Origin: an uncultured Bacteroides sp.
GTDB lineage: Bacteria > Bacillota > Clostridia > Christensenellales > CAG-917
Direction of reading: 5' to 3'
NCBI GenBank assembly: GCA_964644355.1
Contig: CAZXUW010000005.1
Location: forward strand, 24,232-88,231
Length of the DNA stretch: 64,000 nucleotides
Of this stretch, positions 1-64,000 are shown piece after piece. How positions within the stretch are numbered: position 1 is the first letter of the stretch; each line of letters starts with the position of its first letter. Position numbers and translations under genes: made by a program. The notes under the pieces were generated by a model. That model was not told where the DNA came from. It saw only the letters and a list, made by a program, of their open reading frames with translations, and did not search any database.

Positions 1-866
1 TCTGTGCCAATACGCACTGAAAACTCTATGTCACCGCTGTCACTTGGCAAAATCTCACTCCTACGCTCTCTGTCGGATATAACGGACAAGAATCTCTTTG
101 CATCCTCAACGTTGTTGTACTCGGGATAATCGAGCATCTTGAGTGCACCCTCGACAAACACGTTCTTGTCACTATGCTCCGACATATATATCCTCAATAT
201 GCCCAGCACGTCGTCGAGTATCTCCTCAAAGCCGTGAAGCTCGTCGTCAATCTCGCTCAAATCAAATTGGTCGATATCCTTGATGTTTCTGCCTTGGAAC
301 ACCTTGTTGAGCACCTTTGTTGCCGTCTCAACGTATTCAGGACGCACATCGTTTGCGATATTGATTGCCTTGTCTGCAAGCATACCTTCATCAGTCACGA
401 TAAGAACAACCGCCTTGCCCTGTTTGAGTGGCACAAGCTTTATCTCCTCAATCAAAATGTCAGAGCTGTTCTTTTCAACAATAAAGGATGTGTAATTGGT
501 CACGTCACTGATGATCTTGGCAGCCTCAACGGACAAATCTTGAATGGTGCCGAGCCTGTGCATAAATCTGTCACGGATGAGTTGTGTCTCTTGGTCGGTG
601 AGCATGTTGCCATCAAATGAGCTTATACTCTCAACGTAGAACTTGTATGCATCCTTGAGCGGGACACGCCCTGCAGAGGTGTGAGGCTGTTCGATATACC
701 CCATTGCCTCAAGAGCACTAAGCTCCGCCCTCACCGTTGCCGAACTGACCTCAGGCAAATACTTGCTCTGTATGTCCGAACTCGACACAGGCTGACCTGT
801 CGTAATATACAAATCAACCAACGCATGAAGTATTCTCTTTTTTCTATCAGTCAACTCTTTTCCCAT
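1..866 (-). CDS. hrcA: Heat-inducible transcription repressor HrcA (3' end runs off the window start)
   Basis: Minus-strand ORF absent from the ORF track because no stop lies in the window. Translation from the ATG at 866..864 gives MGKELTDRKKRILHALVDLYITTGQPVSSSDIQSKYLPEVSSATVRAELSALEAMGYIEQPHTSAGRVP..., a typical HrcA winged-helix N-terminus. A CIRCE-like operator lies upstream. Confidence 0.9.
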   Translation of the reverse strand, partial: MGKELTDRKKRILHALVDLYITTGQPVSSSDIQSKYLPEVSSATVRAELSALEAMGYIEQPHTSAGRVPLKDAYKFYVESISSFDGNMLTDQETQLIRDRFMHRLGTIQDLSVEAAKIISDVTNYTSFIVEKNSSDILIEEIKLVPLKQGKAVVLIVTDEGMLADKAINIANDVRPEYVETATKVLNKVFQGRNIKDIDQFDLSEIDDELHGFEEILDDVLGILRIYMSEHSDKNVFVEGALKMLDYPEYNNVEDAKRFLSVISDRERRSEILPSDSGDIEFSVRIGT

Positions 867-895
867 AAGACCTACCTGCTCGCTCAAGACTATTG

Positions 896-922
896 CTAGC
901 AGTCTTTTGCTTTGATTGCTAA
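896..922 (-). promoter_or_regulatory. CIRCE-like operator (HrcA binding site)
   Basis: The minus strand reads TTAGCAATC-N9-GACTGCTAG versus the CIRCE consensus TTAGCACTC-N9-GAGTGCTAA (15/18). It sits 30 nt upstream of the hrcA ATG and overlaps the predicted TSS. Confidence 0.55.
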
Positions 923-923
923 C

Positions 924-952
924 AGTATATTCTCCTATTTGCCAAATGTCAA
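924..952 (-). promoter_or_regulatory. Sigma-A-type promoter of hrcA
   Basis: Minus strand: TTGACA (952..947), 17-nt spacer, TATACT (929..924). Confidence 0.5.
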
Positions 953-1153
953 TACTTTTAGCAGAATTTTTTGCAAAAAAACTCAATTTTTTTTGCTAGA
1001 ATAAAAATGATGTAATATAAGCTTATTTTAGTATAAATAGATATAAAACAATAATACGCACGCATACGTGCAAAAGATGCAACTTCCAAACCAAAACGGA
1101 CAAATAATTAAATTAAAAAGGTGTGCCACACATAAAGCGTATCACACCTTTTT

Positions 1154-1227
1154 TGGAGCTAGTGGCCGGATTCGAACCGGCGACCTGCTGATTACGAATC
1201 AGCTGCTCTACCTACTGAGCCACACTA
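1154..1227 (-). tRNA. tRNA-Thr (anticodon CGU)
   Basis: The reverse complement GCTAGTGTGGCTCAGTAGGTAGAGCAGCTGATTCGTAATCAGCAGGTCGCCGGTTCGAATCCGGCCACTAGCTCCA folds as a cloverleaf. The anticodon loop is TTCGTAA, the T-loop is GGTTCGAATCC, and CCA is encoded. Confidence 0.9.
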
Positions 1228-1429
1228 GCATCACCAACTTTTATGGATTATATCAAACTTATTTGAAAAATGCAATTCATTTTAACATATTCTCTTGCAT
1301 GTATTTGGATTTTTTTGATTTTGCCAAGTTTGAGTACATCATAATACCGCTCTTTATGGTATCAAAAAACAATCTGCTCGGTTGCAGATTGTTTTTTTTG
1401 GGTTATGTTCATAGTTCAACTTGAATATC

Positions 1430-2992
1430 TCATTCGGCACTGTCCGCTATTGGTTCGTCACAGGCGGAGATTTCGCTATCGTCGATCACATCGCAAACGG
1501 CGTTTTCCTCTGCTGTTTGACAAGGTTGATCACTATCCTCTGTCAATTCATCAACGTCTTCCGTATTGAGTTCGTCAACGTAAACGTACTTCCCTTTCGT
1601 CCATTTTTCAAGGAGTTTTTTGAAGTCTTTTGAGAAGAAGAATCCAATGATCATTATCACGGCAAAGGTGACGAGATAGCTCCAAATTTGTCCGTTTGCC
1701 TTGTAGGTGTCGTATGCACAGTAGCACATGAAAACACAGCACAACGTTGCCAAAATCGGCATAACGAAACGCTTGAAGGGGTTGAGATCCTTGCACTTGA
1801 CCATCATTGCAATGAAAATCGGCACGTAGAATGCATAGAGTGTGATTATGCAAATTTCGTCCGCTTCCCAACAAAGGAATGACGGAATGGAATTGGCACC
1901 CATAACGTTATCAAAGAAGAACAACTGCCATTGCAAAAGCCATATTGCACTGAACACAAGTGCTATAATGGCGGAGTTGTGAGGCATATTTGTCTTTTTG
2001 TCAATTTGGCTGAACACTTTTGGCAAAGGACCTTCGTTTCTTGCCGACAAAGAGTACATACCACGGCAACAGCCGAGCATAACGCCGTTCATAGTGCCAA
2101 GGCAAGAGATGATGACAAACACCATAACAATCGTGCCCATAACGGAGCTATTGAACAGCCTTGAGAAAGCTTGAATGGGCAGATTATCTCCCGAAGTGAT
2201 GATTTCTTCCGTTGACAGCACACCGCTCAAGCCCAAGAAGTACAGCATATACACCGCAACCACGATGATTGCACCAAAGAATAGTGCGACGTACAAGTTT
2301 TTCTTTGAGTTTTTCAGCTCCGAGTTTATGGAAGTTGCGATAATCCAGCCTTCATAGGCAAATGCAAATGCGACTATTGCACCAAAGATGTTGTTTGAAA
2401 TGGCTGTGTCACCGACGCTGTCCAACGTAACTCTAAAGGATTCAAGCGTAGTGCCGTTGATAAGTCCGATGATCGTGCCAACGATACCCATAATGAACAG
2501 CGGAATAAGCTTGATAACCGTGGTGGACACTTGAAATTTGCCTGCAATCTTAGGAGCGAGCGAATTGACGCCATAGCCCATTATCATATAGAAAGTTGCG
2601 ATTGCCAAATGTGATCCGCTTGAAATGTCAAGTCCGAGCAAAATAACAGTGTACTGTGCAGACACCCATGCGAGCGTTGAGGTGATGATCGGATAATACA
2701 TGGTTGTCATAAACCATCCAACATAGTACGCAAATCTCTTGCCGAGCATAGCCTCTGCATAGTCCACAACGCCGTTGATCTTCTCATATCTTGTTGACAG
2801 CGTTGCAAAGACATAGGAGCAAATGATCATGATTGCACCAACAATGGCAACAACCAACAAACTGCTACCCATATTTGCGCCGGTGTTTTTCAGCACCTTC
2901 CCTGCCTTAAAAAAGACACCCGAACCTATAACAATGCCAACGACCATACAAATGGCGGTGATTAGTCCATATTTTTTGGTAAGTTTTTCCAT
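1430..2992 (-). CDS. APC-family amino acid permease with acidic C-terminal tail
   Basis: 520-aa polytopic membrane protein. The N-terminus ITAICMVVGIVIGSGVFFKAG is typical of APC permeases, about 12 hydrophobic segments are present, and a GGGAG RBS precedes the ATG. The last ~60 aa are D/E-rich. Confidence 0.85.
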   Translation of the reverse strand: MEKLTKKYGLITAICMVVGIVIGSGVFFKAGKVLKNTGANMGSSLLVVAIVGAIMIICSYVFATLSTRYEKINGVVDYAEAMLGKRFAYYVGWFMTTMYYPIITSTLAWVSAQYTVILLGLDISSGSHLAIATFYMIMGYGVNSLAPKIAGKFQVSTTVIKLIPLFIMGIVGTIIGLINGTTLESFRVTLDSVGDTAISNNIFGAIVAFAFAYEGWIIATSINSELKNSKKNLYVALFFGAIIVVAVYMLYFLGLSGVLSTEEIITSGDNLPIQAFSRLFNSSVMGTIVMVFVIISCLGTMNGVMLGCCRGMYSLSARNEGPLPKVFSQIDKKTNMPHNSAIIALVFSAIWLLQWQLFFFDNVMGANSIPSFLCWEADEICIITLYAFYVPIFIAMMVKCKDLNPFKRFVMPILATLCCVFMCYCAYDTYKANGQIWSYLVTFAVIMIIGFFFSKDFKKLLEKWTKGKYVYVDELNTEDVDELTEDSDQPCQTAEENAVCDVIDDSEISACDEPIADSAE

Positions 2993-3235
2993 ATGATAAC
3001 TCCCTAAATGTACAAATTTAGAAAACTAATTAAGAGTATTTTATCATAATAAAATAAAGATTGCAATATCAATGTGAATAATTAAACAAATTGTCCAAAA
3101 TCGTCCAAAAATGGCACAAATCTCAAAGCTTCCTACCATTTTATACAAACACTCACCCAAAAAAAGTCAAAATAATGTCATAATTGTTTGCAATCATTAA
3201 CTCGGTATTGATAATCTCATAAAAGGAAAAAACTT

Positions 3236-3448
3236 ATGAACTACGGAAATGAACCAACTTTTGTAATTTGGAAACATTACGGTATTTCGAATGAAGAATC
3301 ATACTTAAGACTAGTTATGCGATTGTTAGCATTTGCCTATGCAATTGGCAACAAAATAGGAGTGGATTTCACAAAAGTGGACGAAAACGGAGATATCTGC
3401 GGAGCGGTATTAATCGTATCTTGTGATGACATTGCGCACAAAGAGTAA
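3236..3448 (+). CDS. Hypothetical small protein (70 aa)
   Basis: An AAAGGA RBS lies upstream of the ATG and a hairpin terminator lies ~45 nt downstream. No recognisable motifs. Confidence 0.35.
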   Translation: MNYGNEPTFVIWKHYGISNEESYLRLVMRLLAFAYAIGNKIGVDFTKVDENGDICGAVLIVSCDDIAHKE

Positions 3449-3493
3449 CAATATCAAATTTCATTCTAAAAAGACTTAGGCAATTTACACTAC

Positions 3494-3527
3494 AAAAGGC
3501 ACTTTGAAAAGTGCCTTTTGCTTTTTA
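3494..3527. terminator. Bidirectional rho-independent terminator
   Basis: AAAAGGCAC-tttgaaaa-GTGCCTTTT stem-loop flanked by A and T runs, between convergent genes. Confidence 0.6.
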
Positions 3528-3544
3528 TTGAAATATAAACGTTA

Positions 3545-5326
3545 TCAGCCAATATTTATGTCATTGCTTGAAATCTCGACATCGTCTGCAAATTGCGATT
3601 CATAAAGCTTTTGATACACACCGCCCTTTGCGAGCAGATCGTCGTGACTGCCTTGCTCCACGATCTTTCCACCGTTGATGACAACGATATTGTCTGCGTG
3701 GCGAACGGTTGAAAGCCTGTGCGCGACAACGATTGTCGTTCTGCCCTTGCAAAGCTCGAACAAAGCCTTTTGAATGATTGCTTCTGTGGTGTTGTCAAGA
3801 GCACTCGTTGCCTCGTCAAGAATGAGAATTGCAGGGTTTTTGAGAAATACTCTTGCAATGCTCAATCTCTGTTTTTGACCGCCTGAGAGCTTCACGCCCC
3901 TCTCGCCTATTTGCGTATCGTAGCCGTCGGGCAAGCTCACGATATAGTCGTGAATATCCGCTTTTTTCGCCGCTTCTATAATCTCGTCATCCGTTGCGTC
4001 TATCTTGCCGTATGCAATATTTTCTTTGAATGTGCCGGTAAATAGGAACACGTCCTGTTGCACAATGCCGACGTTCTTTCTTAAAGATGAGTTGCTTATC
4101 TCGTTTATGGACTCACCGTTGATATAGATGTTGCCGTCATCAAGTTGATAGAACTTTGGAATAAGGTGACAAAGCGTTGTTTTTCCGCCGCCGCTGGCCC
4201 CCACAAACGCATACATCTTGCCGTTGGGTATTGTGAGATTTACGGCATCTAACACATCCTTTTCCTTATCATAAGAAAAAGATACGTTCTCAAAAGTGAT
4301 ATCTCCCTCAAGCCTTTCCACGTCGTGTGCGGTCGGGCTTTGAGCCTCAACTGGGATGTCCATAATCGCAATGAACCGCTTGAATCCGGTGACGCCGTCT
4401 TGTAGTTGTTCAAAGAACTGAATGAGTGTCTGCACCGGTGAAATAAAGAGGTTTATTGACAGCATAAACGCAACAAGATCTACGTAGTCAAAATTTTCAC
4501 TGTCATAAATGCAGAACAATGCTCCCGCAAGCAACACTATGACATTGTAGATCTCTGTCACAAGCCCCATGCTTGCAGAGAATGTGCCCATTGCCTTGTA
4601 TGCTTTTGAGCGAGCTTTGACAAAGTCGGTATTATTCTTTTCAAAACGCTCTTGCTCATACTCTGCGTTGGCGTAAGCCTTTGTGACACGGATACCTGCT
4701 ATTGAGTTTTCAAGCGTGGCATTTATTCCGCCAACCGCCTCTCTGCTTTTCATAAAAGCCTTGTTCATATTCTTTCTACACGCAAATGCGATGAGAAACA
4801 ATATCGGCAAAAACGCAAACACAATCAAGGCAAGTTTCCAGCTTATTGTGCAAAGATATACAAACGATCCAAGCGTAACAAATGTTGTAATGAACAAGTT
4901 TTCAGGTCCGTGGTGTGCAAGCTCGCTGACGTCAAAAAGATCGTTTGTCATTCTTGTCATCAACTGTCCCGTCTCGTTGTTGTCATAAAACGAGTACGGC
5001 AATTTTTCAAGATGAGCAAAGAGGTCGCTTCTCATCTTTGCCTGCATTTTGACACCCATCACGTGACCGTAATAGTTGATGATATACTTCATCCCTGCCC
5101 TAAGCAGATATATGCCGAGAAGGCAACTGCAAAGGATGATGACTTCTTTGATAAGTCCGTTTGGGATAACCTCATTGAGGATTCTTCTTGAAATCATAGG
5201 ATAAACAAGACCGCTGAACGAATAAATGAGCGAGCAAGTCATATCCCCCACAAACGTCCACTTGTGAGGCTTATAATACCCCACAAATCTCTTTAACAAA
5301 TGTTGATTGTTTTTCTCTTTTTTCAT
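3545..5326 (-). CDS. ABC transporter permease/ATP-binding protein (exporter type, MsbA/MDR-like)
   Basis: N-terminal 6-TM domain, Walker A GASGGGKTT, signature LSGGQKQR, Walker B ILILDEATSALD. The start is set at MKKEKNN (ATG 5326); the 12 codons upstream overlap a GTGGGCtctGCCCAC hairpin. Confidence 0.9.
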   Translation of the reverse strand: MKKEKNNQHLLKRFVGYYKPHKWTFVGDMTCSLIYSFSGLVYPMISRRILNEVIPNGLIKEVIILCSCLLGIYLLRAGMKYIINYYGHVMGVKMQAKMRSDLFAHLEKLPYSFYDNNETGQLMTRMTNDLFDVSELAHHGPENLFITTFVTLGSFVYLCTISWKLALIVFAFLPILFLIAFACRKNMNKAFMKSREAVGGINATLENSIAGIRVTKAYANAEYEQERFEKNNTDFVKARSKAYKAMGTFSASMGLVTEIYNVIVLLAGALFCIYDSENFDYVDLVAFMLSINLFISPVQTLIQFFEQLQDGVTGFKRFIAIMDIPVEAQSPTAHDVERLEGDITFENVSFSYDKEKDVLDAVNLTIPNGKMYAFVGASGGGKTTLCHLIPKFYQLDDGNIYINGESINEISNSSLRKNVGIVQQDVFLFTGTFKENIAYGKIDATDDEIIEAAKKADIHDYIVSLPDGYDTQIGERGVKLSGGQKQRLSIARVFLKNPAILILDEATSALDNTTEAIIQKALFELCKGRTTIVVAHRLSTVRHADNIVVINGGKIVEQGSHDDLLAKGGVYQKLYESQFADDVEISSNDINIG

Positions 5327-5375
5327 ATGCCAAATTTCAAATCGGGTGTGGGCAGAGCCCACCTATAATTATTCG

Positions 5376-6290
5376 TTATTCATTTTTAAGATTGCAAAGC
5401 AATCTTAACTTTTCTACAACTTTTTCAAAATACTCCGGCAAATCACAATGAAAACGCATTTCCTCCCCTGTGCGAGGATGCTCTAGGACAAGCTCCGTTG
5501 CGTGCAAAAGTTGTCCGTTGTTATACAATGCGGTTGATCCGCCGTACACCTCATCCCCCACAATCGGATGATGCAAACTTTGTGCATGCACTCTTATTTG
5601 ATGTGTTCTGCCTGTTTCAAGTTCAAAGCGGACAAGCGTATACTGTCCAAATCGTTCAAGCACTCTATAGTGAGTCACGGCTTTACGTCCGTCCTCGTCG
5701 ATAGCCATCTTTTTTCTATCTTTTTTGCTTCTTGCAATAGGCTTATCGACTATTCCCTCATCCTCTTTGAAGTTTCCGTCGCAAAGTCCCAAATATATTC
5801 TGCGTGCAGTTTTTTTCTCTATTTGTTTGGCAAGATTGTGATGTGCATCGTCATTCTTTGCAACGACGATAAGCCCTGACGTGTCCTTGTCAAGCCTATG
5901 CACAATGCCCGGTCTAATAACGCCGTTAATTGCACTCAAGCTGTCCAGATTGTAAAGCAATGCATTGACAAGCGTATCACTTTTTGTATACGAGCTTGCT
6001 TGATGCACCACCATGCCCTGCGGTTTGTTTATCACGGCAAAATCCTTGTCTTGATATATTATATCAAGCGGAATGTTTGCAGGCTCCACGTCAAGCGTTT
6101 GCGGGGTGGGAAGCTCAAATTCGACTTCATCACCGCACTTTAGCTCAAAACCGCTTTTCTTATGCAAAATGCCATTGACAAAAGCACCGTCCTCATCAAG
6201 GACGGTCTTTATACTTGAGCGTGTTTTCCCCAATATATCGGAAAGGAAAACGTCAAGTCGCACGCTGTTTGTGTCAACGACATATTTCAT
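5376..6290 (-). CDS. rluD: RluA-family 23S rRNA pseudouridine synthase (RluD-like)
   Basis: N-terminal S4-like domain and the catalytic motif HRLDKDTSGLIVVAK. The C-terminal HQIRVH motif is also present. Confidence 0.9.
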   Translation of the reverse strand: MKYVVDTNSVRLDVFLSDILGKTRSSIKTVLDEDGAFVNGILHKKSGFELKCGDEVEFELPTPQTLDVEPANIPLDIIYQDKDFAVINKPQGMVVHQASSYTKSDTLVNALLYNLDSLSAINGVIRPGIVHRLDKDTSGLIVVAKNDDAHHNLAKQIEKKTARRIYLGLCDGNFKEDEGIVDKPIARSKKDRKKMAIDEDGRKAVTHYRVLERFGQYTLVRFELETGRTHQIRVHAQSLHHPIVGDEVYGGSTALYNNGQLLHATELVLEHPRTGEEMRFHCDLPEYFEKVVEKLRLLCNLKNE

Positions 6291-6320
6291 ATGCCTACCC
6301 CAACGGATTTATTTATTGTC

Positions 6321-7043
6321 TTATTCTTTTGGTTGTTCGTCATCGGCATTTTTGCCGTCTTTGTCACTCTCGCTCACTTCAAAGGTGTAATTATTGTCCG
6401 ATTTCATCATGGGATTGAGCGGAATGGGAGCGTCAAGCGGATCAATTTCCTCCTCGACTTTTACAGCACCTGCTTGCTCTTGTTCAAACTGTTTTTGGCT
6501 TTGTTTACCCTCTTTGACAAGCATGATGATAAGCACCACAATCAGAATAAATACGCCAATCGTGATAAATGAGTCAGCAATGTTGAACACCGGAAAATCT
6601 CTCCAAAAAGCAAACCAAATAAAGTCACGCACGTAGCCGAACTCTATTCTATCCACGTTGTTGCCGATTCCGCCGGCAAAGATAAACACAAGGGATATGC
6701 GAAGCCACTCACTCTCTTTGATTGCAAGAATGAGATATATGCCAATTCCTGCCAAGATTATGAATGTCAGCACTGCAAGTGCCATAACGTTGCCCTCAAA
6801 GATGCCAAAACCGCCACCGGTGTTTTCAACGTGCCCCAAATCAATCAATCCGGGGATAATTTCACGATATTCGTTCAAGCCAAAAAAGTATTTTTTGGTC
6901 AGCAAGTCGGCAACCAAAATGATTGCAACAACTGCAAGCTCCACAATATACAACCACCATTTCTTTTTGGCAATTTGCGTCCAATTGGACATAAATGCTT
7001 TGATCTTCTGTTTATATTCGCTTGATGAAGTTTTCTCGCTCAT
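6321..7043 (-). CDS. lspA: Lipoprotein signal peptidase II with N- and C-terminal extensions
   Basis: Conserved boxes NTGGGFG and FNIADS, 4 TM segments, AAGGAGAG RBS. It is 240 aa versus the usual ~160, with a ~65-aa acidic C-tail. Confidence 0.85.
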   Translation of the reverse strand: MSEKTSSSEYKQKIKAFMSNWTQIAKKKWWLYIVELAVVAIILVADLLTKKYFFGLNEYREIIPGLIDLGHVENTGGGFGIFEGNVMALAVLTFIILAGIGIYLILAIKESEWLRISLVFIFAGGIGNNVDRIEFGYVRDFIWFAFWRDFPVFNIADSFITIGVFILIVVLIIMLVKEGKQSQKQFEQEQAGAVKVEEEIDPLDAPIPLNPMMKSDNNYTFEVSESDKDGKNADDEQPKE

Positions 7044-7052
7044 AATCTCTCC

Positions 7053-7439
7053 TTAACCTCTGATTTGCGGAGGAATTGTAATGGTCACACCTTGCGGAGC
7101 AAAGAGGAAAATATTTTTTGTGATCTGCTGAATGCTTCCGTCAAGAGCGTAAATTGCACCGCTCATAAAGTCGAGAATGCGATACACCGACTGTTGATTG
7201 AGGGTGGAAAAATCAACGATAACCTGCTCTCTCATCTTCAAGTGGTCTATGAGAAGTTGCACGTCTTTGTATGTGCGTGGCGAATAGATCACAACACCCG
7301 ACGCCCCTGCTTGCCCATACTGCGGTTGCGTATAGCTGGGCACCTGCTGAACAGGCGTCTGTTGCGGTCGTGTGAAGCCACCCACGTTCGGTTGCGAACT
7401 GCGATTTGTTTGACTGTATCGTGAATATCTTTCGTCCAT
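7053..7439 (-). CDS. sepF: Cell division protein SepF
   Basis: The C-terminal domain YSPRTYKDVQLLIDHLKMREQVIVDFSTL...ALDGSIQQITKNIFLFAP is typical SepF. It is adjacent to ylmE. Confidence 0.85.
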   Translation of the reverse strand: MDERYSRYSQTNRSSQPNVGGFTRPQQTPVQQVPSYTQPQYGQAGASGVVIYSPRTYKDVQLLIDHLKMREQVIVDFSTLNQQSVYRILDFMSGAIYALDGSIQQITKNIFLFAPQGVTITIPPQIRG

Positions 7440-7465
7440 ATCCGTATCCTTTCTATATTTCTTGT

Positions 7466-8143
7466 CTATATTTCTTGCTTGTTGTACACTCTGTCTCCAA
7501 ACAGCACTCTGCCAAGCCTCAACATATTTGAGCCGTGCTCTAGTGCGATTTGATAATCGTTTGACATGCCCGCCGACAGATATTTTATATCTGTGTGTGG
7601 CATATTCGTCTCCTTTGCATCGTTATATATCCGCTCAAGCCTCTCATACAGCTTGTGCAAAGCGAGCTTATCCTCAAGGTTTGGAAGCACACTCATTATG
7701 CCCTCGACCTTAATGTGCGGATACTCTTGCATTTTTGCGATAAAGTCTATCACCTCATCGGGGCTTACACCGCCCTTTGTGATCTCTGCACCCATATTGA
7801 CTTCAACAAGGCAAGGCATAACGATGCCGTGTTTCACCGCCTGTTTTTCAATCTCAACGGCAAGCGATTGTCTGTCAAGCGAATGTATGAGATCAACCTT
7901 GTCAATGACGTATTTCACCTTGTTTGTCTGAAGTTGTCCAATAAAATGCCATTCATACCTTTCGTCATACTTCTCAACAAGCTCTTGCACCCTGTTTTCG
8001 CCCAACACAAAATCGGGAGCAATGCTCATAAACTCGTCTATCGTCTGCTTGCTCTGCGTTTTGCTTGCACCTATGAGCGTAACTGTTTGCGGATATTTTG
8101 CAACCTCGTCACGCACTCTTTTGAGATTGTCCACCAAAATCAT
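7466..8143 (-). CDS. yggS: YggS/YlmE-family PLP homeostasis protein
   Basis: Motifs LIGASKTQ (PLP Lys), HFIGQLQTNK and LSAGMSNDY. The start is chosen at ATG 8143, 1 nt after the upstream TAA; an alternative in-frame start is at 8164. Confidence 0.85.
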   Translation of the reverse strand: MILVDNLKRVRDEVAKYPQTVTLIGASKTQSKQTIDEFMSIAPDFVLGENRVQELVEKYDERYEWHFIGQLQTNKVKYVIDKVDLIHSLDRQSLAVEIEKQAVKHGIVMPCLVEVNMGAEITKGGVSPDEVIDFIAKMQEYPHIKVEGIMSVLPNLEDKLALHKLYERLERIYNDAKETNMPHTDIKYLSAGMSNDYQIALEHGSNMLRLGRVLFGDRVYNKQEI

Positions 8144-8144
8144 A

Positions 8145-9842
8145 TTATTGAATATAGAACTCACCCGTCACGTCATTGAAAACAAGCATTTTTTGCGTGC
8201 CGTTTTCCTCGTACACGACCTTGATAATTTCCTTTGCGATATTCTCGGCACTTATGATTTTGCCCTCGAATTTGCCATACGCATCAAGCAAAATTGCCAT
8301 CTTTTCGCTGTCATATTCCCCTATGTCGTCACTCACAAACAGCACGTGACCGAACAGGTGATTGACTGTCGCAAGCAACTTTTTCTGCTCAAGCGTATAT
8401 CCTGCCTCTTTCATTCCCCCATCTCTCAAGAAGAATACGTCGGGATCGTTTGCCCAGATTCTGCCATTGAGGTGGCGGCGGTATACACTGTTCACCATAG
8501 CCATCTTTGCGGAAATAATCTCCTGATTGGTCACTTTCACGTAGAATTTTTCTTTGAAAGTGTTTTCAACGTCGCAACTTATTCTGCAAGCATCCACAAC
8601 GCCGAACGCAGGGGCAAGCGGAACTCCGCAACCGAGGATAATCTTATCTCCACAGCACTCACGCAAGAAGTCCATTGCCTCGCACATGAGCTGTCCTCTC
8701 GTCTTTCCATTGCGAGGATTTATGCACACGGCATACAGGAAGTCGAGCTTGACCATATCAAAATGCCACTCGTTGAACACCTTGTCAAAGTACGCTTTGA
8801 TATAATCTCTCACCTCTTGTTTTTCAAAGTCAAGCGCCCAAAAACCGCCCCAAGATATACCGCTTATCACAGGTTTTCCGTTCTTGCCACGCACAATCCA
8901 ATCGGGATGCTCCTTGACAAGTTTTGCCTTGAATTGCACCGCAAAAGGAGCATACCAAAGCCCTGCCTTATATCCATACGAATGGATCTTGTCAACGATA
9001 GGCTCAAGTCCGTTTGGAAACTTTGTCGTGTCAATATCCCAATCACCCACAGCCGTTTCGTATCCATCGTCGATTTGGAAAATGTTTGCACAATCACCAA
9101 CGCTTGCAAGACCGTCAAGGTCACGCAAAATTATCTCCTCGTTGATGTTTTGATAGTAGTTATACCAAGAGGTATACCCTGCCAAATGCTCCACTCTATG
9201 AGTATGCTTTTGGGGATACTCTGCAAAATACTCGTCAAACACAGCATCATACGTGCCGTGCACGTGCATAATGTCAAACAGCTCGTATTCACCGCCAAAG
9301 CTCAAGCCCTCGATATCCTTGACAATCGCAAAGATATCCGCCTTCATATCGGCATAGAAAATCGTGTAACCGGTACGCTCGTTGAGTGAACCGAAAAACT
9401 CCACACTCTCCCCTCTGCGTATATATGAATAGCTGAAGCCGTGATAAAGATCTTTGCCATACTCCGTAAAGGCGTAATCTCCAGAAGCTCCCGACCAATC
9501 TCTTGCGATGGGAAGATTGCTGAGTGTCCTCAAGCCGTATTGCCTATCTCCCTTTTTATATTCTCTTGACGATGTCCAAGATTGATATCCGTTTGCAAAA
9601 AACCTTTCAAGACCGTCATACTTGTGATCGTAAATAAGCTCCGCACGAATCATCTGCAAAAGCTGTGCATTGCCATCGGCATTGATGACAATCTTCACGT
9701 GATTTTCATCACCTATGTCACGTATGCGGAAATGCTTGCCAAGATACTCGTTGTTTTGCAAAAGTGCGGACTCCACACATTCAACGTGGCAAGTGCGAGC
9801 AATGCGATATTCAATTTTGAGAGTATACTGCTTGATGTTCAT
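8145..9842 (-). CDS. Glycoside hydrolase family 36-like (alpha-galactosidase-like)
   Basis: Motifs NGYQSWTSS, FQIDDGYETAVGDW, KAGLWYAPF and MVKLDFLY match the GH36 catalytic barrel. A GAGGGA RBS is present. Confidence 0.7.
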   Translation of the reverse strand: MNIKQYTLKIEYRIARTCHVECVESALLQNNEYLGKHFRIRDIGDENHVKIVINADGNAQLLQMIRAELIYDHKYDGLERFFANGYQSWTSSREYKKGDRQYGLRTLSNLPIARDWSGASGDYAFTEYGKDLYHGFSYSYIRRGESVEFFGSLNERTGYTIFYADMKADIFAIVKDIEGLSFGGEYELFDIMHVHGTYDAVFDEYFAEYPQKHTHRVEHLAGYTSWYNYYQNINEEIILRDLDGLASVGDCANIFQIDDGYETAVGDWDIDTTKFPNGLEPIVDKIHSYGYKAGLWYAPFAVQFKAKLVKEHPDWIVRGKNGKPVISGISWGGFWALDFEKQEVRDYIKAYFDKVFNEWHFDMVKLDFLYAVCINPRNGKTRGQLMCEAMDFLRECCGDKIILGCGVPLAPAFGVVDACRISCDVENTFKEKFYVKVTNQEIISAKMAMVNSVYRRHLNGRIWANDPDVFFLRDGGMKEAGYTLEQKKLLATVNHLFGHVLFVSDDIGEYDSEKMAILLDAYGKFEGKIISAENIAKEIIKVVYEENGTQKMLVFNDVTGEFYIQ

Positions 9843-9937
9843 AAATTCCCTCGCAAAGTTCTCTTAATTTATTAAGATAACTTATTATAGCAAACAAAAC
9901 GCAAAATGTAAACACCCTTTGAGGATTATCTGCAAAT

Positions 9938-9966
9938 AAAAAAAGTGACCTTGCGTCACTCTCTGT
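9938..9966 (-). terminator. Rho-independent terminator after the ECF S-component gene
   Basis: The minus strand has the hairpin GAGTGACgcaagGTCACT followed by TTTTTTTAT. Confidence 0.5.
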
Positions 9967-9986
9967 TGCTATTGTCGATATATGCT

Positions 9987-10593
9987 TCACTTCTCCTCTT
10001 TTATGCGGACTTCCTCTTTTTGAGGTTTGTCATAATACCCAAGACGTATCACCTTTGGATTGCCTATCACCATAACAAGTATAGGAATAAGCACGATTTG
10101 CACGACAATCCCCGGTATAGCGTTGGTCACGGCAGATGCGATAAACAACGCAAAGGTGTACTCGTTTCCACTCACGCTCATGCATATGAAAGTCACAAGC
10201 CCCCCACACAAGCCTGCCCACAATCATTGCTATAAGCAATGCCACGTAAATAAATGGTTTTTTCTTTGGCAAAACTTGATACAATATGCCCGAGATCGCA
10301 CCGTATGTCGCAAGCTCGAACGCCATAGCCACTGCGGTTGGAAAAATCGGTGGCATACCAAGCGTCAAACTCCTCAAAAGCGGTGCCATAACGCCAATCA
10401 AAAGCCCATACTGCCATCCGCAAATAAAGCCACACAAAATCACAGGAATATGCATCGGACACAGCATATTCCCCACCGAAGGTATTTGACCGGTCAAAAA
10501 CGGCATCACGTAAGCAAGAGCCAAAAATAAACCTGCCAAAATCATTTTCAATATCTTTTGATGGCGTTCCATGCCAAAAATCTTACCACTCAA
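9987..10593 (-). pseudogene. ECF-transporter S component, frameshifted at a G6 homopolymer
   Basis: ORF 10030..10593 is S-component-like up to ...LIAMIVGRLVWG and then becomes nonsense. ORF 9987..10223 continues in another frame as GLVTFICMSVSGNEYTFALFIASAVTNAIPGIVVQIVLIPILVMVIG. The frames cross at the C6 run 10200..10205 (G6 on the coding strand). Removing one G restores a ~200-aa protein. Confidence 0.7.
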
Positions 10594-10684
10594 AAATGCT
10601 TAAGTCAAGATTATTAAAACAAAACTCTGTTTAACTACTCTCGGGTGCGGGTACCACGCCCTCAATTATTCATTATTAATTCCA

Positions 10685-10718
10685 ATTTACCTCGCATAAT
10701 TAATTATGCGAGGTAAAT
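10685..10718 (-). terminator. Perfect 15-bp-stem hairpin at the 3' end of the SSB-like gene
   Basis: ATTTACCTCGCATAA-TTAA-TTATGCGAGGTAAAT overlaps the last codons and the stop. The trailing T tract is weak. Confidence 0.45.
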
Positions 10719-11311
10719 CTTGATATCGACACTTCATACGCAACTCTTTCCTCAATGCGTCCGTCGTCCAGCTGTTTTTGATATACGCGAGACTGAATAC
10801 GCCCAACAAGCTCTATCCTATCTCCCACCTCAAAAGTTGAGGCGTATCTTGCATTCCTTCCCCATGCAATTGTAGGGATATAATCGGACTTGTTGTATGC
10901 ACGATTCACCGCAAGCAAGATGTCTGCAATCTCCCTCTTGAAAGGCGTTTGGCGGTATACAGGCGGTTTGCACACGAATCCGTCAAGTTCTATGACGTTC
11001 GGACACTGCTCGTCTATTTCGGCAATCTCTCTCACAAACACCCTCAACACAAGTCTGCTATGCCCGTCCACAATCTTGTTGTAACTTCTAAATTGTCCAA
11101 TTAACCCGATTAGATTGCCTATTTCAAAGTCGTCGTCAAGCAATCTGTCACTTATGGTTACGGGGATAATATCCTCTTGTCCGGACAATCTTTCCACACT
11201 GATGCTTGCATCGTAAAAATTCTCCCCCATAATCTCGTGAGAAAAAATCGGCTCGCTTGCAATCTTTCCGCAAAGATACACTCTGTTGTTCTGCATTTCT
11301 TCAAAACTCAT
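10700..11311 (-). CDS. SSB-family OB-fold protein (apparently two tandem OB folds)
   Basis: Two repeats of an SSB-like pattern: NRVYLCGKIASEPIFSHE...ISVERLSGQEDIIPVTI, then IELDGFVCKPPVYRQTPFKREIADILLAVNR...IPTIAWGRNA. An AGGAGG RBS is present. Confidence 0.5.
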   Translation of the reverse strand: MSFEEMQNNRVYLCGKIASEPIFSHEIMGENFYDASISVERLSGQEDIIPVTISDRLLDDDFEIGNLIGLIGQFRSYNKIVDGHSRLVLRVFVREIAEIDEQCPNVIELDGFVCKPPVYRQTPFKREIADILLAVNRAYNKSDYIPTIAWGRNARYASTFEVGDRIELVGRIQSRVYQKQLDDGRIEERVAYEVSISRFTSHN

Positions 11312-11326
11312 ATGTCCTCCTAAACG

Positions 11327-12139
11327 CTAGGCGTTTTTATGTTGTACTCCGTTGGAATCAATCGTATAATCCTTGGTTGCGACAAGTTCGCTCAATTTCA
11401 CAAATCTAAACCCCTGTGCCTTAAGTCCACTCAACACAATAGGCAGGGCATCGAGAACATGATCGCTGTTGTTGTGCATAAGCACAATATCTCCGCTTTT
11501 CGCCTTTGGAAGTATTCTTTCATATATTTGCTTAGCACTCAACCCCTTCCAGTCAAGAGAGTCAATAGACCACTGCACTCCAACCATGCAAAGGCTGTCC
11601 AAGGATGTCATAAGCTTGTTGTCATAGTCACCAAAGGGTGCTCTGAAATACACCGGTTTGATACCTGTTAGACTTTCCACCCTATCGTTGACATATTCAA
11701 TCTCATTGACAATCTCGTCACTGTTGAGCTTTGGCATATTCAAATGATTTCTTGAGTGGTTGCCAATATCGAATCCCGCATCGGCAATTGCTTTTGTTTC
11801 GCTCTCAAACTTATCTATCCAAAACCCAACAAGAAAAAACGTTCCTTTTGCATCATATTTTTGCATAATGTCAAGTATTCCTTGCGTTTTATCCGCACCC
11901 CACGCCGCATCGAACGTGAGAGCAATCACCTTGTCTTCGGATAGCATTTCAACGCTGTACACAGGCACCTTTCTTGTACTTTTGCAAAAGTACACGCCGG
12001 CACTATCCGTTGCCACCACACCGCCAATAAGCACGCAAAGGCAGACAAGGATGGATACCGCATTGATTAGAGTTGATTTTTTCACTGAAGTTATCACAAC
12101 TGCACCCCGATTATATGATATGAAAATTTGCAAAATCAT
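11327..12139 (-). CDS. Polysaccharide deacetylase (NodB-type, membrane-anchored)
   Basis: NodB motifs ALTFDAAWG, GNHSRNH and DSLDW, with an N-terminal TM segment (AVSILVCLCVLIGGVVA). The ORF extends to 12316, but that part overlaps the divergent gene. The start is uncertain: ATG 12139 or a downstream GTG. Confidence 0.8.
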   Translation of the reverse strand: MILQIFISYNRGAVVITSVKKSTLINAVSILVCLCVLIGGVVATDSAGVYFCKSTRKVPVYSVEMLSEDKVIALTFDAAWGADKTQGILDIMQKYDAKGTFFLVGFWIDKFESETKAIADAGFDIGNHSRNHLNMPKLNSDEIVNEIEYVNDRVESLTGIKPVYFRAPFGDYDNKLMTSLDSLCMVGVQWSIDSLDWKGLSAKQIYERILPKAKSGDIVLMHNNSDHVLDALPIVLSGLKAQGFRFVKLSELVATKDYTIDSNGVQHKNA

Positions 12140-12292
12140 AGAGATTATGTCGCAAAAGAGCTGATTTTTTACTTTTTGCGTTATTTTCTCTGTGATAATG
12201 CCCTTTATAAATGGTATTTTTAACAATTGGATAATATTCACAAATTCTTGCGTGCAATTGACTTTACCACGGCACGGCACTATAATATCCGT

Positions 12293-13138
12293 ATGAAAAA
12301 CAATCATCCTCAACAAAATAGCGTTTTCAAAATAATCGCTTTGATAATTCCTTTCGTGCTGATAGCCTTGCTGATGACCGCCCTATTTGCTTGTGGGCTC
12401 ATTTTGATATTCTATGCATTTGCAAGCATAGTCGCATTCAACAGTGCAATGATTTGTCTAATACTCTTGGGAGCAGGGCTTATCGCAATAGGTGCAACAA
12501 TCGCACTCATATTGGCATTCAAAAAGTATTTTGCCTTCTACCAAAAGAAACTTGGCAACAACGTGGTCAAGCAAGAAAAGACGGTTGCTCACGACAAAAA
12601 GTCATTCAAGGATTATTTCACACTTTCCAACGTCGCACTCGCAGTGCTTGCAATCGGTGCTGTATTCACTCTTATTTCAGCTTGCCTTGGCAGTATAAAG
12701 CGTGAAAATTGGCAAAGTGAAACATCAAGCTTCCGCACGCAATACGGCTACTATGGCTCAACGCAATATAGACCTCTCAAGCACTCGCTTGCAGAGGACA
12801 ATAACACAAGTGAGATAAACAAAATCGAGCTAAATTTGCAAAACAAAGAGGCTGTTATCGTCTACACAAACGATATGTCACAATGCGGTTTTGTGGATAT
12901 AGACTATTATGAAAAATACCAAAATCAAGTGAACGTTTCACGCAACAAATACGGCAAAATCACCATCACTGAAAACGCCTTGCAAAATGAAGATGAAAGC
13001 TCGATAAAGAAAATATTTTTCTTTATGTTTGACGACAGCCGTCAAACAAAGCAAGTTATCATCACCCTTCACTCAAGCAATAAAACCAACATCGAAATCA
13101 CCGCAAGCGACACCACCACCCTCATCTACGCCAAATAA
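12293..13138 (+). CDS. Hypothetical membrane protein
   Basis: Starting at MKNNHPQQ there are three hydrophobic segments followed by a ~150-aa soluble C-terminal region. No recognised motif. Confidence 0.5.
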   Translation: MKNNHPQQNSVFKIIALIIPFVLIALLMTALFACGLILIFYAFASIVAFNSAMICLILLGAGLIAIGATIALILAFKKYFAFYQKKLGNNVVKQEKTVAHDKKSFKDYFTLSNVALAVLAIGAVFTLISACLGSIKRENWQSETSSFRTQYGYYGSTQYRPLKHSLAEDNNTSEINKIELNLQNKEAVIVYTNDMSQCGFVDIDYYEKYQNQVNVSRNKYGKITITENALQNEDESSIKKIFFFMFDDSRQTKQVIITLHSSNKTNIEITASDTTTLIYAK

Positions 13139-13184
13139 TTCTCTCCACAATTCCAAGCCACTCTGGGCACATTTGTTATTCATA

Positions 13185-13218
13185 AATCTCAATCCACACT
13201 TGCGTGGATTGAGATTTA
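13185..13218. terminator. Bidirectional terminator hairpin
   Basis: AAATCTCAATCCACacttgcGTGGATTGAGATTT between convergent genes. It overlaps the ddl stop. Confidence 0.6.
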
Positions 13219-14334
13219 TTTTGCTCCCCTCAACTTACCACCATCTTTGTATCTCTCAAGAATGCTTGTGACGTACCTGCCGACAACGGCTTTTTTCTTA
13301 TGTCTATTCAGCGTTTCATCAAGCAAACTCAATATAAGCTCTCCAAACTGCACGTCCTTGAACAAATAAAACGCCATCGAACCGGGGATAGAATTGATTT
13401 CATTGATATACACCTTGTTATTTTTGGTGTCGCAAAGATAGTCCACCCTGACAATTCCATCAAGACAAAGTGCCTCATAAACCCTTGACGTGCACTCTTT
13501 CACCTTCTCGTTCAAGAAGCCGATATCTGCGGGTATGACGTGCTTCCCTCCGCTCATTTTGCCACCGATATATTTGTCTGCAAAACTCAAATATTCCCCC
13601 TTAGATGTTGGATTTTCCGTTTCGGATATAAGAATATCATCCCCTTTTCTCATGCCTGCACAATTCACTTCAACGCAGTTTTCAAGCATCTTTTCAACAA
13701 CGATTTTATCGTCAAATTCAAATGCCAAATCCATTGCATCCTCAAGCATTTTATCGTCCTTTGCCACACTCACTCCTATACTGCTCCCCATCGAGGATGG
13801 CTTCACGACAAGCGGAAAGCTTATATCGTGTATTTTTTGCAAAATACACTCCTTTTCAACCTTCCACTTTGCCTTTTTAACAACCACACACGGCAAAACG
13901 TCAAATCCAATATGCTCAAACATCACTTTGGAAATTGCTTTATCCATGCAAATTCCACTCTCAAGCACTCCACATGACGTATACGGAATATCGTTGTATT
14001 GCAACATTGCCTGCAAAATGCCGTTTTCGCCCTCACCGCCGTGACAACACAAGAGTGCCACATCCGGCTTGAACACTTCTTTCATTTTGCCATGCTTGCA
14101 TAAAAAGAACGCACCGTCGCACAAAAACACTCTCCTATGCTCTTTCACGTCAAACTTCACAAAACATTTTATGTCATCCACATTGTCCATATAGAAGGCT
14201 CCCTCAAACATATATACGGGCACAACCGAATAACTTGTGCCATAAAGGGCGTTCAGCGTCTGCATAGCAGTGATAATAGAAATCTCTCTCTCAAGTGATC
14301 TACCTCCAAAAATCAAGGCAACTTTCTTTTTCAT
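13216..14334 (-). CDS. ddl: D-alanine--D-alanine ligase
   Basis: N-terminus MKKKVALIFGGRSLEREISI and ATP-grasp body (FPLVVKPSSMGSSIGV, EINSIPG). It lies downstream of murF. Confidence 0.9.
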   Translation of the reverse strand: MKKKVALIFGGRSLEREISIITAMQTLNALYGTSYSVVPVYMFEGAFYMDNVDDIKCFVKFDVKEHRRVFLCDGAFFLCKHGKMKEVFKPDVALLCCHGGEGENGILQAMLQYNDIPYTSCGVLESGICMDKAISKVMFEHIGFDVLPCVVVKKAKWKVEKECILQKIHDISFPLVVKPSSMGSSIGVSVAKDDKMLEDAMDLAFEFDDKIVVEKMLENCVEVNCAGMRKGDDILISETENPTSKGEYLSFADKYIGGKMSGGKHVIPADIGFLNEKVKECTSRVYEALCLDGIVRVDYLCDTKNNKVYINEINSIPGSMAFYLFKDVQFGELILSLLDETLNRHKKKAVVGRYVTSILERYKDGGKLRGAK

Positions 14335-14439
14335 ACTCCCTCCAATCACATCAATATATTCATACAAACAACGCAGAGTTACTCAAAACTCGCACTATTG
14401 TCAAATTTGCAAAAATAACGACAAATTGGATGTTTTAAT

Positions 14440-14514
14440 TCAAAAAGTATTCTAAAATCGAGGTATTTTTGTAAAAGTAGTACAAAGTTTTGCGTTTTTT
14501 AGAATACTTTTTGA
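14440..14514. repeat. 18-bp perfect inverted repeat with 39-nt spacer
   Basis: TCAAAAAGTATTCTAAAA (14440..14457) and TTTTAGAATACTTTTTGA (14497..14514), in the murF-ddl spacer. Confidence 0.7.
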
Positions 14515-14565
14515 TGATAAATTTACAAAGAGCAGGCATACCCAAGTTTTAATCGGCAAACATTG

Positions 14566-16167
14566 TCAACACTTCAAATCCTCATAAATATCCGGCAAAT
14601 CATTCAAAATGAGCAAAGTATCCCCCATCCGCAAAGAGTTGACAAAATCCTTTTCACAGCTCTTTAACGACTCATACCTTTTCACTTCACCGCAAAATTC
14701 CCTATCGTCCAATGCACGTTTTATAGGCATAATTCTGTCATTTCCAACAAGCAAAACAACGTCCGCACAATCTGCGATATACTCACCAAGATTGTAGTTT
14801 TCCTCCCTTTCGGCATCCCCCAATTCCACAAGCCCCGGTGTCACAACCACCCTTCTTGTGTCAAACATTTTGAGTGTATCCAACGCGCGTCGTGCACCAC
14901 TTGGATTTGAATTGTAACTATCGTCAATGATTGTGACACCGCTCCCCTGTATAAGTTCAAGTCGATGTGGCACGGCATTCAAACTCTCTATGGCTTGCAA
15001 AATCAATGGCATTTCCACCTTCAATTTCAATCCGATTGCCACCGCAAGTAGAATATTTTGCACGTTGTGCACACCCAAAACTCTTGTTCTAGCCTCATAC
15101 ACATCATCTCCCACTACTATATCAAAGGCGCTACCGTTTTTATCCACGCTCACGTTTTTGGCATATATATCACAATCCTCACCAAGTCCTGTATATATGG
15201 TTTCGGGGATAATTCTCATTTGAGTAAGCACATTTTCGGTTATATTTTTCAATTCGCCGTTTATGACACAAACGCCCTCACCAACGTCAAGAACCTTACA
15301 TTTTTCCTTGATTATGTTCTCTTTGGAGCCAAAAGTTGCCAAATGTTGCTCATTTATGCCGGTCAACACCGCATATTGAGGTCTTACAATTGACATAAGC
15401 TTTTTTATATCCCCCACACGCCTTGCTCCCATTTCTGCAATAAAAATCTCGTGGGTATCCTCTAGCATATTTACGCTTTTTGATATTCCCATAGGCGTGT
15501 TGTAGTTTTCAGGAGTTGCAATCACCTTGTATTTTTGCGACAAAATCGCATCCAAATAATTTTTCACAGACGTTTTGCCATAGCTCCCCGTGATTGCGAT
15601 TTTTATCAAATCGTCTCTGTTTAATTTATTCCTTGTCCTTCTTTCATAACGCATATTGTTGAGTTTCTCAAACACGTTGATTATGGATACAAACAGGCAA
15701 AACATTGTTGGATAGAATATCGGAAAGGCAAAAAACACAGAATATCTTATGAACTCGTCACTTATACGGTATGTCACACGGCAAAGCATGCACGTGACAG
15801 TAGCCGTGCAACACAACGAAACAAATAGCAAACATCTAACTGCTCGTTTGGTGTATCGCAAAGGCTTTTTTCTATCCGGCAACTCCTCAAGAAAATACAA
15901 TGCAAATTCTGTGATAAAGAAAAACAAAACCACCAAGAATCCCCAAAAGGCTTTTGCTTGCAAAAGATAGCACAATCCCCAAAGTGCCGAAAAAATCGCA
16001 ACGGCAATCAAATCCAATGCGTACACAAAACGCAAACGCTTGTTTTTGAATATTTCGCTCACACGATAGTTGTCATTTTGAATAGCATACAAATATGGTC
16101 TTGTCATAAAAAATGCATCAACAAACACAAGCAAGACGTAAAACCAATCTCCTCTAAACAGCGTCAT
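14566..16167 (-). CDS. murF: MurF-like UDP-MurNAc-tripeptide--D-Ala-D-Ala ligase with a polytopic membrane N-terminal domain
   Basis: Mur-ligase P-loop ITGSYGKTS at ~residue 195, plus DDSYNSNP and the C-terminal domain. The first ~180 aa form 5-6 hydrophobic segments. A GAGGTG RBS precedes ATG 16167. Confidence 0.8.
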   Translation of the reverse strand: MTLFRGDWFYVLLVFVDAFFMTRPYLYAIQNDNYRVSEIFKNKRLRFVYALDLIAVAIFSALWGLCYLLQAKAFWGFLVVLFFFITEFALYFLEELPDRKKPLRYTKRAVRCLLFVSLCCTATVTCMLCRVTYRISDEFIRYSVFFAFPIFYPTMFCLFVSIINVFEKLNNMRYERRTRNKLNRDDLIKIAITGSYGKTSVKNYLDAILSQKYKVIATPENYNTPMGISKSVNMLEDTHEIFIAEMGARRVGDIKKLMSIVRPQYAVLTGINEQHLATFGSKENIIKEKCKVLDVGEGVCVINGELKNITENVLTQMRIIPETIYTGLGEDCDIYAKNVSVDKNGSAFDIVVGDDVYEARTRVLGVHNVQNILLAVAIGLKLKVEMPLILQAIESLNAVPHRLELIQGSGVTIIDDSYNSNPSGARRALDTLKMFDTRRVVVTPGLVELGDAEREENYNLGEYIADCADVVLLVGNDRIMPIKRALDDREFCGEVKRYESLKSCEKDFVNSLRMGDTLLILNDLPDIYEDLKC

Positions 16168-16414
16168 ACACACCTCTAGCCACAATTGTTAATTCAAGGT
16201 ATGCACAAAGTTGTCTTTTTGCAACACAAAGCATCTATATAGTGAAAAAACGTTGCCTAAAACATAATTTTGTACTTAAAACCTACTTAAACGGCAATTT
16301 TCATGCAAAAAAATGTTTCATGAAACATCAAAATTTTTGGGTGAAAGAAAAATGCTATAAAAAACTAAACACGGCTTTTTTCAATAAGTATCGAAAGATG
16401 CCGGGCAAAATAAA

Positions 16415-17170
16415 TCAGCCATCCAAAAATGCCGTGAGTATTGCCAAAAATCTTGCATAATCCTCAATGTAGGCAAAATGTCCGCCATTTAGCATAAAAC
16501 CATAGCTATCCTTGATCTTTTTCAAAAAATACTTGTACATGTACAGCGGTGTCACCTTGTCTTTATCTCCCCAAAAGACTGCCGTCGGGCAGCGTATACT
16601 CTCAAGCAATTCGTTTTGATGATAGTTTACCACCCTCACAAACACACCTTTCATACAGTCGGGCAAGGCAGAATAATCGCTGGAACCTTTAAGTCCTTTT
16701 GCACCGATAGCCTTGCAAAACTTGTGCAAAAGCACCTTTGCATAATATCTTACACCACGCCTAGGCTTTACACCGGCGCTGTCAATAAGCACAAGTTTTG
16801 ACACCAAATGCGGATAATTTGCACAAATTTCAATTGCAACTCTCCCACCGAAAGAGTGCCCCACAAACGTTGCATTTTGGATATTAAGCATATAGGCAAG
16901 CTTCACAATATCGTCAGTATATTCCTTTACACCATAATCCTTTGGCGGAAAATCACTGTCACCAAAGCCACAAAAATCCACCGCTAATACGTTGTATACT
17001 GGACAAAGCTTTTCTATGACATTGGCAAAACTCAATGCATTTGCACCCCAACCATGCAACAAAACTATGCTCCGGGCACCGCTTCCGCAAAAATAAAACG
17101 CAAGCTTATGCCCGTTGATTTGAGCAAATTGCTTGCGATTTCTATCAAATATACACTGTTTTTCCGCCAC
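16415..17170 (-). CDS. Alpha/beta-fold hydrolase
   Basis: HGWG oxyanion motif and the GHSFGG nucleophile elbow. The C-terminal His region is GGHFAY. The start is an apparent GTG. Confidence 0.8.
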   Translation of the reverse strand: MAEKQCIFDRNRKQFAQINGHKLAFYFCGSGARSIVLLHGWGANALSFANVIEKLCPVYNVLAVDFCGFGDSDFPPKDYGVKEYTDDIVKLAYMLNIQNATFVGHSFGGRVAIEICANYPHLVSKLVLIDSAGVKPRRGVRYYAKVLLHKFCKAIGAKGLKGSSDYSALPDCMKGVFVRVVNYHQNELLESIRCPTAVFWGDKDKVTPLYMYKYFLKKIKDSYGFMLNGGHFAYIEDYARFLAILTAFLDG

Positions 17171-17190
17171 GTTTTGGGCAAGATTATCCG

Positions 17191-17634
17191 TTATTGATTA
17201 TCTCCTATCGACAGCCACATTATGAGTGCGTCATATTGATTTTTGTAATACTTCTTTCGCACTCCCGCCACTTTGAAACCGTAACTTTGGTAAAGATTGA
17301 TTGCGGGCAAATTGCTGTCCTTGACTTCGAGCGTCATATAGTTTATGCCGCTTCGTCTTGCATCGTCAATAATTTGCCCCAACAAAAGCCTGCCGATTCC
17401 CCTGCCTCTTTCACTGCTTTTTACGGCAATATTGGTGACATGAGCCTCATCAAGCACCTTGTGAAATCCGCCGTAACACACAACCTCATCCCCACGAGTT
17501 CCCACAATATAGTGTGCGTTTGCATCCTCAACTTCGGGGATAAACATTTTCACGCTCCAAGGCTGATCGAAAGCTTCTCTTTCAATCTCAGTCATTTGTG
17601 CAAGATGCTCATAGCGGAGTGGTTCAAATCTCAT
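17191..17634 (-). CDS. rimI: Ribosomal-protein-alanine N-acetyltransferase (GNAT)
   Basis: GNAT motif RGRGIGRLLL. Position directly after tsaB. Confidence 0.85.
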   Translation of the reverse strand: MRFEPLRYEHLAQMTEIEREAFDQPWSVKMFIPEVEDANAHYIVGTRGDEVVCYGGFHKVLDEAHVTNIAVKSSERGRGIGRLLLGQIIDDARRSGINYMTLEVKDSNLPAINLYQSYGFKVAGVRKKYYKNQYDALIMWLSIGDNQ

Positions 17635-18202
17635 CTTTTTCTCTCTCCGCCTGCGATTTTCTCATATAATATGGCTCAAAAACATTGACAAAATCCTCGT
17701 TTTGAGCCTTTTTGAGCACAACTTTTGCAAGAGTGCTGTCAACGCTTTCAAGCGGTGTGTACAAAATCTCTTGGCAATCCAGCGTCTCAACGTCCTTTGC
17801 TTCCACAAAGTTTTGCTCAAGCACGTTGCCATCCTCACATTTGGCAAGATACAGATTGCCATGTCCTGCATCCACACCGCAAAGCACTTCGCCTCTATTG
17901 TATGCAATAAGCTCAAAGCTTGTCACACTTATGCGTTTTGCACCCGTTGCAAATGCCATTGCCGTCATTGCCGACACGCCTATTCTTATGCCTGTAAAGG
18001 AGCCGGGGCCGACCACAACACCGATTGCATCAAGTGAATTGACGTCAACGTTGTGTGTCTTCAAAATTCCGTCAACCTCAACCATAAGCGTTGAGCTGTG
18101 TCCTGATTTTCCAAGTTCTTTTGTGAATGAAAACACCTCGTCACCCTTGATGAGTGCGATTGACAAACCCGTTGACGTTGTATCTATTGCAAGTATGTTC
18201 AT
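17624..18202 (-). CDS. tsaB: tRNA t6A biosynthesis protein TsaB (YeaZ)
   Basis: MNILAIDTTS... and GPGSFTGIRIG motifs. A GAGGA RBS is present. Confidence 0.85.
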   Translation of the reverse strand: MNILAIDTTSTGLSIALIKGDEVFSFTKELGKSGHSSTLMVEVDGILKTHNVDVNSLDAIGVVVGPGSFTGIRIGVSAMTAMAFATGAKRISVTSFELIAYNRGEVLCGVDAGHGNLYLAKCEDGNVLEQNFVEAKDVETLDCQEILYTPLESVDSTLAKVVLKKAQNEDFVNVFEPYYMRKSQAEREKDEI

Positions 18203-18227
18203 ATATCCTCAATCTCAATCACGCAAA

Positions 18228-19382
18228 TCAAAGATTTGCGTCATTTTGCGTTTTATCAACTTTTTGTATATCAAAAATTCTTTCGTTTTCAGAAACGGTT
18301 GTGACGTCAATCTTGATGACTTCACCATCGAAACGCTCAAATTTGTTCCATTCTATGACAGTCACACTCTCGTCATCAAAACAATCTTCTATGCCTAGCT
18401 CTTGAAGCTCATCCGCACTCTCAACTCTGTACATATCAAGGTGATTGAGCTTGAGCGTGCCGTCCTCGTATACATTGAGAATGGTAAACGTTGGACTTGT
18501 CACCTCATCCGCTATATCCAAAGCTTTGGCAAGCCCTTTTGTAAAGGTGGTTTTGCCCGCTCCCAAATCACCGTTGAGCAGAATAATCTCGCCACCGACA
18601 AGCTCACTTGCAAGCTCGCCTGCAAGTGCGTACGTCTCGTCAATAGACTTGACGGTGTGCTGTCCAAACACGGATTCTTTCTTCATTCTTGTGCCATCCC
18701 AGTGCAGAATTTTGCTCAACCTTTTGTATAAAACAAAAGTAAGTCCACCAACTATTATACATCTTAAAAGATTGAAAGGCAACACACCGATAAACAAATA
18801 ATAAGTATAAAAGGTGTCGGCAGTCATATTTTTGTAAAGCGGAGTGAGCATTTCCACCAAAACTTGAAAGTTGCCCTCAAAATAGAACTGGACAAAGAAC
18901 GGAATGGATATAAATCTGTTGACAAGCACTGAAAGTGCCGAAAACAATGCTCCGCCCACACACAAACCGATAAATGCGTGTTTTCTATCCTTGTGCAGTG
19001 TGTAGATTATGGATGCGGGAAGCACAAGGGCAATGCCCAGCAAAATGTCCGTTGACTCCCCGACATATGCCGTTGACGTCATTGGAAATTTGAACAGGCA
19101 TTTGAGCACAATGACAATGCACGCACTCACCGGTCCCATAGAAAAGCCTGCCAAAAGTGCAGGAAGCTCGCTTATTTGTATCTCCAAAAACTGCGGAAAC
19201 ATAAATGGCAAATTGAACTTGCCAAATGCATACAATAAGAATGAAACTGCCGTTAGAATAGCGATTTTTGCTATATATGCGGAAGAAAACTTCGGGTTTT
19301 TGAACTTTGAAAAAGTGTCCTTTATTCCCTGTTTTGAAAACGCATTTATCTCAACGCTCTCCATACTGTCTTTTTTGCTCAT
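18228..19382 (-). CDS. ribU-tsaE: Fusion ORF: RibU-like riboflavin ECF S component (N-terminal part) plus TsaE/YjeE ATPase (C-terminal part)
   Basis: A single frame without a stop. Residues ~30-225 form a 5-6 TM S component downstream of an FMN riboswitch. Residues ~233-385 carry the TsaE motifs LNGDLGAGKTTFTKGLAKAL and TSPTFTILNVY. An AAAGGAG RBS precedes ATG 19382, and an in-frame internal ATG at 18686 could also give free TsaE. Confidence 0.8.
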   Translation of the reverse strand: MSKKDSMESVEINAFSKQGIKDTFSKFKNPKFSSAYIAKIAILTAVSFLLYAFGKFNLPFMFPQFLEIQISELPALLAGFSMGPVSACIVIVLKCLFKFPMTSTAYVGESTDILLGIALVLPASIIYTLHKDRKHAFIGLCVGGALFSALSVLVNRFISIPFFVQFYFEGNFQVLVEMLTPLYKNMTADTFYTYYLFIGVLPFNLLRCIIVGGLTFVLYKRLSKILHWDGTRMKKESVFGQHTVKSIDETYALAGELASELVGGEIILLNGDLGAGKTTFTKGLAKALDIADEVTSPTFTILNVYEDGTLKLNHLDMYRVESADELQELGIEDCFDDESVTVIEWNKFERFDGEVIKIDVTTVSENERIFDIQKVDKTQNDANL

Positions 19383-19423
19383 TTTTCTCCTTTGGCGTAC
19401 TGTTTGCTTATTTGCCTTGGCAC

Positions 19424-19448
19424 AAAAAAATACGCCTTCGAGGGCGTA
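19424..19448 (-). terminator. FMN-riboswitch expression-platform terminator
   Basis: The minus strand has TACGCCCTCGAAGGCGTA followed by TTTTTTTG, between the aptamer and the ribU RBS. Confidence 0.7.
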
Positions 19449-19473
19449 AGCATAATTTTTTGAAATTACGTCA

Positions 19474-19582
19474 CTTCTCCCATCCGGACTATACCGTCGG
19501 TCAAGGAATTGCACCTTGTCGGCACGCTCTGCGTGTTTGCGGACTATACCGCCGGTGAGGATTTGCACCTCGCCCTGAAGTG
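19474..19582 (-). promoter_or_regulatory. FMN riboswitch (RFN element) aptamer
   Basis: The minus strand reads CTTCAGGGCGAGGTGCAAATCCTCACCGGCGGTATAGTCCGC...GACAAGGTGCAATTCCTTGACCGACGGTATAGTCCGGATGGGAGAAG. This matches the conserved RFN cores GGGxxGGTGxAAxTCCxxACCGGCGGTA and GCCGACxGTxxAGTCxGGATGGGAGAAG. Confidence 0.92.
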
Positions 19583-19587
19583 TATTT

Positions 19588-19616
19588 ATGTTAACTCATA
19601 CAGCTCGCATTGTCAA
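19588..19616 (-). promoter_or_regulatory. Sigma-A-type promoter driving the FMN riboswitch
   Basis: Minus strand: TTGACA (19616..19611), 17 nt, TAACAT (19593..19588). Confidence 0.5.
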
Positions 19617-20001
19617 GTATGCAAGTATGAAAATGCAATTTTTGCCCAACAATTGTCATATGCAATATGAATTTTTACCGCAAAACGAGTGCCAAGCCGT
19701 GCACAGTGGCACAAAATATTCCTCAACAGACGTCTCCTCTCTTGCCTTGATGGAAGATATGGTGATGAGTGCAAGATGTTTTGAGCATAACGAAAAGTGC
19801 ATTCTGTCACTTGTTCTCAAACCCTTCTTCCTTAAAAGCGAAAAGGATGAATACGTGAGCAATTTGGCACAAAATTTGAGTGACAAGACAAACAAGGACG
19901 TCATAATAACGCTTGATATTGACGTCTTTTGCAAAATTCACGACAATATGAGTGAGGAAGAAAAGCAATCGTTATATGAAAAAATCACGCAAAGAGCGTG
20001 A
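19588..20001 (+). CDS. Hypothetical protein (start uncertain)
   Basis: 137-aa ORF with no clear RBS. Its 5' end overlaps the divergent riboswitch promoter. No recognisable motifs. Confidence 0.3.
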   Translation: MLTHTARIVKYASMKMQFLPNNCHMQYEFLPQNECQAVHSGTKYSSTDVSSLALMEDMVMSARCFEHNEKCILSLVLKPFFLKSEKDEYVSNLAQNLSDKTNKDVIITLDIDVFCKIHDNMSEEEKQSLYEKITQRA

Positions 20002-20112
20002 TTTTACATGCTAACCAAAATAATATTCACCACTGCTATTTTGATTAATGTCGCAATCGCAAATGGATGATTTATATCAAAAGTTTAATATTATACGTGG
20101 AATAACCGGCAA

Positions 20113-20460
20113 TTATCCCTCGTATTTTTGCATGTTTTTGCCGTCTGCCCACAGCTTTTCAAGGCAATAGAACATTCTTGTTTCATCATTGAATATGTGC
20201 ACGATAACTCCACCGTAATCGAGCACTGCCCATTTGCCCTCTTGCACGCCTTCTACGTGTGACGGTTCAATACCATTCTCACTCATTTTGTCCTCGACAA
20301 ACTCGGCAAGTGCTCTGACTTGCTTGTTGCTTCTTGCGGTGCAAATGATAAAATAGTCCGTCAAAACAGTTAGATGTGCAACATCAAGGATGGTGATGTC
20401 GATGGCTTTATGCTCGTCGAGCTCGGCACAAATCAGATCTTTCATTTCAATTGGTTCCAT
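20113..20460 (-). CDS. rsfS: Ribosome silencing factor RsfS
   Basis: Typical RsfS core (DYFIICTARSNKQVRALAEFV, WAVLDYGGVIVHIF). A GGGAG RBS is present. Confidence 0.9.
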   Translation of the reverse strand: MEPIEMKDLICAELDEHKAIDITILDVAHLTVLTDYFIICTARSNKQVRALAEFVEDKMSENGIEPSHVEGVQEGKWAVLDYGGVIVHIFNDETRMFYCLEKLWADGKNMQKYEG

Positions 20461-20584
20461 ATAAACTCCCAGCCGATAATCGGCATTTTTCTATTGTATA
20501 ATAGTTATTTTCTGCAAATAACGTGTTTTGTATCACAATACTAGCATACTTTGGCACAATTTTCAATAGAAACGTCCATAATAT

Positions 20585-21697
20585 TCACTTCAAATAAAAC
20601 TCAACTGCCTCTTTGGTGAGCGGATGCATACCCTTTCCACTCTTTGCAACCTTGTTGTAGGTGTATTGAAGGACGGCTTTGAAACCATCGTCAAAGCTTG
20701 CCATCGCAATATTTCTAATTTGCGGAATTGGATCATACTCTCTGTCAAACGACACGCTGTCTGCTGTGTAGACAAGTCTTTCAAGTGTTGTCATATCCGC
20801 CTTTGCAGTGGTGTGATAGCGTATTGCATCGAGGATGCAATCATCCTGAATATCAAAGTCACGTCTTGCCTTTTCTGCACCCAAAAATTGATGTAAAACA
20901 GGCGTTCCAACTGCATCAATCGGCACGTTTAAGCCATCAACCGACGGGCGTTGTTTTGCGTTGTCATGAAGCAAACACGCCAAAAATACCTTTGTAAAAT
21001 CCTGCTTAAGATTGTGCAAAGAATTCAGCCTCACTGCTGTCAATACAACAGCTTTGCTATGCTCAAAAAGCTCCTCGCTTTGATAGGAATGAAGTTTGCC
21101 AACCATATCTTTGTAGTCATCAAACAAACCTTTCTCCACAATCTTGTCGTACACTCTCTTATCTAGCTCTTGCGGTCTTTCACCCAAAAGCAATTTTGCT
21201 CTGATTCCAGATGATGATACGTCTTTGCCAACGTAGCTTAAGGGAATAATTTGTCCGCCATACTTGCTCTCAAGTGCTTTTGCGTGACAGGATAAGTCGT
21301 CATATCCCTCTCTATTGCAGACGGCAACGGGACAAGTTTGCAACACTTGCTCGGGATGATACCAGCTATCAAAACGCTCAAGGCTGTCTCCCCCGATCAA
21401 ATATACTATATCACCGTACTTTTGCTTGAGAAGTGGCAGAATAAGAGCACTGTAATTGTCCTTTCTACGTTGATTTTCAATGTCGTCAATCTCAAAATCA
21501 ATGCCGTCAAATGCGACCTGAATAAGCTCACACCTTAGCTCAAACGTCAAAAATACCCCACTTTTGTACACAGGGGAAAAGGTTGGAACAATGACGAGCT
21601 TGGATATGCCAAGTTCGCTCATAGCACGCTTGCACATATTGACGTGCTCTATGTGAGGCGGATCAAATGAACCTCCGAAAACCAAAACTTTACTCAT
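20585..21697 (-). CDS. nadD: Fusion of nicotinate-nucleotide adenylyltransferase NadD and a YqeK-type HD phosphohydrolase
   Basis: The N-terminal half has GGSFDPPHIEH (the (H/T)xGH motif) and ISSSGIR. The C-terminal half has the HD motif LLHDNAK. Both are in one ORF. The start is at MSKVLVF (ATG 21697), with TATAAT ending 7 nt upstream. Confidence 0.85.
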   Translation of the reverse strand: MSKVLVFGGSFDPPHIEHVNMCKRAMSELGISKLVIVPTFSPVYKSGVFLTFELRCELIQVAFDGIDFEIDDIENQRRKDNYSALILPLLKQKYGDIVYLIGGDSLERFDSWYHPEQVLQTCPVAVCNREGYDDLSCHAKALESKYGGQIIPLSYVGKDVSSSGIRAKLLLGERPQELDKRVYDKIVEKGLFDDYKDMVGKLHSYQSEELFEHSKAVVLTAVRLNSLHNLKQDFTKVFLACLLHDNAKQRPSVDGLNVPIDAVGTPVLHQFLGAEKARRDFDIQDDCILDAIRYHTTAKADMTTLERLVYTADSVSFDREYDPIPQIRNIAMASFDDGFKAVLQYTYNKVAKSGKGMHPLTKEAVEFYLK

Positions 21698-21779
21698 AAA
21701 AATATTATACCTACAAAACGCTTTTATGGCAAGAAAACTATTGTGTATCAAACAAGTTTTTTTTGCCAACAATAGAAGT

Positions 21780-22556
21780 ATGGCAAAAATCGTGGACTAC
21801 ATAAGCGGAACGTTTATCATTGCACTGGTGCTGTTTGTTTTCTGCATATCCGCAACACACAATCTTGCAATATCTTTGATAGTTGCAATTTCGCTCAGCA
21901 TTGCTTGCACATTTAGCATAGGATATGTATCCGCCAAAAAAAGCAAGCCGTATTCTGTGGATAGATTTGAACTTGAATTGTGTATGCGAGAAAATGAATA
22001 TGCGATAAATTTGCTGTTGAGTGTTATAAAAAATGGCAAATTTGAGAATACCCGTAGTTATATTTTGCTTAAAAATAGCCTAATAGTTGCCAATTTTAAG
22101 TTTTCAGCACTTTCTTATGCCGACATCAATTCCGCCCTGCAAATCGCAGTGAAACACGGCAAAAAGAAGATCTATATGCTTGCAAAGAGTATCGACAGAA
22201 AGGCATATCAACTTGCCAACATACAGCAGTTGGATATTGAACTTGTCAAGACAAGAGCACTATACAAGTTTTTGCAAAAAAATAATGCCCTACCGAATTT
22301 GAAAAAACAAAAAGTCAAACTCAATCTCAAACAGTTGATTGAAATCGTACTGTCAAGACGCAATTTGAAAAGCTATCTTTTTTCAGGCGCAATCCTTGTT
22401 GCAGTCTCATTCTTGACTCCGCTGAAAGTCTACTATCTGACGTTTGGCACAATCTTGCTGGTGCTTGCACTTTTATCCCTCACACCACTTGGCAACGGGC
22501 AAATAACGTCACAAAAGGTGTTTGATCAATTGCAAAAAGAATTGGAAGATGAATAA
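21780..22556 (+). CDS. Hypothetical membrane protein (2 N-terminal and 2 C-terminal TM segments)
   Basis: Hydrophobic segments lie at both ends with a ~150-aa soluble core between them. No confident family assignment. Confidence 0.5.
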   Translation: MAKIVDYISGTFIIALVLFVFCISATHNLAISLIVAISLSIACTFSIGYVSAKKSKPYSVDRFELELCMRENEYAINLLLSVIKNGKFENTRSYILLKNSLIVANFKFSALSYADINSALQIAVKHGKKKIYMLAKSIDRKAYQLANIQQLDIELVKTRALYKFLQKNNALPNLKKQKVKLNLKQLIEIVLSRRNLKSYLFSGAILVAVSFLTPLKVYYLTFGTILLVLALLSLTPLGNGQITSQKVFDQLQKELEDE

Positions 22557-22610
22557 GCCACATTAAAATATTTGTCGCATATGTGTATCAATAACAAAAA
22601 AGCACCCATC

Positions 22611-22649
22611 AAAAACAAAACCCAACGTACATGCAGTACGCATTTTGGG
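22611..22649 (-). terminator. Rho-independent terminator (minus-strand orientation)
   Basis: Minus strand: CCCAAAATGCGTACtgcatGTACGTTGGG followed by TTTTGTTTTTG. Confidence 0.55.
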
Positions 22650-22727
22650 AGATGATGAGTGTTTATTCAGTTTTTGACGTCTAATAAAATATTTGATTTG
22701 TGCTCTAAATAGATAAATAACAAGGAA

Positions 22728-22786
22728 GTAGCCTTCAAATGCAATTCTAGTGTACATAGCGTACACGAATTGAAGTTGAAGGCTAC
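22728..22786 (-). other. Long imperfect hairpin just downstream of obg
   Basis: GTAGCCTTCAA...CAATTC..GTGTAC-atagc-GTACAC-GAATTG...TTGAAGGCTAC, with about 23 paired positions. It starts 28 nt after the obg stop. Confidence 0.6.
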
Positions 22787-22813
22787 TGACGAAGTTAGTC
22801 GCAATTTAGTGCG

Positions 22814-24178
<1,365 letters not shown>

Positions 24179-24256
24179 CTAGGCTCACCGCCTTGCAGTT
24201 CGTGTTCCGTCTTTGAATATGCATATTCCGTTTATAAGTACGCTGTGAATAAGTTG

Positions 24257-25633
24257 TTAATGGCTTATCTCTTCCAATATAGCTTGGGCGCTCTTTTTGC
24301 CGGCTCCCATTGCCAAAATGACTGTTGCCGAGCCTGTCATGGCATCTCCTCCGACGTACAGTCGTGGGATGTTGGTGCGACCGCACTCATCCGCTTCGAT
24401 TGTGCCCTTGCGTGTTGTTTGCAATGACGGCATACTACTCTTGATGATGGGATTTGGCGTTGTGCCAAGTGCAACTATAACCTCGTCGCAAGCAATATCA
24501 AATTCGCTACCCTCAATGGGTTTTGGACTGCGTCTACCGCTTGCATCCGGCTCGCCAAGCTCCATACGCACACATCTTATGCCTTTCACGTTGCCTTGCT
24601 CGTCACCGAGGATTTCCACGGGGTTTGTCAAAAAGTTGAACACAACTCCCTCCTCTTCTGCGTGGTCGATCTCCTCATGTCTTGCAGGCATCTCTGCACG
24701 TCCTCTGCGATAAACCAAATTTACGTCAGCCCCCATACGCAAAGCAGTTCTTGCACTGTCCATTGCCACGTTGCCTGCTCCTACGACGACAACACTCTTG
24801 CCTCTCTTTATCGGCGTGATGCTATCTTGTCTATAAGCCTTCATGAGGTTTATTCTTGTGAGATATTCGTTTGCGGAATAGACGCCGTTGAAGTTCTCGC
24901 CGGGGATACGCAAAAACATGGGCACGCCTGCTCCCGTTCCGACAAAGACTGCATCGTATTCAAAGAGCAATTCGTCAAGGAATATTGTCTTGCCAACAAC
25001 GACGTTTGTGCAAATTTCCACACCCAAAGCACGCACCTCGTCTATCTCTTGTTCGACAAGTGCCTTTGGCAATCTAAACTCAGGGATGCCGTACACAAGC
25101 ACACCGCCGACCTCGTGCAATGCCTCGAACATTGTGACATCAACACCTGCTTTTGCAAGGTCGCATGCACAAGAAAGAGATGCCGGACCTGAACCGACAA
25201 CGGCAACTTTTTTGCCTATCTTCTTTGTCAACGTGACCTTTTCTGGGAGATTTTGCATACCCCTATCGGCAACGTATCTTTCAAGATTGCCGATTGCAAC
25301 GCTTCCGCCAAGCTTTTCGTTGTTGCGTACGCAATGCTTTTCGCATTGGTTCTCTTGCGGGCATACTCTACCGCAAATAGCAGGCAAATTATTGTCAGAT
25401 TTGAGCACTCTATACGCCTCGTCCATATTGCCAAGTGCGACGTTTTTGATAAATGTCGGGATATGCACACCCACAGGGCAACCGCTCATGCAAGGTGCGT
25501 TTCTGCAATTTAGGCATCTTTGTGCCTCGGCTTGTGCAAGCTCAACGCTGTAGCCAAGTGCGACTTCGTCAAAATTGTTTCTTCTTTCCTCTGCCGATTG
25601 AGTTGGCATGGAACGTCTTTTCTCAACCGTCAT
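24257..25633 (-). CDS. nfnB: NfnB/GltD/SudA-like NADPH-dependent oxidoreductase large subunit
   Basis: N-terminal Fe-S Cys clusters (CLNCRNAPC..CPV; CGRVCPQENQCEKHC) and the dinucleotide fold VAVVGSGPASL. An ATGA overlap with the upstream small subunit suggests translational coupling. Confidence 0.8.
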   Translation of the reverse strand: MTVEKRRSMPTQSAEERRNNFDEVALGYSVELAQAEAQRCLNCRNAPCMSGCPVGVHIPTFIKNVALGNMDEAYRVLKSDNNLPAICGRVCPQENQCEKHCVRNNEKLGGSVAIGNLERYVADRGMQNLPEKVTLTKKIGKKVAVVGSGPASLSCACDLAKAGVDVTMFEALHEVGGVLVYGIPEFRLPKALVEQEIDEVRALGVEICTNVVVGKTIFLDELLFEYDAVFVGTGAGVPMFLRIPGENFNGVYSANEYLTRINLMKAYRQDSITPIKRGKSVVVVGAGNVAMDSARTALRMGADVNLVYRRGRAEMPARHEEIDHAEEEGVVFNFLTNPVEILGDEQGNVKGIRCVRMELGEPDASGRRSPKPIEGSEFDIACDEVIVALGTTPNPIIKSSMPSLQTTRKGTIEADECGRTNIPRLYVGGDAMTGSATVILAMGAGKKSAQAILEEISH

Positions 25634-26457
25634 ACACGCCCCCTCAATTTGCAAGCAGACTCGTGCTCTTTGTACATCTTTGAACGCAAAACAGCCTCGT
25701 CAAAGTCAACAAGACGTCCGTCAAATTCCGGTCCGTCAACGCAAGCGTATTTGATTTGTCCGCCAACGCTCACTCGACAGCATCCGCACATACCCGTGCC
25801 GTCAACCATCATGGAATTCATGCTGACAATGGTGTGAACGTCAAATTGATTGGTGATTTGGCAAACACTTTTCATCATCTGAAGCGGACCTACCGCAAAC
25901 ACGCAATCGTATTGTTTGCCACCCTCGATAAGCTTTTTGAGCATATCGGTGACAAAGCCTTTCTCACCCTTTGAACCATCGTCGGTGACGACGTAAAGAT
26001 TGTTTGCAAAAGCTTGAAAATCATCCTCGTACACAAGCAAACTTTGATTTCTTGCTCCAATAATCACATCGCAAGGTTTGCCGATATTTTTGAGCTGTTT
26101 TGCTTGCGGATAAATCACCGCAGAGCCTATTCCGCCACCTATTAGGCATATATTTTTATACTCGGATAAATCCGTGGGATTGCCAAGCGGACCGACAAAA
26201 TCTTTGAGGCAATCTCCCTCACTCATGCTTGCAAGTCGTTCTGTTGTGTAGCCGACTTCTTGCACAAGAATAGATACGGTGCCATCCTTGCGAGAATAAT
26301 CGCAAATGGTGAAAGGCACTCTTTCGCCATCATCGTGCGTGCGAAGAATGATAAACTGCCCTGCAAGGCAATGTTTGGCAACGAGCGGAGCGTAAATGAC
26401 ATATTCGTTCACCCTCTCTGCAAGTGCTTTTTTTGAAATAATTTCAAACGTTTTCAT
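25630..26457 (-). CDS. nfnA: NfnA/SudB-like FAD/NAD(P)-binding small subunit
   Basis: Ferredoxin-reductase-type fold (RVPFTICD, LIGGGIGSAVIYP) with the C-terminal Cys cluster CGCCRV...YACVDGP. Confidence 0.8.
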   Translation of the reverse strand: MKTFEIISKKALAERVNEYVIYAPLVAKHCLAGQFIILRTHDDGERVPFTICDYSRKDGTVSILVQEVGYTTERLASMSEGDCLKDFVGPLGNPTDLSEYKNICLIGGGIGSAVIYPQAKQLKNIGKPCDVIIGARNQSLLVYEDDFQAFANNLYVVTDDGSKGEKGFVTDMLKKLIEGGKQYDCVFAVGPLQMMKSVCQITNQFDVHTIVSMNSMMVDGTGMCGCCRVSVGGQIKYACVDGPEFDGRLVDFDEAVLRSKMYKEHESACKLRGRV

Positions 26458-26487
26458 AGTTATGGTACCGCTTTTTCTCACCACAAA

Positions 26488-27114
26488 TTATTGCGTGATT
26501 TTCTTGTAATATTCGCAAAGTTCTCTAACGTTGCATTTGTCGCACTCAGGTCTTTGCGAGTGGCAAACGTATCTGCCGTGAAAGATGAGCAAATGATGCA
26601 GATGCGACCAAAGCTCCTCATCAAAGGCGGACATCAATGCAACCTCTGTCTGCTCCGGCGTTTTTGCGTGCACGATGCCAAGCCTGTTGGCAACCCTAAA
26701 GACGTGTGTGTCCACTGCGATTGCATTTCCGCCATACGCAACGGCGTACACGACGTTTGCCGTCTTTCTGCCAACGCCGTCAAGCGTCATAAGCTCATCA
26801 CGTGTGGTGGGCATACCCCCTCTTGCGATTATGCTTGCACTCAAACTCTTGATTGCCTTTGCCTTGTTGTGATAAAAACCGCATGAGAATATGTGCCTCT
26901 CAAGCTCCTCAACGTCCATATTTGCAAACTGCTCGGGGGTATTTGCGATTTTGAAAAGCTCCTCTGTGACCTTGTTCACTCGCTTATCAGTGCATTGAGC
27001 AGACAGCACCACCGCCACAAGGAGCTCAAATGGTGTTGCATAATTAAGCTCGCAATCCGCCGTGTGGTGCATTTGATCGAGCAATTGATAAATTTGCACG
27101 TCGATATCTCTCAT
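26488..27114 (-). CDS. nth: Endonuclease III
   Basis: HhH-GPD motif LMTLDGVGRKTANVV, catalytic region AVDTHVFRV, and the C-terminal 4Fe-4S cluster CHSQRPECDKCNVRELC. Confidence 0.9.
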   Translation of the reverse strand: MRDIDVQIYQLLDQMHHTADCELNYATPFELLVAVVLSAQCTDKRVNKVTEELFKIANTPEQFANMDVEELERHIFSCGFYHNKAKAIKSLSASIIARGGMPTTRDELMTLDGVGRKTANVVYAVAYGGNAIAVDTHVFRVANRLGIVHAKTPEQTEVALMSAFDEELWSHLHHLLIFHGRYVCHSQRPECDKCNVRELCEYYKKITQ

Positions 27115-27181
27115 GTGAGTTATTATTGCACAAAAACGCACTTTTTGCAAGAAAATCAGCGTGCATATAAATATTATAACT

Positions 27182-27430
27182 CTACATTCTTATTATATTG
27201 CCGTTTGCACCCAGATAATAAATGCCGATTTGAGAATTGTATCGTCCTCTCATAAGCACAACTCTAGCCACGTTCATATCCTTTGCAAACAGCTTTACGG
27301 ACAATCCGCAACCTATGCCTGCTGACGACGGCGTGTTGATAAGCTTGGCGGATATGTTGTAGTTTGTAAGCTCCTCAAAAAAGCGGACTGCCTCTTGACG
27401 AGAGCGAAATGCAATAAAAAATTCTCTCAT
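27182..27430 (-). CDS. DUF3343-like small protein
   Basis: 82-aa protein MREFFIAFRSRQEAVRFFEEL...INTPSSAGIGCGLSV, resembling the DUF3343 pattern. A GGGAGGAAG RBS is present. It is divergent from a class-V aminotransferase gene. Confidence 0.55.
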   Translation of the reverse strand: MREFFIAFRSRQEAVRFFEELTNYNISAKLINTPSSAGIGCGLSVKLFAKDMNVARVVLMRGRYNSQIGIYYLGANGNIIRM

Positions 27431-27525
27431 ACTTCCTCCCAAATTATATGTATCCGCTCAAAATCAGTATACTGAAAAAACACATTTTTCGTGCAAAAAC
27501 GCATATCGTGCAAAGAGGAGAAATT

Positions 27526-28653
27526 ATGGTATATTTGGACAACTCTGCAACCTCACGATATAAGCCGAAATGTGTAATCGACACGATACTATATGACACA
27601 ACACACTCTGCAAACAGCGGACGAAGCGGACATAGCGAAGCAATAAAAGCTGAATTTCAAATGCAAAATTGCAGAAATTATCTAAAAAAGATGCTGGGTG
27701 CGAACGATGAATACGAGGTGATATTCACAAAGAGTTGCACAGAGGCTCTCAACCTTGCAATTTTGGGAGGAATAAAGGATAAAAGCAGTGTTCTAACCAC
27801 GTCAAATGAACATAATTCAGCTTTGCGACCGCTTGCAAAATTGAAAGACGAAGGCAAAATCGAGTTGGAAATTGTAAATTCAAATAATGTTGGAAGGCTG
27901 AATTATGTTGATTTTGAGCAAAAAGCAAAAAATAAAAACGTGATTGTGACAGGAAGTGTGTCGAATGTCACGGGATATGTCTGTGACCTTGAAAAAGTCG
28001 GCAAAATCGCAAAAGAAAATAACGCACTTTTTATCGTGGACGGAGCTCAAGGAGTGCCGATTGTTGACATAAACATGGTGAATATGGGCATTGATATGCT
28101 AGCTTGTCCTGCTCATAAAGGGTTACACGCATTGCAAGGCGTGGGGTTTTTGATTGTGAGAAAGGATATATTGCTAAAACCGTTGATATACGGCGGTACG
28201 GGCACTCTGTCAAACGAGGTGTTGCCACCAATAGTTATGCCTGAAAGCTTTGAGGCAGGCACACAGTTTTCCGCAGGGATAAATGCGTTGTTGCAAGGGG
28301 CAAAATGGAGTGTTGAAAACGTTGAAGAAACAAGAAAACACCTTGTTAGAATGTCGAAAAAAGTGATAGGTATTTTGAATAACATCTCCGCAAAAGTATA
28401 TTGTTTGGACAACAGAGCCGGCATCGTATCTTTCAATATAGACGACGTTGACAGCGGTGCGATAGCAGACGAATTGAATGTGCAAGACATTTGCGTGCGA
28501 GCAGGGCTTGAGTGTGCTCCCCTTCTTCACAAGCAGTTGGGCACAAGTTTGCAAGGAGTGGTGAGATTGAGCGTTGGTGTGGATACGACGGACAAAGATA
28601 TTGCAATCTTTGCAAATGCCATTGAACGCATTGCAAAAAAGTACCGCATGTAA
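27526..28653 (+). CDS. Class-V aminotransferase-fold PLP enzyme (cysteine desulfurase / selenocysteine lyase-like)
   Basis: MVYLDNSATS start, PLP-Lys context ACPAHKGLHALQGVGFL, and the C-terminal Cys loop VRAGLECAPLLH. A GAGGAG RBS is present. Confidence 0.85.
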   Translation: MVYLDNSATSRYKPKCVIDTILYDTTHSANSGRSGHSEAIKAEFQMQNCRNYLKKMLGANDEYEVIFTKSCTEALNLAILGGIKDKSSVLTTSNEHNSALRPLAKLKDEGKIELEIVNSNNVGRLNYVDFEQKAKNKNVIVTGSVSNVTGYVCDLEKVGKIAKENNALFIVDGAQGVPIVDINMVNMGIDMLACPAHKGLHALQGVGFLIVRKDILLKPLIYGGTGTLSNEVLPPIVMPESFEAGTQFSAGINALLQGAKWSVENVEETRKHLVRMSKKVIGILNNISAKVYCLDNRAGIVSFNIDDVDSGAIADELNVQDICVRAGLECAPLLHKQLGTSLQGVVRLSVGVDTTDKDIAIFANAIERIAKKYRM

Positions 28654-28712
28654 AGCTGACAAATATTCGACAATCTTGCGGTATTGAAAGAAATGGCGGA
28701 TATTTTTGCAAA

Positions 28713-29825
28713 TTACAACCGCAAAATTCTTCTACCATCAACTGAAATGCAAGCGTTTAGAATGCTTGTTTTTGCCTGTTGAGGTGTGATACCTCTATGC
28801 TTTTGGCAAAGTAGACAACAAGCTCCTGCAACGTATGGGGCACTTGTAGACGTTCCACTCATACGGGTGTATACTCCGCCGTTTTTTAGTCCGTCAACAC
28901 TCACACCGTCCGCATATAAGTCAGGACGAATTCTGCCATAGTAAGTGCCTATTGAGGTGAACGGAGCAATATTGTTTTGACTATCCACCGCTCCTACGGA
29001 TATGACTTCACCGCTGATCGAGGGGGATTTTATGGAGTTTTCTCCGCTGTTGCCCGAGGCTACTACAACTATAAGTCCGCTTCTTGCAAGCATTTCCGCT
29101 CCCATCTTGAGTGGATCGGCATAATCTAAAGGTTCTGCACCGAAACTCATGCACACAACCCTAACTCCGTATCGTCTAAAATTGTCAAAAAGCCACTGCA
29201 TTCCGTCCAAAATCTTGAACGTTCCGCTCTCTCCGCTCTTTGAGATGACTTTGACGGATAAAACGTTTGCCTTGGGTGCAACTCCAACAATTTCTCGCCC
29301 TGAACATATACCGTTTCCGCATGCGACTCCTGCCACAAACGTGCCATGTCCGTTGTCGTCATAGGTGTATTTTTCACCGTTGATCATATCCACGGCATCT
29401 ATAATTCTGTTTTGCGGAAAGCATAAATCCAAATGCGGAGAAACCCCCGTATCCATAACACAAAGGGTGACTCCCTCTCCGCTAAATTTGCTATTGAAAT
29501 TGGCATTTAATATGCGGTTAGATTGCTGAAAATCGTTGGTGTCAAGGGTGAAAACTCTCCCCTGTGCCGTCACGTATTCAACCTCGCTCATACCATCTAG
29601 ACGGACTGCATCTTCAACCGTGCATCTTATGCCCACACTGCGTATAAACGGATAATCGGCAACCACATCAAAATGCCTCTCGATAAGCCCGATATGCAAC
29701 GGGTTGCGTACTCGCACAATGGCTGAAACTTTTGCCTCTGCACTTGACAATACCTTGCAAAGTCCACCGCTTATTTTGGTTGACTTGTCAAGCTCTTTTA
29801 GCACCCTCAAGTCTATTTTGTCCAT
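28713..29825 (-). CDS. S8 (subtilisin-like) serine peptidase with N-terminal propeptide-like region, no signal peptide
   Basis: Catalytic triad contexts VMDTGV (Asp), DNGHGTFVAG (His) and SGTSTSAPYVAG (Ser). An AGGGGTGAT RBS precedes ATG 29825. Confidence 0.85.
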   Translation of the reverse strand: MDKIDLRVLKELDKSTKISGGLCKVLSSAEAKVSAIVRVRNPLHIGLIERHFDVVADYPFIRSVGIRCTVEDAVRLDGMSEVEYVTAQGRVFTLDTNDFQQSNRILNANFNSKFSGEGVTLCVMDTGVSPHLDLCFPQNRIIDAVDMINGEKYTYDDNGHGTFVAGVACGNGICSGREIVGVAPKANVLSVKVISKSGESGTFKILDGMQWLFDNFRRYGVRVVCMSFGAEPLDYADPLKMGAEMLARSGLIVVVASGNSGENSIKSPSISGEVISVGAVDSQNNIAPFTSIGTYYGRIRPDLYADGVSVDGLKNGGVYTRMSGTSTSAPYVAGACCLLCQKHRGITPQQAKTSILNACISVDGRRILRL

Positions 29826-29826
29826 A

Positions 29827-30069
29827 TCACCCCTTGAGCAAGTCGATAATGCCACGCATTTTTTGTTGCTGTTGCTCACTCAAGCTCGGTGAGGCAAGAG
29901 TGTACAGACGCTCAAGTGCATCGGCATCAAATTTGCCCTCGCTTTTTTGCTCGTTTACTTTGTCTATGAGCGTTTTCATAAGCTCATCTTGACTCATACC
30001 TGCATACTTTTTGTAGCCATCTAATAAATCCTCTCCTCTGCTCATGCCGTTCAAATCGTTAAAATTCAT
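29827..30069 (-). CDS. Hypothetical small protein (80 aa)
   Basis: A GGAGG RBS precedes ATG 30069, and the stop abuts the S8 peptidase start. No recognised motif. Confidence 0.5.
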   Translation of the reverse strand: MNFNDLNGMSRGEDLLDGYKKYAGMSQDELMKTLIDKVNEQKSEGKFDADALERLYTLASPSLSEQQQQKMRGIIDLLKG

Positions 30070-30128
30070 AAATTCCTCCGCACCTTCAATATATGCTCGC
30101 ATACAATGATTGTGACGGCGAGGTGAAA

Positions 30129-30650
30129 ATGGACGCAAATATGATATCGGCAATGCTAAAAATGTTGACAGACGGCAATTTTGAGCAAACAAATGCACAA
30201 GACGAGGCAAAAATGTCGCAAAATTCAGCATCCGTGTTTGCCGTGCAAAACGGATTGGGTGAGCATGTGAATATCAAAAATCAGCAAAAGCAAGACGTTC
30301 TTTCATATATGCTGAAAAACATGCCAACTCAAAATCCACTGCTCGGATTGCTTGGTGCTATGCAAGGCGGTGGTAAAGATTTGTCAAGCTTGCTACCTTT
30401 GATAATGTCATTGATGCAAAAGACGCAAAACAAAAGCGAAAAAAGCAATCAAGATGACTTGAAAAAACATGAAGAAATAGAGCCGCAATCAAACAAAAAA
30501 GATATAAATACCATTCAAAACAAGCAAACGGTTGATTGTGTAGCTGACAAAGAAACAAAAGAAATGCACACTGACACGTTTTCACCGATAGCGTTTGCCG
30601 GCTATAAAGTGGCGAGTGCGATTTGTGCAATGCTCAAGATCAAAAGATAA
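30129..30650 (+). CDS. Hypothetical low-complexity protein (Q/N/K-rich)
   Basis: A GAGGTG RBS precedes ATG 30129. No recognised motif. Confidence 0.45.
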   Translation: MDANMISAMLKMLTDGNFEQTNAQDEAKMSQNSASVFAVQNGLGEHVNIKNQQKQDVLSYMLKNMPTQNPLLGLLGAMQGGGKDLSSLLPLIMSLMQKTQNKSEKSNQDDLKKHEEIEPQSNKKDINTIQNKQTVDCVADKETKEMHTDTFSPIAFAGYKVASAICAMLKIKR

Positions 30651-30724
30651 TGTTCAAAATGGCAAAATATCACTACCTTATCAAAAAAGCACCCAATGTA
30701 ACGCTTGAGTGCTTTGATTTTATA

Positions 30725-31135
30725 TTAAAGTTTTATTGTTTGTGTGCTTTGATTTGAGAACCACTGTGCCTCAAATCCCGTAAACTTCAGTATGCAATAG
30801 TCGGGATCGGTTACGCCCTTTTTGTAAAAGCGGTTGAAAAAGGGCTTCCAAAACTGAGATTTGGTGGCTTGATCAGTCAACACCTGCATTTCTCCCTTTA
30901 TCTCTGCTCCTTGAAAAGCCTGACCTTTGGAGAAAAAGTAGACGCACGCTTTGGGATTGCTGCGATAGTGTCGCACCTTTCTTGAGGACGTGTAGGTCGC
31001 AAAATATATGTCGTTGCCATCAACAAGCACGGGTTGTATGAGTGCTCGAGTTGCCGGATAGCCGTTTTCATCAACGGATGATATGATGGACGTCCTTTGA
31101 CTTGATATAAAATCTATGATGCCCTGCCTCGTCAT
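30725..31135 (-). CDS. Pyridoxamine 5'-phosphate oxidase-family (FMN-binding split-barrel) protein
   Basis: Pattern ...SSVDENGYPATRAL...DIYFATYTSSRKVRHYRSNPKACVYF is typical of the PNPOx-like/general stress protein 26 family. An AAGGAGAG RBS precedes ATG 31135. Confidence 0.7.
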   Translation of the reverse strand: MTRQGIIDFISSQRTSIISSVDENGYPATRALIQPVLVDGNDIYFATYTSSRKVRHYRSNPKACVYFFSKGQAFQGAEIKGEMQVLTDQATKSQFWKPFFNRFYKKGVTDPDYCILKFTGFEAQWFSNQSTQTIKL

Positions 31136-31145
31136 TTTTCTCTCC

Positions 31146-31988
31146 TTAACAGTGGAATTTGTCGTCATTCTTTGGCTTTCTGCCCTTTTGCATCATCTCT
31201 TTCATGGCAGATTTGCGTGCATAGATTTCTTCCACTCTTGCATCGATGTCAACAGGCGGATAATTGAGTCCGCTCTTGAGTGCTTGCACCATTTGTTCTG
31301 TGCGATTGCGGATTTTGTACTGCACGCCGTCCACAATAAATACGTTGCCGGTTTGACCGAAAATGAGCTGTACGTCGTACTCTTTGCAGGCGTCATACAC
31401 CTTTTGCACCCATTCATAGTGCAATGGGCGTGAACCAAGATAGTTTTCTCCGCCGGCAAGCACTGTTTCTATCTTTCCGGTTGCAAGATACGGTGCAATA
31501 TCCACCTCACCGATAAACGGCTTCAAGCTCACCCAACGATGTTTGGCTGGCAACTCAAGCAAATACGGCATACGCTCTTGTAGGCGTCTTTGATTCTCGC
31601 AAGATACCGAGAAAGATACGTTGTCCCATCCCTCTCCCCAATCGGGTGGCAAACAGTCTTTGATACGCTCCGCCCTTTTGGTGAGCAATGAGAAAGTCAC
31701 GTTTGGACGACGACGAATGAAATCCCATGCCTCGTCACGCCACTCGTCTGCTTCTTCAATGAAAAAGTCGCTTGCCATACAAACACGCACAAAAACTCCG
31801 TCGGGAAGCTTCCAATTGCCCTCTTTGTCCTTTTTGACCGGCAAATTGAAATCAGACTTGTTTTTCACAACTTCGTTTGTATCTCTGCCATAACGCTTGT
31901 CAAGAAAATATGCATAGCAGTTTTGGCATCCCTCTGAACATCTGTGGCAACCGTGCCACGGGTTCCAAATCTTGTCATTGATATCCAT
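31146..31988 (-). CDS. DUF5131 (phage Gp37/Gp68-like) protein
   Basis: N-terminal Cys cluster WNPWHGCHRCSEGCQNCYA and overall length fit the DUF5131 family. Confidence 0.7.
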   Translation of the reverse strand: MDINDKIWNPWHGCHRCSEGCQNCYAYFLDKRYGRDTNEVVKNKSDFNLPVKKDKEGNWKLPDGVFVRVCMASDFFIEEADEWRDEAWDFIRRRPNVTFSLLTKRAERIKDCLPPDWGEGWDNVSFSVSCENQRRLQERMPYLLELPAKHRWVSLKPFIGEVDIAPYLATGKIETVLAGGENYLGSRPLHYEWVQKVYDACKEYDVQLIFGQTGNVFIVDGVQYKIRNRTEQMVQALKSGLNYPPVDIDARVEEIYARKSAMKEMMQKGRKPKNDDKFHC

Positions 31989-31990
31989 AG

Positions 31991-32413
31991 TTATTCTCCT
32001 TTGTTTTGCAAAATATCGTTTGCGGTGGTGGCAAGTTTGACAAAGTTTTCAAAATTGTCTTTTCCCATACCGTCAATAAGTTTCTCAAGTTGCAACTTCA
32101 TATCCTTTCTTGCACTCTCAACCAATTGCAATGCCTTGTCCGTGGGCAAAATATAGTATGCTCTACCGTCATTGGCACATGGCTGTTTTGTGATATACCC
32201 CTTGCTCTCAAGCGAGGTGACGTGTGCACTCATCATCGGCTTGGATACGCCAAGCAAACTTGCAATCGCAACGGGTGTATGCACGCCGTCCGACTGTGCA
32301 ATTATGTTGAGCACTCCCATCTCACTCGGGCGAATGGGAAGATCTTTTTTTAGATCCATATAGTTCTTTGCAAAAAGCGAAAGCACTGCGTTGATTGCAA
32401 AATATTCATCCAT
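31991..32413 (-). CDS. MarR-family transcriptional regulator
   Basis: Winged-HTH region IRPSEMGVLNIIAQSDGVHTPVAIASLLGVSKPMMSAHVTSLESKGYITKQP. An AGGTGA RBS precedes ATG 32413. Confidence 0.8.
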   Translation of the reverse strand: MDEYFAINAVLSLFAKNYMDLKKDLPIRPSEMGVLNIIAQSDGVHTPVAIASLLGVSKPMMSAHVTSLESKGYITKQPCANDGRAYYILPTDKALQLVESARKDMKLQLEKLIDGMGKDNFENFVKLATTANDILQNKGE

Positions 32414-32591
32414 TTGTTCACCTGCAAAAAGTTCATCTAGATTAACTACATTATAGTTCACCCACATTAACTTGTCAATACATATGCAAAAATTATCTAA
32501 AAAATATTTGGGGTTTTCAAAAGCAAAAAAAATAACACTGCGAAGCAGTGTTAAATTTTTGATATAGATGGTTGCTTTTCAATTAAATTGA

Positions 32592-33848
32592 TTAAAACAA
32601 CACGGCATCTTTGTAGATAGGATACTTACGACAGAGGGAAATTGCTCTCTCTTTGACGTTTTCAATGGCAGTTTCACCGCCCTCGATGATGTCTGCAATC
32701 ATGTCGGCAATTTCGACCATATCGCACTCCTTCATGCCCCTTGTGGTCACAGCAGGTGTGCCTACTCTTATACCGCTTGTGAGCGACGGACTCAACGGCT
32801 CGTTTGGAACAGAATTTTTGTTGACGGTGATATGTGCCTCATCAAGCCAAGTTTCAAGCTGTTTGCCATTCACACCGCTTCCGATGAGATTGATAAGCAT
32901 CATATGATTGTCCGTACCGCCACTGACAAGCCGCAAACCTCTTTGCATAAGCCTATCCGCCATTGTTTTGGCGTTTTTGAGAATTTGCTCTTGATATTCC
33001 TTAAATTCGGGAGCGAGAGCCTCTTTGAAAGCAACCGCTTTGGCTGCAATTATGTGCATGAGCGGACCACCCTGCGATCCCGGGAAAATTGCTTTGTCAA
33101 TGCGTTTTGCAATATCCTCGTCATTGGTGAGGATGAGCCCGCCTCTTGGACCTCTCAAAGTCTTGTGAGTTGTGGTTGTGATGACGTGTGCATAGCCCAC
33201 GGGACTTGGGTGAAGCCCTGTTGCAACCATACCCGCAACGTGTGCGATGTCCGCAACAAGATATGCTCCTACCTCGTCGGCAATTTCTCTAAAGCGTTTG
33301 TAGTCGATAAATCTCGGATATGCACTTGCCCCTGCAACGATGACTTGCGGTTTGCACTCAAGAGCAATCTCTCTCACCTTGTCATAGTCGATAAGCTCGG
33401 TTTCGGGATTGATGCCGTATCCGACACAGTTGAAAAGCTTTCCGCTCATATTGACCTTTGCTCCGTGCGTGAGATGTCCGCCGTCTGCAAGCGTCATGCC
33501 CAAAACGGTGTCACCGCTTTTCATAAGAGCATAATATGCCGCAAAGTTTGCATTGCTTCCGCAGTGCGGTTGCACGTTTGCATACTTAACGCCAAAAAGC
33601 TTTTTTGCACGCTCTATTGCAAGCTCCTCTGCAACGTCCACATATTCGCATCCACCGTAATATCTCCTTCTGGGATAACCCTCTGCATACTTGTTGGTGT
33701 AGAAGGTGCCTGCCGATGCAAGCACGGCTTCGCTCACTATGTTTTCGCTTGCTATAAGCTCAATGTTGAGCTGTTGTCTGTCAAACTCTTTGAGCATTGA
33801 CTGATAGAGTTCTTCATCAACTTTCTTTATGCTATTCAAATCAATCAT
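32592..33848 (-). CDS. glyA: Serine hydroxymethyltransferase
   Basis: LIASENIVS and the PLP-Lys motif [14 protein letters not shown]. Full-length at 418 aa. Confidence 0.95.
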
Positions 33849-33957
33849 ATTATCCCTCTCTTGTGCAAAAAAATGTTTTATCCTTGCAAAATGTCACTAT
33901 AAACATTGTTTCTGGTCATTCATTTGCAAAATTATATTTGAACAACCTTGTGTGTTT

Positions 33958-34278
33958 TTATTGCAAATAATTGTCAAGTACGCTTGCAATTTGCATTGTC
34001 AAACGATAGCCTACAAGCTTCTCTTTGAGCTCACCGTCCTTGAAAATCAAAAGCGTTGGAATGGACATAATGCCAAACCGCTCGGCAAGCGACGGATGAT
34101 CGTCAACGTTCACTTTGCCGACTACAACTCTATCCTTATAGTCGTCTGCAATCTGCTCCACGTTTGGAGCCATCATCTTGCAAGGACCGCACCAGCTTGC
34201 CCAAAAATCAACGAGAACAACGCCTTCTTTTATGGCATTGTCAAGGCTTTCAACGTCAAAATCAATGTAGTTGCTCAT
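33958..34278 (-). CDS. trxA: Thioredoxin
   Basis: Active site WASWCGPCK. 106 aa. Confidence 0.92.
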   Translation of the reverse strand: MSNYIDFDVESLDNAIKEGVVLVDFWASWCGPCKMMAPNVEQIADDYKDRVVVGKVNVDDHPSLAERFGIMSIPTLLIFKDGELKEKLVGYRLTMQIASVLDNYLQ

Positions 34279-34322
34279 ATCTATCTCCTTTTGAAAACTT
34301 CAAAATTTCATTATCTTTTCAC

Positions 34323-34742
34323 TCAATCTTCAGTCGTTTCTTCAATGCAAATAGCCTTCATTTGAGGAGAAAAACCCTTCTTCTTTCTTATGACAAACTT
34401 GTCAAGCAAAAAGGCAATCACAAACCCGACAACCAAACCGCCAAGTGCAAAAAGTGCCTCCGCAAGCTCGTTGAGAAGGGTGCCTACACCTATGCCGACA
34501 CCAATCAAAACGAGGGGTATGACGTACACGATAACGGCGGAGGTCAAGACGTATTTCTCGCCCATTTCCACCTCAACGACGTCACCTACGCTCGCTCCCA
34601 ATTTATTGTCGACAACAACTTCAACCTTCATACCGTCCTTTGTCACGGCACACATGTGACACTTGTCACACGCACTGCGTCTGTCAAATCGGACGGTGGC
34701 TTTGCTTCCGACAACTTTTGCAACAATACCCTTTTCTGTCAT
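34323..34742 (-). CDS. RseC/MucC-family (SoxR-reducing-system-like) membrane protein
   Basis: N-terminal Cys-containing beta domain (GIVAKVVGSKATVRFDRRSACDKCHMCAV) followed by 2 TM segments. An ATGA overlap joins it to the hisS stop. Confidence 0.6.
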   Translation of the reverse strand: MTEKGIVAKVVGSKATVRFDRRSACDKCHMCAVTKDGMKVEVVVDNKLGASVGDVVEVEMGEKYVLTSAVIVYVIPLVLIGVGIGVGTLLNELAEALFALGGLVVGFVIAFLLDKFVIRKKKGFSPQMKAICIEETTED

Positions 34743-35989
34743 TTTGCAAAAAATCCGCAAAGTGCATTGATATCGCACTCTTTGACGCTTCCGTCACTCA
34801 TGTTTTTCACCTGAACGACGCCCTTGTCAATCTCATCGTCACCAATCACCACAACGTAGTTTGCGCCCGACTTGTCGGCATACTTCATTTGAGCTTTCAA
34901 CCCCCTATCCATGATGTCCGTTTCAGCCTTGATGCCGACTTGACGCATGTCGAAAACGATCTTGCGAGCAACATCTTTTGCCTTGTCACCCATAGGTGCG
35001 ACGTACACGTCCATACACTCTTTTGGAGCGTTGAGATTGGAGGTGTTTTCAAGCACTAGCAAAAGTCTTTCAAGCCCTAGGCCAAACCCTACTGCAGGCG
35101 TTGGCTTTCCGCCGACTTCCTCAACGAGGTTGTTGTATCTTCCGCCACCGCAAACCGTGCCTTGTGCACCGATGTCGGTTGACACAAATTCAAACACAGT
35201 GCGAGTGTAATAGTCAAGACCACGCACAATGCCGGGATTGACCTTGAAATCAATGCCCAAAGAGGTGAGAATGCGTTGCACTTCCTCAAAATGAGCACGG
35301 CAATCATCGCAAAGATAATCTGTGATTTTTGGAGCATTTTGCGTGATGATTTTGCACTTTTCTTCCTTGCAATCAAGTATTCTAAGCGGATTTTTTTCAA
35401 ATCTTGCTTGGCATTGACCGCACATGAGATGCAAGTTTTGTCCAATATATTCCTTGAGGGCTTTGTTGTATTCGGCTCTGCACTTTGCACAACCTATGCT
35501 GTTGAGGTTGAGCTCAAGCTCGCTAAGTCCTGCCTTACGCAAAAATGTGGATGCAAGGCTTATAACTTCCGCATCCGCACTTGCAGAGTCGCTTCCATAG
35601 CACTCAACGCCAAATTGGTGATGCTCTCTCAATCTGCCGTTTTGCGGTTTTTCATAGCGGAATATGCTTGAAATGTAGTATGCTTTCATGGGTATTGTGC
35701 CTTGATGCAGTCCGTTTTCAATGAAACAACGAGCAACACCTGCCGTACCCTCGGGGCGAAGCGTCATGCTTCTTCCGCCCTTGTCGTCAAACGTGTACAT
35801 CTCCTTTGTGACGATATCAGTTGTCTCGCCAACGCCACGCAAGAAAAGCTCGGTATGCTCAAACATCGGAGTGCGGATCTCTTTGAATCCAAACTCGCCT
35901 GCAACCTCTCTTGCGATATTTTCAACATAGTGCCACTTGTATGCCTCGCTTGGAAGCATATCTTTTGTGCCTTTTGGAATATTTATCAT
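34739..35989 (-). CDS. hisS: Histidine--tRNA ligase
   Basis: Class-II motifs (KEMYTFDDKGGRSMTLRPEGT, FRYEKPQNGRLREHHQFGVE, GGGRYN). Confidence 0.95.
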   Translation of the reverse strand: MINIPKGTKDMLPSEAYKWHYVENIAREVAGEFGFKEIRTPMFEHTELFLRGVGETTDIVTKEMYTFDDKGGRSMTLRPEGTAGVARCFIENGLHQGTIPMKAYYISSIFRYEKPQNGRLREHHQFGVECYGSDSASADAEVISLASTFLRKAGLSELELNLNSIGCAKCRAEYNKALKEYIGQNLHLMCGQCQARFEKNPLRILDCKEEKCKIITQNAPKITDYLCDDCRAHFEEVQRILTSLGIDFKVNPGIVRGLDYYTRTVFEFVSTDIGAQGTVCGGGRYNNLVEEVGGKPTPAVGFGLGLERLLLVLENTSNLNAPKECMDVYVAPMGDKAKDVARKIVFDMRQVGIKAETDIMDRGLKAQMKYADKSGANYVVVIGDDEIDKGVVQVKNMSDGSVKECDINALCGFFAK

Positions 35990-36066
35990 AACCTCTCTCC
36001 TTTTTCAAGGAATTTTATGCAATATACACTGCGATCATTTTGCAAAGCAAAATGCTTTTATATTTG

Positions 36067-37404
36067 TTAGACGATATATCTACGCAAATTTCTATCTTTC
36101 AATGAAGCACCCAAATGCTCCTCGACGTAAGCTTTGTCAACGTTGATTTGCTTTGTGACGTTGTCGTCAGCCTCAAACAAGACGTCTTTGAGCAAGGCTT
36201 CGAGCACTGCGTGCAATCTGCGAGCACCGAGGTTTTCGCTGTTCTCATTCTCCTCAAATGCGACTCTTGCAATCTCTTCGATAGCTTCGTCCGTGAAGTT
36301 GAGCTCAACACCGTCAACGCCCAAAAGTTGCTTGTATTGTTTGAGCACGGCATTGTCCGGTTCCGTCAAAATTTTCACAAAATCATCCTTTGTGAGGTTG
36401 TCAAGCTCCACTCGAATGGGGAATCTGCCTTGAAGCTCGGGGATGAGATCTTCCATCTTTGAGATGTGGAAAGCTCCCGCTGCAACAAACAATATGAAGT
36501 CTGTGCGGATCGAGCCGTATTTGGTTTGCACCGTGCTACCCTCGACAATGGGCAAAATATCTCTTTGCACACCCTCTCTTGACACGTCGTGACCGCTCTG
36601 CTGTCCGCTGTCGTTTGCTGCGATCTTGTCAATCTCGTCAAGGAACACAACGCCGTCTTGCTCTGCTCTTTGCAAGGCTTCTTGCACGATTGCATCTTGA
36701 TCGACCATCTTTTCAGCCTCTTGAGATACGATGAAATCCATTGCTTGCTTGACGGTGAGCTTACGCTTTTTGACTTGTCCTTTGCCAAGCATACCTCCAA
36801 AGATGCTCCCAAGATCTATTTCGTTGCCCGGAGCATTGCCCGGTTGGATTTGAATGGGCTTTGGCTGTTGGCGAATTTCCATCTCAATGGTTATTCCGTC
36901 AAGATGTCCTGCTCTGATCTCTTGCAAAAGCTCCTCTTTGAGCTCGGCATCGCTCTTGTCTTGAGATACGCCGGCTTGCTTACGCACGGGCAAAAGTATC
37001 TCGCAAAGCTTGTTTTCTGCAATCTCGGTTGCTCTGGGCATAACCTCTTTGAACTTTTCGTCTTTTACAAGACGAATGGACACTTCAACAAGGTCTCTTA
37101 TAATGCTCTCAACGTCTCTGCCAACGTAGCCGACTTCAGTAAATTTGGTTGCTTCAACCTTGACAAAAGGAGCTTTGACAACTTTTGCAAGTCTGCGAGC
37201 AATCTCAGTCTTACCAACACCCGTCGGTCCCTTCATGATGATGTTTTTGGGAGTGATCTCCTCTCTCATCTCCTCGGAAAGCTTGCTTCTGCGATAGCGG
37301 TTGCGAAGTGCGATTGCCACTGCAACCTTTGCATCGTGCTGACCAATGATGTATCTGTCAAGTTCTGCAACAATCTGTTTGGGAGTCAAAACACTGTTGT
37401 CCAT
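36067..37404 (-). CDS. hslU: ATP-dependent protease ATPase subunit HslU
   Basis: Walker A GPTGVGKTEIARRLAK and the LDEIDKI box. It follows hslV. Confidence 0.95.
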   Translation of the reverse strand: MDNSVLTPKQIVAELDRYIIGQHDAKVAVAIALRNRYRRSKLSEEMREEITPKNIIMKGPTGVGKTEIARRLAKVVKAPFVKVEATKFTEVGYVGRDVESIIRDLVEVSIRLVKDEKFKEVMPRATEIAENKLCEILLPVRKQAGVSQDKSDAELKEELLQEIRAGHLDGITIEMEIRQQPKPIQIQPGNAPGNEIDLGSIFGGMLGKGQVKKRKLTVKQAMDFIVSQEAEKMVDQDAIVQEALQRAEQDGVVFLDEIDKIAANDSGQQSGHDVSREGVQRDILPIVEGSTVQTKYGSIRTDFILFVAAGAFHISKMEDLIPELQGRFPIRVELDNLTKDDFVKILTEPDNAVLKQYKQLLGVDGVELNFTDEAIEEIARVAFEENENSENLGARRLHAVLEALLKDVLFEADDNVTKQINVDKAYVEEHLGASLKDRNLRRYIV

Positions 37405-37414
37405 ATTTCCCTCC

Positions 37415-37951
37415 TTACACCGTTTCGACCGTGATGTGGTCGTTTGTATAAACGCAAATTTCGCTTGCGATTTTGAGTGCTTTGTATGCTATGTCATGTG
37501 CGGGCAAATCTGTTGCTTCTGCAAGTGCACGTGCGGCTGCGAGGGCATAATTGCCACCACTGCCGATTGCAACGATGCCGTTTTCAGGCTCAATAACCTC
37601 ACCTGTGCCGGACACAACAAACACACAGTCCTTGTCCGCTACGATAAGCAACGCTTCAAGACGTCTACCGCCCTTGTCCGTTCTCCAAAGCTCGGCAAGC
37701 TCAACGGCGGAACGCATAAGATTTCCGCTGTGTTTTTGAAGCATAGCCTCAAATTTTTCACTGAGAGCAAAAGCGTCCGCAACAGAGCCTGCAAAGCCAA
37801 CGACAACTTTGTCATTGTATATGCGTCTAACTTTGACTGCATTGCCCTTCATAATGACGTTTTCACCCATTGTAACTTGTCCGTCACCAGCAACGGCAGT
37901 TTCCCCGTTGCGTCTCACGGCACATATTGTAGTTCCACGAAATTCCACCAT
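37415..37951 (-). CDS. hslV: ATP-dependent protease subunit HslV
   Basis: N-terminal Thr nucleophile context GTTICAVR and the GSGGNYA motif. Confidence 0.95.
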
Positions 37952-38043
37952 AAGTGTATTCCTCCATAATTTTCAATTTTAACGATTGAGAATACCAATC
38001 GTGTTTTTGTGCTATACCTAATAACACAAATCGTATTTTGTCA

Positions 38044-39354
38044 TCAATCGAAGTTGTCTTCCAAATAGAGTTTTACAGCCTCGATCGATCTATCATGATA
38101 AGCTTGTTTACGTTTGGATTTATCCCTTATTCCCGTGATGGGAGGCAGGATGCCAAAGTTGGCATTCATGGGTTTGAAATCCAGCACACGAGTGGAAATA
38201 TACTCGCAAAGCGATCCTATAATAGTGGTTGTCGGCATAGCGGTAAACTGCTTGTTTTCAAGCTCGTTTGCAAGGGCAATGGATGCTATCATACCGCTCA
38301 TTATGCTCTCCACATAACCCTCGACACCAGAGAGCTGACCTGCTATGTACAACGCTCTTTCGCCTATCACTCTAAAGGATGCGTCAAGAACGTTTGGAGC
38401 ATTGATATAAGTGTTTCTGTGCATCACTCCATATCTTATGAAATCCGCACTGTTTAGTGCAGGAATGAGGCTAAACACACGCTTTTGCTCACCATACGTC
38501 AAGTTGGTCTGAAAGCCAACGAGATTGTAGCAATCACCCTGTATATTTTCCTTGCGAAGTTGCACAACCGCATATGCCTTTTCACCCGTTTGGGGATTTC
38601 TCAATCCAACAGGTTTGAGCGGACCGAAGCGGATTGTGTCACTGCCCCTTTTTGCCATCTCCTCAATGGGCATACACCCGTCGAAAAGTTCACTCTTTTC
38701 AAAGTCGTGCAAGGTGACAGTTTTGGCATTGACAAGCTCGTTGTAAAACAGCTCGTACTCATCCTTTTGCATGGGTAGATTGAGATAATCTTCTCCGCCC
38801 TTGCCGTATCTTCCGCCAAAGTAAGCCTTGCTCATGTCGATACTTTCAAAATCCACGATAGGTGCTATGGCATCATAGAAGAAAAGTCTGTCCTTGCCCG
38901 TCAATTTGCCAATCACGTCCGCCAATAAGTCAGACGTCAAAGGACCTGTTGCAACGATTGTCGGCACGTCCTCGTCAAGTGATGTCACCTCTTCTCTTAC
39001 GAGTGTAAAACCACTGTAACTATTGAGCTTGTTTTCAACGGCTTTTGAAAAAGCCTCTCTATCCACGCTCAACGCACTGCCTGATGGCACCGCACACTCT
39101 CTTGCAAGAGGAAGCAATTCGCAACCAAGCAAATCAAGTTCCTCTTTCAAAAGGCCGGAAGCCGTGCTTGGCTCGCACGATTTTAGCGAATTTGAACATA
39201 CAAGCTCGGCAAGAGAGGACGTCCTATGTGCCCCTGTTGTTTTTGAGGGACGCATCTCGTACATCTTCACTTTGTATCCTCTTTTGAGCAACTGCAAGGC
39301 ACTCTCGCACCCTGCAAGTCCTCCGCCGATAATCTTTATCTCTTGCTTGTTCAT
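38044..39354 (-). CDS. trmFO: Methylenetetrahydrofolate--tRNA-(U54-C5)-methyltransferase TrmFO
   Basis: FAD fold IIGGGLAGCE and the conserved YIAGQLSGVEGYVES motif. Synteny topA-trmFO-hslVU. Confidence 0.93.
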   Translation of the reverse strand: MNKQEIKIIGGGLAGCESALQLLKRGYKVKMYEMRPSKTTGAHRTSSLAELVCSNSLKSCEPSTASGLLKEELDLLGCELLPLARECAVPSGSALSVDREAFSKAVENKLNSYSGFTLVREEVTSLDEDVPTIVATGPLTSDLLADVIGKLTGKDRLFFYDAIAPIVDFESIDMSKAYFGGRYGKGGEDYLNLPMQKDEYELFYNELVNAKTVTLHDFEKSELFDGCMPIEEMAKRGSDTIRFGPLKPVGLRNPQTGEKAYAVVQLRKENIQGDCYNLVGFQTNLTYGEQKRVFSLIPALNSADFIRYGVMHRNTYINAPNVLDASFRVIGERALYIAGQLSGVEGYVESIMSGMIASIALANELENKQFTAMPTTTIIGSLCEYISTRVLDFKPMNANFGILPPITGIRDKSKRKQAYHDRSIEAVKLYLEDNFD

Positions 39355-39375
39355 ATCGCTTGTTGTATTTTAGGC

Positions 39376-41487
39376 TTATTCTTCGCCGTTTTTGATAAGT
39401 TCTCTATGTTTACAGGAATGGTTGGTGCAAACGTAGGATGTCTTGTCGTCACGTTTGACAACTTTCATTGTTGCTCCGCAATCGGGGCAGAAATACGGTG
39501 CGGGTATATCCCAGCTTATAAAGTCGCATTTTGGATAATTGGTGCAACTGTAGAAGGTCTTTCCTGCCTTTGAGGTGCGTTTTGAGACGTTTCCGCCACA
39601 CTTTGGGCATTTTCCGACAATCTCGTCAATACGCTTGATATTCTTGCACTTTGGATAATTTGGACACGCAAGGAATGGACCGTAACGTCCGTGGCGTACC
39701 ACCATTTTTGCTCCGCACTTGTCGCAAACCTCGTCACTTTCCTCATCGGGGAAATATCCGCCACCACCCTGTCTCGATGCTCTTTCAATGAACTTCATAA
39801 GGCGAGGATAGAATGCTCCGATAAGCTCTTGCCACTCTTGCTTTCCGTCTGCGACCTTGTCAAGTGCTCCCTCGAGCCTTGCCGTGAAGTTGAGGTTCAT
39901 AATATCAGGGAAATTCTTTTCCATATACTCGCACACGGTCTCGCCAAGTTGAGTTGGAGCAATGGCTTTTTGTTGTTTTTCGGTATACTCTCTCTTTGCA
40001 AGCACTGAAATGATGCTGGCGTACGTGCTAGGACGTCCTATGCCATTTTCCTCAAGCGCCTTGACAAGTGTTGCATCGTTGTATCTCGCAGGCGGTTTGG
40101 TGAACTTTTGTTCACTGCTTACGTCATTGAGATTGAGATGCTCGCCCTCATTGAGATCGGGCATTGTGTCAAGTTCTTTGTCATCCTCATTCTCCTCGAC
40201 GGTTTGAGAATAAACTGCAGTATAACCCTTGAATTTCACACTCTTGCCCTTGACGACAAAACCAAGCTTTTCACCATCGGCTTCACCAACGATATGCACA
40301 CGCATCGTGTTGTACTGTGCAGGAGTCATCTGTGATGCCATAAAACGCTCATAGATAAGCTTATAGAGCCTATATGCGTCTCTATCCATCTTGCCTTCAA
40401 GCGACTTTGGCGTGCGGTTCAAGTCAATAGGTCTAATAGCTTCGTGTGCATCCTGTGCGTTGTCGCTCGTCTTATAGACGTTCTGCACCTTTGGAGCATA
40501 TTCACTGCCATACGTCTTTGCAATATAGCCCAATGCAATCTTTGCAAAATCCGGAGAGATACGCACACTGTCCGTACGGATATAAGTGATGAGTGCGTGT
40601 TGACCTTCGCCCTCGATATTTACGCCCTCGTAAAGCTGTTGCGCAACACGAGAAGTGCGATCCGCCGTCATATTCAGCTTGTGACTTGCCTCCTGTTGCA
40701 TGGTGCTTGTCGTAAACGGAGGAGCAGGCTTTGAAAAGCTTACGCTCTTTTTCACCTCGTCAACGTTGTAGTCGGCTTTGCGCATAAGGTCTGTGATTGC
40801 AACCGCCTCACTCTCGCTTGACGGCTTGATTTTCTCGCCGTTTTTGTCATTGAGCAATGCGACAAAAATATTTGCCTTTGTCTTCTTTGCACCGTCTTTG
40901 AGCAACAGAGCGTTGATTGTCCAATACTCCTCAGGCTTAAAGGCGCGGATCTCTTTTTCTCTGTCCACAATCATCTTGAGCGCCGCAGACTGAACACGAC
41001 CTGCCGAAAGACTGGGTTTGAGCTTTCTTGAAAGAATTGGTGAAATCTTGTAGCCGACAAGTCTGTCAAGCACACGTCTTGCCTGTTGCGAATTGACAAG
41101 ATCCATGTTGATTTCGCGTGGATTTTCCATAGCGGTACGCACTGCCTTTGGAGAAATCTCATGGAATTCTATACGTACTTGATCACCGCTCACGCCAAGC
41201 GTGTTTTTAAGGTGCCAAGAAATAGCTTCTCCCTCACGATCGGGGTCGGTTGCAAGATAAACTTTGTCATACTTCTTCACAGCTTGTGAAAGTTGTTTGA
41301 TGGTCGATTCTTTGTCAGGTGTTACGATGTATTGTGGCTTGAAGCCGTGATCAACGTCTATACCGAGAGAACGTGCAGGCAAATCACACACGTGTCCCTT
41401 GGATGCAAGCACCGTTGCCTCATTGCCAAGATACTTTTGAATGGTTTTGGCTTTGTGCGGTGACTCGACAATTATGAGTTTTTTCAT
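39376..41487 (-). CDS. topA: DNA topoisomerase I
   Basis: TOPRIM N-terminus MKKLIIVESPHKAKTIQKYLG, the active-site Tyr region LITYIRTDS, and C-terminal CxxC zinc ribbons. Confidence 0.95.
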   Translation of the reverse strand: MKKLIIVESPHKAKTIQKYLGNEATVLASKGHVCDLPARSLGIDVDHGFKPQYIVTPDKESTIKQLSQAVKKYDKVYLATDPDREGEAISWHLKNTLGVSGDQVRIEFHEISPKAVRTAMENPREINMDLVNSQQARRVLDRLVGYKISPILSRKLKPSLSAGRVQSAALKMIVDREKEIRAFKPEEYWTINALLLKDGAKKTKANIFVALLNDKNGEKIKPSSESEAVAITDLMRKADYNVDEVKKSVSFSKPAPPFTTSTMQQEASHKLNMTADRTSRVAQQLYEGVNIEGEGQHALITYIRTDSVRISPDFAKIALGYIAKTYGSEYAPKVQNVYKTSDNAQDAHEAIRPIDLNRTPKSLEGKMDRDAYRLYKLIYERFMASQMTPAQYNTMRVHIVGEADGEKLGFVVKGKSVKFKGYTAVYSQTVEENEDDKELDTMPDLNEGEHLNLNDVSSEQKFTKPPARYNDATLVKALEENGIGRPSTYASIISVLAKREYTEKQQKAIAPTQLGETVCEYMEKNFPDIMNLNFTARLEGALDKVADGKQEWQELIGAFYPRLMKFIERASRQGGGGYFPDEESDEVCDKCGAKMVVRHGRYGPFLACPNYPKCKNIKRIDEIVGKCPKCGGNVSKRTSKAGKTFYSCTNYPKCDFISWDIPAPYFCPDCGATMKVVKRDDKTSYVCTNHSCKHRELIKNGEE

Positions 41488-41548
41488 TCTATCTCCTCGG
41501 AGCCTTCGCTCCACGTAGTTTACGTTTTTTTGCTATAAATCGCAATTG

Positions 41549-42631
41549 TTACAGCAAGCTGTAATAGTTGCCGGATATCTTATTCAGCAAGCCCTCTATT
41601 TCAAGTTCAAACAACACGTTTGTAAGCTCGCTTACGTTGAGATTTGTCTCTTCCAACAGATCTTCAAAATGCTTGTCTCCGTCCTTGAGAGCTTCAAGAA
41701 TTTGATTTTGAACAAGGCTCAATTCAATTGGCTCCTTTTCAACAAATTCCCTCTCAAGATGTAGAGCATCCAGCACGTCTTCGGGTTTGATTGCAAGTGC
41801 GTGCGGAATCTCTCTAAGAAGTTCGTTTCCGCCCTCGCTTTCTGTATCATAGATATTGGCAGGCACGACAAATATCTCCTTGCCCTGCTCGATTGCCAAT
41901 CTTGTTGTGATGAGCGAACCGCTCTTTTTTGCAGCTTGCGGAAGAAATACCGCCTCACAAATTCCGCTGACAATGCGGTTGCGTTCAGGAAAATGATATT
42001 GCAGAGGTTTAGTTCCGGGCGGATATTCGCTCACAATCAATCCGTCGTTTGCCAAAATATTGTCCACAAGTCCTCTGTGCTCTGCAGGATATATGACGTC
42101 AAGACCGCTTGCAAACACTGCTATCGTCGCACTTGCGTTGTCTATGCAAGCTTTGTGAGCAATGCCGTCAACGCCTCTTGCCAGGCCCGACACAATACAC
42201 AATCCCGCTCTTGCAAATTCTCTTGAAAAATCCTCTGCCACTCTTGAGCCATAGCGAGTGGGACGACGTGTGCCTACAACGGCTATGCTACGCATAGAGA
42301 GTGCGTCCACGTTGCCTTTTGCAAACAGCAAAACAGGTTTGTCACAAAGCTCCAAAAGCCTTTGCGGATATTCTTCATCAAGATAGGTTATCCAATGAAT
42401 TTCATTCTTTTCAAGCCACGAAATTTTGCTGTCAACACTCTCGTATTGCTCATAAAATTCCTTTGCTTTGTCATCACCCAGCACTTTTGAGACGATAGAT
42501 CGATTGACGTTCTCAACCATCTCGCAAATATCGTCAAAACTGTCGATAAGCGTAAGCTTTTTCTTGTTTGAAAGCTCATCGACAAGACTGAGTGCAAGCA
42601 GCACTTTGGTGGCGTTATCAAATCTGTCCAT
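41549..42631 (-). CDS. dprA: DNA-processing protein DprA
   Basis: Rossmann-like DprA core VVGTRRPTRYG...SGLARGVDGIAHKA. Confidence 0.9.
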   Translation of the reverse strand: MDRFDNATKVLLALSLVDELSNKKKLTLIDSFDDICEMVENVNRSIVSKVLGDDKAKEFYEQYESVDSKISWLEKNEIHWITYLDEEYPQRLLELCDKPVLLFAKGNVDALSMRSIAVVGTRRPTRYGSRVAEDFSREFARAGLCIVSGLARGVDGIAHKACIDNASATIAVFASGLDVIYPAEHRGLVDNILANDGLIVSEYPPGTKPLQYHFPERNRIVSGICEAVFLPQAAKKSGSLITTRLAIEQGKEIFVVPANIYDTESEGGNELLREIPHALAIKPEDVLDALHLEREFVEKEPIELSLVQNQILEALKDGDKHFEDLLEETNLNVSELTNVLFELEIEGLLNKISGNYYSLL

Positions 42632-44157
42632 CAGCTATATTTCCTGTCAAGTCCTCTATACTGGATTGCCTCTGCGATGTGTGCAGGCAAAATGTTTTCA
42701 CAGCCCTCGATATCCGCAATCGTTCTTGCAACTTTGAGGATTCTCGTTGTGCCTCTCGCACTCAAATTGAGCTTGTCAAAAGCCTTTTGCAAAAGTCTCT
42801 CGCAATCCTTGTCGATTTGGCAATACTTGTTGAGTTGTCTTGAACTCATCTCCGCATTGGTTGCAATGCCGTCGTTCTTGAATCTCTCTCTTTGCAAGGC
42901 ACGCACACGGTTTATTCTCTTTTTGATCTCGGCAGACGACTCTGCAACGTGTCCGCCCCTGAGTTCGTCATAAGAGATATTATCAACTTCGATTTGCAAA
43001 TCTATTCTATCCATCAACGGTCCGCTGAGTTTTGACACATAACTGTGTATTTGCGACGGAGTACAACGGCAAATTTGATTTTTTGAGCCGTAATTTCCGC
43101 ACGGACATGGATTCATTGAAGCAATAAGCATAAAGTTTGCAGGATATTCAGTGGTGCGTTGCACTCTTGCGACGGTGACCTTTCTATCCTCAAGCGGTTG
43201 ACGCAAAGTTTCAAGAGCATGCCTTGTGTACTCGGGCATTTCATCAAGGAACAATACGCCGTGGTTGGCAAGGCTGACTTCACCCGGCTTCGCCTTTGCT
43301 CCGCCACCCACGAGTGCAGGAACAGTGGTCGTGTGGTGAGGCGTTCTGAAAGGTCTGGTCGTGACTATGCCGACCTCACTGTCCAAAATGCCTGCTATGC
43401 TGTGCACCTTGGTGACCTCGATTGCCTCCTCAAAAGTCATCTCCGGCATAATTGTGGGCACGCACTTTGCAAGCATGGTTTTGCCCGCACCCGGAGGACC
43501 TATCATAAGCACGTTGTGTCCGCCTGCAACAGCTATCTCAAGTGCTCTCTTTGCAATACTCTGCCCCTTGACGTCGGCAAAATCATCGCCATAGCCGTGA
43601 TTTACGCAAGCGGATTCATAAGTGGACGTTGGCACCTTGTCGTATACAACACCGCTGAACATCTCAACAACGTCACGCAACGTGTCAAGTGCATACACCT
43701 CTATGCCCTCGATGAAGCTTGCTTCCACTGCGTTTGCGGACGGTATGATAAACTTCTTGTGTCCGTCTTGCATTGCGGAAATGAGCAAAGGCATGATGCC
43801 GTTGACGTGTCTCAATTCACCATTCAAAGAAAGCTCGCCGATGATGACGTACTGCTTGTACGTCTTATTTTCAAGCTGACCGGTGGCAGCCATAATGCCT
43901 ATTGCAACGGCAAGGTCAAAAACAGGACCTTCCTTCTTCGTGTCAGCCGGAGCAAGATTGACGATGATACGTTTTGCGGGATATTGAAAACCGCTGTTTT
44001 TCACCGCAGAGCGTACACGTTCTTTGCTCTCCTTGGTTGCCGTAGAGGCAAGTCCGACCATATCATAGCCGGGAAGACCACTGTTGATATCCACCTCGAC
44101 GTCAACGGCGTAACCCGTCAAACCGTCAAGTGCATAACTAAGTATCTTTGCAAGCAT
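42631..44157 (-). CDS. comM: YifB/ComM-family Mg-chelatase-like AAA ATPase
   Basis: Lon-protease-like N-domain, Walker A GPPGAGKT, and the VLFLDEMPE Walker B. Its stop overlaps the dprA ATG by 1 nt. Confidence 0.9.
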   Translation of the reverse strand: MLAKILSYALDGLTGYAVDVEVDINSGLPGYDMVGLASTATKESKERVRSAVKNSGFQYPAKRIIVNLAPADTKKEGPVFDLAVAIGIMAATGQLENKTYKQYVIIGELSLNGELRHVNGIMPLLISAMQDGHKKFIIPSANAVEASFIEGIEVYALDTLRDVVEMFSGVVYDKVPTSTYESACVNHGYGDDFADVKGQSIAKRALEIAVAGGHNVLMIGPPGAGKTMLAKCVPTIMPEMTFEEAIEVTKVHSIAGILDSEVGIVTTRPFRTPHHTTTVPALVGGGAKAKPGEVSLANHGVLFLDEMPEYTRHALETLRQPLEDRKVTVARVQRTTEYPANFMLIASMNPCPCGNYGSKNQICRCTPSQIHSYVSKLSGPLMDRIDLQIEVDNISYDELRGGHVAESSAEIKKRINRVRALQRERFKNDGIATNAEMSSRQLNKYCQIDKDCERLLQKAFDKLNLSARGTTRILKVARTIADIEGCENILPAHIAEAIQYRGLDRKYS

Positions 44158-44330
44158 ATTCGTCCCCTTATATATATTAAGTTTATTTATTTTATCATAT
44201 ACGCACGCAAAAGGCAATAAAAAATATTACGCACAAAATTCGAAAGCATATATGTAATGCAAAAATATATGGTTAGATTGTCGGAAAAAAGTTTTTATAA
44301 AAAATTTTGCTTAAATTTGCATTAAGATAA

Positions 44331-44371
44331 AAAACAAGCCGATTTTTGAGCTGATTTGCAGCAAAAACCGA
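44331..44371 (-). terminator. Probable terminator after sipW-like gene 1
   Basis: Imperfect minus-strand hairpin (CGGTTTTTGCTGcaaatCAGCtcAAAAATCGG) followed by CTTGTTTT. Confidence 0.4.
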
Positions 44372-44416
44372 CTTTGAAATTTCATATTTATCCGCTTACA
44401 TATGGGATTTCCACTG

Positions 44417-45175
44417 TTATTCATCAAGGTACAAAGTGTCTATGTCACTCGAATTGTTTTCGTCTTTATAGCCATCAAATGTGTCTACAACATCATCAGC
44501 ATCAGTTTGATTTTCGCTTGCAAGTGCGATCTCCAGAAGCTTTTTCTTGTCCTCTTCACTTATATTTTCAAGCTTAACTCCCTCTGCTCTCATCTCCTCT
44601 TTTTCAAGTGCGATTTTGTCTTTGATAAAGGAGCCTATGACAAGTGCTATGACAAGACACATGGGGATCACAATGAGCACAACATAGCCGTACCACTGCG
44701 ACAAAAAGCCTCTCAATCCGCCTATAAACAAAGACTTGCGGACATACTTTGCTTTAATGTTGTCAGGATTCAACTGCCAGTTGTCGGCAGAAGGACTATT
44801 GTCACCTTGCGTTCTGAAATATGCAATTGAACCGTCATCATCAAGCACGATTTCAATTATGCGGTGAGTTTCGTTGTAATTGCCGTTCGGTGCCAAAAAC
44901 GTGATAATATCACCAACTTTCAGCTCGTTTACGTCATCCACTTCCTTGCAGATGATCACCTCGCCGGGCTCAATGGTGCCACTCATGCTATCCGTCAACA
45001 CGTCATAAAGCCTATAACCAAAAATTGAAGTTTCTTGTCCGCCACTTCTTTGAATAAGCATAACGGCAACAACCACCACCAAAAACACGAATAGCAAAGC
45101 AACCACCATCGTGGATACAATGTTGTAAATTTTCTTTGTCTTTGATATAGGTTTTTGATCTTCTATTTCTGCCAT
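44417..45175 (-). CDS. sipW: SipW-type (S26B) signal peptidase I, paralogue 1, with extended acidic C-terminal tail
   Basis: N-terminal TM segment, Ser box VLTDSMSGTIEPG, His box ETHRIIEI, and RTQGDNSPSAD. The order and spacing match B. subtilis SipW (LSGSMEP...THRIV...TKGDN). There is a C-terminal TM segment plus a ~65-aa D/E-rich tail. The start is ATG 45175, with no clear RBS. Confidence 0.8.
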   Translation of the reverse strand: MAEIEDQKPISKTKKIYNIVSTMVVALLFVFLVVVVAVMLIQRSGGQETSIFGYRLYDVLTDSMSGTIEPGEVIICKEVDDVNELKVGDIITFLAPNGNYNETHRIIEIVLDDDGSIAYFRTQGDNSPSADNWQLNPDNIKAKYVRKSLFIGGLRGFLSQWYGYVVLIVIPMCLVIALVIGSFIKDKIALEKEEMRAEGVKLENISEEDKKKLLEIALASENQTDADDVVDTFDGYKDENNSSDIDTLYLDE

Positions 45176-45183
45176 ATATGTTT

Positions 45184-45204
45184 GTACGCACACGAGGTGC
45201 GTAC
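45184..45204. other. 8-bp-stem hairpin between the McrC-like and sipW-1 genes
   Basis: GTACGCAC-acgag-GTGCGTAC. The T7 run is on the plus strand only (45205..45211). Confidence 0.6.
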
Positions 45205-45216
45205 TTTTTTTAGAGT

Positions 45217-48024
45217 TTAGTCTTGATCGTCGGAGTCTTTTTCCTCTGCCTTGGTTGTCATGCTGAACACGTCACCAAACGGATCTGTTATGCCACTGTC
45301 CGAGCTGAAGTGTATTCCGCCAACACCGACTTTATCCTCGTCCACGGCTTCAAGTTTGCCCTTTCTTCCCGTCGGTTGTGAATACTTCTGATTGAGCGTT
45401 GTGGGGCTCAATGCGTTGGGATCCTTACGTGGTTTTGACGATTTCTTTTTCTTTGGCGGTTGAGGTTCATTTTCAACATTTTGCGCATCAATCACCACTT
45501 TATCGTCATTTTTGGGCTGTTCATCTGCCGTTTTTGTCAATTCATCGACTTTTTCGTCTTTGACTTCAACGTCTTTTGGTTGTTCCTCGTTGGCAACTTC
45601 TCGTGTAGGTTCCTCCTGCTCGTCAGGCTTCACCTGCTCGACAGATTCTTGCTCTTGAGGCTTTGGTTTGCGGTTATACTTGCGTTTGGGTTTATCCTCT
45701 TTTTTCTCATCGAGATTGCCGAGTTTTGCCCCTTCACCCCAAGGTGTTACACTGCCATCACCCTTGAAGCTTATGCCCATACCTTGAGTATCTTCTATGC
45801 GACCGCCAACGTTTATACGCAATTCAGATTTCGCAACTTCTTGCACTTGTTGTTGCTCCTCTTGCGTATCCTCACTTGCAGACGTGGTTGGTTGTTCAAC
45901 AAGCTCTTGTTCAACCACTTTTGGTTTGCGATTGTATTTACGTTTTGGCTTTTCAACCTTGTTTTCATCAAGATTGCCCAGATTTGCACCCTCACCCCAA
46001 GGCGTAACACTGTCATTCTCTTTGATGTGTACGTCACCGACTGCGACCTTGTTTTCATCAACAGGCGTGAGATCAACCTCTTTCTTCGGCTTATTTTCAC
46101 CACTCCAAGGATCGATTTCCTCATCGGATTTTGCAATACGCACTTTGCCTTTCTTGTGCGGTTTTTCCTCATCGGCTTTAGTCTCTTGGACAGGTTGTGC
46201 AACGTCTGGCTGTTGCGTTTCCACTTCGCTCTCAACTTGAGATACCGGCACGAATGTTTCCATGCTCTCAAGTTCTCTATCAAGCTTCTCGTCTTGCACG
46301 GCTTTTTTACGGCGAGCTTCTTCCATTTCCTCAATGGAAGCATTGATCTTGTCTGTATTCTTATCTTCAAGCTCAAGATTTTCGTGCTTGTCAATCTTGA
46401 TCTTTTCAAGTTTCTTGGCTTCTTCTTCCCTGCGCTTATACTCTGCGATCTTTGCCTTTTGGAAGCTGAACGGATCCATGCCGAAATAGGTTGAGTCACT
46501 CTCAACTCCATTCTTTTCAAGCTCCTCTCTCTGCTTGCGGAATGCCTCGGCACGCTTCTTGATGTCCTCTTTGCGTCTGCGGATACGCTCTTGTCTGTCT
46601 CTCTCATCAAGTTCCTCTTGCTTGATGCGACGATATGACGTGAGACAACGATCAATAGCGTCACGAGCTTTGGCAATTTCCTCTTGCTTAAGCTTATCGT
46701 CGTCAGGACGCTTGAACACTTTACGCACCTCAAACAAGTGCTGATCAAACGTCTCAGCATCCGGCTCGAGGTCGACTTCTTCTTGATCTGCCTTTGGAGG
46801 CATCTCCTTGAGTCTCTCAACCTCAACAGGACGCTCCACAACCACTTCGACTTCTATCTCTTGAGGCTTTTCAATCTCCTCGATTTCAGGCTCTTCAGGC
46901 GGAATTTCAGTGTCGGCATCCTCATCCTCTTGAGGTTTGACCTCCTCGATATTCTCCTGTTCGTCCTCATTCTCCTCCGAATCGTCAAGCTTTTGAGCAT
47001 ATTCGTCTCTTTCAAGCTTGTCTTTGTCAAAGTCCATTTCACCAACACGCAGGAAGTCGGCAAATTCCTTATCTTCCATATCGAAGTCGGTTTCGCACTG
47101 ATCGTACAAGCTTTCAAACACCATCGTGTTGAGTGTGAGCATGCTGTTGAGTCTTGCACTGCTCTCGTCGTCGATTGGGAAATCTTCCACCTCGTCGGAC
47201 GTTGAAAAACCTGCCGTCTGTTGATACGTCTCGATAAACTGCCACAAAGTGAGAGCCTTCTTGAAATTTGGCTCCTTCAAAATGACGTTTGTACGCATGA
47301 TAGGCGGACGAACAGGTGCGGAGTTACGCATCGACTTTGCAAATGACGATGACAAGAAGTCTGTGATAATGCGGTCAATTTTTGCAACACGCTCGATCTT
47401 GGTGAGTGTGTCGGGATCAAGACGCATAATCTCATCAAAGCTTAATTGTGCAAAATACTCCGTTCTATAGGTTATTTTCTTGCTTGGAAGATTAAATCTA
47501 GACTCAACGTCAAGCTCCAAGACGTCCTGTGTTGCGGATGCCTTTTTGATCTTGTCATAACGCATTGTGACAAAGTCCTTGAGCTTGAGAAGCAAGGTGT
47601 AAATAAAGCGGTTTTCATAAATCTCAAAGGATTCTTCCTTTGTGATATTGAGAATTTTTGATGGTGTGACGTCACCCGTTTTCTCGTCAACCTTGGAGAT
47701 CATGTTGGTGTGCTGGGCAAGATATTTGACAGACTCTGTCGATATACTTCTTGCAAGCGAAACGTCAACGATATCCTCCTCTTGGACGATGAATTTTCTT
47801 GGGTTACGCACGATTGTATCGAGATTTGGAAGGATACTTTCAATGGTATCGATCCAATCTATGGAGATGTCTTGTACGAGGCGTTTTTTGGCAAGCTTAA
47901 ACTTGGATACGCCTTTATCTACACGTTTTTTGAATTGCTCATAAAAGCCCTCATCCTTGAGGACTGAAACAATCTTGTTCGCATACGATACGTACACTTC
48001 TCTTGTAATCTTATTGTCAGCCAT
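45217..48024 (-). CDS. McrC-N-terminal-domain-like protein lacking a nuclease, with a ~620-aa charged low-complexity repeat tail
   Basis: 935 aa. Residues ~1-315 look globular and include ESFEIYENRFIYTLLLKLKDF (compare E. coli McrC NEDTLANRIIKSTLAILI). No hhhDxK nuclease motif is found. Residues 316-935 are E/K/D/Q-rich with internal repeats. The gene lies immediately downstream of an McrB-like gene. Confidence 0.6.
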   Translation of the reverse strand: MADNKITREVYVSYANKIVSVLKDEGFYEQFKKRVDKGVSKFKLAKKRLVQDISIDWIDTIESILPNLDTIVRNPRKFIVQEEDIVDVSLARSISTESVKYLAQHTNMISKVDEKTGDVTPSKILNITKEESFEIYENRFIYTLLLKLKDFVTMRYDKIKKASATQDVLELDVESRFNLPSKKITYRTEYFAQLSFDEIMRLDPDTLTKIERVAKIDRIITDFLSSSFAKSMRNSAPVRPPIMRTNVILKEPNFKKALTLWQFIETYQQTAGFSTSDEVEDFPIDDESSARLNSMLTLNTMVFESLYDQCETDFDMEDKEFADFLRVGEMDFDKDKLERDEYAQKLDDSEENEDEQENIEEVKPQEDEDADTEIPPEEPEIEEIEKPQEIEVEVVVERPVEVERLKEMPPKADQEEVDLEPDAETFDQHLFEVRKVFKRPDDDKLKQEEIAKARDAIDRCLTSYRRIKQEELDERDRQERIRRRKEDIKKRAEAFRKQREELEKNGVESDSTYFGMDPFSFQKAKIAEYKRREEEAKKLEKIKIDKHENLELEDKNTDKINASIEEMEEARRKKAVQDEKLDRELESMETFVPVSQVESEVETQQPDVAQPVQETKADEEKPHKKGKVRIAKSDEEIDPWSGENKPKKEVDLTPVDENKVAVGDVHIKENDSVTPWGEGANLGNLDENKVEKPKRKYNRKPKVVEQELVEQPTTSASEDTQEEQQQVQEVAKSELRINVGGRIEDTQGMGISFKGDGSVTPWGEGAKLGNLDEKKEDKPKRKYNRKPKPQEQESVEQVKPDEQEEPTREVANEEQPKDVEVKDEKVDELTKTADEQPKNDDKVVIDAQNVENEPQPPKKKKSSKPRKDPNALSPTTLNQKYSQPTGRKGKLEAVDEDKVGVGGIHFSSDSGITDPFGDVFSMTTKAEEKDSDDQD

Positions 48025-48063
48025 GCTTTTATGAAATTATATACGCACAAAGCGTAGTTGTCA

Positions 48064-49572
48064 TTAGAACAACTTCTTAAGTCTGTTGATGTATTCCTTG
48101 CTCTCTTGCATATTTTCCTCGCCGAAAAGCTCGCTCAAATAGAGGATCAAGCCGTCGATTTCGTCACGGATGTAGGACAAGTTCAATGATTCAAACTTAC
48201 GGAAAATCTTGTTGCAGAGCACGTAGTCGAGACCGTCGATTTCCGTACCGCCACAGCCAACGTAGCTCGGAACAAACTCTTTGAGCTGTTTCACGATACG
48301 GTTGCCAAACGCAAGACGGAAGTGTTCGATAACATAGTCGTCAAGTTGGTTAACCTTGTCCAAAACCTCTTGAGAGACCTTGTAGATCTCTTGAGATTCC
48401 TTGAACATAGCCTCAAGATGCTTGTAGCTGATAAAGATATTATCCGCCCACGGAGCTTCAAATGGAACGCCCTTGCTGTTGATGTTGATAGGCATAGCAC
48501 GGTCGTAAACCTTATCTGAAATAGCAAACGTGGAGTCGTCGTTGTTTGCGGTGCCGATAAACCACATATTTTGCGGAAGTCTAAATCTACCCTTGTCGAT
48601 ATGCTTGGGGTCGTTTGCCCAACCGGACGGAACGAGGTCAACAATCCACTCGTCACGAGAAGGCATTTCGAGAATTGACAACATTTCTGCAAAATAGTAC
48701 TCAACACGCGCGATGTTCATTTCGTCGAGGACGGTGAGGTAAATTTGGTCATTCCAAGTTGCCTCGTACATCTTCTTCAAAACTTCCGTTTCATTGAAAC
48801 GCTTTGTAAATTCGTTGAAGTAGCCGAAAAGTTCGGTACGATCACGCCAAGACGGCTGAACGGAAGCGATGGTTGCGGGGTTGTTGAGGAAGATACCCAT
48901 AGCGTGCGGAAGTGACGTCTTACCTGTACCGGAAATTCCCTGCAAAATCATAAGACGAGAGGTTGACATACCCGCGATAAACAGTCTTATAATACGTGGA
49001 TTGTAATACAATCTCATCCTTGAGCAAGCGAAGTTGCGGAAGCGGTCGCAAAGCTCGGGAAGTGTGATTTCGTCATCGAATACAGGCGGAACGTAGTTCT
49101 CGTAAATCTTGTCGATTTCGGTGAGCTTGTAGAAACGAGACTCGCCTGTTGGAGACTGTTCTTGTTTTTTCTCGCCTTCTTCTTCACCCTCGTAGTTGCC
49201 GATATCACTCACACGCATACCCAAAATACGATCCTTTTCAGCGGACATTTTGATGATTTGCTTTTTGAGGTTGGCACACTCCTCAACGAGGTCTTGCGGA
49301 AGGACTTTGGTCTTGCCCAAGCGAGAGAGCTTGCGAAGTCCCAGGATAGCAAGCACGATGATTGCCACGATAACGGCAACGATAAGTACGATAAAGATAA
49401 TGGCAACCGCCCATTCGCCGGCACCAAAATATTCTGTATAGTTGGAAAAAGCATCGGTGTAGCCGTCGTTGTAGAAGATATGCAAAAATCCCCAGAAAAT
49501 ACTGCCGATTCCCTTGTCGTAGAAGGCACCGAGAAATGCTTTTAGAAATTCAAAAACCAAATTTATATTCAT
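48064..49572 (-). CDS. Membrane-anchored McrB-like AAA+ (AAA_5) GTPase
   Basis: Walker A GISGTGKTS. McrB box LTVLDEMNIARVEYYFAEMLSILE (compare McrB DEINRANLSKVFGELMMLIE). FIGTANNDDSTFAISDKVYDRA (compare MNTADRS..RRF). The N-terminal TM segment AVAIIFIVLIVAVIVAIIVLAILGL is followed by RKLSRLGKTK. Confidence 0.75.
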   Translation of the reverse strand: MNINLVFEFLKAFLGAFYDKGIGSIFWGFLHIFYNDGYTDAFSNYTEYFGAGEWAVAIIFIVLIVAVIVAIIVLAILGLRKLSRLGKTKVLPQDLVEECANLKKQIIKMSAEKDRILGMRVSDIGNYEGEEEGEKKQEQSPTGESRFYKLTEIDKIYENYVPPVFDDEITLPELCDRFRNFACSRMRLYYNPRIIRLFIAGMSTSRLMILQGISGTGKTSLPHAMGIFLNNPATIASVQPSWRDRTELFGYFNEFTKRFNETEVLKKMYEATWNDQIYLTVLDEMNIARVEYYFAEMLSILEMPSRDEWIVDLVPSGWANDPKHIDKGRFRLPQNMWFIGTANNDDSTFAISDKVYDRAMPININSKGVPFEAPWADNIFISYKHLEAMFKESQEIYKVSQEVLDKVNQLDDYVIEHFRLAFGNRIVKQLKEFVPSYVGCGGTEIDGLDYVLCNKIFRKFESLNLSYIRDEIDGLILYLSELFGEENMQESKEYINRLKKLF

Positions 49573-49651
49573 TTTTCAATCGCGCAATAATGGACAGAAA
49601 TTCCCCGTCACGGTAACGGAAGAAACACTCACACGTTTCTGCAAAAATATA

Positions 49652-49689
49652 GCAAAAAGGCTCCACCGTCCAAAAGGACGGAAAAGCCT
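49652..49689 (-). terminator. Rho-independent terminator between sipW-2 and the McrB-like gene
   Basis: Minus strand: AGGCTtttCCGTCCttttGGACGGtggAGCCT followed by TTTTTGC. It starts 5 nt after the sipW-2 stop. Confidence 0.55.
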
Positions 49690-49693
49690 AACG

Positions 49694-50623
49694 TCATTCA
49701 GAATCGCTATCGCTTATGACAGCATCGTCATCGACGTCTTGAACATCACTCTCGCTTTGAGCATTCTCATCCGTAGCGACGTTTTGGTCAGCATCAGATT
49801 GAGAGAGCGAGGCAAGATATTCTTGAGCAAGACGGCGTTTTTCCTCATCGGAAAGAGCATCCACCGTCACAACTTGCTCTGATTGCACCTTGCGTTCATT
49901 TTCAAGCTTTGCGATGACAAGCGTGCGGACAAGCACAAATGCATAAATCACAAACAAAAGGATGAGCGGAAGCACGACAACACAGAAGAAGCGTGTACGC
50001 CCCTGCTCTGGATCCTGAATCCAGTTGGTGAAACCGCCAACATTCTTGAGCACATCGCCATCCGTAGCGGTTGTTCCATCTGACGAACCCCAAGTTGCCT
50101 TGATGTTGGAAGCATAAGTATTGCTTTCAACGTTGCCGATGATGTCATTGTTGCGTTCACTTTCCGGCTTTGCAAGCTCCGCTGCCGCCTCTTGCCAAGA
50201 GTGATCCTGATTGTCACCTCGAGTGACGTATGCAATCAATTTGCCGTTTGTATCAAACTTTTTCGCCACGATTCTGTGGGTGTTCAAAACACCTGTACGC
50301 ACCCTGAACGTGACAACCTGCCCGATTTGGAGCTCACCATCGGTTGTGTAGTCGTATGTTTTGCCGACAATCATATCGTCCTTGTCAAAAGTCGGACTCA
50401 TAGAGTCGGATGCGACCACCATATACACGGTATCTCCAAAAGTAGGCAAACGGAACTCCTCATCACTCGTAGAAGCAATGGTGAAAATAGCCACAACGAG
50501 TGCAAACACGACAAGCACGATACAGCAAGCCGTTGCCACCCAATTGAGGATATTCATCACGTTCTTCTGCCTCGGAGTGAGTTCTTTCTTTTCTCTCTTA
50601 TGAGAGCCTTTTGCTGATTCCAT
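49694..50623 (-). CDS. sipW: SipW-type (S26B) signal peptidase I, paralogue 2, with insertion and extended acidic C-terminal tail
   Basis: N-terminal TM segment, Ser box VVASDSMSPTFDKDD, His box NTHRIVAK, and TRGDNQD. There is a ~60-aa insertion before the C-terminal TM segment and a ~85-aa tail. A GGAAGG RBS is present. Confidence 0.8.
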   Translation of the reverse strand: MESAKGSHKREKKELTPRQKNVMNILNWVATACCIVLVVFALVVAIFTIASTSDEEFRLPTFGDTVYMVVASDSMSPTFDKDDMIVGKTYDYTTDGELQIGQVVTFRVRTGVLNTHRIVAKKFDTNGKLIAYVTRGDNQDHSWQEAAAELAKPESERNNDIIGNVESNTYASNIKATWGSSDGTTATDGDVLKNVGGFTNWIQDPEQGRTRFFCVVVLPLILLFVIYAFVLVRTLVIAKLENERKVQSEQVVTVDALSDEEKRRLAQEYLASLSQSDADQNVATDENAQSESDVQDVDDDAVISDSDSE

Positions 50624-50791
50624 AAAAACCTTCCTATTGATGCTTCTTCGTCCCCGTCCACGACTTATTGCCCCACCGCCACGCCAAAGGCGTAGCCCGA
50701 AAGAAAACGAATGACTATTGACATCACACGAGCCATGCTTATTGCCCTTGAACGGAATGCTCCGCTTTGCTCGAATGACTTTGTTGTATAC

Positions 50792-50809
50792 GTATAGTTA
50801 TAACTATAC
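50792..50809. promoter_or_regulatory. 18-bp perfect palindrome at the predicted TSS (candidate operator)
   Basis: GTATAGTTATAACTATAC is self-complementary over 18 nt and begins ~7 nt downstream of the -10 box. Confidence 0.55.
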
Positions 50810-50815
50810 ATTAGT

Positions 50816-50844
50816 ATTTTACTAGAAATAACACACTATGTCAA
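50816..50844 (-). promoter_or_regulatory. Strong sigma-A-type promoter of the sipW-2 operon
   Basis: Minus strand: TTGACA (50844..50839), 17 nt, TAAAAT (50821..50816). The predicted TSS is ~50809, giving a ~186-nt leader. Confidence 0.6.
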
Positions 50845-50937
50845 TAGTAATTTACAAAACGGCAGTTTTTGTCCGTAAACGCAATGTGACATAAGGCATT
50901 TGCAATCACCATGATGCTGTTGGAGCAATGCGTCAAA

Positions 50938-51162
50938 GTGCCGATTGACGACACCACTATAAAATGTCAAAGATTTCACAGCACACTGTGCTTGAGATAT
51001 AAAAAACGAAAAATAACATACAGAAATAAGGTTTTTTTAGAAAGGGGGCTTTATTTCGATAAGGAGAAAAACGATGAAAAAGAAAGGTTTGCTTATCTCA
51101 ACAATCGCAATGGTTGTTGTGCTGATCGCAGCTCTTACTACATCAACTTACGCTTGGTTTAC
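50938..51162 (+). repeat. Left arm of a 225-bp inverted repeat (promoter + 5'UTR + first 29-30 codons of TasA-like gene A)
   Basis: Identical to the reverse complement of 53063..53287 at 224/225 positions. The single mismatch is at 51143 (TCA Ser versus ACA Thr). Confidence 0.95.
50975..51003 (+). promoter_or_regulatory. Promoter of TasA-like gene A with a spacer palindrome
   Basis: TTCACA (50975..50980), 17 nt, TATAAA (50998..51003). The palindrome AGCACA-c-TGTGCT (50980..50992) lies in the spacer. Confidence 0.5.
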
Positions 51163-52138
51163 TGTGTCAACCACTACGAATATTGATGGTTTTACCGTCA
51201 GCGTAGAAGCCGGTAACGTTATGGCAATTGGTTTGAACGCACAAGGTTATACATCATACAGCGATGCTGCATCCCCAGACAATTTTGTTTCAGGAACTGT
51301 AACCTATACACATGGTGGTGATGATGATGGTGTTGCTAATGGATATTGGACAGGCAACCAAGGCCTTGGTGCATCTATTTCGCATGATATTGTTTGGTCA
51401 ACTCAAAGTAAAGCTGTTGGATTCTCAAGTGCAGGAGCACTTTCAGGTGCAACATATGCAAACACAAAGTTTTATAAGAATGATGGCACAGTTGAAAATA
51501 ATAACGGATCATCTTTCGATTTAGCAATTGCTGCAAATGGTTCCACAACATCCATGGAAGCTCCACGCCTTGCTATTGAAAACAAGAAAACTACAGCTGA
51601 TACCGACGAGTCCACTAATGGTGACTATGTTTATATGTTCCTTGGTGCACAACCAACACAAGCTTTGATGGATAATACAAACATTTTGCATGTTGTCATC
51701 CAACCACAAGGCACAGGCACAAGAATTGGTATGGCCGCAGCTATCCATGTTGCATACAGAGTTAATGGTGGTGATTGGGAAGATGTTGATGTCTATGGTG
51801 CTGCAAACAAACATTATAATGACGAAAGAGCCTCGACAGAAGCTAAAATTTATGGTGATATTACTGGTACAGGCAAATCCAATGGTTTAGATGCAAATTC
51901 TTTGTCATATTCTACGACAACATATCAAACCACTATAACGGGTGCAAAGAGTGTTGATATCCCGTTGACACAATACACCGATGCTACATCAAGTGCACCG
52001 TTTGATCAAATTGAATTGATAATTTATGTTGCAGGTGCAGACAGCGATTGCCTTGACTCAGCAAAGAATGGTTCTATCAGAATTGGCATATTCTTCGGAG
52101 CACAAGAAGCAATCACTTCAAATGAAGGGAATAACTAA
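51074..52138 (+). CDS. TasA/camelysin-like secreted protein A with SipW-cognate-type signal peptide
   Basis: Signal peptide MKKKGLLISTIAMVVVLIAALTTSTYAWFT (compare TasA ...GGGTWAAFND and CalY ...GGGTFAYFSD). The C-terminus KNGSIRIGIFFGAQE resembles TasA QGNSIKLQFSFEATQ. An AAGGAG RBS is present and SipW genes are adjacent. Confidence 0.7.
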   Translation: MKKKGLLISTIAMVVVLIAALTTSTYAWFTVSTTTNIDGFTVSVEAGNVMAIGLNAQGYTSYSDAASPDNFVSGTVTYTHGGDDDGVANGYWTGNQGLGASISHDIVWSTQSKAVGFSSAGALSGATYANTKFYKNDGTVENNNGSSFDLAIAANGSTTSMEAPRLAIENKKTTADTDESTNGDYVYMFLGAQPTQALMDNTNILHVVIQPQGTGTRIGMAAAIHVAYRVNGGDWEDVDVYGAANKHYNDERASTEAKIYGDITGTGKSNGLDANSLSYSTTTYQTTITGAKSVDIPLTQYTDATSSAPFDQIELIIYVAGADSDCLDSAKNGSIRIGIFFGAQEAITSNEGNN

Positions 52139-52160
52139 TAAAACCAAAATTGATAACGAA

Positions 52161-52188
52161 AAAACACGGCTCGATTGAGCCGTGTTTT
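52161..52188. terminator. Bidirectional terminator between the convergent TasA-like genes
   Basis: AAAACACGGCTC-gat-tGAGCCGTGTTTT. Confidence 0.65.
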
Positions 52189-52209
52189 GCGTTATAAGAT
52201 GATTACGAA

Positions 52210-53151
52210 TTAGGTTGAACTTTCTGCTTTCTTATCTGCAATAAAGTTAATTGTTATAACTGACTTAACGTTTGCTGCATTACTATTGCAGTCTTGATCT
52301 TTACCATTGATAAAGAGTTTAATATGGATTTGATGAATTTCACCTTGTGGGACAATATCAGTTCCGTTGCCAGTAATTTCTATTTCATATGTCTTTGCGC
52401 CAGGATTCCAAGTTATATCCGGTATTTCAATTGGATTATAATTGGTTGTACCATTTATTGTTGTCGTTGCACTATGACCCTCGTACACATCAATTATGTC
52501 TGACCAACTGCCATTATCAATTTTGTAGATGAAAGAAATAGCTGCATTCATGCCCAATACTGTTGAAGATGAATCAGGGTTAACGCCTATAACGCATTTT
52601 ACTTTTGTAACATTTTGTTTGGCAGGTGCAACGCCAAATGCAACGTCCAGATAGTCGCCAGTATTGTCTTCACCTTTGATACCATTTGCAACTGCATTTT
52701 CAATTTCGGTTCTTGTAACATCTTGACCGCTACCAGAAGCTTTTACCCAATTCCCTTCAGGTTGCAAAGTTTCATCAATAGTACCCGAAGAATCATTACC
52801 TGCGACATAGGCTGTACCTGTATAAACAGCTTTCTTCATGCCAGCAAGACTCAAACCGGTATCAACCTCAAAACCAAGACCTTCTGTACCATCCCACGCA
52901 TTTTTAGTGATATCATATGAAAGACCAGAACCGCTAACAAATAAATTTTGTCCGATAGAATCGCCTGTATTTATTTTATTTGTTTTGGAAACACCAATTG
53001 TCAAATCAGAGTCAGAAGTAACTTCAAAATTTATTGGCCTAACTTCAGTTTTCGAAGCTGCTGTAAACCAAGCGTAAGTTGTTGTAGTAAGAGCTGCGAT
53101 CAGCACAACAACCATTGCGATTGTTGAGATAAGCAAACCTTTCTTTTTCAT
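52210..53151 (-). CDS. TasA/camelysin-like secreted protein B with SipW-cognate-type signal peptide
   Basis: Signal peptide MKKKGLLISTIAMVVVLIAALTTTTYAWFT, identical to A except for one residue. The mature part is highly diverged from A. C-terminal motif IHIKLFINGKDQDCNSNAANVKSVITINFIA. Confidence 0.7.
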   Translation of the reverse strand: MKKKGLLISTIAMVVVLIAALTTTTYAWFTAASKTEVRPINFEVTSDSDLTIGVSKTNKINTGDSIGQNLFVSGSGLSYDITKNAWDGTEGLGFEVDTGLSLAGMKKAVYTGTAYVAGNDSSGTIDETLQPEGNWVKASGSGQDVTRTEIENAVANGIKGEDNTGDYLDVAFGVAPAKQNVTKVKCVIGVNPDSSSTVLGMNAAISFIYKIDNGSWSDIIDVYEGHSATTTINGTTNYNPIEIPDITWNPGAKTYEIEITGNGTDIVPQGEIHQIHIKLFINGKDQDCNSNAANVKSVITINFIADKKAESST

Positions 53152-53287
53152 CGTTTTTCTCCTTATCGAAATAAAGCCCCCTTTCTAAAAAAACCTTATT
53201 TCTGTATGTTATTTTTCGTTTTTTATATCTCAAGCACAGTGTGCTGTGAAATCTTTGACATTTTATAGTGGTGTCGTCAATCGGCAC
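53063..53287 (-). repeat. Right arm of the 225-bp inverted repeat
   Basis: Reverse complement of 50938..51162 (224/225). It contains the mirrored promoter (53222..53250) and palindrome (53233..53245). Confidence 0.95.
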
Positions 53288-53676
53288 ATTTGCGTAAAGA
53301 TTTGCGATGCGAATCTTTTATGCAATGATATCCCTTTGGGATGATATCCAACTGCTTTGGATTGTGGCATATCTGACAATGCAGACAAGTGCACTTATAC
53401 ATTATGTATATTAATTATAGCCTTTGCGTATGCCAATGTCAACACTAAATTTGTATTTTTGTGCTTTTTCAGCGATTTAATACAACAATTTGTTTTATTT
53501 TTTAATACTGTTGTCGTTTTATCCAACAGATGTATTGCAATTTTCTTGTTGCTCATCAAGCATTTGTTTTGGCTGTTTTGCAAGATTTTATGAGCAAAAT
53601 GCGGATTTCACCACTCTTAAAAGGATATCATCGGCAAAGCCGATATCATTTGCAAGCAATGCTTGCAAGTTTTTTG

Positions 53677-54759
53677 TCAGCTTGCGTAGAAATTCAAGCC
53701 CATCTTGCAGTAGCCACCGATGGCGGAGTCGATGCAATCAAAATCACTGCCCTCAATCCATATGCTGAGATAGCAGTACATGATGTCTCCCTTGGCTAGA
53801 TCAAGACTGTTTTGAAAGACAAATTCGTCAGATGCGAATGGTGTGGTTGCTTTGTAGCCGTGCAATTGTGCGGTCATCTTGGTGTCTGCATCCGCATTGA
53901 GCATGGCATCATAGTCTTTGAGATAGTAATATTTGCCATTTGGATGCACGTTAAGACCGACTTCTCTGTCGTACGCAACGCATTCGATATAGCCGTCCTC
54001 TGCCGTTCTGCCAACGTTGTAGGCATTGTCGGCAAGACGCTCACTGTCACTCAAAGAGGCATATACGTTGATGTTGGTGGCACTCTCCCCATCTTCAAGC
54101 CCGATAGGATTCTTGAGGCTGTATCCCCACATAACTCGCACGGAGTCTTGCAAATCGTGATCGTCAAACTCAAGCGTCATTTCATAATCGACGTGAGCTT
54201 CCTCGTTGCCGTTGTTGCGGAGCATGAAGGTGAATGCTATATATTGCTCGCCATTCATCTCGCCAAGCTCAAACTCGTCGGCATTGAGCAAGGAATATAC
54301 CTCGCTTTCGCTGAGCGGAGTTTCCGTGCCATAGCGTGAATCATAGCTGATGTTCCAGATGTCATCGGGACCGTCGGCGTTGAGGTATGGCGTCCAATAT
54401 TCATTGTCCATGGACAAAGAAATCGACTTGTCCTTGTTGCGATTGTTGACCGTGATACGCACGTTGTTTTCTTCCATAAGCAACAGCATGATGTACACGA
54501 TTGACGTAACCACAAGAGCAAACACAAGCATGATGAGCATCGCCCTCTTGACCTTGGCACGAAGCTCCTCTCTCTTGACCTTTTTGGACGCAACGATACT
54601 GTCCTCCCATTCCTTTTTCAAACGGGCGGTCTCTTTTGCGGAATTGCGAGCACTCTTTTTGCTCGATTTCGCCTTTTTGGCAGATGAGGACTCCTCAAGC
54701 TCATCGTAAGCTTGCTCGTCCATCTCATCCTGCATTCTTTCAATATCGTTTTCGCTCAT
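53677..54759 (-). CDS. Single-pass (type II) membrane protein with an ectodomain ending in the TasA-like C-terminal motif
   Basis: A charged cytoplasmic N-terminus of 72 aa, then the TM segment AMLIMLVFALVVTSIVYIMLLLM, then a ~265-aa ectodomain. The C-terminus CYLSIWIEGSDFDCIDSAIGGYCKMGLNFYAS aligns with A (LIIYVAGADSDCLDSAKNGSIRIGIFFGA) and B. Confidence 0.65.
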   Translation of the reverse strand: MSENDIERMQDEMDEQAYDELEESSSAKKAKSSKKSARNSAKETARLKKEWEDSIVASKKVKREELRAKVKRAMLIMLVFALVVTSIVYIMLLLMEENNVRITVNNRNKDKSISLSMDNEYWTPYLNADGPDDIWNISYDSRYGTETPLSESEVYSLLNADEFELGEMNGEQYIAFTFMLRNNGNEEAHVDYEMTLEFDDHDLQDSVRVMWGYSLKNPIGLEDGESATNINVYASLSDSERLADNAYNVGRTAEDGYIECVAYDREVGLNVHPNGKYYYLKDYDAMLNADADTKMTAQLHGYKATTPFASDEFVFQNSLDLAKGDIMYCYLSIWIEGSDFDCIDSAIGGYCKMGLNFYAS

Positions 54760-54846
54760 GTGTGTCTATTTGGTTTATATATTCATATATATATATCTAT
54801 TTAAGTATATAACGCTTGATCTTGATCGTATGACTCTTGGCGTGAA

Positions 54847-56655
54847 TTAGAACTTATGGTATGTTCCGTCACCTGCAAAGTAGCCGTATGGCACCCATTT
54901 GCCGATCGTGTCGTCAAAATAGCCGTTGTCAACAATCTCGCCGTTGAGGTCTGTGTAGGTGTAGTCTATCCATCTGCCTTCCTCGTCAAAGTAGCCGTCA
55001 TAGACGTTGCCGTCTTTGTCAACCCACTGTGCCTTGTCGTTGTAAGAGCCTTCCTTGGTGACGTCAAACTGCTCGTATTCAACCCAGTTGCCTTCCACAT
55101 CGAAATAGCCGTTGAACACGTTGCCATCCTCGTCAACCCACTGACCTTTGTCATTGTATTTGCCGATAAGCTCCGGCTCACCGTCGTTCTTGTTCTCGAT
55201 ACGCATCGTGATGCCAAATCCGCTCACGCCGGCATCCATGCCAAGCCCACCGAACATGCTGTCACTCTTGTATTCGTTGAAAAGCTTTTCTTCCTTGTCG
55301 AAATCAGCCTTGATTTTCTTGGGTTTCTTTGGCTTTTTGACTTCCGGTTGAGCAGGTCTTATAGGTGCGGATACGCTGTTTTCGTCTTGATCTACGACAG
55401 TCTCTTTCTTCTTGTCAGACGGCTTTTCCTCATCTAATGCTTGCTCGTCCTTGGACTTCTCTTTTTCAGCCTTATCTGCTTTGTCCTCAAGCGGACGATC
55501 TACGCCAAGCTCGCTCTTTTTCTGCGATGCAAAGCTCAATGCCAAAGCGCTCTGCACGTCGCCCTCATAACGCATGCGAGACATCTCGTCAAGAAGCTTG
55601 TTGTCTCTCTCATCTGCCTCGGGTGAGTCTTGCTCGATGAGCTTTGCCTGTGCTTGAACTCTCTCCTCCGCCGCCTTGCGTGCATTCTGCTTCTGCTGTT
55701 CAAGACGCACTTGATATGGCGATTTTGCAAGCTCCGGACGTGGCGATGTGGGCATAACCCTCTCTGCATCATTCTCTTTTTCTTTCTCGATGGCGGAATT
55801 TCTCAATGCCTCAAGCTCGTTTGCAACCGCTTTTTCTTTGGCATCTAGCACCTTTTGGAGCTTCTTGAGATACTGATCTTTCTTTTCTCCGACAGGATCT
55901 TTCAAAAGCAAAAATTCATTGGTAACCCATCTTGAAAGTTTGCTTACCGCCCTACCTGTCAAGAGCTTTATGCCTTCTTTCTTGAAACGCGCGTATTGAC
56001 TTGGTGAGTCAACCCCTTCCATAATCAAGCCGATTTTGTTGCTCTTGCAAAAACTTACAAGCATTGCTAGCACCTTTTTCTTGTTTTGAGCGGTGTCAAA
56101 ATAGCTTGCTTCACATCTCAAATAGTCAAAATTAAACTCCGCAAGCACGTCTAGTGCGTTGTAGTCCTCACCAAACGCCGATGCACAAATTTTGTAGCCG
56201 AGCTTACGCAAACGGTTGTATCTCTTTTTGCCTTCCTCATCAAGCCCCACAAGATTGGACACAAAGAAGGATATGACGAGATTGCTCTTTTTGTAGCCCA
56301 AATCCTTGAGTGTTGAGGTGAGCACGTCAAAATCTTTGTCATTATCCAAAAATCTTGTCGTAATGGGCAGACAATACGTGAGGTTGTCAGGGATAAGGAA
56401 ATTCTCTCGCATAACGAGGTCATAATTGACAAGCTCCTCAAGGGCAATGACGTTAAGCTCGTTGATACGCACGGAATTTTCTGCAATATAAAAATAATTG
56501 CATACGCTCATTCTCCCCAAATACCTGTCGTTGAGAACTTGAAACGCATCAACAAAAACTACCTTCTTGCTCTTGCCGGAAGCTTCAACAACTCCCCTGA
56601 AGAAAAAGTCAATAGGTTTGTACAGCGTTCTTTTTGCGTATGCCGTAGTATTCAT
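54847..56655 (-). CDS. Degenerate EAL-domain protein with a charged linker and C-terminal aromatic/Gly repeats
   Basis: Residues 1-245 follow the EAL-domain layout: YKPIDFF, VDAFQVLNDR, YFYIAENSVRINELNVIALEEL, LRKLGYKICASAFGEDYNALDVLAEFNFDYLRCE and LIMEGVDSPSQYARFKKEGIKLLTG. Most catalytic residues are replaced. Residues 250-490 are K/E-rich. Residues 495-602 contain repeats of YNDK(G/A)QWVD.DGNV..GYFD.EG.W..Y. An AGGTGGGA RBS precedes ATG 56655. Confidence 0.65.
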   Translation of the reverse strand: MNTTAYAKRTLYKPIDFFFRGVVEASGKSKKVVFVDAFQVLNDRYLGRMSVCNYFYIAENSVRINELNVIALEELVNYDLVMRENFLIPDNLTYCLPITTRFLDNDKDFDVLTSTLKDLGYKKSNLVISFFVSNLVGLDEEGKKRYNRLRKLGYKICASAFGEDYNALDVLAEFNFDYLRCEASYFDTAQNKKKVLAMLVSFCKSNKIGLIMEGVDSPSQYARFKKEGIKLLTGRAVSKLSRWVTNEFLLLKDPVGEKKDQYLKKLQKVLDAKEKAVANELEALRNSAIEKEKENDAERVMPTSPRPELAKSPYQVRLEQQKQNARKAAEERVQAQAKLIEQDSPEADERDNKLLDEMSRMRYEGDVQSALALSFASQKKSELGVDRPLEDKADKAEKEKSKDEQALDEEKPSDKKKETVVDQDENSVSAPIRPAQPEVKKPKKPKKIKADFDKEEKLFNEYKSDSMFGGLGMDAGVSGFGITMRIENKNDGEPELIGKYNDKGQWVDEDGNVFNGYFDVEGNWVEYEQFDVTKEGSYNDKAQWVDKDGNVYDGYFDEEGRWIDYTYTDLNGEIVDNGYFDDTIGKWVPYGYFAGDGTYHKF

Positions 56656-56933
56656 TTCCCACCTTTCCACACGCACGCTAGCGGAGCGTACGAGCGCATA
56701 ATACTCTAATATACTTTTTCAATTATACCATTAGACAACAAAATTGGCAATAGGTTTTGATATTTTTTTACATTTTGTACAATTGCTTGCAATTAAATCC
56801 AAATTGAAACGGGCAAATATAGTCAAATATTTTGCGATTTGCCACACGGCAAACGAAACGTGCAAAACACACCATAACTGCAACTTGCATATCATAACAA
56901 TTCAAAAAGCCCTCGCAATGAGAGCTTTTTGTC

Positions 56934-57021
56934 TTGGTGCCGAAAATCGGGGTCGAACCGATACGATGTTTCCATCGAGGGATTTTAAGTCCCTTGCGTC
57001 TGCCTATTCCGCCATTCCGGC
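56934..57021 (-). tRNA. tRNA-Leu (anticodon UAA)
   Basis: Reverse complement GCCGGAATGGCGGAATAGGCAGACGCAAGGGACTTAAAATCCCTCGATGGAAACATCGTATCGGTTCGACCCCGATTTTCGGCACCA. It has a long variable arm and the anticodon loop CTTAAAA. Confidence 0.9.
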
Positions 57022-57097
57022 ATGTTAAGTATGTGTTAAGTTGTTTGCTTGAGCGTGGTGGTCTTTGTGCAGACGCCGGGATGAACACCGTTCATTT

Positions 57098-57119
57098 GTC
57101 TGCCTATTCCGCCATTCCG
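57098..57119 (-). other. 22-nt duplicate of the tRNA-Leu 5' acceptor/D-arm segment (tRNA fragment)
   Basis: GTCTGCCTATTCCGCCATTCCG occurs at 56998..57019 (inside tRNA-Leu) and again at 57098..57119. The second copy has no anticodon arm, T-arm or 3' acceptor partner. Confidence 0.6.
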
Positions 57120-57226
57120 TCATTGTGCGACTGCTTTTCGTATTTTAGCACAAGCGTTTTTATTTGTAAAGAACTAGCATAAAACTAGCAATAAAAAAAT
57201 CCCAAACAAAGCGTTTGAGATTCTTT

Positions 57227-57300
57227 TGGAGGCATCACCCAGACTTGAACTGGGGGTGAGGATTTTGCAGACCCTTGCCTTACCACTTGGCTATGATGCC
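57227..57300 (-). tRNA. tRNA-Cys (anticodon GCA)
   Basis: Reverse complement GGCATCATAGCCAAGTGGTAAGGCAAGGGTCTGCAAAATCCTCACCCCCAGTTCAAGTCTGGGTGATGCCTCCA. The anticodon loop is CTGCAAA. Confidence 0.9.
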
Positions 57301-57312
57301 GGATTTTGCTTG

Positions 57313-57387
57313 TGGAGCGGGAGACGGGATTCGGACCCGCGACTTTCACCTTGGCAAGGTGACACTCTACCACTGAGTCACTCCCGC
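57313..57387 (-). tRNA. tRNA-Gly (anticodon GCC)
   Basis: Reverse complement GCGGGAGTGACTCAGTGGTAGAGTGTCACCTTGCCAAGGTGAAAGTCGCGGGTCCGAATCCCGTCTCCCGCTCCA. The anticodon loop is TTGCCAA. Confidence 0.9.
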
Positions 57388-57466
57388 ATTTGATTGCTTT
57401 AACAATATATCAAACAAAAAAGATTTTTGCAACCTTTTTTTCAAAGTTTACAATGATAGTTGCAAT

Positions 57467-58273
57467 TTATTTTTTTCTGTCGCTTAGCAATTTGACAAAT
57501 TCTTTAAGTTCGGTGGCGTTTGCAAAGCCGTCTGCAATGAGGTTTGCCTGTGACGATTTTTCCTGCAAAATAGCTTTTACACCATCCGCCCCCTTGATGG
57601 CAACAACGCCGTCGTTATCCAAAAGGTCGTCCGCAAGCTGAAATGATATTCCCACGTTTTGTGCAAATTTTGCAATATTTTCCACTTGCTCGTCCGATGC
57701 TCCTGCCAATATCGCACCTGCACGGAATGCACCCTCTATCAACGCACCCGTCTTTTGGGAATACATGTCCAAATATTCACTCTCACTGTTGCAACCTTGC
57801 AAATCTTTCTCCTGACCGAGAACCATAATTTCGGCGGATTTTGCAATGGTTTGCGATGCACGAGCAAACAACCTACCATAGCGGTTTGCTCCATCCAACA
57901 GCACACTCATTGCCAAGCTCAACAGTGCGTCACCAATCAAAATGCCGTTTGCGTGTCCAAATTTTTTGTGCACGGACAGCTTGCCTCTGCGATAATCATC
58001 GTTGTCCATTGCAGGCAAATCGTCGTGCACAAGTGAATAGCTATGCACAAGCTCAATGCCCATTGCAAGTGACAACACGGCTTGGATGTCACAATCTTTG
58101 CCCACTGCCTTTGCACCAAGGCATACGCACAGCGGACGGATACGTTTTCCGCCGTCCAAAACAGCATACCTCATCCCTTCTGCAATCAAAGAAGTGCCGT
58201 CTGCAAGCAAATCTTTGACGGAATTCTCAAACAAGGCAAGAAATTGTTGATTGTCGCAATCTTTCAAAACCAT
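57467..58273 (-). CDS. ispA: Polyprenyl (farnesyl/geranyl) diphosphate synthase
   Basis: First Asp-rich motif LVHDDLPAMDNDDYRRG and second motif FQLADDLLD. It follows xseB. Confidence 0.85.
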   Translation of the reverse strand: MVLKDCDNQQFLALFENSVKDLLADGTSLIAEGMRYAVLDGGKRIRPLCVCLGAKAVGKDCDIQAVLSLAMGIELVHSYSLVHDDLPAMDNDDYRRGKLSVHKKFGHANGILIGDALLSLAMSVLLDGANRYGRLFARASQTIAKSAEIMVLGQEKDLQGCNSESEYLDMYSQKTGALIEGAFRAGAILAGASDEQVENIAKFAQNVGISFQLADDLLDNDGVVAIKGADGVKAILQEKSSQANLIADGFANATELKEFVKLLSDRKK

Positions 58274-58274
58274 A

Positions 58275-58493
58275 TCAGTCGAGCTTCAATTCTTCAGTCA
58301 ACTTGTTGATGTCGTCAACAAGCAGTTCAAGCTTACCTTTTTCCGCTTTCAACTCATCGATACAAACTCTTGACAGCTCAATGCCTCTTTCAAAAGCCTT
58401 GACTGCCTCGTCAAGAGGAATATCCCCCTCAAGCTTTTTGACGATGCTCTCAAGTTCAGCGAGTGTATCTTCAAACTTCTTGATTTCAGCCAT
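58275..58493 (-). CDS. xseB: Exodeoxyribonuclease VII small subunit
   Basis: 72-aa MAEIKKFEDTLAELESIVKKLEGDIPLDEAVKAFERGIELSRVC... An AAGGAG RBS precedes ATG 58493. It overlaps the xseA 3' end. Confidence 0.85.
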   Translation of the reverse strand: MAEIKKFEDTLAELESIVKKLEGDIPLDEAVKAFERGIELSRVCIDELKAEKGKLELLVDDINKLTEELKLD

Positions 58494-59733
58494 TGTTATT
58501 CTCCTTAAAAATCTCGATATTTTCAACAACTGCCGTAACTTCACCGTCCGAACCAGTTGCCTTTATTGTATCTCCAACGTTGAGTTTTGCCACAGAGCTT
58601 ATCGTTTCATCGCCGGCACGCACTCTGAAGTAGCCTCTACGCAAGGTTTTAAGAGGACTCAAATTGTCAAGAGCAACCGTTGCTCTATCCACTCTGCCCT
58701 CTGCAACTTCAATGCGTCTTTGCACAAGCTGTCTTGCCTTTTGGACGTTGTTGACAACTCTATGCTCTCTCTTCAAATAGAACTCTGACGCAAGTCCTCC
58801 AAGCCTCAAACAATTCCTTTGCAAAAGAGCACTCTTTCTGTCAAACGCTCTTGTGGTGTTTGCCAAAAGTCTTGACATATTCTTATTCAATGAATCCAAC
58901 ATTGCATAATAATCATATGCGATCAGCTCACCCGCCGCAGTAGGCGTTGCCGCCCTAGCATCCGCAACAAAGTCACAAAGAGAAAAATCAGTCTCATGCC
59001 CAACGGCGGATACAACAGGAGTGTTCATTGCATACACCGCCCTTACAAGCGACTCGTCATAGAATGGAGCCAAATCCTCAAGCGAACCTCCGCCTCTTGC
59101 AATGACGATGACGTCATATCCGAGCCTATCCACTCTCTCGAGAACTTTGGCAATGTCCTTGCCTGCCCCCTCGCCCTGCACCCTCACGTCCTTGACGGTG
59201 ATGTTGAGGATGGGATTTTTGCGTCTTACCGTTGTCACTATATCTCTTATGACCGCCCCTGTTTTTGAGGTGACGACAAGGGCATTTTTTGCAAATTGAG
59301 GGATAGGTTTTTTGTGAGCCTCGTCAAACAACCCCTCCTCGAGAAGCTTTGCTTTTAGCCTTTCAAATTCCAAAAACAAAGCACCCTGACCAACAGGAGT
59401 TATCTCACTTGCTTGCAATGAAAGTCTACCGCCCTTGAGATAGTAATCCAGAGAACCTCTTATTATCACACTCTCACCGTCTTTTGGCACGTACGTCTTT
59501 CTTGCGTTGAAACATACACATGACAGTTGCGAATATTTATCCTTCAAAGTGAAGTAAGCATGCGGTCCGCTAAACTTGTATCCGGAGACCTCACCAAACA
59601 CCTCAAGCCCCTTAAAAATTGGTGCATCAATACACGCCTTGATTGTGGCGTTGACCTCACTTACAGAGATAACATTTTCTGAAATTTGGGGTTTAATTGG
59701 CATAATCGACACTTTATCCACCGTTTTTGACAT
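58486..59733 (-). CDS. xseA: Exodeoxyribonuclease VII large subunit
   Basis: N-terminal OB fold (VSEVNATIKACID...FGEVSGYKFSGPHAYFTLKD) and the catalytic core GRGGGSLEDL. Confidence 0.9.
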   Translation of the reverse strand: MSKTVDKVSIMPIKPQISENVISVSEVNATIKACIDAPIFKGLEVFGEVSGYKFSGPHAYFTLKDKYSQLSCVCFNARKTYVPKDGESVIIRGSLDYYLKGGRLSLQASEITPVGQGALFLEFERLKAKLLEEGLFDEAHKKPIPQFAKNALVVTSKTGAVIRDIVTTVRRKNPILNITVKDVRVQGEGAGKDIAKVLERVDRLGYDVIVIARGGGSLEDLAPFYDESLVRAVYAMNTPVVSAVGHETDFSLCDFVADARAATPTAAGELIAYDYYAMLDSLNKNMSRLLANTTRAFDRKSALLQRNCLRLGGLASEFYLKREHRVVNNVQKARQLVQRRIEVAEGRVDRATVALDNLSPLKTLRRGYFRVRAGDETISSVAKLNVGDTIKATGSDGEVTAVVENIEIFKENNNG

Positions 59734-59816
59734 TAAATCAATTTTTTACTATTTTTTTATGTAACAAAAATCCCGAATGCAAGACATGCAATTCCGTCCA
59801 AGCAATCGGGATAAAT

Positions 59817-60212
59817 TCACTTGATATCTTTGACGATTTTGGCAAGCACTCCGTTGACAAAAGAGCCCGATTTGTCCGTGCCGTACTTCTTTGAAAGATC
59901 GACGGCTTCGTTGATGACAACAGCATTTGGAGCGGTATGCTCGCAAAGCTCGTACGTTGCCAAAAGCAACACTGCATAATCGGGACGATACACCCTTTCA
60001 AGCTTGTATCCCTCAAGGTGCGACTCGATGATGCTCTTGAGTTCTTCTTCTTTGGTGATGACGCCGATGTAGGTTGAATTGATATAATTCTTGTCATCGT
60101 CGTTTAGGTTGCTACCAACAAGCATAAGCTCAAGTGTACCTTCGTTCACCGAGCCGTAAAAGGTGTATTCAAACACCAACTTAAACACGTTTTCTCTTGC
60201 TAATCTTCTCAT
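59817..60212 (-). CDS. nusB: Transcription antitermination factor NusB
   Basis: MRRLARENVFKLVFEY... and the ...VINEAVDLSKKYG...FVNGVLAK motifs. Confidence 0.9.
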   Translation of the reverse strand: MRRLARENVFKLVFEYTFYGSVNEGTLELMLVGSNLNDDDKNYINSTYIGVITKEEELKSIIESHLEGYKLERVYRPDYAVLLLATYELCEHTAPNAVVINEAVDLSKKYGTDKSGSFVNGVLAKIVKDIK

Positions 60213-60215
60213 AAT

Positions 60216-60521
60216 CTATTGTGGAATATTTACGTTGACAACTTGAACGTTTACAGACTGAACGGCAAACTTTGTTGCACGCTCTATTTGTGTTTTGATT
60301 TTTTCTTGAAGCAATGCCACCTGCACGGGAACACTGTATCCTATATCGATATTCACAAAGCAATCTACCGCCACTTTCTCATTTTCAAGCACATACACGG
60401 AAACAGCTCCATGGTTGCGTTTGGAATTGAGCAAAGACACGCCCTTGACTTCTCCTGCGGCTTCTGTTGCCAAGGAGACGAGAACGTCGTTTAATACTGT
60501 CACTTTTTTTTCTTTAGCCAT
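60216..60521 (-). CDS. Asp23/Gls24-family protein
   Basis: Pattern LNDVLVSLATEAAGEVKGV...VNIDIGYSVPV...QEKIKTQIE is typical of Asp23. An AGAGGTAA RBS is present. Confidence 0.8.
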   Translation of the reverse strand: MAKEKKVTVLNDVLVSLATEAAGEVKGVSLLNSKRNHGAVSVYVLENEKVAVDCFVNIDIGYSVPVQVALLQEKIKTQIERATKFAVQSVNVQVVNVNIPQ

Positions 60522-60672
60522 AGTTACCTCTTTTGGTTATTATACCACAGCAAAACAATTATATCAACCACTCTAAAACACATTTTACTCCCACTTTACT
60601 CCCAAAACTGCCAAAAATATGAAAACGCAAGCACTCATATGCCTGCGTTTTCCTATATTCTCCCCTGCCGAC

Positions 60673-61167
60673 TTAATTGTACGGAATCACTTTCACCTCT
60701 GTTGCCTTGAACGTCGTCTCGCTCACAACCACCGACAAAATCTGATTGGCTTGCTCAACACTCAACTGCTCGGAACCTACAACTATGCTCACGCCACTGT
60801 CGCTGATTGTGACGATTGCATCATCAAAGCCTTTGCCTTTGATGAGCGTTTCAAGTGCAAGCTCTGTTTCCATTCTCTCAACAATCTGCATCTTTTGCTC
60901 TGATGCGGTTTGCTTTGCGCTTTCAGTGCTGGAGTCTGAATTTACAATGGCATCGAGATACAAAAACTCCGATTCTCTTGTTGAATCTCTGTCGCTTCTT
61001 GCCGCCGAAAAGAAGGTTGCAACAACGTCACCGCCACCGTTTGTCACGTCTGTTGACGTGTCGTTGAGTTTTTCACTCAACACAAAATTCAGCACGCCCG
61101 TTGCAACAAGCAACACCACCATCACGGCAAGGACAAGCACCTTTTTAGTTTTGGATTTCATTTTCAT
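60673..61167 (-). CDS. spoIIIAH: Stage III sporulation protein AH
   Basis: N-terminal TM segment followed by a YscJ/FliF-like C-domain (ETLIKGKGFDDAIVTISDSGVSIVV). It is the last gene of the spoIIIA order. Confidence 0.75.
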   Translation of the reverse strand: MKMKSKTKKVLVLAVMVVLLVATGVLNFVLSEKLNDTSTDVTNGGGDVVATFFSAARSDRDSTRESEFLYLDAIVNSDSSTESAKQTASEQKMQIVERMETELALETLIKGKGFDDAIVTISDSGVSIVVGSEQLSVEQANQILSVVVSETTFKATEVKVIPYN

Positions 61168-61188
61168 ATATTCCTCCTATATGTTCAA

Positions 61189-61548
61189 TTATTGTTTTTT
61201 CGTCATCACGCCAACAAGCTTGTAGTCAACTCCCAAAGCCGTTGTGGTTGCCTCAACAAGCCGCAATCTCACAAGCGGATTATCCGCACCGCTTGCAAGC
61301 ACAAGCACTCCGACAATCTCGCTCGACTCTCTTGAAATCATCACTTCCACCTCGCCGGCACCAGACACCGCAGACAGAATTGAGGCAAGCTTGCTTTCCT
61401 CGTCGCTCATGAGGCTTACGCTCTCTTGCGAAGTCGTTACGCTAGAGTATATGATGAGTGCAATTGCAATTATGAATACAAAAAGGATAATCTTTATGTT
61501 TTTTATTTCTTTCACCTTTTTGATGAAATTTGAGATAACATTATCCAT
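61189..61548 (-). CDS. spoIIIAG: Stage III sporulation protein AG
   Basis: N-terminal TM segment, GAGEVEVMI and the VGVLVLASGADNPLVRLRLVEA motif. Confidence 0.75.
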   Translation of the reverse strand: MDNVISNFIKKVKEIKNIKIILFVFIIAIALIIYSSVTTSQESVSLMSDEESKLASILSAVSGAGEVEVMISRESSEIVGVLVLASGADNPLVRLRLVEATTTALGVDYKLVGVMTKKQ

Positions 61549-61993
61549 AAATTCCCTCTCGCTCTTTGAGATATATGACTCTCACAAGGTTTTTATTAAC
61601 GCCCAATGTTTTTGTCACCACCGCCACGATGTTGTCCGCACTCATCTCACTTGCATACACAATCACCCGCACGCTTTTCACAACGGTGTTATCACACTCG
61701 ACTTGCACGTCGCACTCACAGTTGCACCATTCAAGTTCACTCTTTGCTTTTTGCTCGAGATACGTATATAGCTTAGCCGACTTCTCACTTTCAACCGCAA
61801 AAAAATCACTGCTATCAAAGTCAATTTGAAAGTCTGCATTTGCGATGATTGGCAGGATTGATGAAATCACAAGCACCACAAGCAAAGAAAATGCACCCCT
61901 GACGTACTTTGCCATTTTGCCGGATGGCAAGAGAATGTCCACAAGCACACCAAGTGCAATGACACCGACAACGGACAATATCCACTCTTTCAT
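61541..61993 (-). CDS. spoIIIAF: Stage III sporulation protein AF
   Basis: Two N-terminal TM segments plus position between AE and AG. ATG 61993 lies 1 nt after the AE stop. Confidence 0.7.
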   Translation of the reverse strand: MKEWILSVVGVIALGVLVDILLPSGKMAKYVRGAFSLLVVLVISSILPIIANADFQIDFDSSDFFAVESEKSAKLYTYLEQKAKSELEWCNCECDVQVECDNTVVKSVRVIVYASEMSADNIVAVVTKTLGVNKNLVRVIYLKEREGIYG

Positions 61994-61994
61994 A

Positions 61995-63266
61995 TCAAAC
62001 CCCAAAATTGCAGGTTGCAATTATCATCATTATCATGAGGAAGAACAAGAACGCAACTCCTGCCAATGCCGTCACAAGCAGATTGACGTTTTTTGCGACG
62101 TCCGTCATGAGCGTTGCAACTCTATCATCTCCAACTGGCTCGGCAATGGATGCGCAAATCCGCAATCCCAATGAAAAAACAACCACTTTCACAATGGGAA
62201 ACAGCACGATTGCACAAAGGATAATTGCCCCGGTATAGCCGACTGCATTTTTCACAAGCACCACCGATGCCGTCAAAATATCCAATCCGTCACTCAAATA
62301 TCCGCCCAATATTGGCACATAGCTGGATATTGCAAATTTTGCAACTCCAAAGCCAAATTTGTCCGTAACTCCACCACTCACCCCTTGCAAGGTCAAAAAG
62401 CTTGCAAACAATCCAAATACGATGCCTATAAGCCAAGTGGACGCAGAGCGTAAAAGCTTGATAAGCTTGTCAAGTTTCACGCTTTTTGACACTCCGCCAA
62501 CCACACTAAACACTATGCTTGCAACAAATATCGGCAGAATCACGGACGTTATCATTTTCAAGATTACCGAGCCAAGCACAGCCGTAAGCGAGGTGTATCC
62601 GCCAACAATGGTTGTCGCACCCAACGTGGATAAAAGCCCAAGCAGAATTGGAAAGAGAACTTCAAGCAAAGTGTAGAGCAAATTTATCGTACCACTCACC
62701 TCTTTTGCAACGTTCATAACCCCTGTTGACAGGACGATGACGATTGCAAGATAACACACGATATGCACGATTTCGGTTGTTGAATGGTTGAGAAAATCAC
62801 CGGTGAGCGAACCAAGCATATTCTTGAGAATACACAGCAGAATTATCGTGATCATACTTGGCAAAACGCCAAGAAAATACCTGCCTACACTCTTTGCAAG
62901 AAAGTCGAATATCCGCACAAAAAAATCGTCACTCTCACCATTCAAAACGCTCTTGATTTCGCTCAACACATCCTCAAAGGAAAGCACCTCTCCGCCATTT
63001 TGATTGATGAGTTCAACAAGTTTTGTCAATGCAGAAAAGTCAATGTCGTCAAGCAAAGAATTGACGGCATCACTCATATCCTCCTCAACTTGTTCTTGTT
63101 CGTTTGATGAGGCATATGCAATGTTTTGATGTGAAAAACAGCCAAAAAACATAGCAAAAAACATCAAAAAAACGGCAAAAAATATGGCTTTTTTAAGTGC
63201 TTTTTTATGTGTTTTTCCATATGTTTTTTTCATATCGACAACAAACAATCCCCTCATAACCGTCAA
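61995..63266 (-). CDS. spoIIIAE: Stage III sporulation protein AE (start uncertain: 63266, 63257 or 63233)
   Basis: Signal-like N-terminus followed by a polytopic membrane protein of ~400 aa, in the conserved spoIIIA position. Confidence 0.8.
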   Translation of the reverse strand: MTVMRGLFVVDMKKTYGKTHKKALKKAIFFAVFLMFFAMFFGCFSHQNIAYASSNEQEQVEEDMSDAVNSLLDDIDFSALTKLVELINQNGGEVLSFEDVLSEIKSVLNGESDDFFVRIFDFLAKSVGRYFLGVLPSMITIILLCILKNMLGSLTGDFLNHSTTEIVHIVCYLAIVIVLSTGVMNVAKEVSGTINLLYTLLEVLFPILLGLLSTLGATTIVGGYTSLTAVLGSVILKMITSVILPIFVASIVFSVVGGVSKSVKLDKLIKLLRSASTWLIGIVFGLFASFLTLQGVSGGVTDKFGFGVAKFAISSYVPILGGYLSDGLDILTASVVLVKNAVGYTGAIILCAIVLFPIVKVVVFSLGLRICASIAEPVGDDRVATLMTDVAKNVNLLVTALAGVAFLFFLMIMMIIATCNFGV

Positions 63267-63292
63267 CGTAACAATGCAAATTTTTGAGTTTT

Positions 63293-63682
63293 TTATATTG
63301 CAGACATAAGTGTTGACACAACTTCAACAAGGGCTTTGACAATTGAAATGCTCATAAGAAATATAATTATTTTTCCGCCAAATTGTAGCTTTTGAGCAAT
63401 CGATGCACACCCTGCATCAGAGGCAACCGAAGAAGAATATTCCGTCAAATATCCAATGCCTATAATCTTCAAAACAATTGCAAACACCTCGTCATTCACA
63501 CCGCTCTTTGTCACAATATCGTCAAAAGCAATCACAACGTCCGTAAGACTTGAGAGCATAATTGCCACCATAACAACTCCCGTTGCAATGCTTGCAAACA
63601 CCGCAAACTCAGGTTTTGCGGTTTTCAAAAGCGTTATGACAACCACCCCTGTAAGTGCGATTCCAATAAGTTTGAATATCAT
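63293..63682 (-). CDS. spoIIIAD: Stage III sporulation protein AD
   Basis: 129-aa 4-TM protein MIFKLIGIALTGVVVITLLK... A GGGAG RBS is present. Confidence 0.85.
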   Translation of the reverse strand: MIFKLIGIALTGVVVITLLKTAKPEFAVFASIATGVVMVAIMLSSLTDVVIAFDDIVTKSGVNDEVFAIVLKIIGIGYLTEYSSSVASDAGCASIAQKLQFGGKIIIFLMSISIVKALVEVVSTLMSAI

Positions 63683-63744
63683 ACGTTATGCTCCCAAAAT
63701 TTACCCGTTTACGCAAAAAACCGACTTTATATCACAATAATGCG

Positions 63745-63942
63745 TCAATAAAGTGCCAATATTGATTTTAGCGTGTCAAAAAGCCCACCAAGCATATCCA
63801 ACACGAGCACCGCAACAATGATAAGTCCGGCAAGCGTTGCAAAGGTGGCAATCTCATCTCTGTCACTCTTTTTCAATATCACGCAAACAATTGCCGTAAG
63901 CAAGCCGACTCCTGTGATTTTCAATATAATATCAACGTCCAT
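63745..63942 (-). CDS. spoIIIAC: Stage III sporulation protein AC
   Basis: 65-aa 2-TM protein MDVDIILKITGVGLLTAIVCVILKKSDRDEIATFATLAG... An AAGGAG RBS precedes ATG 63942. Confidence 0.85.
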   Translation of the reverse strand: MDVDIILKITGVGLLTAIVCVILKKSDRDEIATFATLAGLIIVAVLVLDMLGGLFDTLKSILALY

Positions 63943-64000
63943 ATCTATCACTCCTTGTGTCACACAATCCCCCGTTTCTAGGGCGTTGCATTGTCACCGC

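Follow-up and report, generated by a model that had tools for sequence, protein, structure and literature searches.

The locus analysed here lies in a window of 64,000 nt (the whole stretch of DNA that was studied) and contains two convergent paralogous genes, A and B, whose first codons belong to the arms of an inverted repeat. It may well interchange an active and a stored secreted-protein gene by homologous inversion, in the manner of slpA/slpB. The repeat is real at this locus, being neither an artefact nor a one-off, and the same design, as judged from assembled genomes, occurs in many uncultured Christensenellales-like gut Clostridia. Comparison of related loci further showed that the arms are kept identical by recurrent recombination between them, which has also inverted the enclosed segment repeatedly in evolution. 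The features of the locus are as follows:

49694-50623, minus strand: SipW/archaeal-type signal peptidase I, extended at its C-terminus by a membrane and acidic part; one of the two conserved flanks of the segment
50816-50844, minus strand: strong promoter-like site, TTGACA-17-TAAAAT (11/12), directed away from the segment toward the signal-peptidase gene
50935-51162, plus strand: left arm of the inverted repeat; 139-nt 5' leader with AAGGAG RBS and codons 1-30 of gene A
50992-51019, plus strand: weak promoter-like site in the arm, TTGAGA-16-TAACAT (9/12); counterpart at 53233-53206 (minus)
51074-52138, plus strand: gene A, 354 aa; encodes a secreted all-beta protein whose family is unnamed; SipW-proximal slot without conserved promoter
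51143, plus strand: single mismatch within the 225-nt core
51163-53062, unstranded: inter-arm segment, the proposed invertible unit, with two convergent gene bodies
52161-52188, unstranded: 12-bp hairpin with A-run and T-run flanks, between both stop codons
52210-53151, minus strand: gene B, 313 aa, paralogue of A; C-proximal slot behind the consensus promoter
53063-53290, minus strand: right arm of the inverted repeat; cassette as in the left arm, ahead of gene B
53414-53442, minus strand: sigma-70 promoter with a perfect consensus, TTGACA-17-TATAAT, facing into the segment from 124 nt beyond the right arm
53677-54759, minus strand: gene C, 360 aa; N-terminus in the cytoplasm, a single membrane span, outer domain
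54847-56676, minus strand: EAL-domain (c-di-GMP phosphodiesterase-like) protein, conserved neighbour upstream of C

A repeat search of the window delimited two arms of 228 nt each, 99 % complementary and spaced by 1900 nt. Arm-to-arm alignment by gapped blastn displayed two mismatches over these 228 nt and spanned positions -139 to +88 from each ATG. The near-perfect 225-nt inverted repeat announced by an earlier, sequence-only reading was therefore confirmed; its core (50938-51162) includes one mismatch, TCA (Ser24) in A against ACA (Thr24) in B. A 40-mer taken from the arm was present in exactly two copies in the window, none being expected from 100 shuffles. Each arm comprises most of the mRNA leader, the RBS, the complete signal peptide and two to three initial mature residues, and its inner end falls just past the predicted TYA/WF cleavage site, with W28 as predicted first mature residue. 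Identity between A and B ended at codon 30, at nt 89 of either ORF. Ungapped comparison of the gene bodies gave ~35 % DNA identity and the proteins were 30 % identical (E = 1e-34), in agreement with the abrupt transition and the diverged bodies described previously. ORFs 50911-51186 (+) and 53045-53287 (-) had rightly been considered spurious: the translations of their shared part are identical, so both represent the repeat read in another frame.

The signal-peptidase gene matched TIGR02228 (3e-13) and the SipW model (3e-12), both below curated cut-offs, and was syntenic in ~25 loci. Gene C forms the conserved flank on the other side of the segment, is co-oriented with the slot next to it, and shares a C-terminal G-D-x-DC motif of its outer domain with A and B. 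The predicted hairpin between the stop codons can terminate in both directions. An Rfam search of the leader for a riboswitch or known RNA revealed none in the arms, the only match being a sub-threshold one to Gut-1 upstream of the promoter.

The A/B family included 180 homologues without any name, domain or structural match; protein A itself was encoded by one contig only in the whole protein collection. Genes A and B had been called TasA-like, which was not borne out by sequence or fold searches. Neither protein matched Pfam or NCBIfam at E<=0.1, and 33 family members displayed no match to the TasA, BsaA and camelysin models at E<=1. The A1 profile retrieved only a chance-level match from PDB sequences (E = 1.9), while hhalign of A1 against an approximate TasA sequence yielded 0.7 % probability. 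A confident AF2 model (pLDDT 83, pTM 0.82) had no Foldseek match at E<=0.001 in PDB or BFVD, all TM-scores being below 0.2. Assignment to TasA/camelysin (Peptidase_M73) or to any named family is not supported by these negative Pfam, NCBIfam, PDB profile, hhalign and Foldseek results. Only the context fits TasA, namely the adjoining SipW-type peptidase and the TYA/WF motif. The TIGR04088 model of SipW-cognate signal peptides was not matched either; the likeness between LTT[AST]TYA/WFT and GGTWA/AFND of TasA is one seen by eye. The signal peptide was nearly invariant across all homologues, and family-wide purifying selection largely accounts for its amino-acid identity, not for the identity in DNA.

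At least 17 related loci displayed the same design: in each, two family genes converge and the repeat is made up of their 5'UTR and signal-peptide codons. Their repeats were 92.7-100 % identical and extended from -79 to -421 up to +85 to +110 relative to ATG, giving arms of 170-510 nt. Nearly every locus had its inner boundary at about codon 29-31; the outer one was variable and differed even between strains L044 and L046. The 87 nt of signal-peptide DNA displayed a median identity of 99.4 % within loci against 79.3 % between loci, and the 60 nt upstream of ATG displayed 100 % against 37 %. The gene bodies were 32-40 % identical. From the within-locus excess, the 5' cassette evidently evolves in concert by recombination. 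The proposal of recombination or gene conversion confined to this cassette was thus sustained. The architecture was also present in the long-read chromosome L001 (CP091723). Loci L012, L014, L019, L031 and L033 contained a single gene, always in the C-proximal, co-oriented slot; the second gene can thus be dispensed with and is no obligate partner. SipW-side genes had stayed intact (>=300 aa) everywhere except at one locus although they lack the promoter, which implies selection on them; the exception was L026, where the SipW-side copy had decayed to a 70-aa remnant. One A-type protein (P0044, 100 % identical) had three different partner genes across samples of one species.

Inversion of the 1.9-kb segment by recombination between its arms had been predicted, and the inverted state seen between related species lends support to this. 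Sister genes occupied opposite slots in L001_11833 (C side) and L007_6231 (SipW side), and likewise in L007_3979 (C) and L043_7022 (SipW). The near-identical genes L009_3699 (SipW) and L041_10804 (C) were surrounded by flanks of 93.7 % identity while the segment aligned in reverse; the rearrangement breakpoint was located ~320 nt outside the arm. Gene A adjoins SipW in the window, whereas its orthologue adjoins C in L004, L007 and L008. Within single species, consensus assemblies encoding P0004, P0074, P0044, P0012, P0078, P0100 and P0111 were compared. All informative contigs of a given species shared one orientation, among them those of P0074 (10 contigs), P0044 (3), P0004 (2) and P0078 and P0012 (2-3). 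Any switching would thus have to be infrequent, or biased towards one state.

Promoter calls are consensus matches and denote predicted sites, not mapped transcription starts. Orthologues of the promoter at 53414-53442 were conserved in 25 loci as exact TTGACA-N17-TA[TC]AAT in recognisably orthologous context, always on the C side. Sense-oriented TTGACA-17/18-TAxxAT sites scoring 11-12/12 preceded 25 of the 29 C-side family genes against none of the 15 SipW-side genes, for which the best upstream score was 9/12. These conserved sites always fell outside the arm; one species, represented by L044-L046, was without consensus promoter near the gene. The arms themselves contained no conserved promoter of >=10/12, even in L021 and L001 where they reach 290-421 nt. 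A -35/-10 promoter had been attributed to each arm, but the site in question reaches a match level expected by chance, and the conserved promoter is located beyond the arm and on a single side. In several loci, weak sites (8-9/12) recurred within arms, 49-74 nt upstream of ATG. The outward site at 50816-50844 was arranged likewise in L001, L021 and L004. Only one slot of the locus appears to have a consensus promoter, and this lies outside the segment.

Since the only predicted strong promoter of the locus is situated beyond the repeat, towards C and the EAL gene, each inversion would exchange the gene body joined to that promoter. Gene B would now occupy the expression slot and A would do so after a flip, the SipW-proximal gene being kept as an alternative that is stored, silent or expressed weakly. 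The exchange would most likely proceed by general (RecA-type) homologous recombination, probably infrequently, because the arms measure 170-510 nt and a linked invertase gene is absent. In the SipW-side copy, leader, RBS and ORF are all intact, which counts against a silent slot; together with the weak in-arm sites, this might allow low-level expression of both genes. Beyond this locus, we advance only tentatively, and with more doubt than confidence, that the leader and signal-peptide cassette may offer recombination a portable handle throughout an order of gut Clostridia, permitting recombinase-independent flipping and shufflon-like replacement of the stored gene by horizontal exchange. Such replacement is suggested by the three different partners of one identical A protein. 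Under this reading, the gap between the genes also carries defence and toxin-antitoxin cargo.

A and B could instead be co-made subunits with identical in-arm promoters, leaders and signal peptides, gene conversion equalising the cassettes for regulation and SipW processing, and inversions being harmless by-products. The sequence-only reading had preferred this explanation. We consider it improbable, although both copies have an intact leader, RBS, ATG and full ORF, weak promoter-like sites recur at -49 to -74 in the arms, and purifying selection on the signal peptide is extreme throughout the family. No arm of any length displayed a conserved promoter, the consensus promoter being outside the repeat and one-sided; identical regulation of two subunits is therefore not supported. 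Single-gene loci and partner genes swapped between strains further indicate that the pair is not an obligate heteropolymer. The repeat might also be a neutral by-product: near-invariant signal-peptide codons would seed recombination between inverted paralogues, conversion tracts would spread outward, and both identity and flips would be functionless. The fluid outer boundary (-79 to -421, with L044 and L046 differing), the L026 remnant and the uniform orientation among assemblies agree with this. It is nevertheless quite unlikely in view of the fixed inner boundary, of SipW-side genes that stay intact in all but one locus while lacking a promoter, and of a promoter consistently kept out of the repeat.

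Of slightly lower probability still is site-specific inversion by an unlinked, Piv/Gin-like invertase acting at a short core in the YAWF-coding arm end, the long identity being secondary. It would explain the sharp inner edge of identity at the same codon in many species, and gene-altering inversions are mostly recombinase-based, some occurring without a nearby recombinase (PMC9881135). However, no recombinase was detected within ~20 kb on either side, the 20 neighbouring ORFs being housekeeping genes, and none was conserved in the syntenic neighbourhood. A serine recombinase in L003 was considered as linked invertase and rejected, as it belongs to a lineage-specific insertion. In addition, arms of 170-510 nt with 98-100 % identity are ample for RecA-type exchange, and the L009/L041 breakpoint lies well outside the arm. 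An assembly artefact or a very recent duplication has a negligible probability. Short-read contigs were indeed frequently interrupted right at the repeat (L035 at nt 89 of its gene), L047 and L055 consisting of the segment with partial arms; an artefact is excluded because the architecture recurs in many independent assemblies, including the long-read chromosome, and the paralogues must be old since their bodies share only 30 % identity.

Christensenellales-like Clostridia occur commonly in the gut, are mostly uncultured and have an almost uncharted cell surface. As a candidate for a surface-variation switch, the locus would be the first in this group, and it involves an unannotated family that is probably highly expressed. 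Mechanistically, it would add to the gene-altering inversions a conserved example without linked invertase gene. On the practical side, it warns that short-read assemblies break at such a repeat and that assemblers may fix an arbitrary orientation.

Known systems resemble the proposed interchange in part. The pilin inversion tfpQ/tfpI of Moraxella bovis/lacunata (Piv) and the G segment of phage Mu (Gin) use sites of 26-34 bp and a linked dedicated invertase. They share with the present locus two convergent variable bodies, a crossover at the boundary between constant and variable parts and a promoter outside the segment; they possess one constant 5' part, in contrast to the two complete copies, long repeats and absence of linked invertase encountered here. 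In Campylobacter fetus, the sapA promoter is carried by an invertible element between divergent cassettes, with up to eight homologues. Long conserved 5' regions of surface-protein paralogues and a single promoter are common to both systems, and sapA recombination is RecA-dependent; the promoter is, however, fixed here outside a segment of two convergent genes.

As in the TasA/TapA/SipW operon for biofilm fibres of Bacillus subtilis (PMC9674648, PMC10151520), a SipW-type peptidase gene adjoins its presumed substrates; at the end of their signal peptide, as in TasA, an aromatic-F motif comes after a small-x-small site. By analogy, the membrane-anchored paralogue C could be a TapA-like anchor. 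The conserved C-terminal G-x-D-x-DC motif is absent from TasA, and similarity in sequence, profile or fold is lacking. [quoted passage not shown] 2023, PMC9881135) and of Ureaplasma UU172/MBA (PMC3047005), but those loci are typically recombinase-associated. The terms 'signal peptide' and 'Christensenell' are both absent from the text of the former survey.

[quoted passage not shown] 1996, reviewed in PMC3666127), differ by belonging to an unrelated protein family and taxon. The exchange region here consists of a 170-510-nt leader with the entire signal peptide, the design spans many species, some with a single gene, and flipping is deduced from sequences only. Both systems nevertheless display oppositely oriented alternative surface-protein genes on one segment with a single strong expression site, here a predicted promoter, outside it. 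The flipped slp state is rare, amounting to 0.3 % of chromosomes in culture (PMC3666127), and such rarity fits the uniform orientation of assemblies at the present locus.

Genes A and B, two convergent paralogues for secreted proteins, were framed by a signal peptidase gene (sipW) on the left and by the gene for the membrane-anchored protein C on the right, with an EAL-domain protein on the far side of C. The features of the locus were as follows.

44417-45193, minus strand: second S26 signal peptidase (Pfam Peptidase_S26, 2.9e-05), where the conserved block ends
45217-48024, minus strand: DUF2357 protein
48064-49572, minus strand: McrB-like AAA protein
49694-50623, transcribed divergently: SipW/archaeal-type signal peptidase I (TIGR02228, 3e-13)
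50844-50816, directed away, towards sipW: only strong left-hand promoter-like site
50935-51162: left arm of the inverted repeat
51074-52138, plus strand: gene A, 354 aa
52161-52188: 12-bp hairpin between the stop codons of A and B
52210-53151, minus strand: gene B, 313 aa
53063-53290: right arm of the inverted repeat
53442-53414, minus strand: perfect TTGACA-17-TATAAT, 124 nt outside the right arm, pointing at B
53677-54759, same strand as B: gene C

The repeat search returned arms of 228 nt, 99 % complementary and separated by 1900 nt. Gapped comparison gave two mismatches over the 228 nt, which, counted from each ATG, spanned positions -139 to +88, and a 40-mer from the arm occurred exactly twice in the window against zero expected. 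The 225-nt core with one mismatch described by the sequence-only reading was recovered, the mismatch lying at 51143, where residue 24 is Ser in A and Thr in B. The abrupt end of identity at codon 30 was equally borne out, nucleotide 89 of both ORFs being the last one shared, as was the strong divergence of the bodies (DNA ~35 % identical, protein 30 %, E = 1e-34). ORFs 50911-51186 and 53045-53287, already regarded as spurious, were indeed the repeat in another reading frame.

The scan, with one genome per species, yielded 40 related loci, to which contig look-ups contributed others. Gene order was conserved (DUF2357 protein, McrB-like ATPase, SipW, family gene(s), C, EAL, tRNAs, IspA). At least 17 loci, including the long-read chromosome L001 (CP091723), displayed an inverted repeat formed by the 5' ends of two convergent family genes. 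Counted from the ATG, the outer ends of the arms lay at -79 to -421 and the inner ends at +85 to +110, with identities of 92.7-100 %, mostly 98-100 %. The first 87 coding nucleotides displayed a median identity of 99.4 % within a locus and 79.3 % between loci; for the 60 nt upstream of the ATG these values were 100 % and 37 %. This is the opposite of ordinary divergence of the 5' cassette, comparable with that of the bodies, which would have spoken against the initial proposal. Identity far higher within than between loci marks continuing recombination between the arms, which by these comparisons are evidently homogenised in this way. Many short-read contigs stopped exactly at the repeat (L035 at nucleotide 89 of the gene), and contigs L047 and L055 consisted of the segment with partial arms.

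Dispersed intergenic repeats of ~85-225 nt (91-98 % identical) were also encountered between the DUF2357 and McrB genes, around C and beside the arms (L001: 4187-4323, 7708-7844, 11988-12124 and 14022-14158; L004: 5694-5902, 7179-7387 and 11797-11881), and lengthened the inverted repeat in some species. The arms of loci L009 (3605-3787) and L041 (6907-7089) were 100 % identical with flanks at only 93.7 %; the cassette is under tighter constraint than the adjoining sequence or else has passed from one lineage to another.

Locus orientation was judged by the A-like gene. The A-orthologue adjoined SipW in the window, L001, L009, L010, L011, L041 and L043, and C in L004, L007, L008 and L044-46. 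A neighbour-joining tree of mature regions placed sister proteins in opposite slots: L001_11833 (C side) with L007_6231 (SipW side), and L007_3979 (C) with L043_7022 (SipW). L021_11246 and L033_8001 (C) were likewise opposed to L017_7080 (SipW), and the nearly identical L009_3699 (SipW) to L041_10804 (C). At the DNA level, 2 kb of the segment aligned in reverse (92.7 %) between L009 and L041, inside flanks of 93.7 % identity, and the gene common to L017 and L033, loci with two genes and one gene respectively, was reversed between flanks 93-94 % identical. The segment has, as judged from these alignments, clearly inverted repeatedly in evolution. Within species, no difference in orientation was found among the informative contigs encoding the proteins P0074 (10 contigs), P0044 (three), P0004 (two) or P0078 and P0012 (two to three); this uniformity lends switching no positive support and is evidence against its being frequent.

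Given arms of 170-510 nt, the simplest mechanism is exchange of the RecA type, which between the arms would invert the segment. The breakpoint between L009 and L041 lay ~320 nt beyond the arm, more in keeping with homologous than with site-specific exchange. A dedicated invertase would be the alternative. No recombinase was found among the 20 neighbouring ORFs of the window locus (ComM, DprA, TopA, TrmFO, HslVU, HisS and GlyA on one side; IspA, XseA and SpoIIIA on the other) and none was conserved in the syntenic neighbourhood across related loci. The locus of protein A's closest relative (L003, 4243-7471) contained a 4.9-kb insertion between sipW and the family gene, encoding a 452-aa ORF and a 555-aa protein resembling, by eye, a large serine recombinase; this candidate was rejected as a linked invertase since it belongs to the local insertion.

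Promoter sites were distributed asymmetrically. No terminator-like site was found between the perfect consensus site and the right arm. The layout, with the only strong left-hand site facing sipW, recurred in L001, L021 and L004. Sense sites matching 11-12 of 12 positions preceded 25 of the 29 family genes with C as upstream neighbour and none of the 15 neighboured by SipW (best score 9/12). Exact TTGACA-N17-TA[TC]AAT matches, present in 25 loci, were confined to the C side and lay in an alignable AT-rich context, 108-953 nt from the ATG and always past the arm's outer end. The predicted promoter is, on this evidence, conserved on one side only. A promoter within each arm, as initially proposed, found no support: the site concerned (TTGAGA-16-TAACAT) scored 9/12, and its 3.3-kb region contained 16 sites of at least 9/12, shuffled sequence giving 9.6 +/- 3.3. 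No sense site of at least 9/12 was present in L001 and L021, for all the length of their arms. Weak sites (8-9/12) recurred within several arms at -49 to -74, so a basal promoter is possible. Inversion would exchange the expressed gene body, B presumably occupying the expression slot at present.

In loci with the conserved promoter, the leader 10-45 nt downstream of it was in most species rich in alternating purine-pyrimidine GC/GT runs, such as cgcacgcccacgcacgc; the window leader differed. Such runs may form a 5' stem-loop or serve as a binding site.

In single-gene loci (L012, L014, L019, L031 and L033) the family gene occupied the C-proximal slot and pointed the same way as EAL, C, SipW and McrB. 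Within one species (flanks 97-99.7 % identical), L044/L045/L047, L046 and L048 combined a 100 %-identical A-type protein with three different SipW-side partners. The arm's outer edge also varied between strains, that of L046 being extended by sequence one-sided in L044. The SipW-side copy of L026 had decayed to 70 codons; all others were intact. On this pattern, the second gene is an alternative that a locus can do without rather than a required partner.

The gap between convergent family genes was a hot spot for inserted cargo resembling defence or toxin-antitoxin genes, such as an Abi-like gene with a second 205-aa ORF, SecB/MqsA-like pairs, DUF4238, Abi_2 and Fic (L001 9119-10486; L044 8642-9669; L048 1680-2546; L068 3578-4582; L059 3685-5059; L064 4036-5022), so that the segment ranged from 1.8 to 4.7 kb.

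Neither A nor B matched Pfam or NCBIfam. Homology searches gave 180 unnamed relatives, without exception in MAGs of Clostridia, Christensenellales or Acutalibacteraceae; the window's own protein A was encountered on a single contig. In a 33-member alignment the first 30 residues, MKKKGLIISTVVMVVVLIASLTTATYAWFT, were almost invariant even with 38 % overall identity. The two N-termini are hence expected to agree in amino-acid sequence; identity of their DNA and of 139 nt upstream is not expected. Cleavage is predicted at TYA|WF, obeying the -3/-1 rule, which would place the end of the repeat two to three codons past the cleavage site. The only element common to C and A/B was a C-terminal G-D-x-DC motif. 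The designation TasA-like was justified by context only. None of the 33 members matched TasA, BsaA or SipW-cognate models, the family profile matched no solved structure in a sequence search, and hhalign against TasA gave 0.7 % probability. The AlphaFold model, a confident one (pLDDT 83, pTM 0.82), displayed an N-terminal helix (residues 5-22), a disordered linker and an all-beta body, and Foldseek found no match at E<=0.001 in PDB and BFVD.

Several neighbours displayed features of their own. The McrB-like protein, which carries an N-terminal membrane region, was 83-96 % identical at the protein level across loci in which SipW was 35-61 % and protein A 37-62 % identical; such conservation is far too high for a restriction system. 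The DUF2357 protein, with its long acidic low-complexity tail, always came next, and the pair was syntenic with the secreted-protein locus. L001, L010, L021 and L033 displayed weak second SipW-like matches at the position of the second S26 peptidase. The EAL protein C-terminus contained a 114-nt periodic repeat (54961-55158, minus strand, inside the gene; copies 76 % identical) encoding G-x-W-V-D-x-D-G-N...G-Y-F-D units, also present in L005 and L021. Sub-threshold hits for the Gut-1 RNA motif lay in the spacer between C and the promoter (window 53580-53651, minus strand, 31.9 bits; L011 12972-13039, plus strand, 42.6 bits; gathering score 50), on opposite strands relative to C. An FMN riboswitch (19468-19586, minus strand, 103 bits) was unrelated to the repeat locus.

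The text of a survey of gene-altering programmed inversions (PMC9881135) contained neither 'signal peptide' nor 'Christensenell', and literature searches found nothing on the protein family. The principle itself has long been known; what is new is the protein family, and likewise the taxon. We infer switching at the A/B locus from its design, whose conservation across species is unusually clear. The closest known system is the slpA/slpB interchange of L. acidophilus. In geometry the locus also matches two well-established examples, tfpQ/I of Moraxella and the G segment of phage Mu; its mode of recombination matches that of C. fetus sapA, equally well established.

Follow-up and report, generated by a model that had tools for sequence, protein, structure and literature searches.

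A degenerate EAL-fold protein with EAGR-like repeats, probably a c-di-GMP-independent adaptor of a CoCoPALM-type surface-fibre locus in Clostridia

True c-di-GMP receptors such as LapD and FimX retain the residues (Q, R and Asn) that contact the base and phosphate of the nucleotide. The enterobacterial proteins YdiV (STM1344) and BluF (YcgF) carry a dead EAL domain and act through protein binding, not through c-di-GMP (PMC3510510, PMC3509220). CoCoPALM systems are defined by an McrB-like GTPase whose N-terminus combines a transmembrane (TM) segment with a coiled coil, an McrC-like protein whose tail is a coiled coil, and proteins of the signal-peptidase family (PMC11090510); the main text of that paper and the supplements consulted make no mention of an EAL component or of EAGR. 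In Mycoplasma, EAGR boxes are found in scaffold proteins of the cytoskeleton, where their presumed role is in contacts between proteins (PMC9262362). Here we describe a gene that joins an EAL fold to EAGR-like repeats beside a CoCoPALM-type locus, within a 64,000-nucleotide stretch of DNA from a Clostridia genome (the window; Table 1). The product is probably a pseudoenzyme scaffold, a cytoplasmic adaptor that serves this surface-fibre locus independently of c-di-GMP.

Table 1. Positions of the features discussed in the text, numbered along the window.
Feature	Position	Strand	Residues	Remarks
tRNA-Gly, tRNA-Cys, tRNA-Leu cluster	57387-56935			upstream of EAL operon
Terminator of tRNA cluster	56931-56903
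Promoter-like site of EAL-anchor operon	56722..56750	minus		TTGCCA-17-TATAAT, extended TG, 11/12 match
Degenerate-EAL gene	54847..56655	minus	602 aa	stop codon included; EAL, linker, EAGR-like repeats
Degenerate EAL-fold domain	55906..56622	minus	~12-250	Pfam, AF2 model, Foldseek, profile alignments
Charged linker	55171..55905	minus	251-495	K 15%, E 13.5%
Motif MPxxPRPELAKSPYQVRLEQQK	55690..55755	minus	301-322	best conserved stretch of the protein
Second linker island, RMRYEGDVQSALALSFA	55528..55578	minus	~360-376
Third linker island	55204..55335	minus	~441-484	abuts repeats; basic KKPKKIKADFDKEEKLFNEY, then Gly/Phe SMFGGLGM..GFGIT
Repeat domain	54850..55170	minus	496-602	acidic, beta-hairpin, aromatic/Gly-rich
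Anchor, co-operonic partner	53677..54759	minus	360 aa	charged cytoplasmic N-tail, one TM helix, TasA-like ectodomain
Terminator-like hairpin after anchor gene	53629..53645	minus		end of two-gene unit
Rest of CoCoPALM-type locus	44417..53151
TasA-like secreted paralogue	52210-53151	minus
TasA-like secreted paralogue	51074-52138	plus
SipW-like	49694-50623		309 aa
McrB-like AAA_5	48064-49572			TM-anchored
McrC-like DUF2357	45217-48024			600-aa tail
SipW-like	44417-45193		258 aa

The EAL gene is a single ORF that starts with ATG at 56655, preceded by the Shine-Dalgarno sequence AAGGTGG, and stops at 54849-54847; the plus strand was ruled out as the coding strand of this interval, its translation having stops throughout. 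A promoter-like site lies downstream of the tRNA cluster and the tRNA terminator, no terminator was found between the EAL gene and the anchor gene, and the two genes are predicted to form a two-gene operon with its own promoter. An Rfam scan around the EAL gene brought only tRNAs to the gathering score, and the hairpin of its 5'UTR was no better than shuffled sequences (z=-0.6). Full-length homologues number 168, with identities of 52-99% and a mean column identity of 57%, and the reading frame is uninterrupted in nearly all genomes, split or interrupted copies being confined to a few assemblies. The protein has no TM segment and no signal peptide (Kyte-Doolittle 19-mer maximum 1.21), bearing out the initial annotation, which had presumed its repeats to be cytoplasmic. 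In the anchor, the best conserved block is WEDSIVASKK (residues 51-60), which lies next to the membrane on its cytoplasmic side.

The N-terminal part of the protein, residues ~12-250, is a genuine EAL fold. Pfam PF00563 matches residues 27-239 with 74.1 bits (cut-off 31.3, E=1.4e-20) and also matches all 28 of the 28 aligned homologues. An AF2 model of residues 1-262 reached a pLDDT of 86.1 and a pTM of 0.83, and Foldseek found its counterparts in the PDB with E=1.5e-16, probability 1.00 and TM of 0.74-0.77; the matches include TBD1265 (3n3t/2r6o), Bd1971, FimX and LapD, as well as 6hq5 and 4rnh, and a range of 0.70-0.76 applies to the EAL domains of FimX and LapD. Together, these results bear out the EAL-domain order that had been read in residues 1-245.

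The fold is catalytically dead. The earlier reading had YQPI replaced by YKPI, but profile alignment to Bd1971 sets the canonical F-YQP-IV against F-F19-R20-G21-VV, placing R20 at the position of the Q, while Y12-K-P-I is an N-terminal motif specific to this protein family; in a distant homologue the YQP place reads YFYRPV. The proposed change of EALxR to DAFQVLNDR holds in its first half, where EAL reads D36-A-F with a conservative substitution of D36 for E, but the Arg aligns with V40, at which the family reads I or V, and not with R44. The metal-binding Asn (vNlS), missing from the earlier list, is replaced by P97. For the remaining motifs the alignments confirmed what had been proposed: ExTE has become S128-F-F-V, with S128 in place of its first E; DDFGTGYSS has become S159-A-F-G-E-D-Y-N-A, with S159 and A160 in place of DD; KxD has become R180-C-E, with R180 in place of the catalytic K; EGVE reads E213-G-V-D; and QG reads T233-G, with T233 in place of Q. 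Among the metal and catalytic positions (E, R, N, E, DD, K, E and Q), E213 is the sole identical residue. Seven positions are replaced outright, namely the Q of YQP, the R of EALxR, the N, the E of ExTE, both D of DDFG and the Q of QG, and the replacements at the canonical positions are fixed across the family. The protein thus lacks the residue set of an active class-I EAL phosphodiesterase, in agreement with its description as degenerate and non-catalytic, and by profile alignment it has not kept the residues through which c-di-GMP is contacted, such as the Q of YQP, the R of EALxR and those around them.

The EAL domain is followed by a linker of ~245 aa that is probably helical or disordered. 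It had been described as ~240 aa rich in K and E, which is right as to charge and length; it is no plain spacer, since conserved islands lie inside it. In the best conserved motif, P302, R306, P307, E308, S312, P313, Y314, R317, L318, E319 and Q321 are invariant, and residues 306-320, RPELAKSPYQVRLEQ, show an identity of 0.95-0.96. The island GDVQSALALSF has an identity of 0.8, and a further conserved stretch reads KKIKADFDKEEKLFNEY...FGGLG..GFG.

The C-terminal domain is built of three units (residues 499-531, 537-569 and 570-602), and of its 107 aa 24 are F/W/Y and 15 are G. The repeats are real: the first two units are identical at 21 of 33 residues, and the best 30-mer self-match is 21, compared with at most 10 in 300 shuffles. 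Their supposed beta-hairpin character agrees with an all-beta AF2 model, whose weak top Foldseek matches are choline-binding repeats. An identity as choline-binding, MORN or YD repeats was rejected, the Foldseek matches being non-significant (E 0.013-0.5, TM 0.14-0.20), and neither the window protein nor its homologues matched Pfam CW_binding or MORN.

The repeats had been called novel; they resemble the EAGR box, and homologues match the corresponding Pfam family, PF16713. The window protein itself gave no match to PF16713 at E up to 1 and stays below threshold for TIGR03834 (9.4 bits, cut-off 34.1). PF16713 was matched by 9 of the 28 aligned homologues at E up to 0.01, and two homologues passed the cut-off of 27 bits with scores of 28.5-28.9, with profile positions 13-34 alone matched. 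Searched against PDB sequences, the repeat profile found a single, weak match, the EAGR box of MG200 (4dcz, E=0.33), and Foldseek superposed the repeats on 4dcz over 25 columns with an rmsd of 1.6 A and 48% identity, but with E=2.4. When 1.84 billion representatives were searched with the repeat profile, five of the nine tested matches from outside the family were positive for PF16713 at 32-43 bits. We take the C-terminal repeats to be related to the EAGR box and denote them EAGR-like. To our knowledge, the EAGR box has so far been discussed for Mycoplasma gliding proteins alone. Some other PF16713-positive matches bear envelope-protein domains. No second copy of the repeat domain was found in the same genome.

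The neighbourhood of the gene is conserved. The order xseAB-ispA-tRNAs-EAL-anchor-TasA-like-SipW-McrB-like-McrC-like recurs in every locus with sufficient flanking sequence; in 46 of 50 loci a match to the anchor (o360-like) comes next downstream of the EAL match, and in the other four the sequence ends or nothing lies downstream of the EAL match. What links the locus to CoCoPALM is its McrB-like GTPase, which has a TM/coiled-coil N-terminus, together with the McrC-like partner and the genes of the signal-peptidase family. In a sample of 101 genomes of the family, 52 had both the EAL and the McrB-like gene, 11 the EAL gene only, 7 the McrB-like gene only and 31 neither, a co-occurrence with an odds ratio of 21 (p=2e-10) that ignores kinship and includes many fragmented MAGs. 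Synteny and co-occurrence support the initial suggestion that the protein belongs with a fibre locus.

More distant relatives from other families (type B, 28-31% identity; PF00563 at 57-74 bits) have a C-terminal EAL domain in a protein that is otherwise unrelated and lacks the repeats. In four of six type B loci the EAL gene is directly upstream of the anchor gene, and in L054 and L055 the two overlap by 17-20 nt; the anchor lies deeper inside the cluster in L061 and L065, and in the case of L056, a further distant homologue, the vicinity contains no anchor. Since distant type B loci keep the pair without the repeats, the dead EAL and the anchor are the conserved core. Type B proteins share the motifs QVLNDxxLGxM, AExSxRIxxLN and FDYLR, all away from the pocket, with the group that includes the window protein (type A). 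In a search for SipW-EAL fusions with the type B EAL domain, none of the 13 matches bore a peptidase domain. A homologue in another genus, g3, has 962-972 aa with EAL and repeats, and there is neither an McrB-like gene nor an adjoining anchor, suggesting that the EAL protein can work outside the CoCoPALM context.

In the adaptor reading, the EAL fold of the protein has lost its chemistry as a phosphodiesterase along with the canonical contacts to the nucleotide, and would be retained to bind proteins. Co-transcribed with the membrane-anchored TasA-like protein from its own promoter, the adaptor would probably lie on the cytoplasmic side of the membrane, attached to the conserved juxtamembrane tail of the anchor. 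The linker motifs and EAGR-like repeats may reach the other cytoplasmic parts of the system (the tails of the McrC-like and SipW-like proteins and the McrB-like GTPase), in a role that would be structural rather than regulatory.

It is possible, if doubtful, that the dead EAL and the anchor together constitute a membrane-spanning coupler, in which the EAL fold would clamp the juxtamembrane tail of the anchor and the EAGR-like repeats would read short peptide motifs of the [W/F]G kind along the disordered McrC-like tail, their consensus being T-[FW]-G-E-[QG]-x-A-N-L-G. Through these two contacts, the McrBC-derived motor would transmit its hydrolysis of GTP to the TasA-like fibre base. Seven type A McrC-like tails contain 28 [WF]G motifs where 5.3 are expected, compared with none in five type B tails, where 0.7 are expected and the EAL proteins have no repeats. 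In genus g3, which has no McrBC-like genes, the repeat-bearing EAL gene is followed by a gene for a charged protein of 552-563 aa with three IDE[AS][AS]IWG motifs. If this coupler exists, EAGR boxes would generally serve to read aromatic-Gly motifs in peptides, a Clostridial system would be linked to the scaffolds of the cytoskeleton in the terminal organelle of Mycoplasma, and the fibre machine would be of a previously uncharacterised Gram-positive kind.

The adaptor might instead be switched on and off by a small ligand other than c-di-GMP, such as c-di-AMP, pGpG, a nucleotide or an anionic metabolite, an idea to which we assign a low probability. The ligand would occupy a remodelled pocket lined by R20, R180, D36, N166 and E213. 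The old active-site positions R20, D36, N166, R180 and T233 are changed yet invariant within type A, with two new arginines, a pattern that would fit a small anionic ligand as well as an adaptor. The genome encodes a DAC domain, that is a c-di-AMP cyclase, and so makes c-di-AMP. However, the pocket is not alike in the two types despite their common partnership with the anchor: type A has R at the Q position, D at the E position and EGVE, and type B has D, N and SINCE, respectively. We also know of no precedent for an EAL-fold receptor of c-di-AMP, which counts against this alternative.

We find it unlikely that the protein stands outside the fibre machine as an anti-regulator, sequestering a transcription factor or recombinase and thus controlling expression or phase switching of fibre genes. 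The best-studied c-di-GMP-independent EAL proteins do act in this manner, YdiV on FlhD (PMC3510510) and BluF on BluR (PMC3509220), but no regulator gene stays linked to the EAL gene at the window locus and none conserved in its neighbourhood was found. Instead, the gene that stays beside it encodes a membrane protein, and in type B the two reading frames can overlap; 350 aa of linker and repeats contrast with the compact YdiV and BluF, neither of which appears among the 32-35 PDB sequence matches or the 50 fold matches listed.

The initial annotation had offered two roles for the degenerate domain, c-di-GMP receptor or protein-interaction module. The first, in which the protein would bind c-di-GMP like LapD, FimX or YkuI and gate fibre assembly, now seems quite improbable. 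Its closest folds are c-di-GMP-binding EAL domains, among them the FimX and LapD structures, and D36 and E213 are retained, but Q (in YQP), R (in EALxR) and Asn have each given way to another residue. Receptors of this type presuppose an organism that makes c-di-GMP, and the genes for its synthesis are missing here: GGDEF, PilZ and a second EAL domain are all absent from the genome to which the window belongs (95.7% complete), and in the GGDEF search 8 of 14 genomes were positive as controls. In the family sample, 13 of the 63 carrier genomes encode one GGDEF protein each and the other 50 none, with no association between GGDEF and the EAL gene (odds ratio 0.98, p=1). G244, a single contig of 1.6 Mb with an estimated completeness of 90%, has the EAL gene and no GGDEF match. 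A GGDEF gene does lie ~7.5 kb from the EAL gene in G173; a link between them was rejected, the housekeeping genes xseA and ispA standing in between. In the search of the genome for c-di-GMP-I riboswitches, control genomes gave no match. Once GGDEF and PilZ had been counted, the c-di-GMP receptor was set aside as the leading interpretation. Since carriers are mostly unable to make c-di-GMP, the protein is probably an adaptor and not a sensor of this nucleotide, and the second of the two roles, a protein-interaction module, fits our analysis.

That the gene is a decaying remnant of a once active phosphodiesterase, with no present function, is hardly credible, for although the lineage has reduced genomes (1.1-1.9 Mb), has lost c-di-GMP signalling and includes split or interrupted copies (G179, G244 and G239), purifying selection on the linker motifs and repeats is strong, invariant motifs occur in all three parts of the protein, and the frame has stayed intact in nearly all genomes across homologues that differ down to 52% identity.

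The gene offers a clear natural case in which strong selection preserves an EAL fold in hosts that no longer have c-di-GMP signalling. Pipeline labels such as 'c-di-GMP phosphodiesterase' or 'c-di-GMP receptor' are probably wrong across the whole lineage, which is common among gut and rumen Clostridia. EAGR-box-like repeats are now placed in Christensenellales-type Clostridia, and the dead EAL with its membrane anchor is a constant, undescribed component of CoCoPALM fibre systems that are themselves unstudied. The pair offers a concrete handle, in the form of two small domains and some peptide motifs, on how an McrBC-derived GTPase could be coupled to a surface fibre.

Compared with known systems, the locus agrees with the CoCoPALM definition in its McrB-like GTPase, McrC-like partner and signal-peptidase-family proteins (PMC11090510), and goes beyond it in having the dead EAL and anchor pair as a fixed part, which is not described in the main text of that paper or in the supplements consulted. 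With LapD, FimX and YkuI the protein shares an EAL fold, the loss of metal ligands and a tie to the biogenesis of a surface adhesin or pilus; those proteins bind c-di-GMP, and here Q is changed to R, R to V or I and N to P, in a host without GGDEF. The repeats resemble choline-binding and cell-wall-binding repeats (LytA, CbpF, Pce) and MORN in being short aromatic beta-hairpins, but those are extracellular and the EAL protein has no export signal. The EAGR boxes of the Mycoplasma terminal-organelle proteins MG200, MG312/HMW1 and MG386 have the same GYFDExGxW beta-hairpin enriched in aromatic residues and Gly, and likewise lie next to long charged stretches of low complexity in proteins of the cytoplasm. 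Here, in contrast, the repeats are triplicated and acidic, and they belong to a fibre locus of a Clostridia lineage and not to the gliding organelle of a Mollicute. The closest functional analogy is with YdiV and BluF, in which an EAL fold also lacks the catalytic residues. The resemblance is functional only: those proteins bind transcription factors in hosts rich in c-di-GMP enzymes, whereas the protein described here has a 350-aa extension, is encoded in an operon with a membrane protein and occurs mostly in genomes without GGDEF.

The EAL protein is encoded on the minus strand, downstream of tRNA-Gly, tRNA-Cys and tRNA-Leu genes and a terminator; read on the plus strand, the interval is interrupted by many stop codons. 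The next gene encodes the anchor, a protein with a cytoplasmic N-terminal tail, one transmembrane helix and a TasA-like ectodomain. The EAL gene has its own promoter, no terminator was found between the two genes and a terminator-like hairpin lies 3' of the anchor gene, indicating that the two form an operon. The protein has no hydrophobic segment (maximum Kyte-Doolittle 19-mer of 1.21) and its N-terminus is hydrophilic, hence it is cytoplasmic, as the initial annotation had presumed. We also noticed that the first ~22 nt of tRNA-Leu (cggaatggcggaataggcagac) recur ~98 nt upstream, between tRNA-Cys and tRNA-Leu, in what looks like a truncated tRNA remnant. Right after the anchor gene, an intergenic stretch overlapping terminator-like hairpins gives a full-length, below-threshold Rfam match to Gut-1 RNA (RF01706; 31.9 bits, gathering score 50, E=0.002).

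Features of the EAL-anchor operon and of related genes (window positions unless stated otherwise)
Feature	Position	Strand	Remarks
EAL-protein gene	ATG 56655, end 54850	minus	AAGGTGG ahead of start; 602 aa, P0002
Promoter of EAL gene	56750-56722	minus	extended -10, near consensus; between terminator and gene
Terminator	56931-56903		upstream of EAL gene
tRNA-Leu gene	56935-57021		first ~22 nt at 57000-57021
Copy of tRNA-Leu start	57098-57119	minus	
Anchor gene	54759-53677	minus	360-aa membrane protein, next after EAL gene
Gut-1-like match	53580-53651	minus	
McrB-like AAA_5 gene	48064-49572	minus	
McrC-like gene	45217-48024	minus	
Repeat units of EAL protein	residues 499-531, 537-569, 570-602		three units
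g3 neighbour gene, locus L051	3650-5341	minus	
g3 neighbour gene, locus L052	7189-8847	plus	

Sequence profiles and modelling solidly predict a genuine EAL fold for residues 1-262. Pfam EAL matches the protein with 74.1 bits (cut-off 31.3, E=1.4e-20), and the family profile matched 35 EAL structures in the PDB, the best at 2e-10. The AlphaFold2 model (pLDDT 86, pTM 0.83) superposes on TBD1265, Bd1971, RocR, MorA, FimX and LapD with TM-scores of 0.70-0.77 and E-values down to 1.5e-16. NCBIfam phosphodiesterase and LapD models were matched in fragments only, far under their cut-offs. Profile alignments place the Q of YQP at R20, E-A-L at D36-A37-F38, the R of EALxR at V40 (I or V across the family), the metal-binding N at P97, E-x-T-E at S128-F-F-V, DDFGTGYSS at S159-A-F-G-E-D-Y-N-A, K-x-D at R180-C-E, E-G-V-E at E213-G-V-D and Q-G at T233-G. 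The domain is degenerate, as first annotated, with nearly all catalytic and metal-binding positions replaced, and judged by these residues the protein can be predicted with high confidence to have no phosphodiesterase activity. The initial list of substitutions holds with one exception, the equation of YQPI with Y12-K-P-I, which is a motif specific to the family and closes an N-terminal helix. The sequence of strand beta-1 is F-F-F-R-G-V-V here and Y-F-Y-R-P-V in the distant homologue from genus g3. A few assemblies have a split EAL gene or one with in-frame stops (TGA and TAG in G179:C157, TAG and TAA in G239:C1, two pieces in the single-contig genome G244, C1), which may reflect sequencing errors, phase variation or pseudogenes.

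The searches detected 168 full-length homologues (identity 52-99%), all of which belong to uncultured Clostridia of gut and rumen (MAGs labelled Christensenella or Clostridia) whose genomes are small, 1.1-1.9 Mb. Comparison of 50 loci showed that, wherever the flank sufficed, the order begins with xseA-xseB-ispA, a gap that holds the tRNA genes in the window, the EAL protein and the 360-aa anchor. Next come secreted TasA-like paralogues, one to three in number, with a SipW-type N-terminus (TYAWFT), then a SipW-like peptidase, a TM-anchored McrB-like AAA_5 protein, a McrC-like DUF2357 protein with a ~600-aa tail, a second SipW-like peptidase and comM. This locus matches the CoCoPALM class, named without analysis in Bell et al. 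2024 (PMC11090510); no EAL component is mentioned in the text of that paper. In a sample of 101 genomes of the same GTDB family, the EAL homologue was accompanied by the McrB-like gene in 52 and stood without it in 11; 7 had the McrB-like gene alone and 31 had neither of the two (odds ratio 21, p=2e-10, a statistic that ignores phylogeny), and several exceptions come from fragmented MAGs. Within the anchor, conservation peaks at the 10-mer WEDSIVASKK (residues 51-60; 0.83 identity over 47 sequences), which lies in the cytoplasm next to the membrane and exceeds every TasA-like ectodomain block. The McrB-like protein is extraordinarily conserved, with identities of 95-97% inside the genus and 74-86% over the family; the corresponding values for the EAL protein of these genomes are 76-80% and 50-60%. 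Such conservation suggests that the gene serves a core function of the cell and not defence.

Distant loci, here denoted type B, are present in two further families of the order as well as in part of the genomes of the window's own family, some of them from its genus: L054 (G060), L055 (G134), L057 (G033), L061 (G210), L065 (G239) and L066/L067 (G159). Their EAL domain is likewise degenerate (28-31% identical, Pfam 57-74 bits) and C-terminal in a 557-1013-aa protein whose N-terminal region is acidic and unrelated; no EAGR-like repeats were found in these proteins. The part ahead of EAL comprises, besides the acidic region, an unannotated globular module (...FEN.L.....V.L.Y..LKNE.LSY..V...) in one or two copies. 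In four of six type B loci the EAL gene is directly upstream of an anchor-like gene, and two of these four have SipW, McrB-like and McrC-like genes downstream, the other two being short or separate contigs; in the remaining two the anchor gene is placed deeper within the cluster. No anchor was found near another distant EAL homologue, L056. As the pairing is kept in most type B loci despite the unrelated N-terminal region and the missing repeats, the conserved core is the dead EAL plus the anchor, and the 17-20 nt overlap of the two genes in two type B loci suggests stoichiometric partners. Domains of both types share QVLNDxxLGxM, AExSxRIxxLN and FDYLR, but not the old active site. Type B McrB-like proteins share 61-66% identity with that of the window. 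The g3 version (962-972 aa) combines EAL, a coiled-coil/acidic linker and repeats, and the McrB-like gene is absent from g3 genomes carrying this homologue.

The linker (residues 251-495) is rich in K, E, A and D (net charge -6), but is not a plain charged spacer, for it holds conserved islands. Residues 306-320 (RPELAKSPYQVRLEQ) show 95-96% identity across 28 homologues (otherwise 53-90% identical), compared with an EAL-domain average of 75%; a second island is GDVQSALALSF and a third a basic, then Gly/Phe block, KKIKADFDKEEKLFNEY...FGGLG..GFG. Islands of this kind, set in disordered or helical sequence, would be typical docking motifs. The C-terminal repeats are real, the first two sharing 21 of 33 residues, far above shuffled sequences, but not novel as initially proposed. 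They are acidic, with 36% aromatic and Gly residues, and are modelled by AlphaFold2 as a chain of beta-hairpins (pLDDT 80.6). EAGR_box (PF16713) is matched by 9 of 28 homologues, two above the gathering score, the window's protein giving only a weak TIGR03834 signal. The repeat profile has a single PDB sequence match, to the EAGR box of Mycoplasma genitalium MG200 (4dcz, E=0.33), which shares GYFDExGxW; Foldseek aligned 25 residues locally with 4dcz (rmsd 1.6 A, 48% identity) amid non-significant matches headed by choline-binding repeats. Searching 1.84 billion representative proteins with this profile gave only 50 matches, and five of nine scanned non-family matches were PF16713-positive (32-43 bits). 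These matches indicate that the relationship to the EAGR box is well supported and membership in the Pfam family borderline.

In the reading we favour, the EAL protein probably acts without c-di-GMP, as an adaptor or scaffold on the cytoplasmic side of the fibre machine, where it would bind the anchor tail while linker motifs and repeats would recruit other cytoplasmic tails. Since the genome encodes a c-di-AMP cyclase, the domain might sense another ligand; we regard this as unlikely, as the family-invariant pocket residues R20, D36, R180 and T233 differ in distant relatives with the same gene partnership. Action as a YdiV/BluF-like anti-regulator is similarly doubtful. The c-di-GMP receptor proposed in the initial annotation fares worse. 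Searches that were positive in control genomes found no GGDEF, PilZ or second EAL in the window's 1.475-Mb genome (95.7% complete), and the EAL-carrying G244 (1.6 Mb, completeness estimate 90%) gave no GGDEF match. Among the 101 genomes, 63 carry the EAL homologue, 21 a GGDEF gene and only 13 both, GGDEF being as frequent in EAL carriers (21%) as in the others (21%; odds ratio 0.98, p=1). The Q, R and N of canonical EALs contact c-di-GMP, and all three are replaced here. A receptor for endogenous c-di-GMP is therefore very unlikely in most hosts. That the protein is a relic is scarcely credible.

The McrC-like tails are of interest for the adaptor reading. Those of seven type A (window-like) loci hold 28 [W/F]G motifs against 5.3 expected and five type B tails hold none against 0.7, a zero that alone is not significant, in a comparison of only ~3 independent lineages. 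The type A motif, T-[FW]-G-E-[QG]-x-A-[ND]-L-G, usually followed by basic KPKRKYNRKPK, is absent from type B tails; the window's McrC-like protein contains 'TPWGEGANLGNL' twice, with homologues in L058-L064. Beside the g3 EAL homologue lies a gene for a charged 552-563-aa protein without a Pfam match, carrying three repeats of approximately K.KYTRPSGK.F.P..IDE[AS][AS]IWG. Speculatively, the EAGR-like repeats might read the [W/F]G motifs, which would fit the type A enrichment, their lack in repeat-less type B and the IWG motifs of the g3 neighbour.

EAL pseudoenzymes and EAGR repeats are known as kinds, and the setting is an unstudied system; new here are the motifs of the linker, the lack of GGDEF in the genomic context and the constant pairing of EAL and anchor in divergent CoCoPALM loci. 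EAGR boxes, thought to mediate protein contacts, occur in terminal-organelle scaffold proteins (PMC9262362), which are cytoplasmic and have long charged regions, as does the EAL protein.
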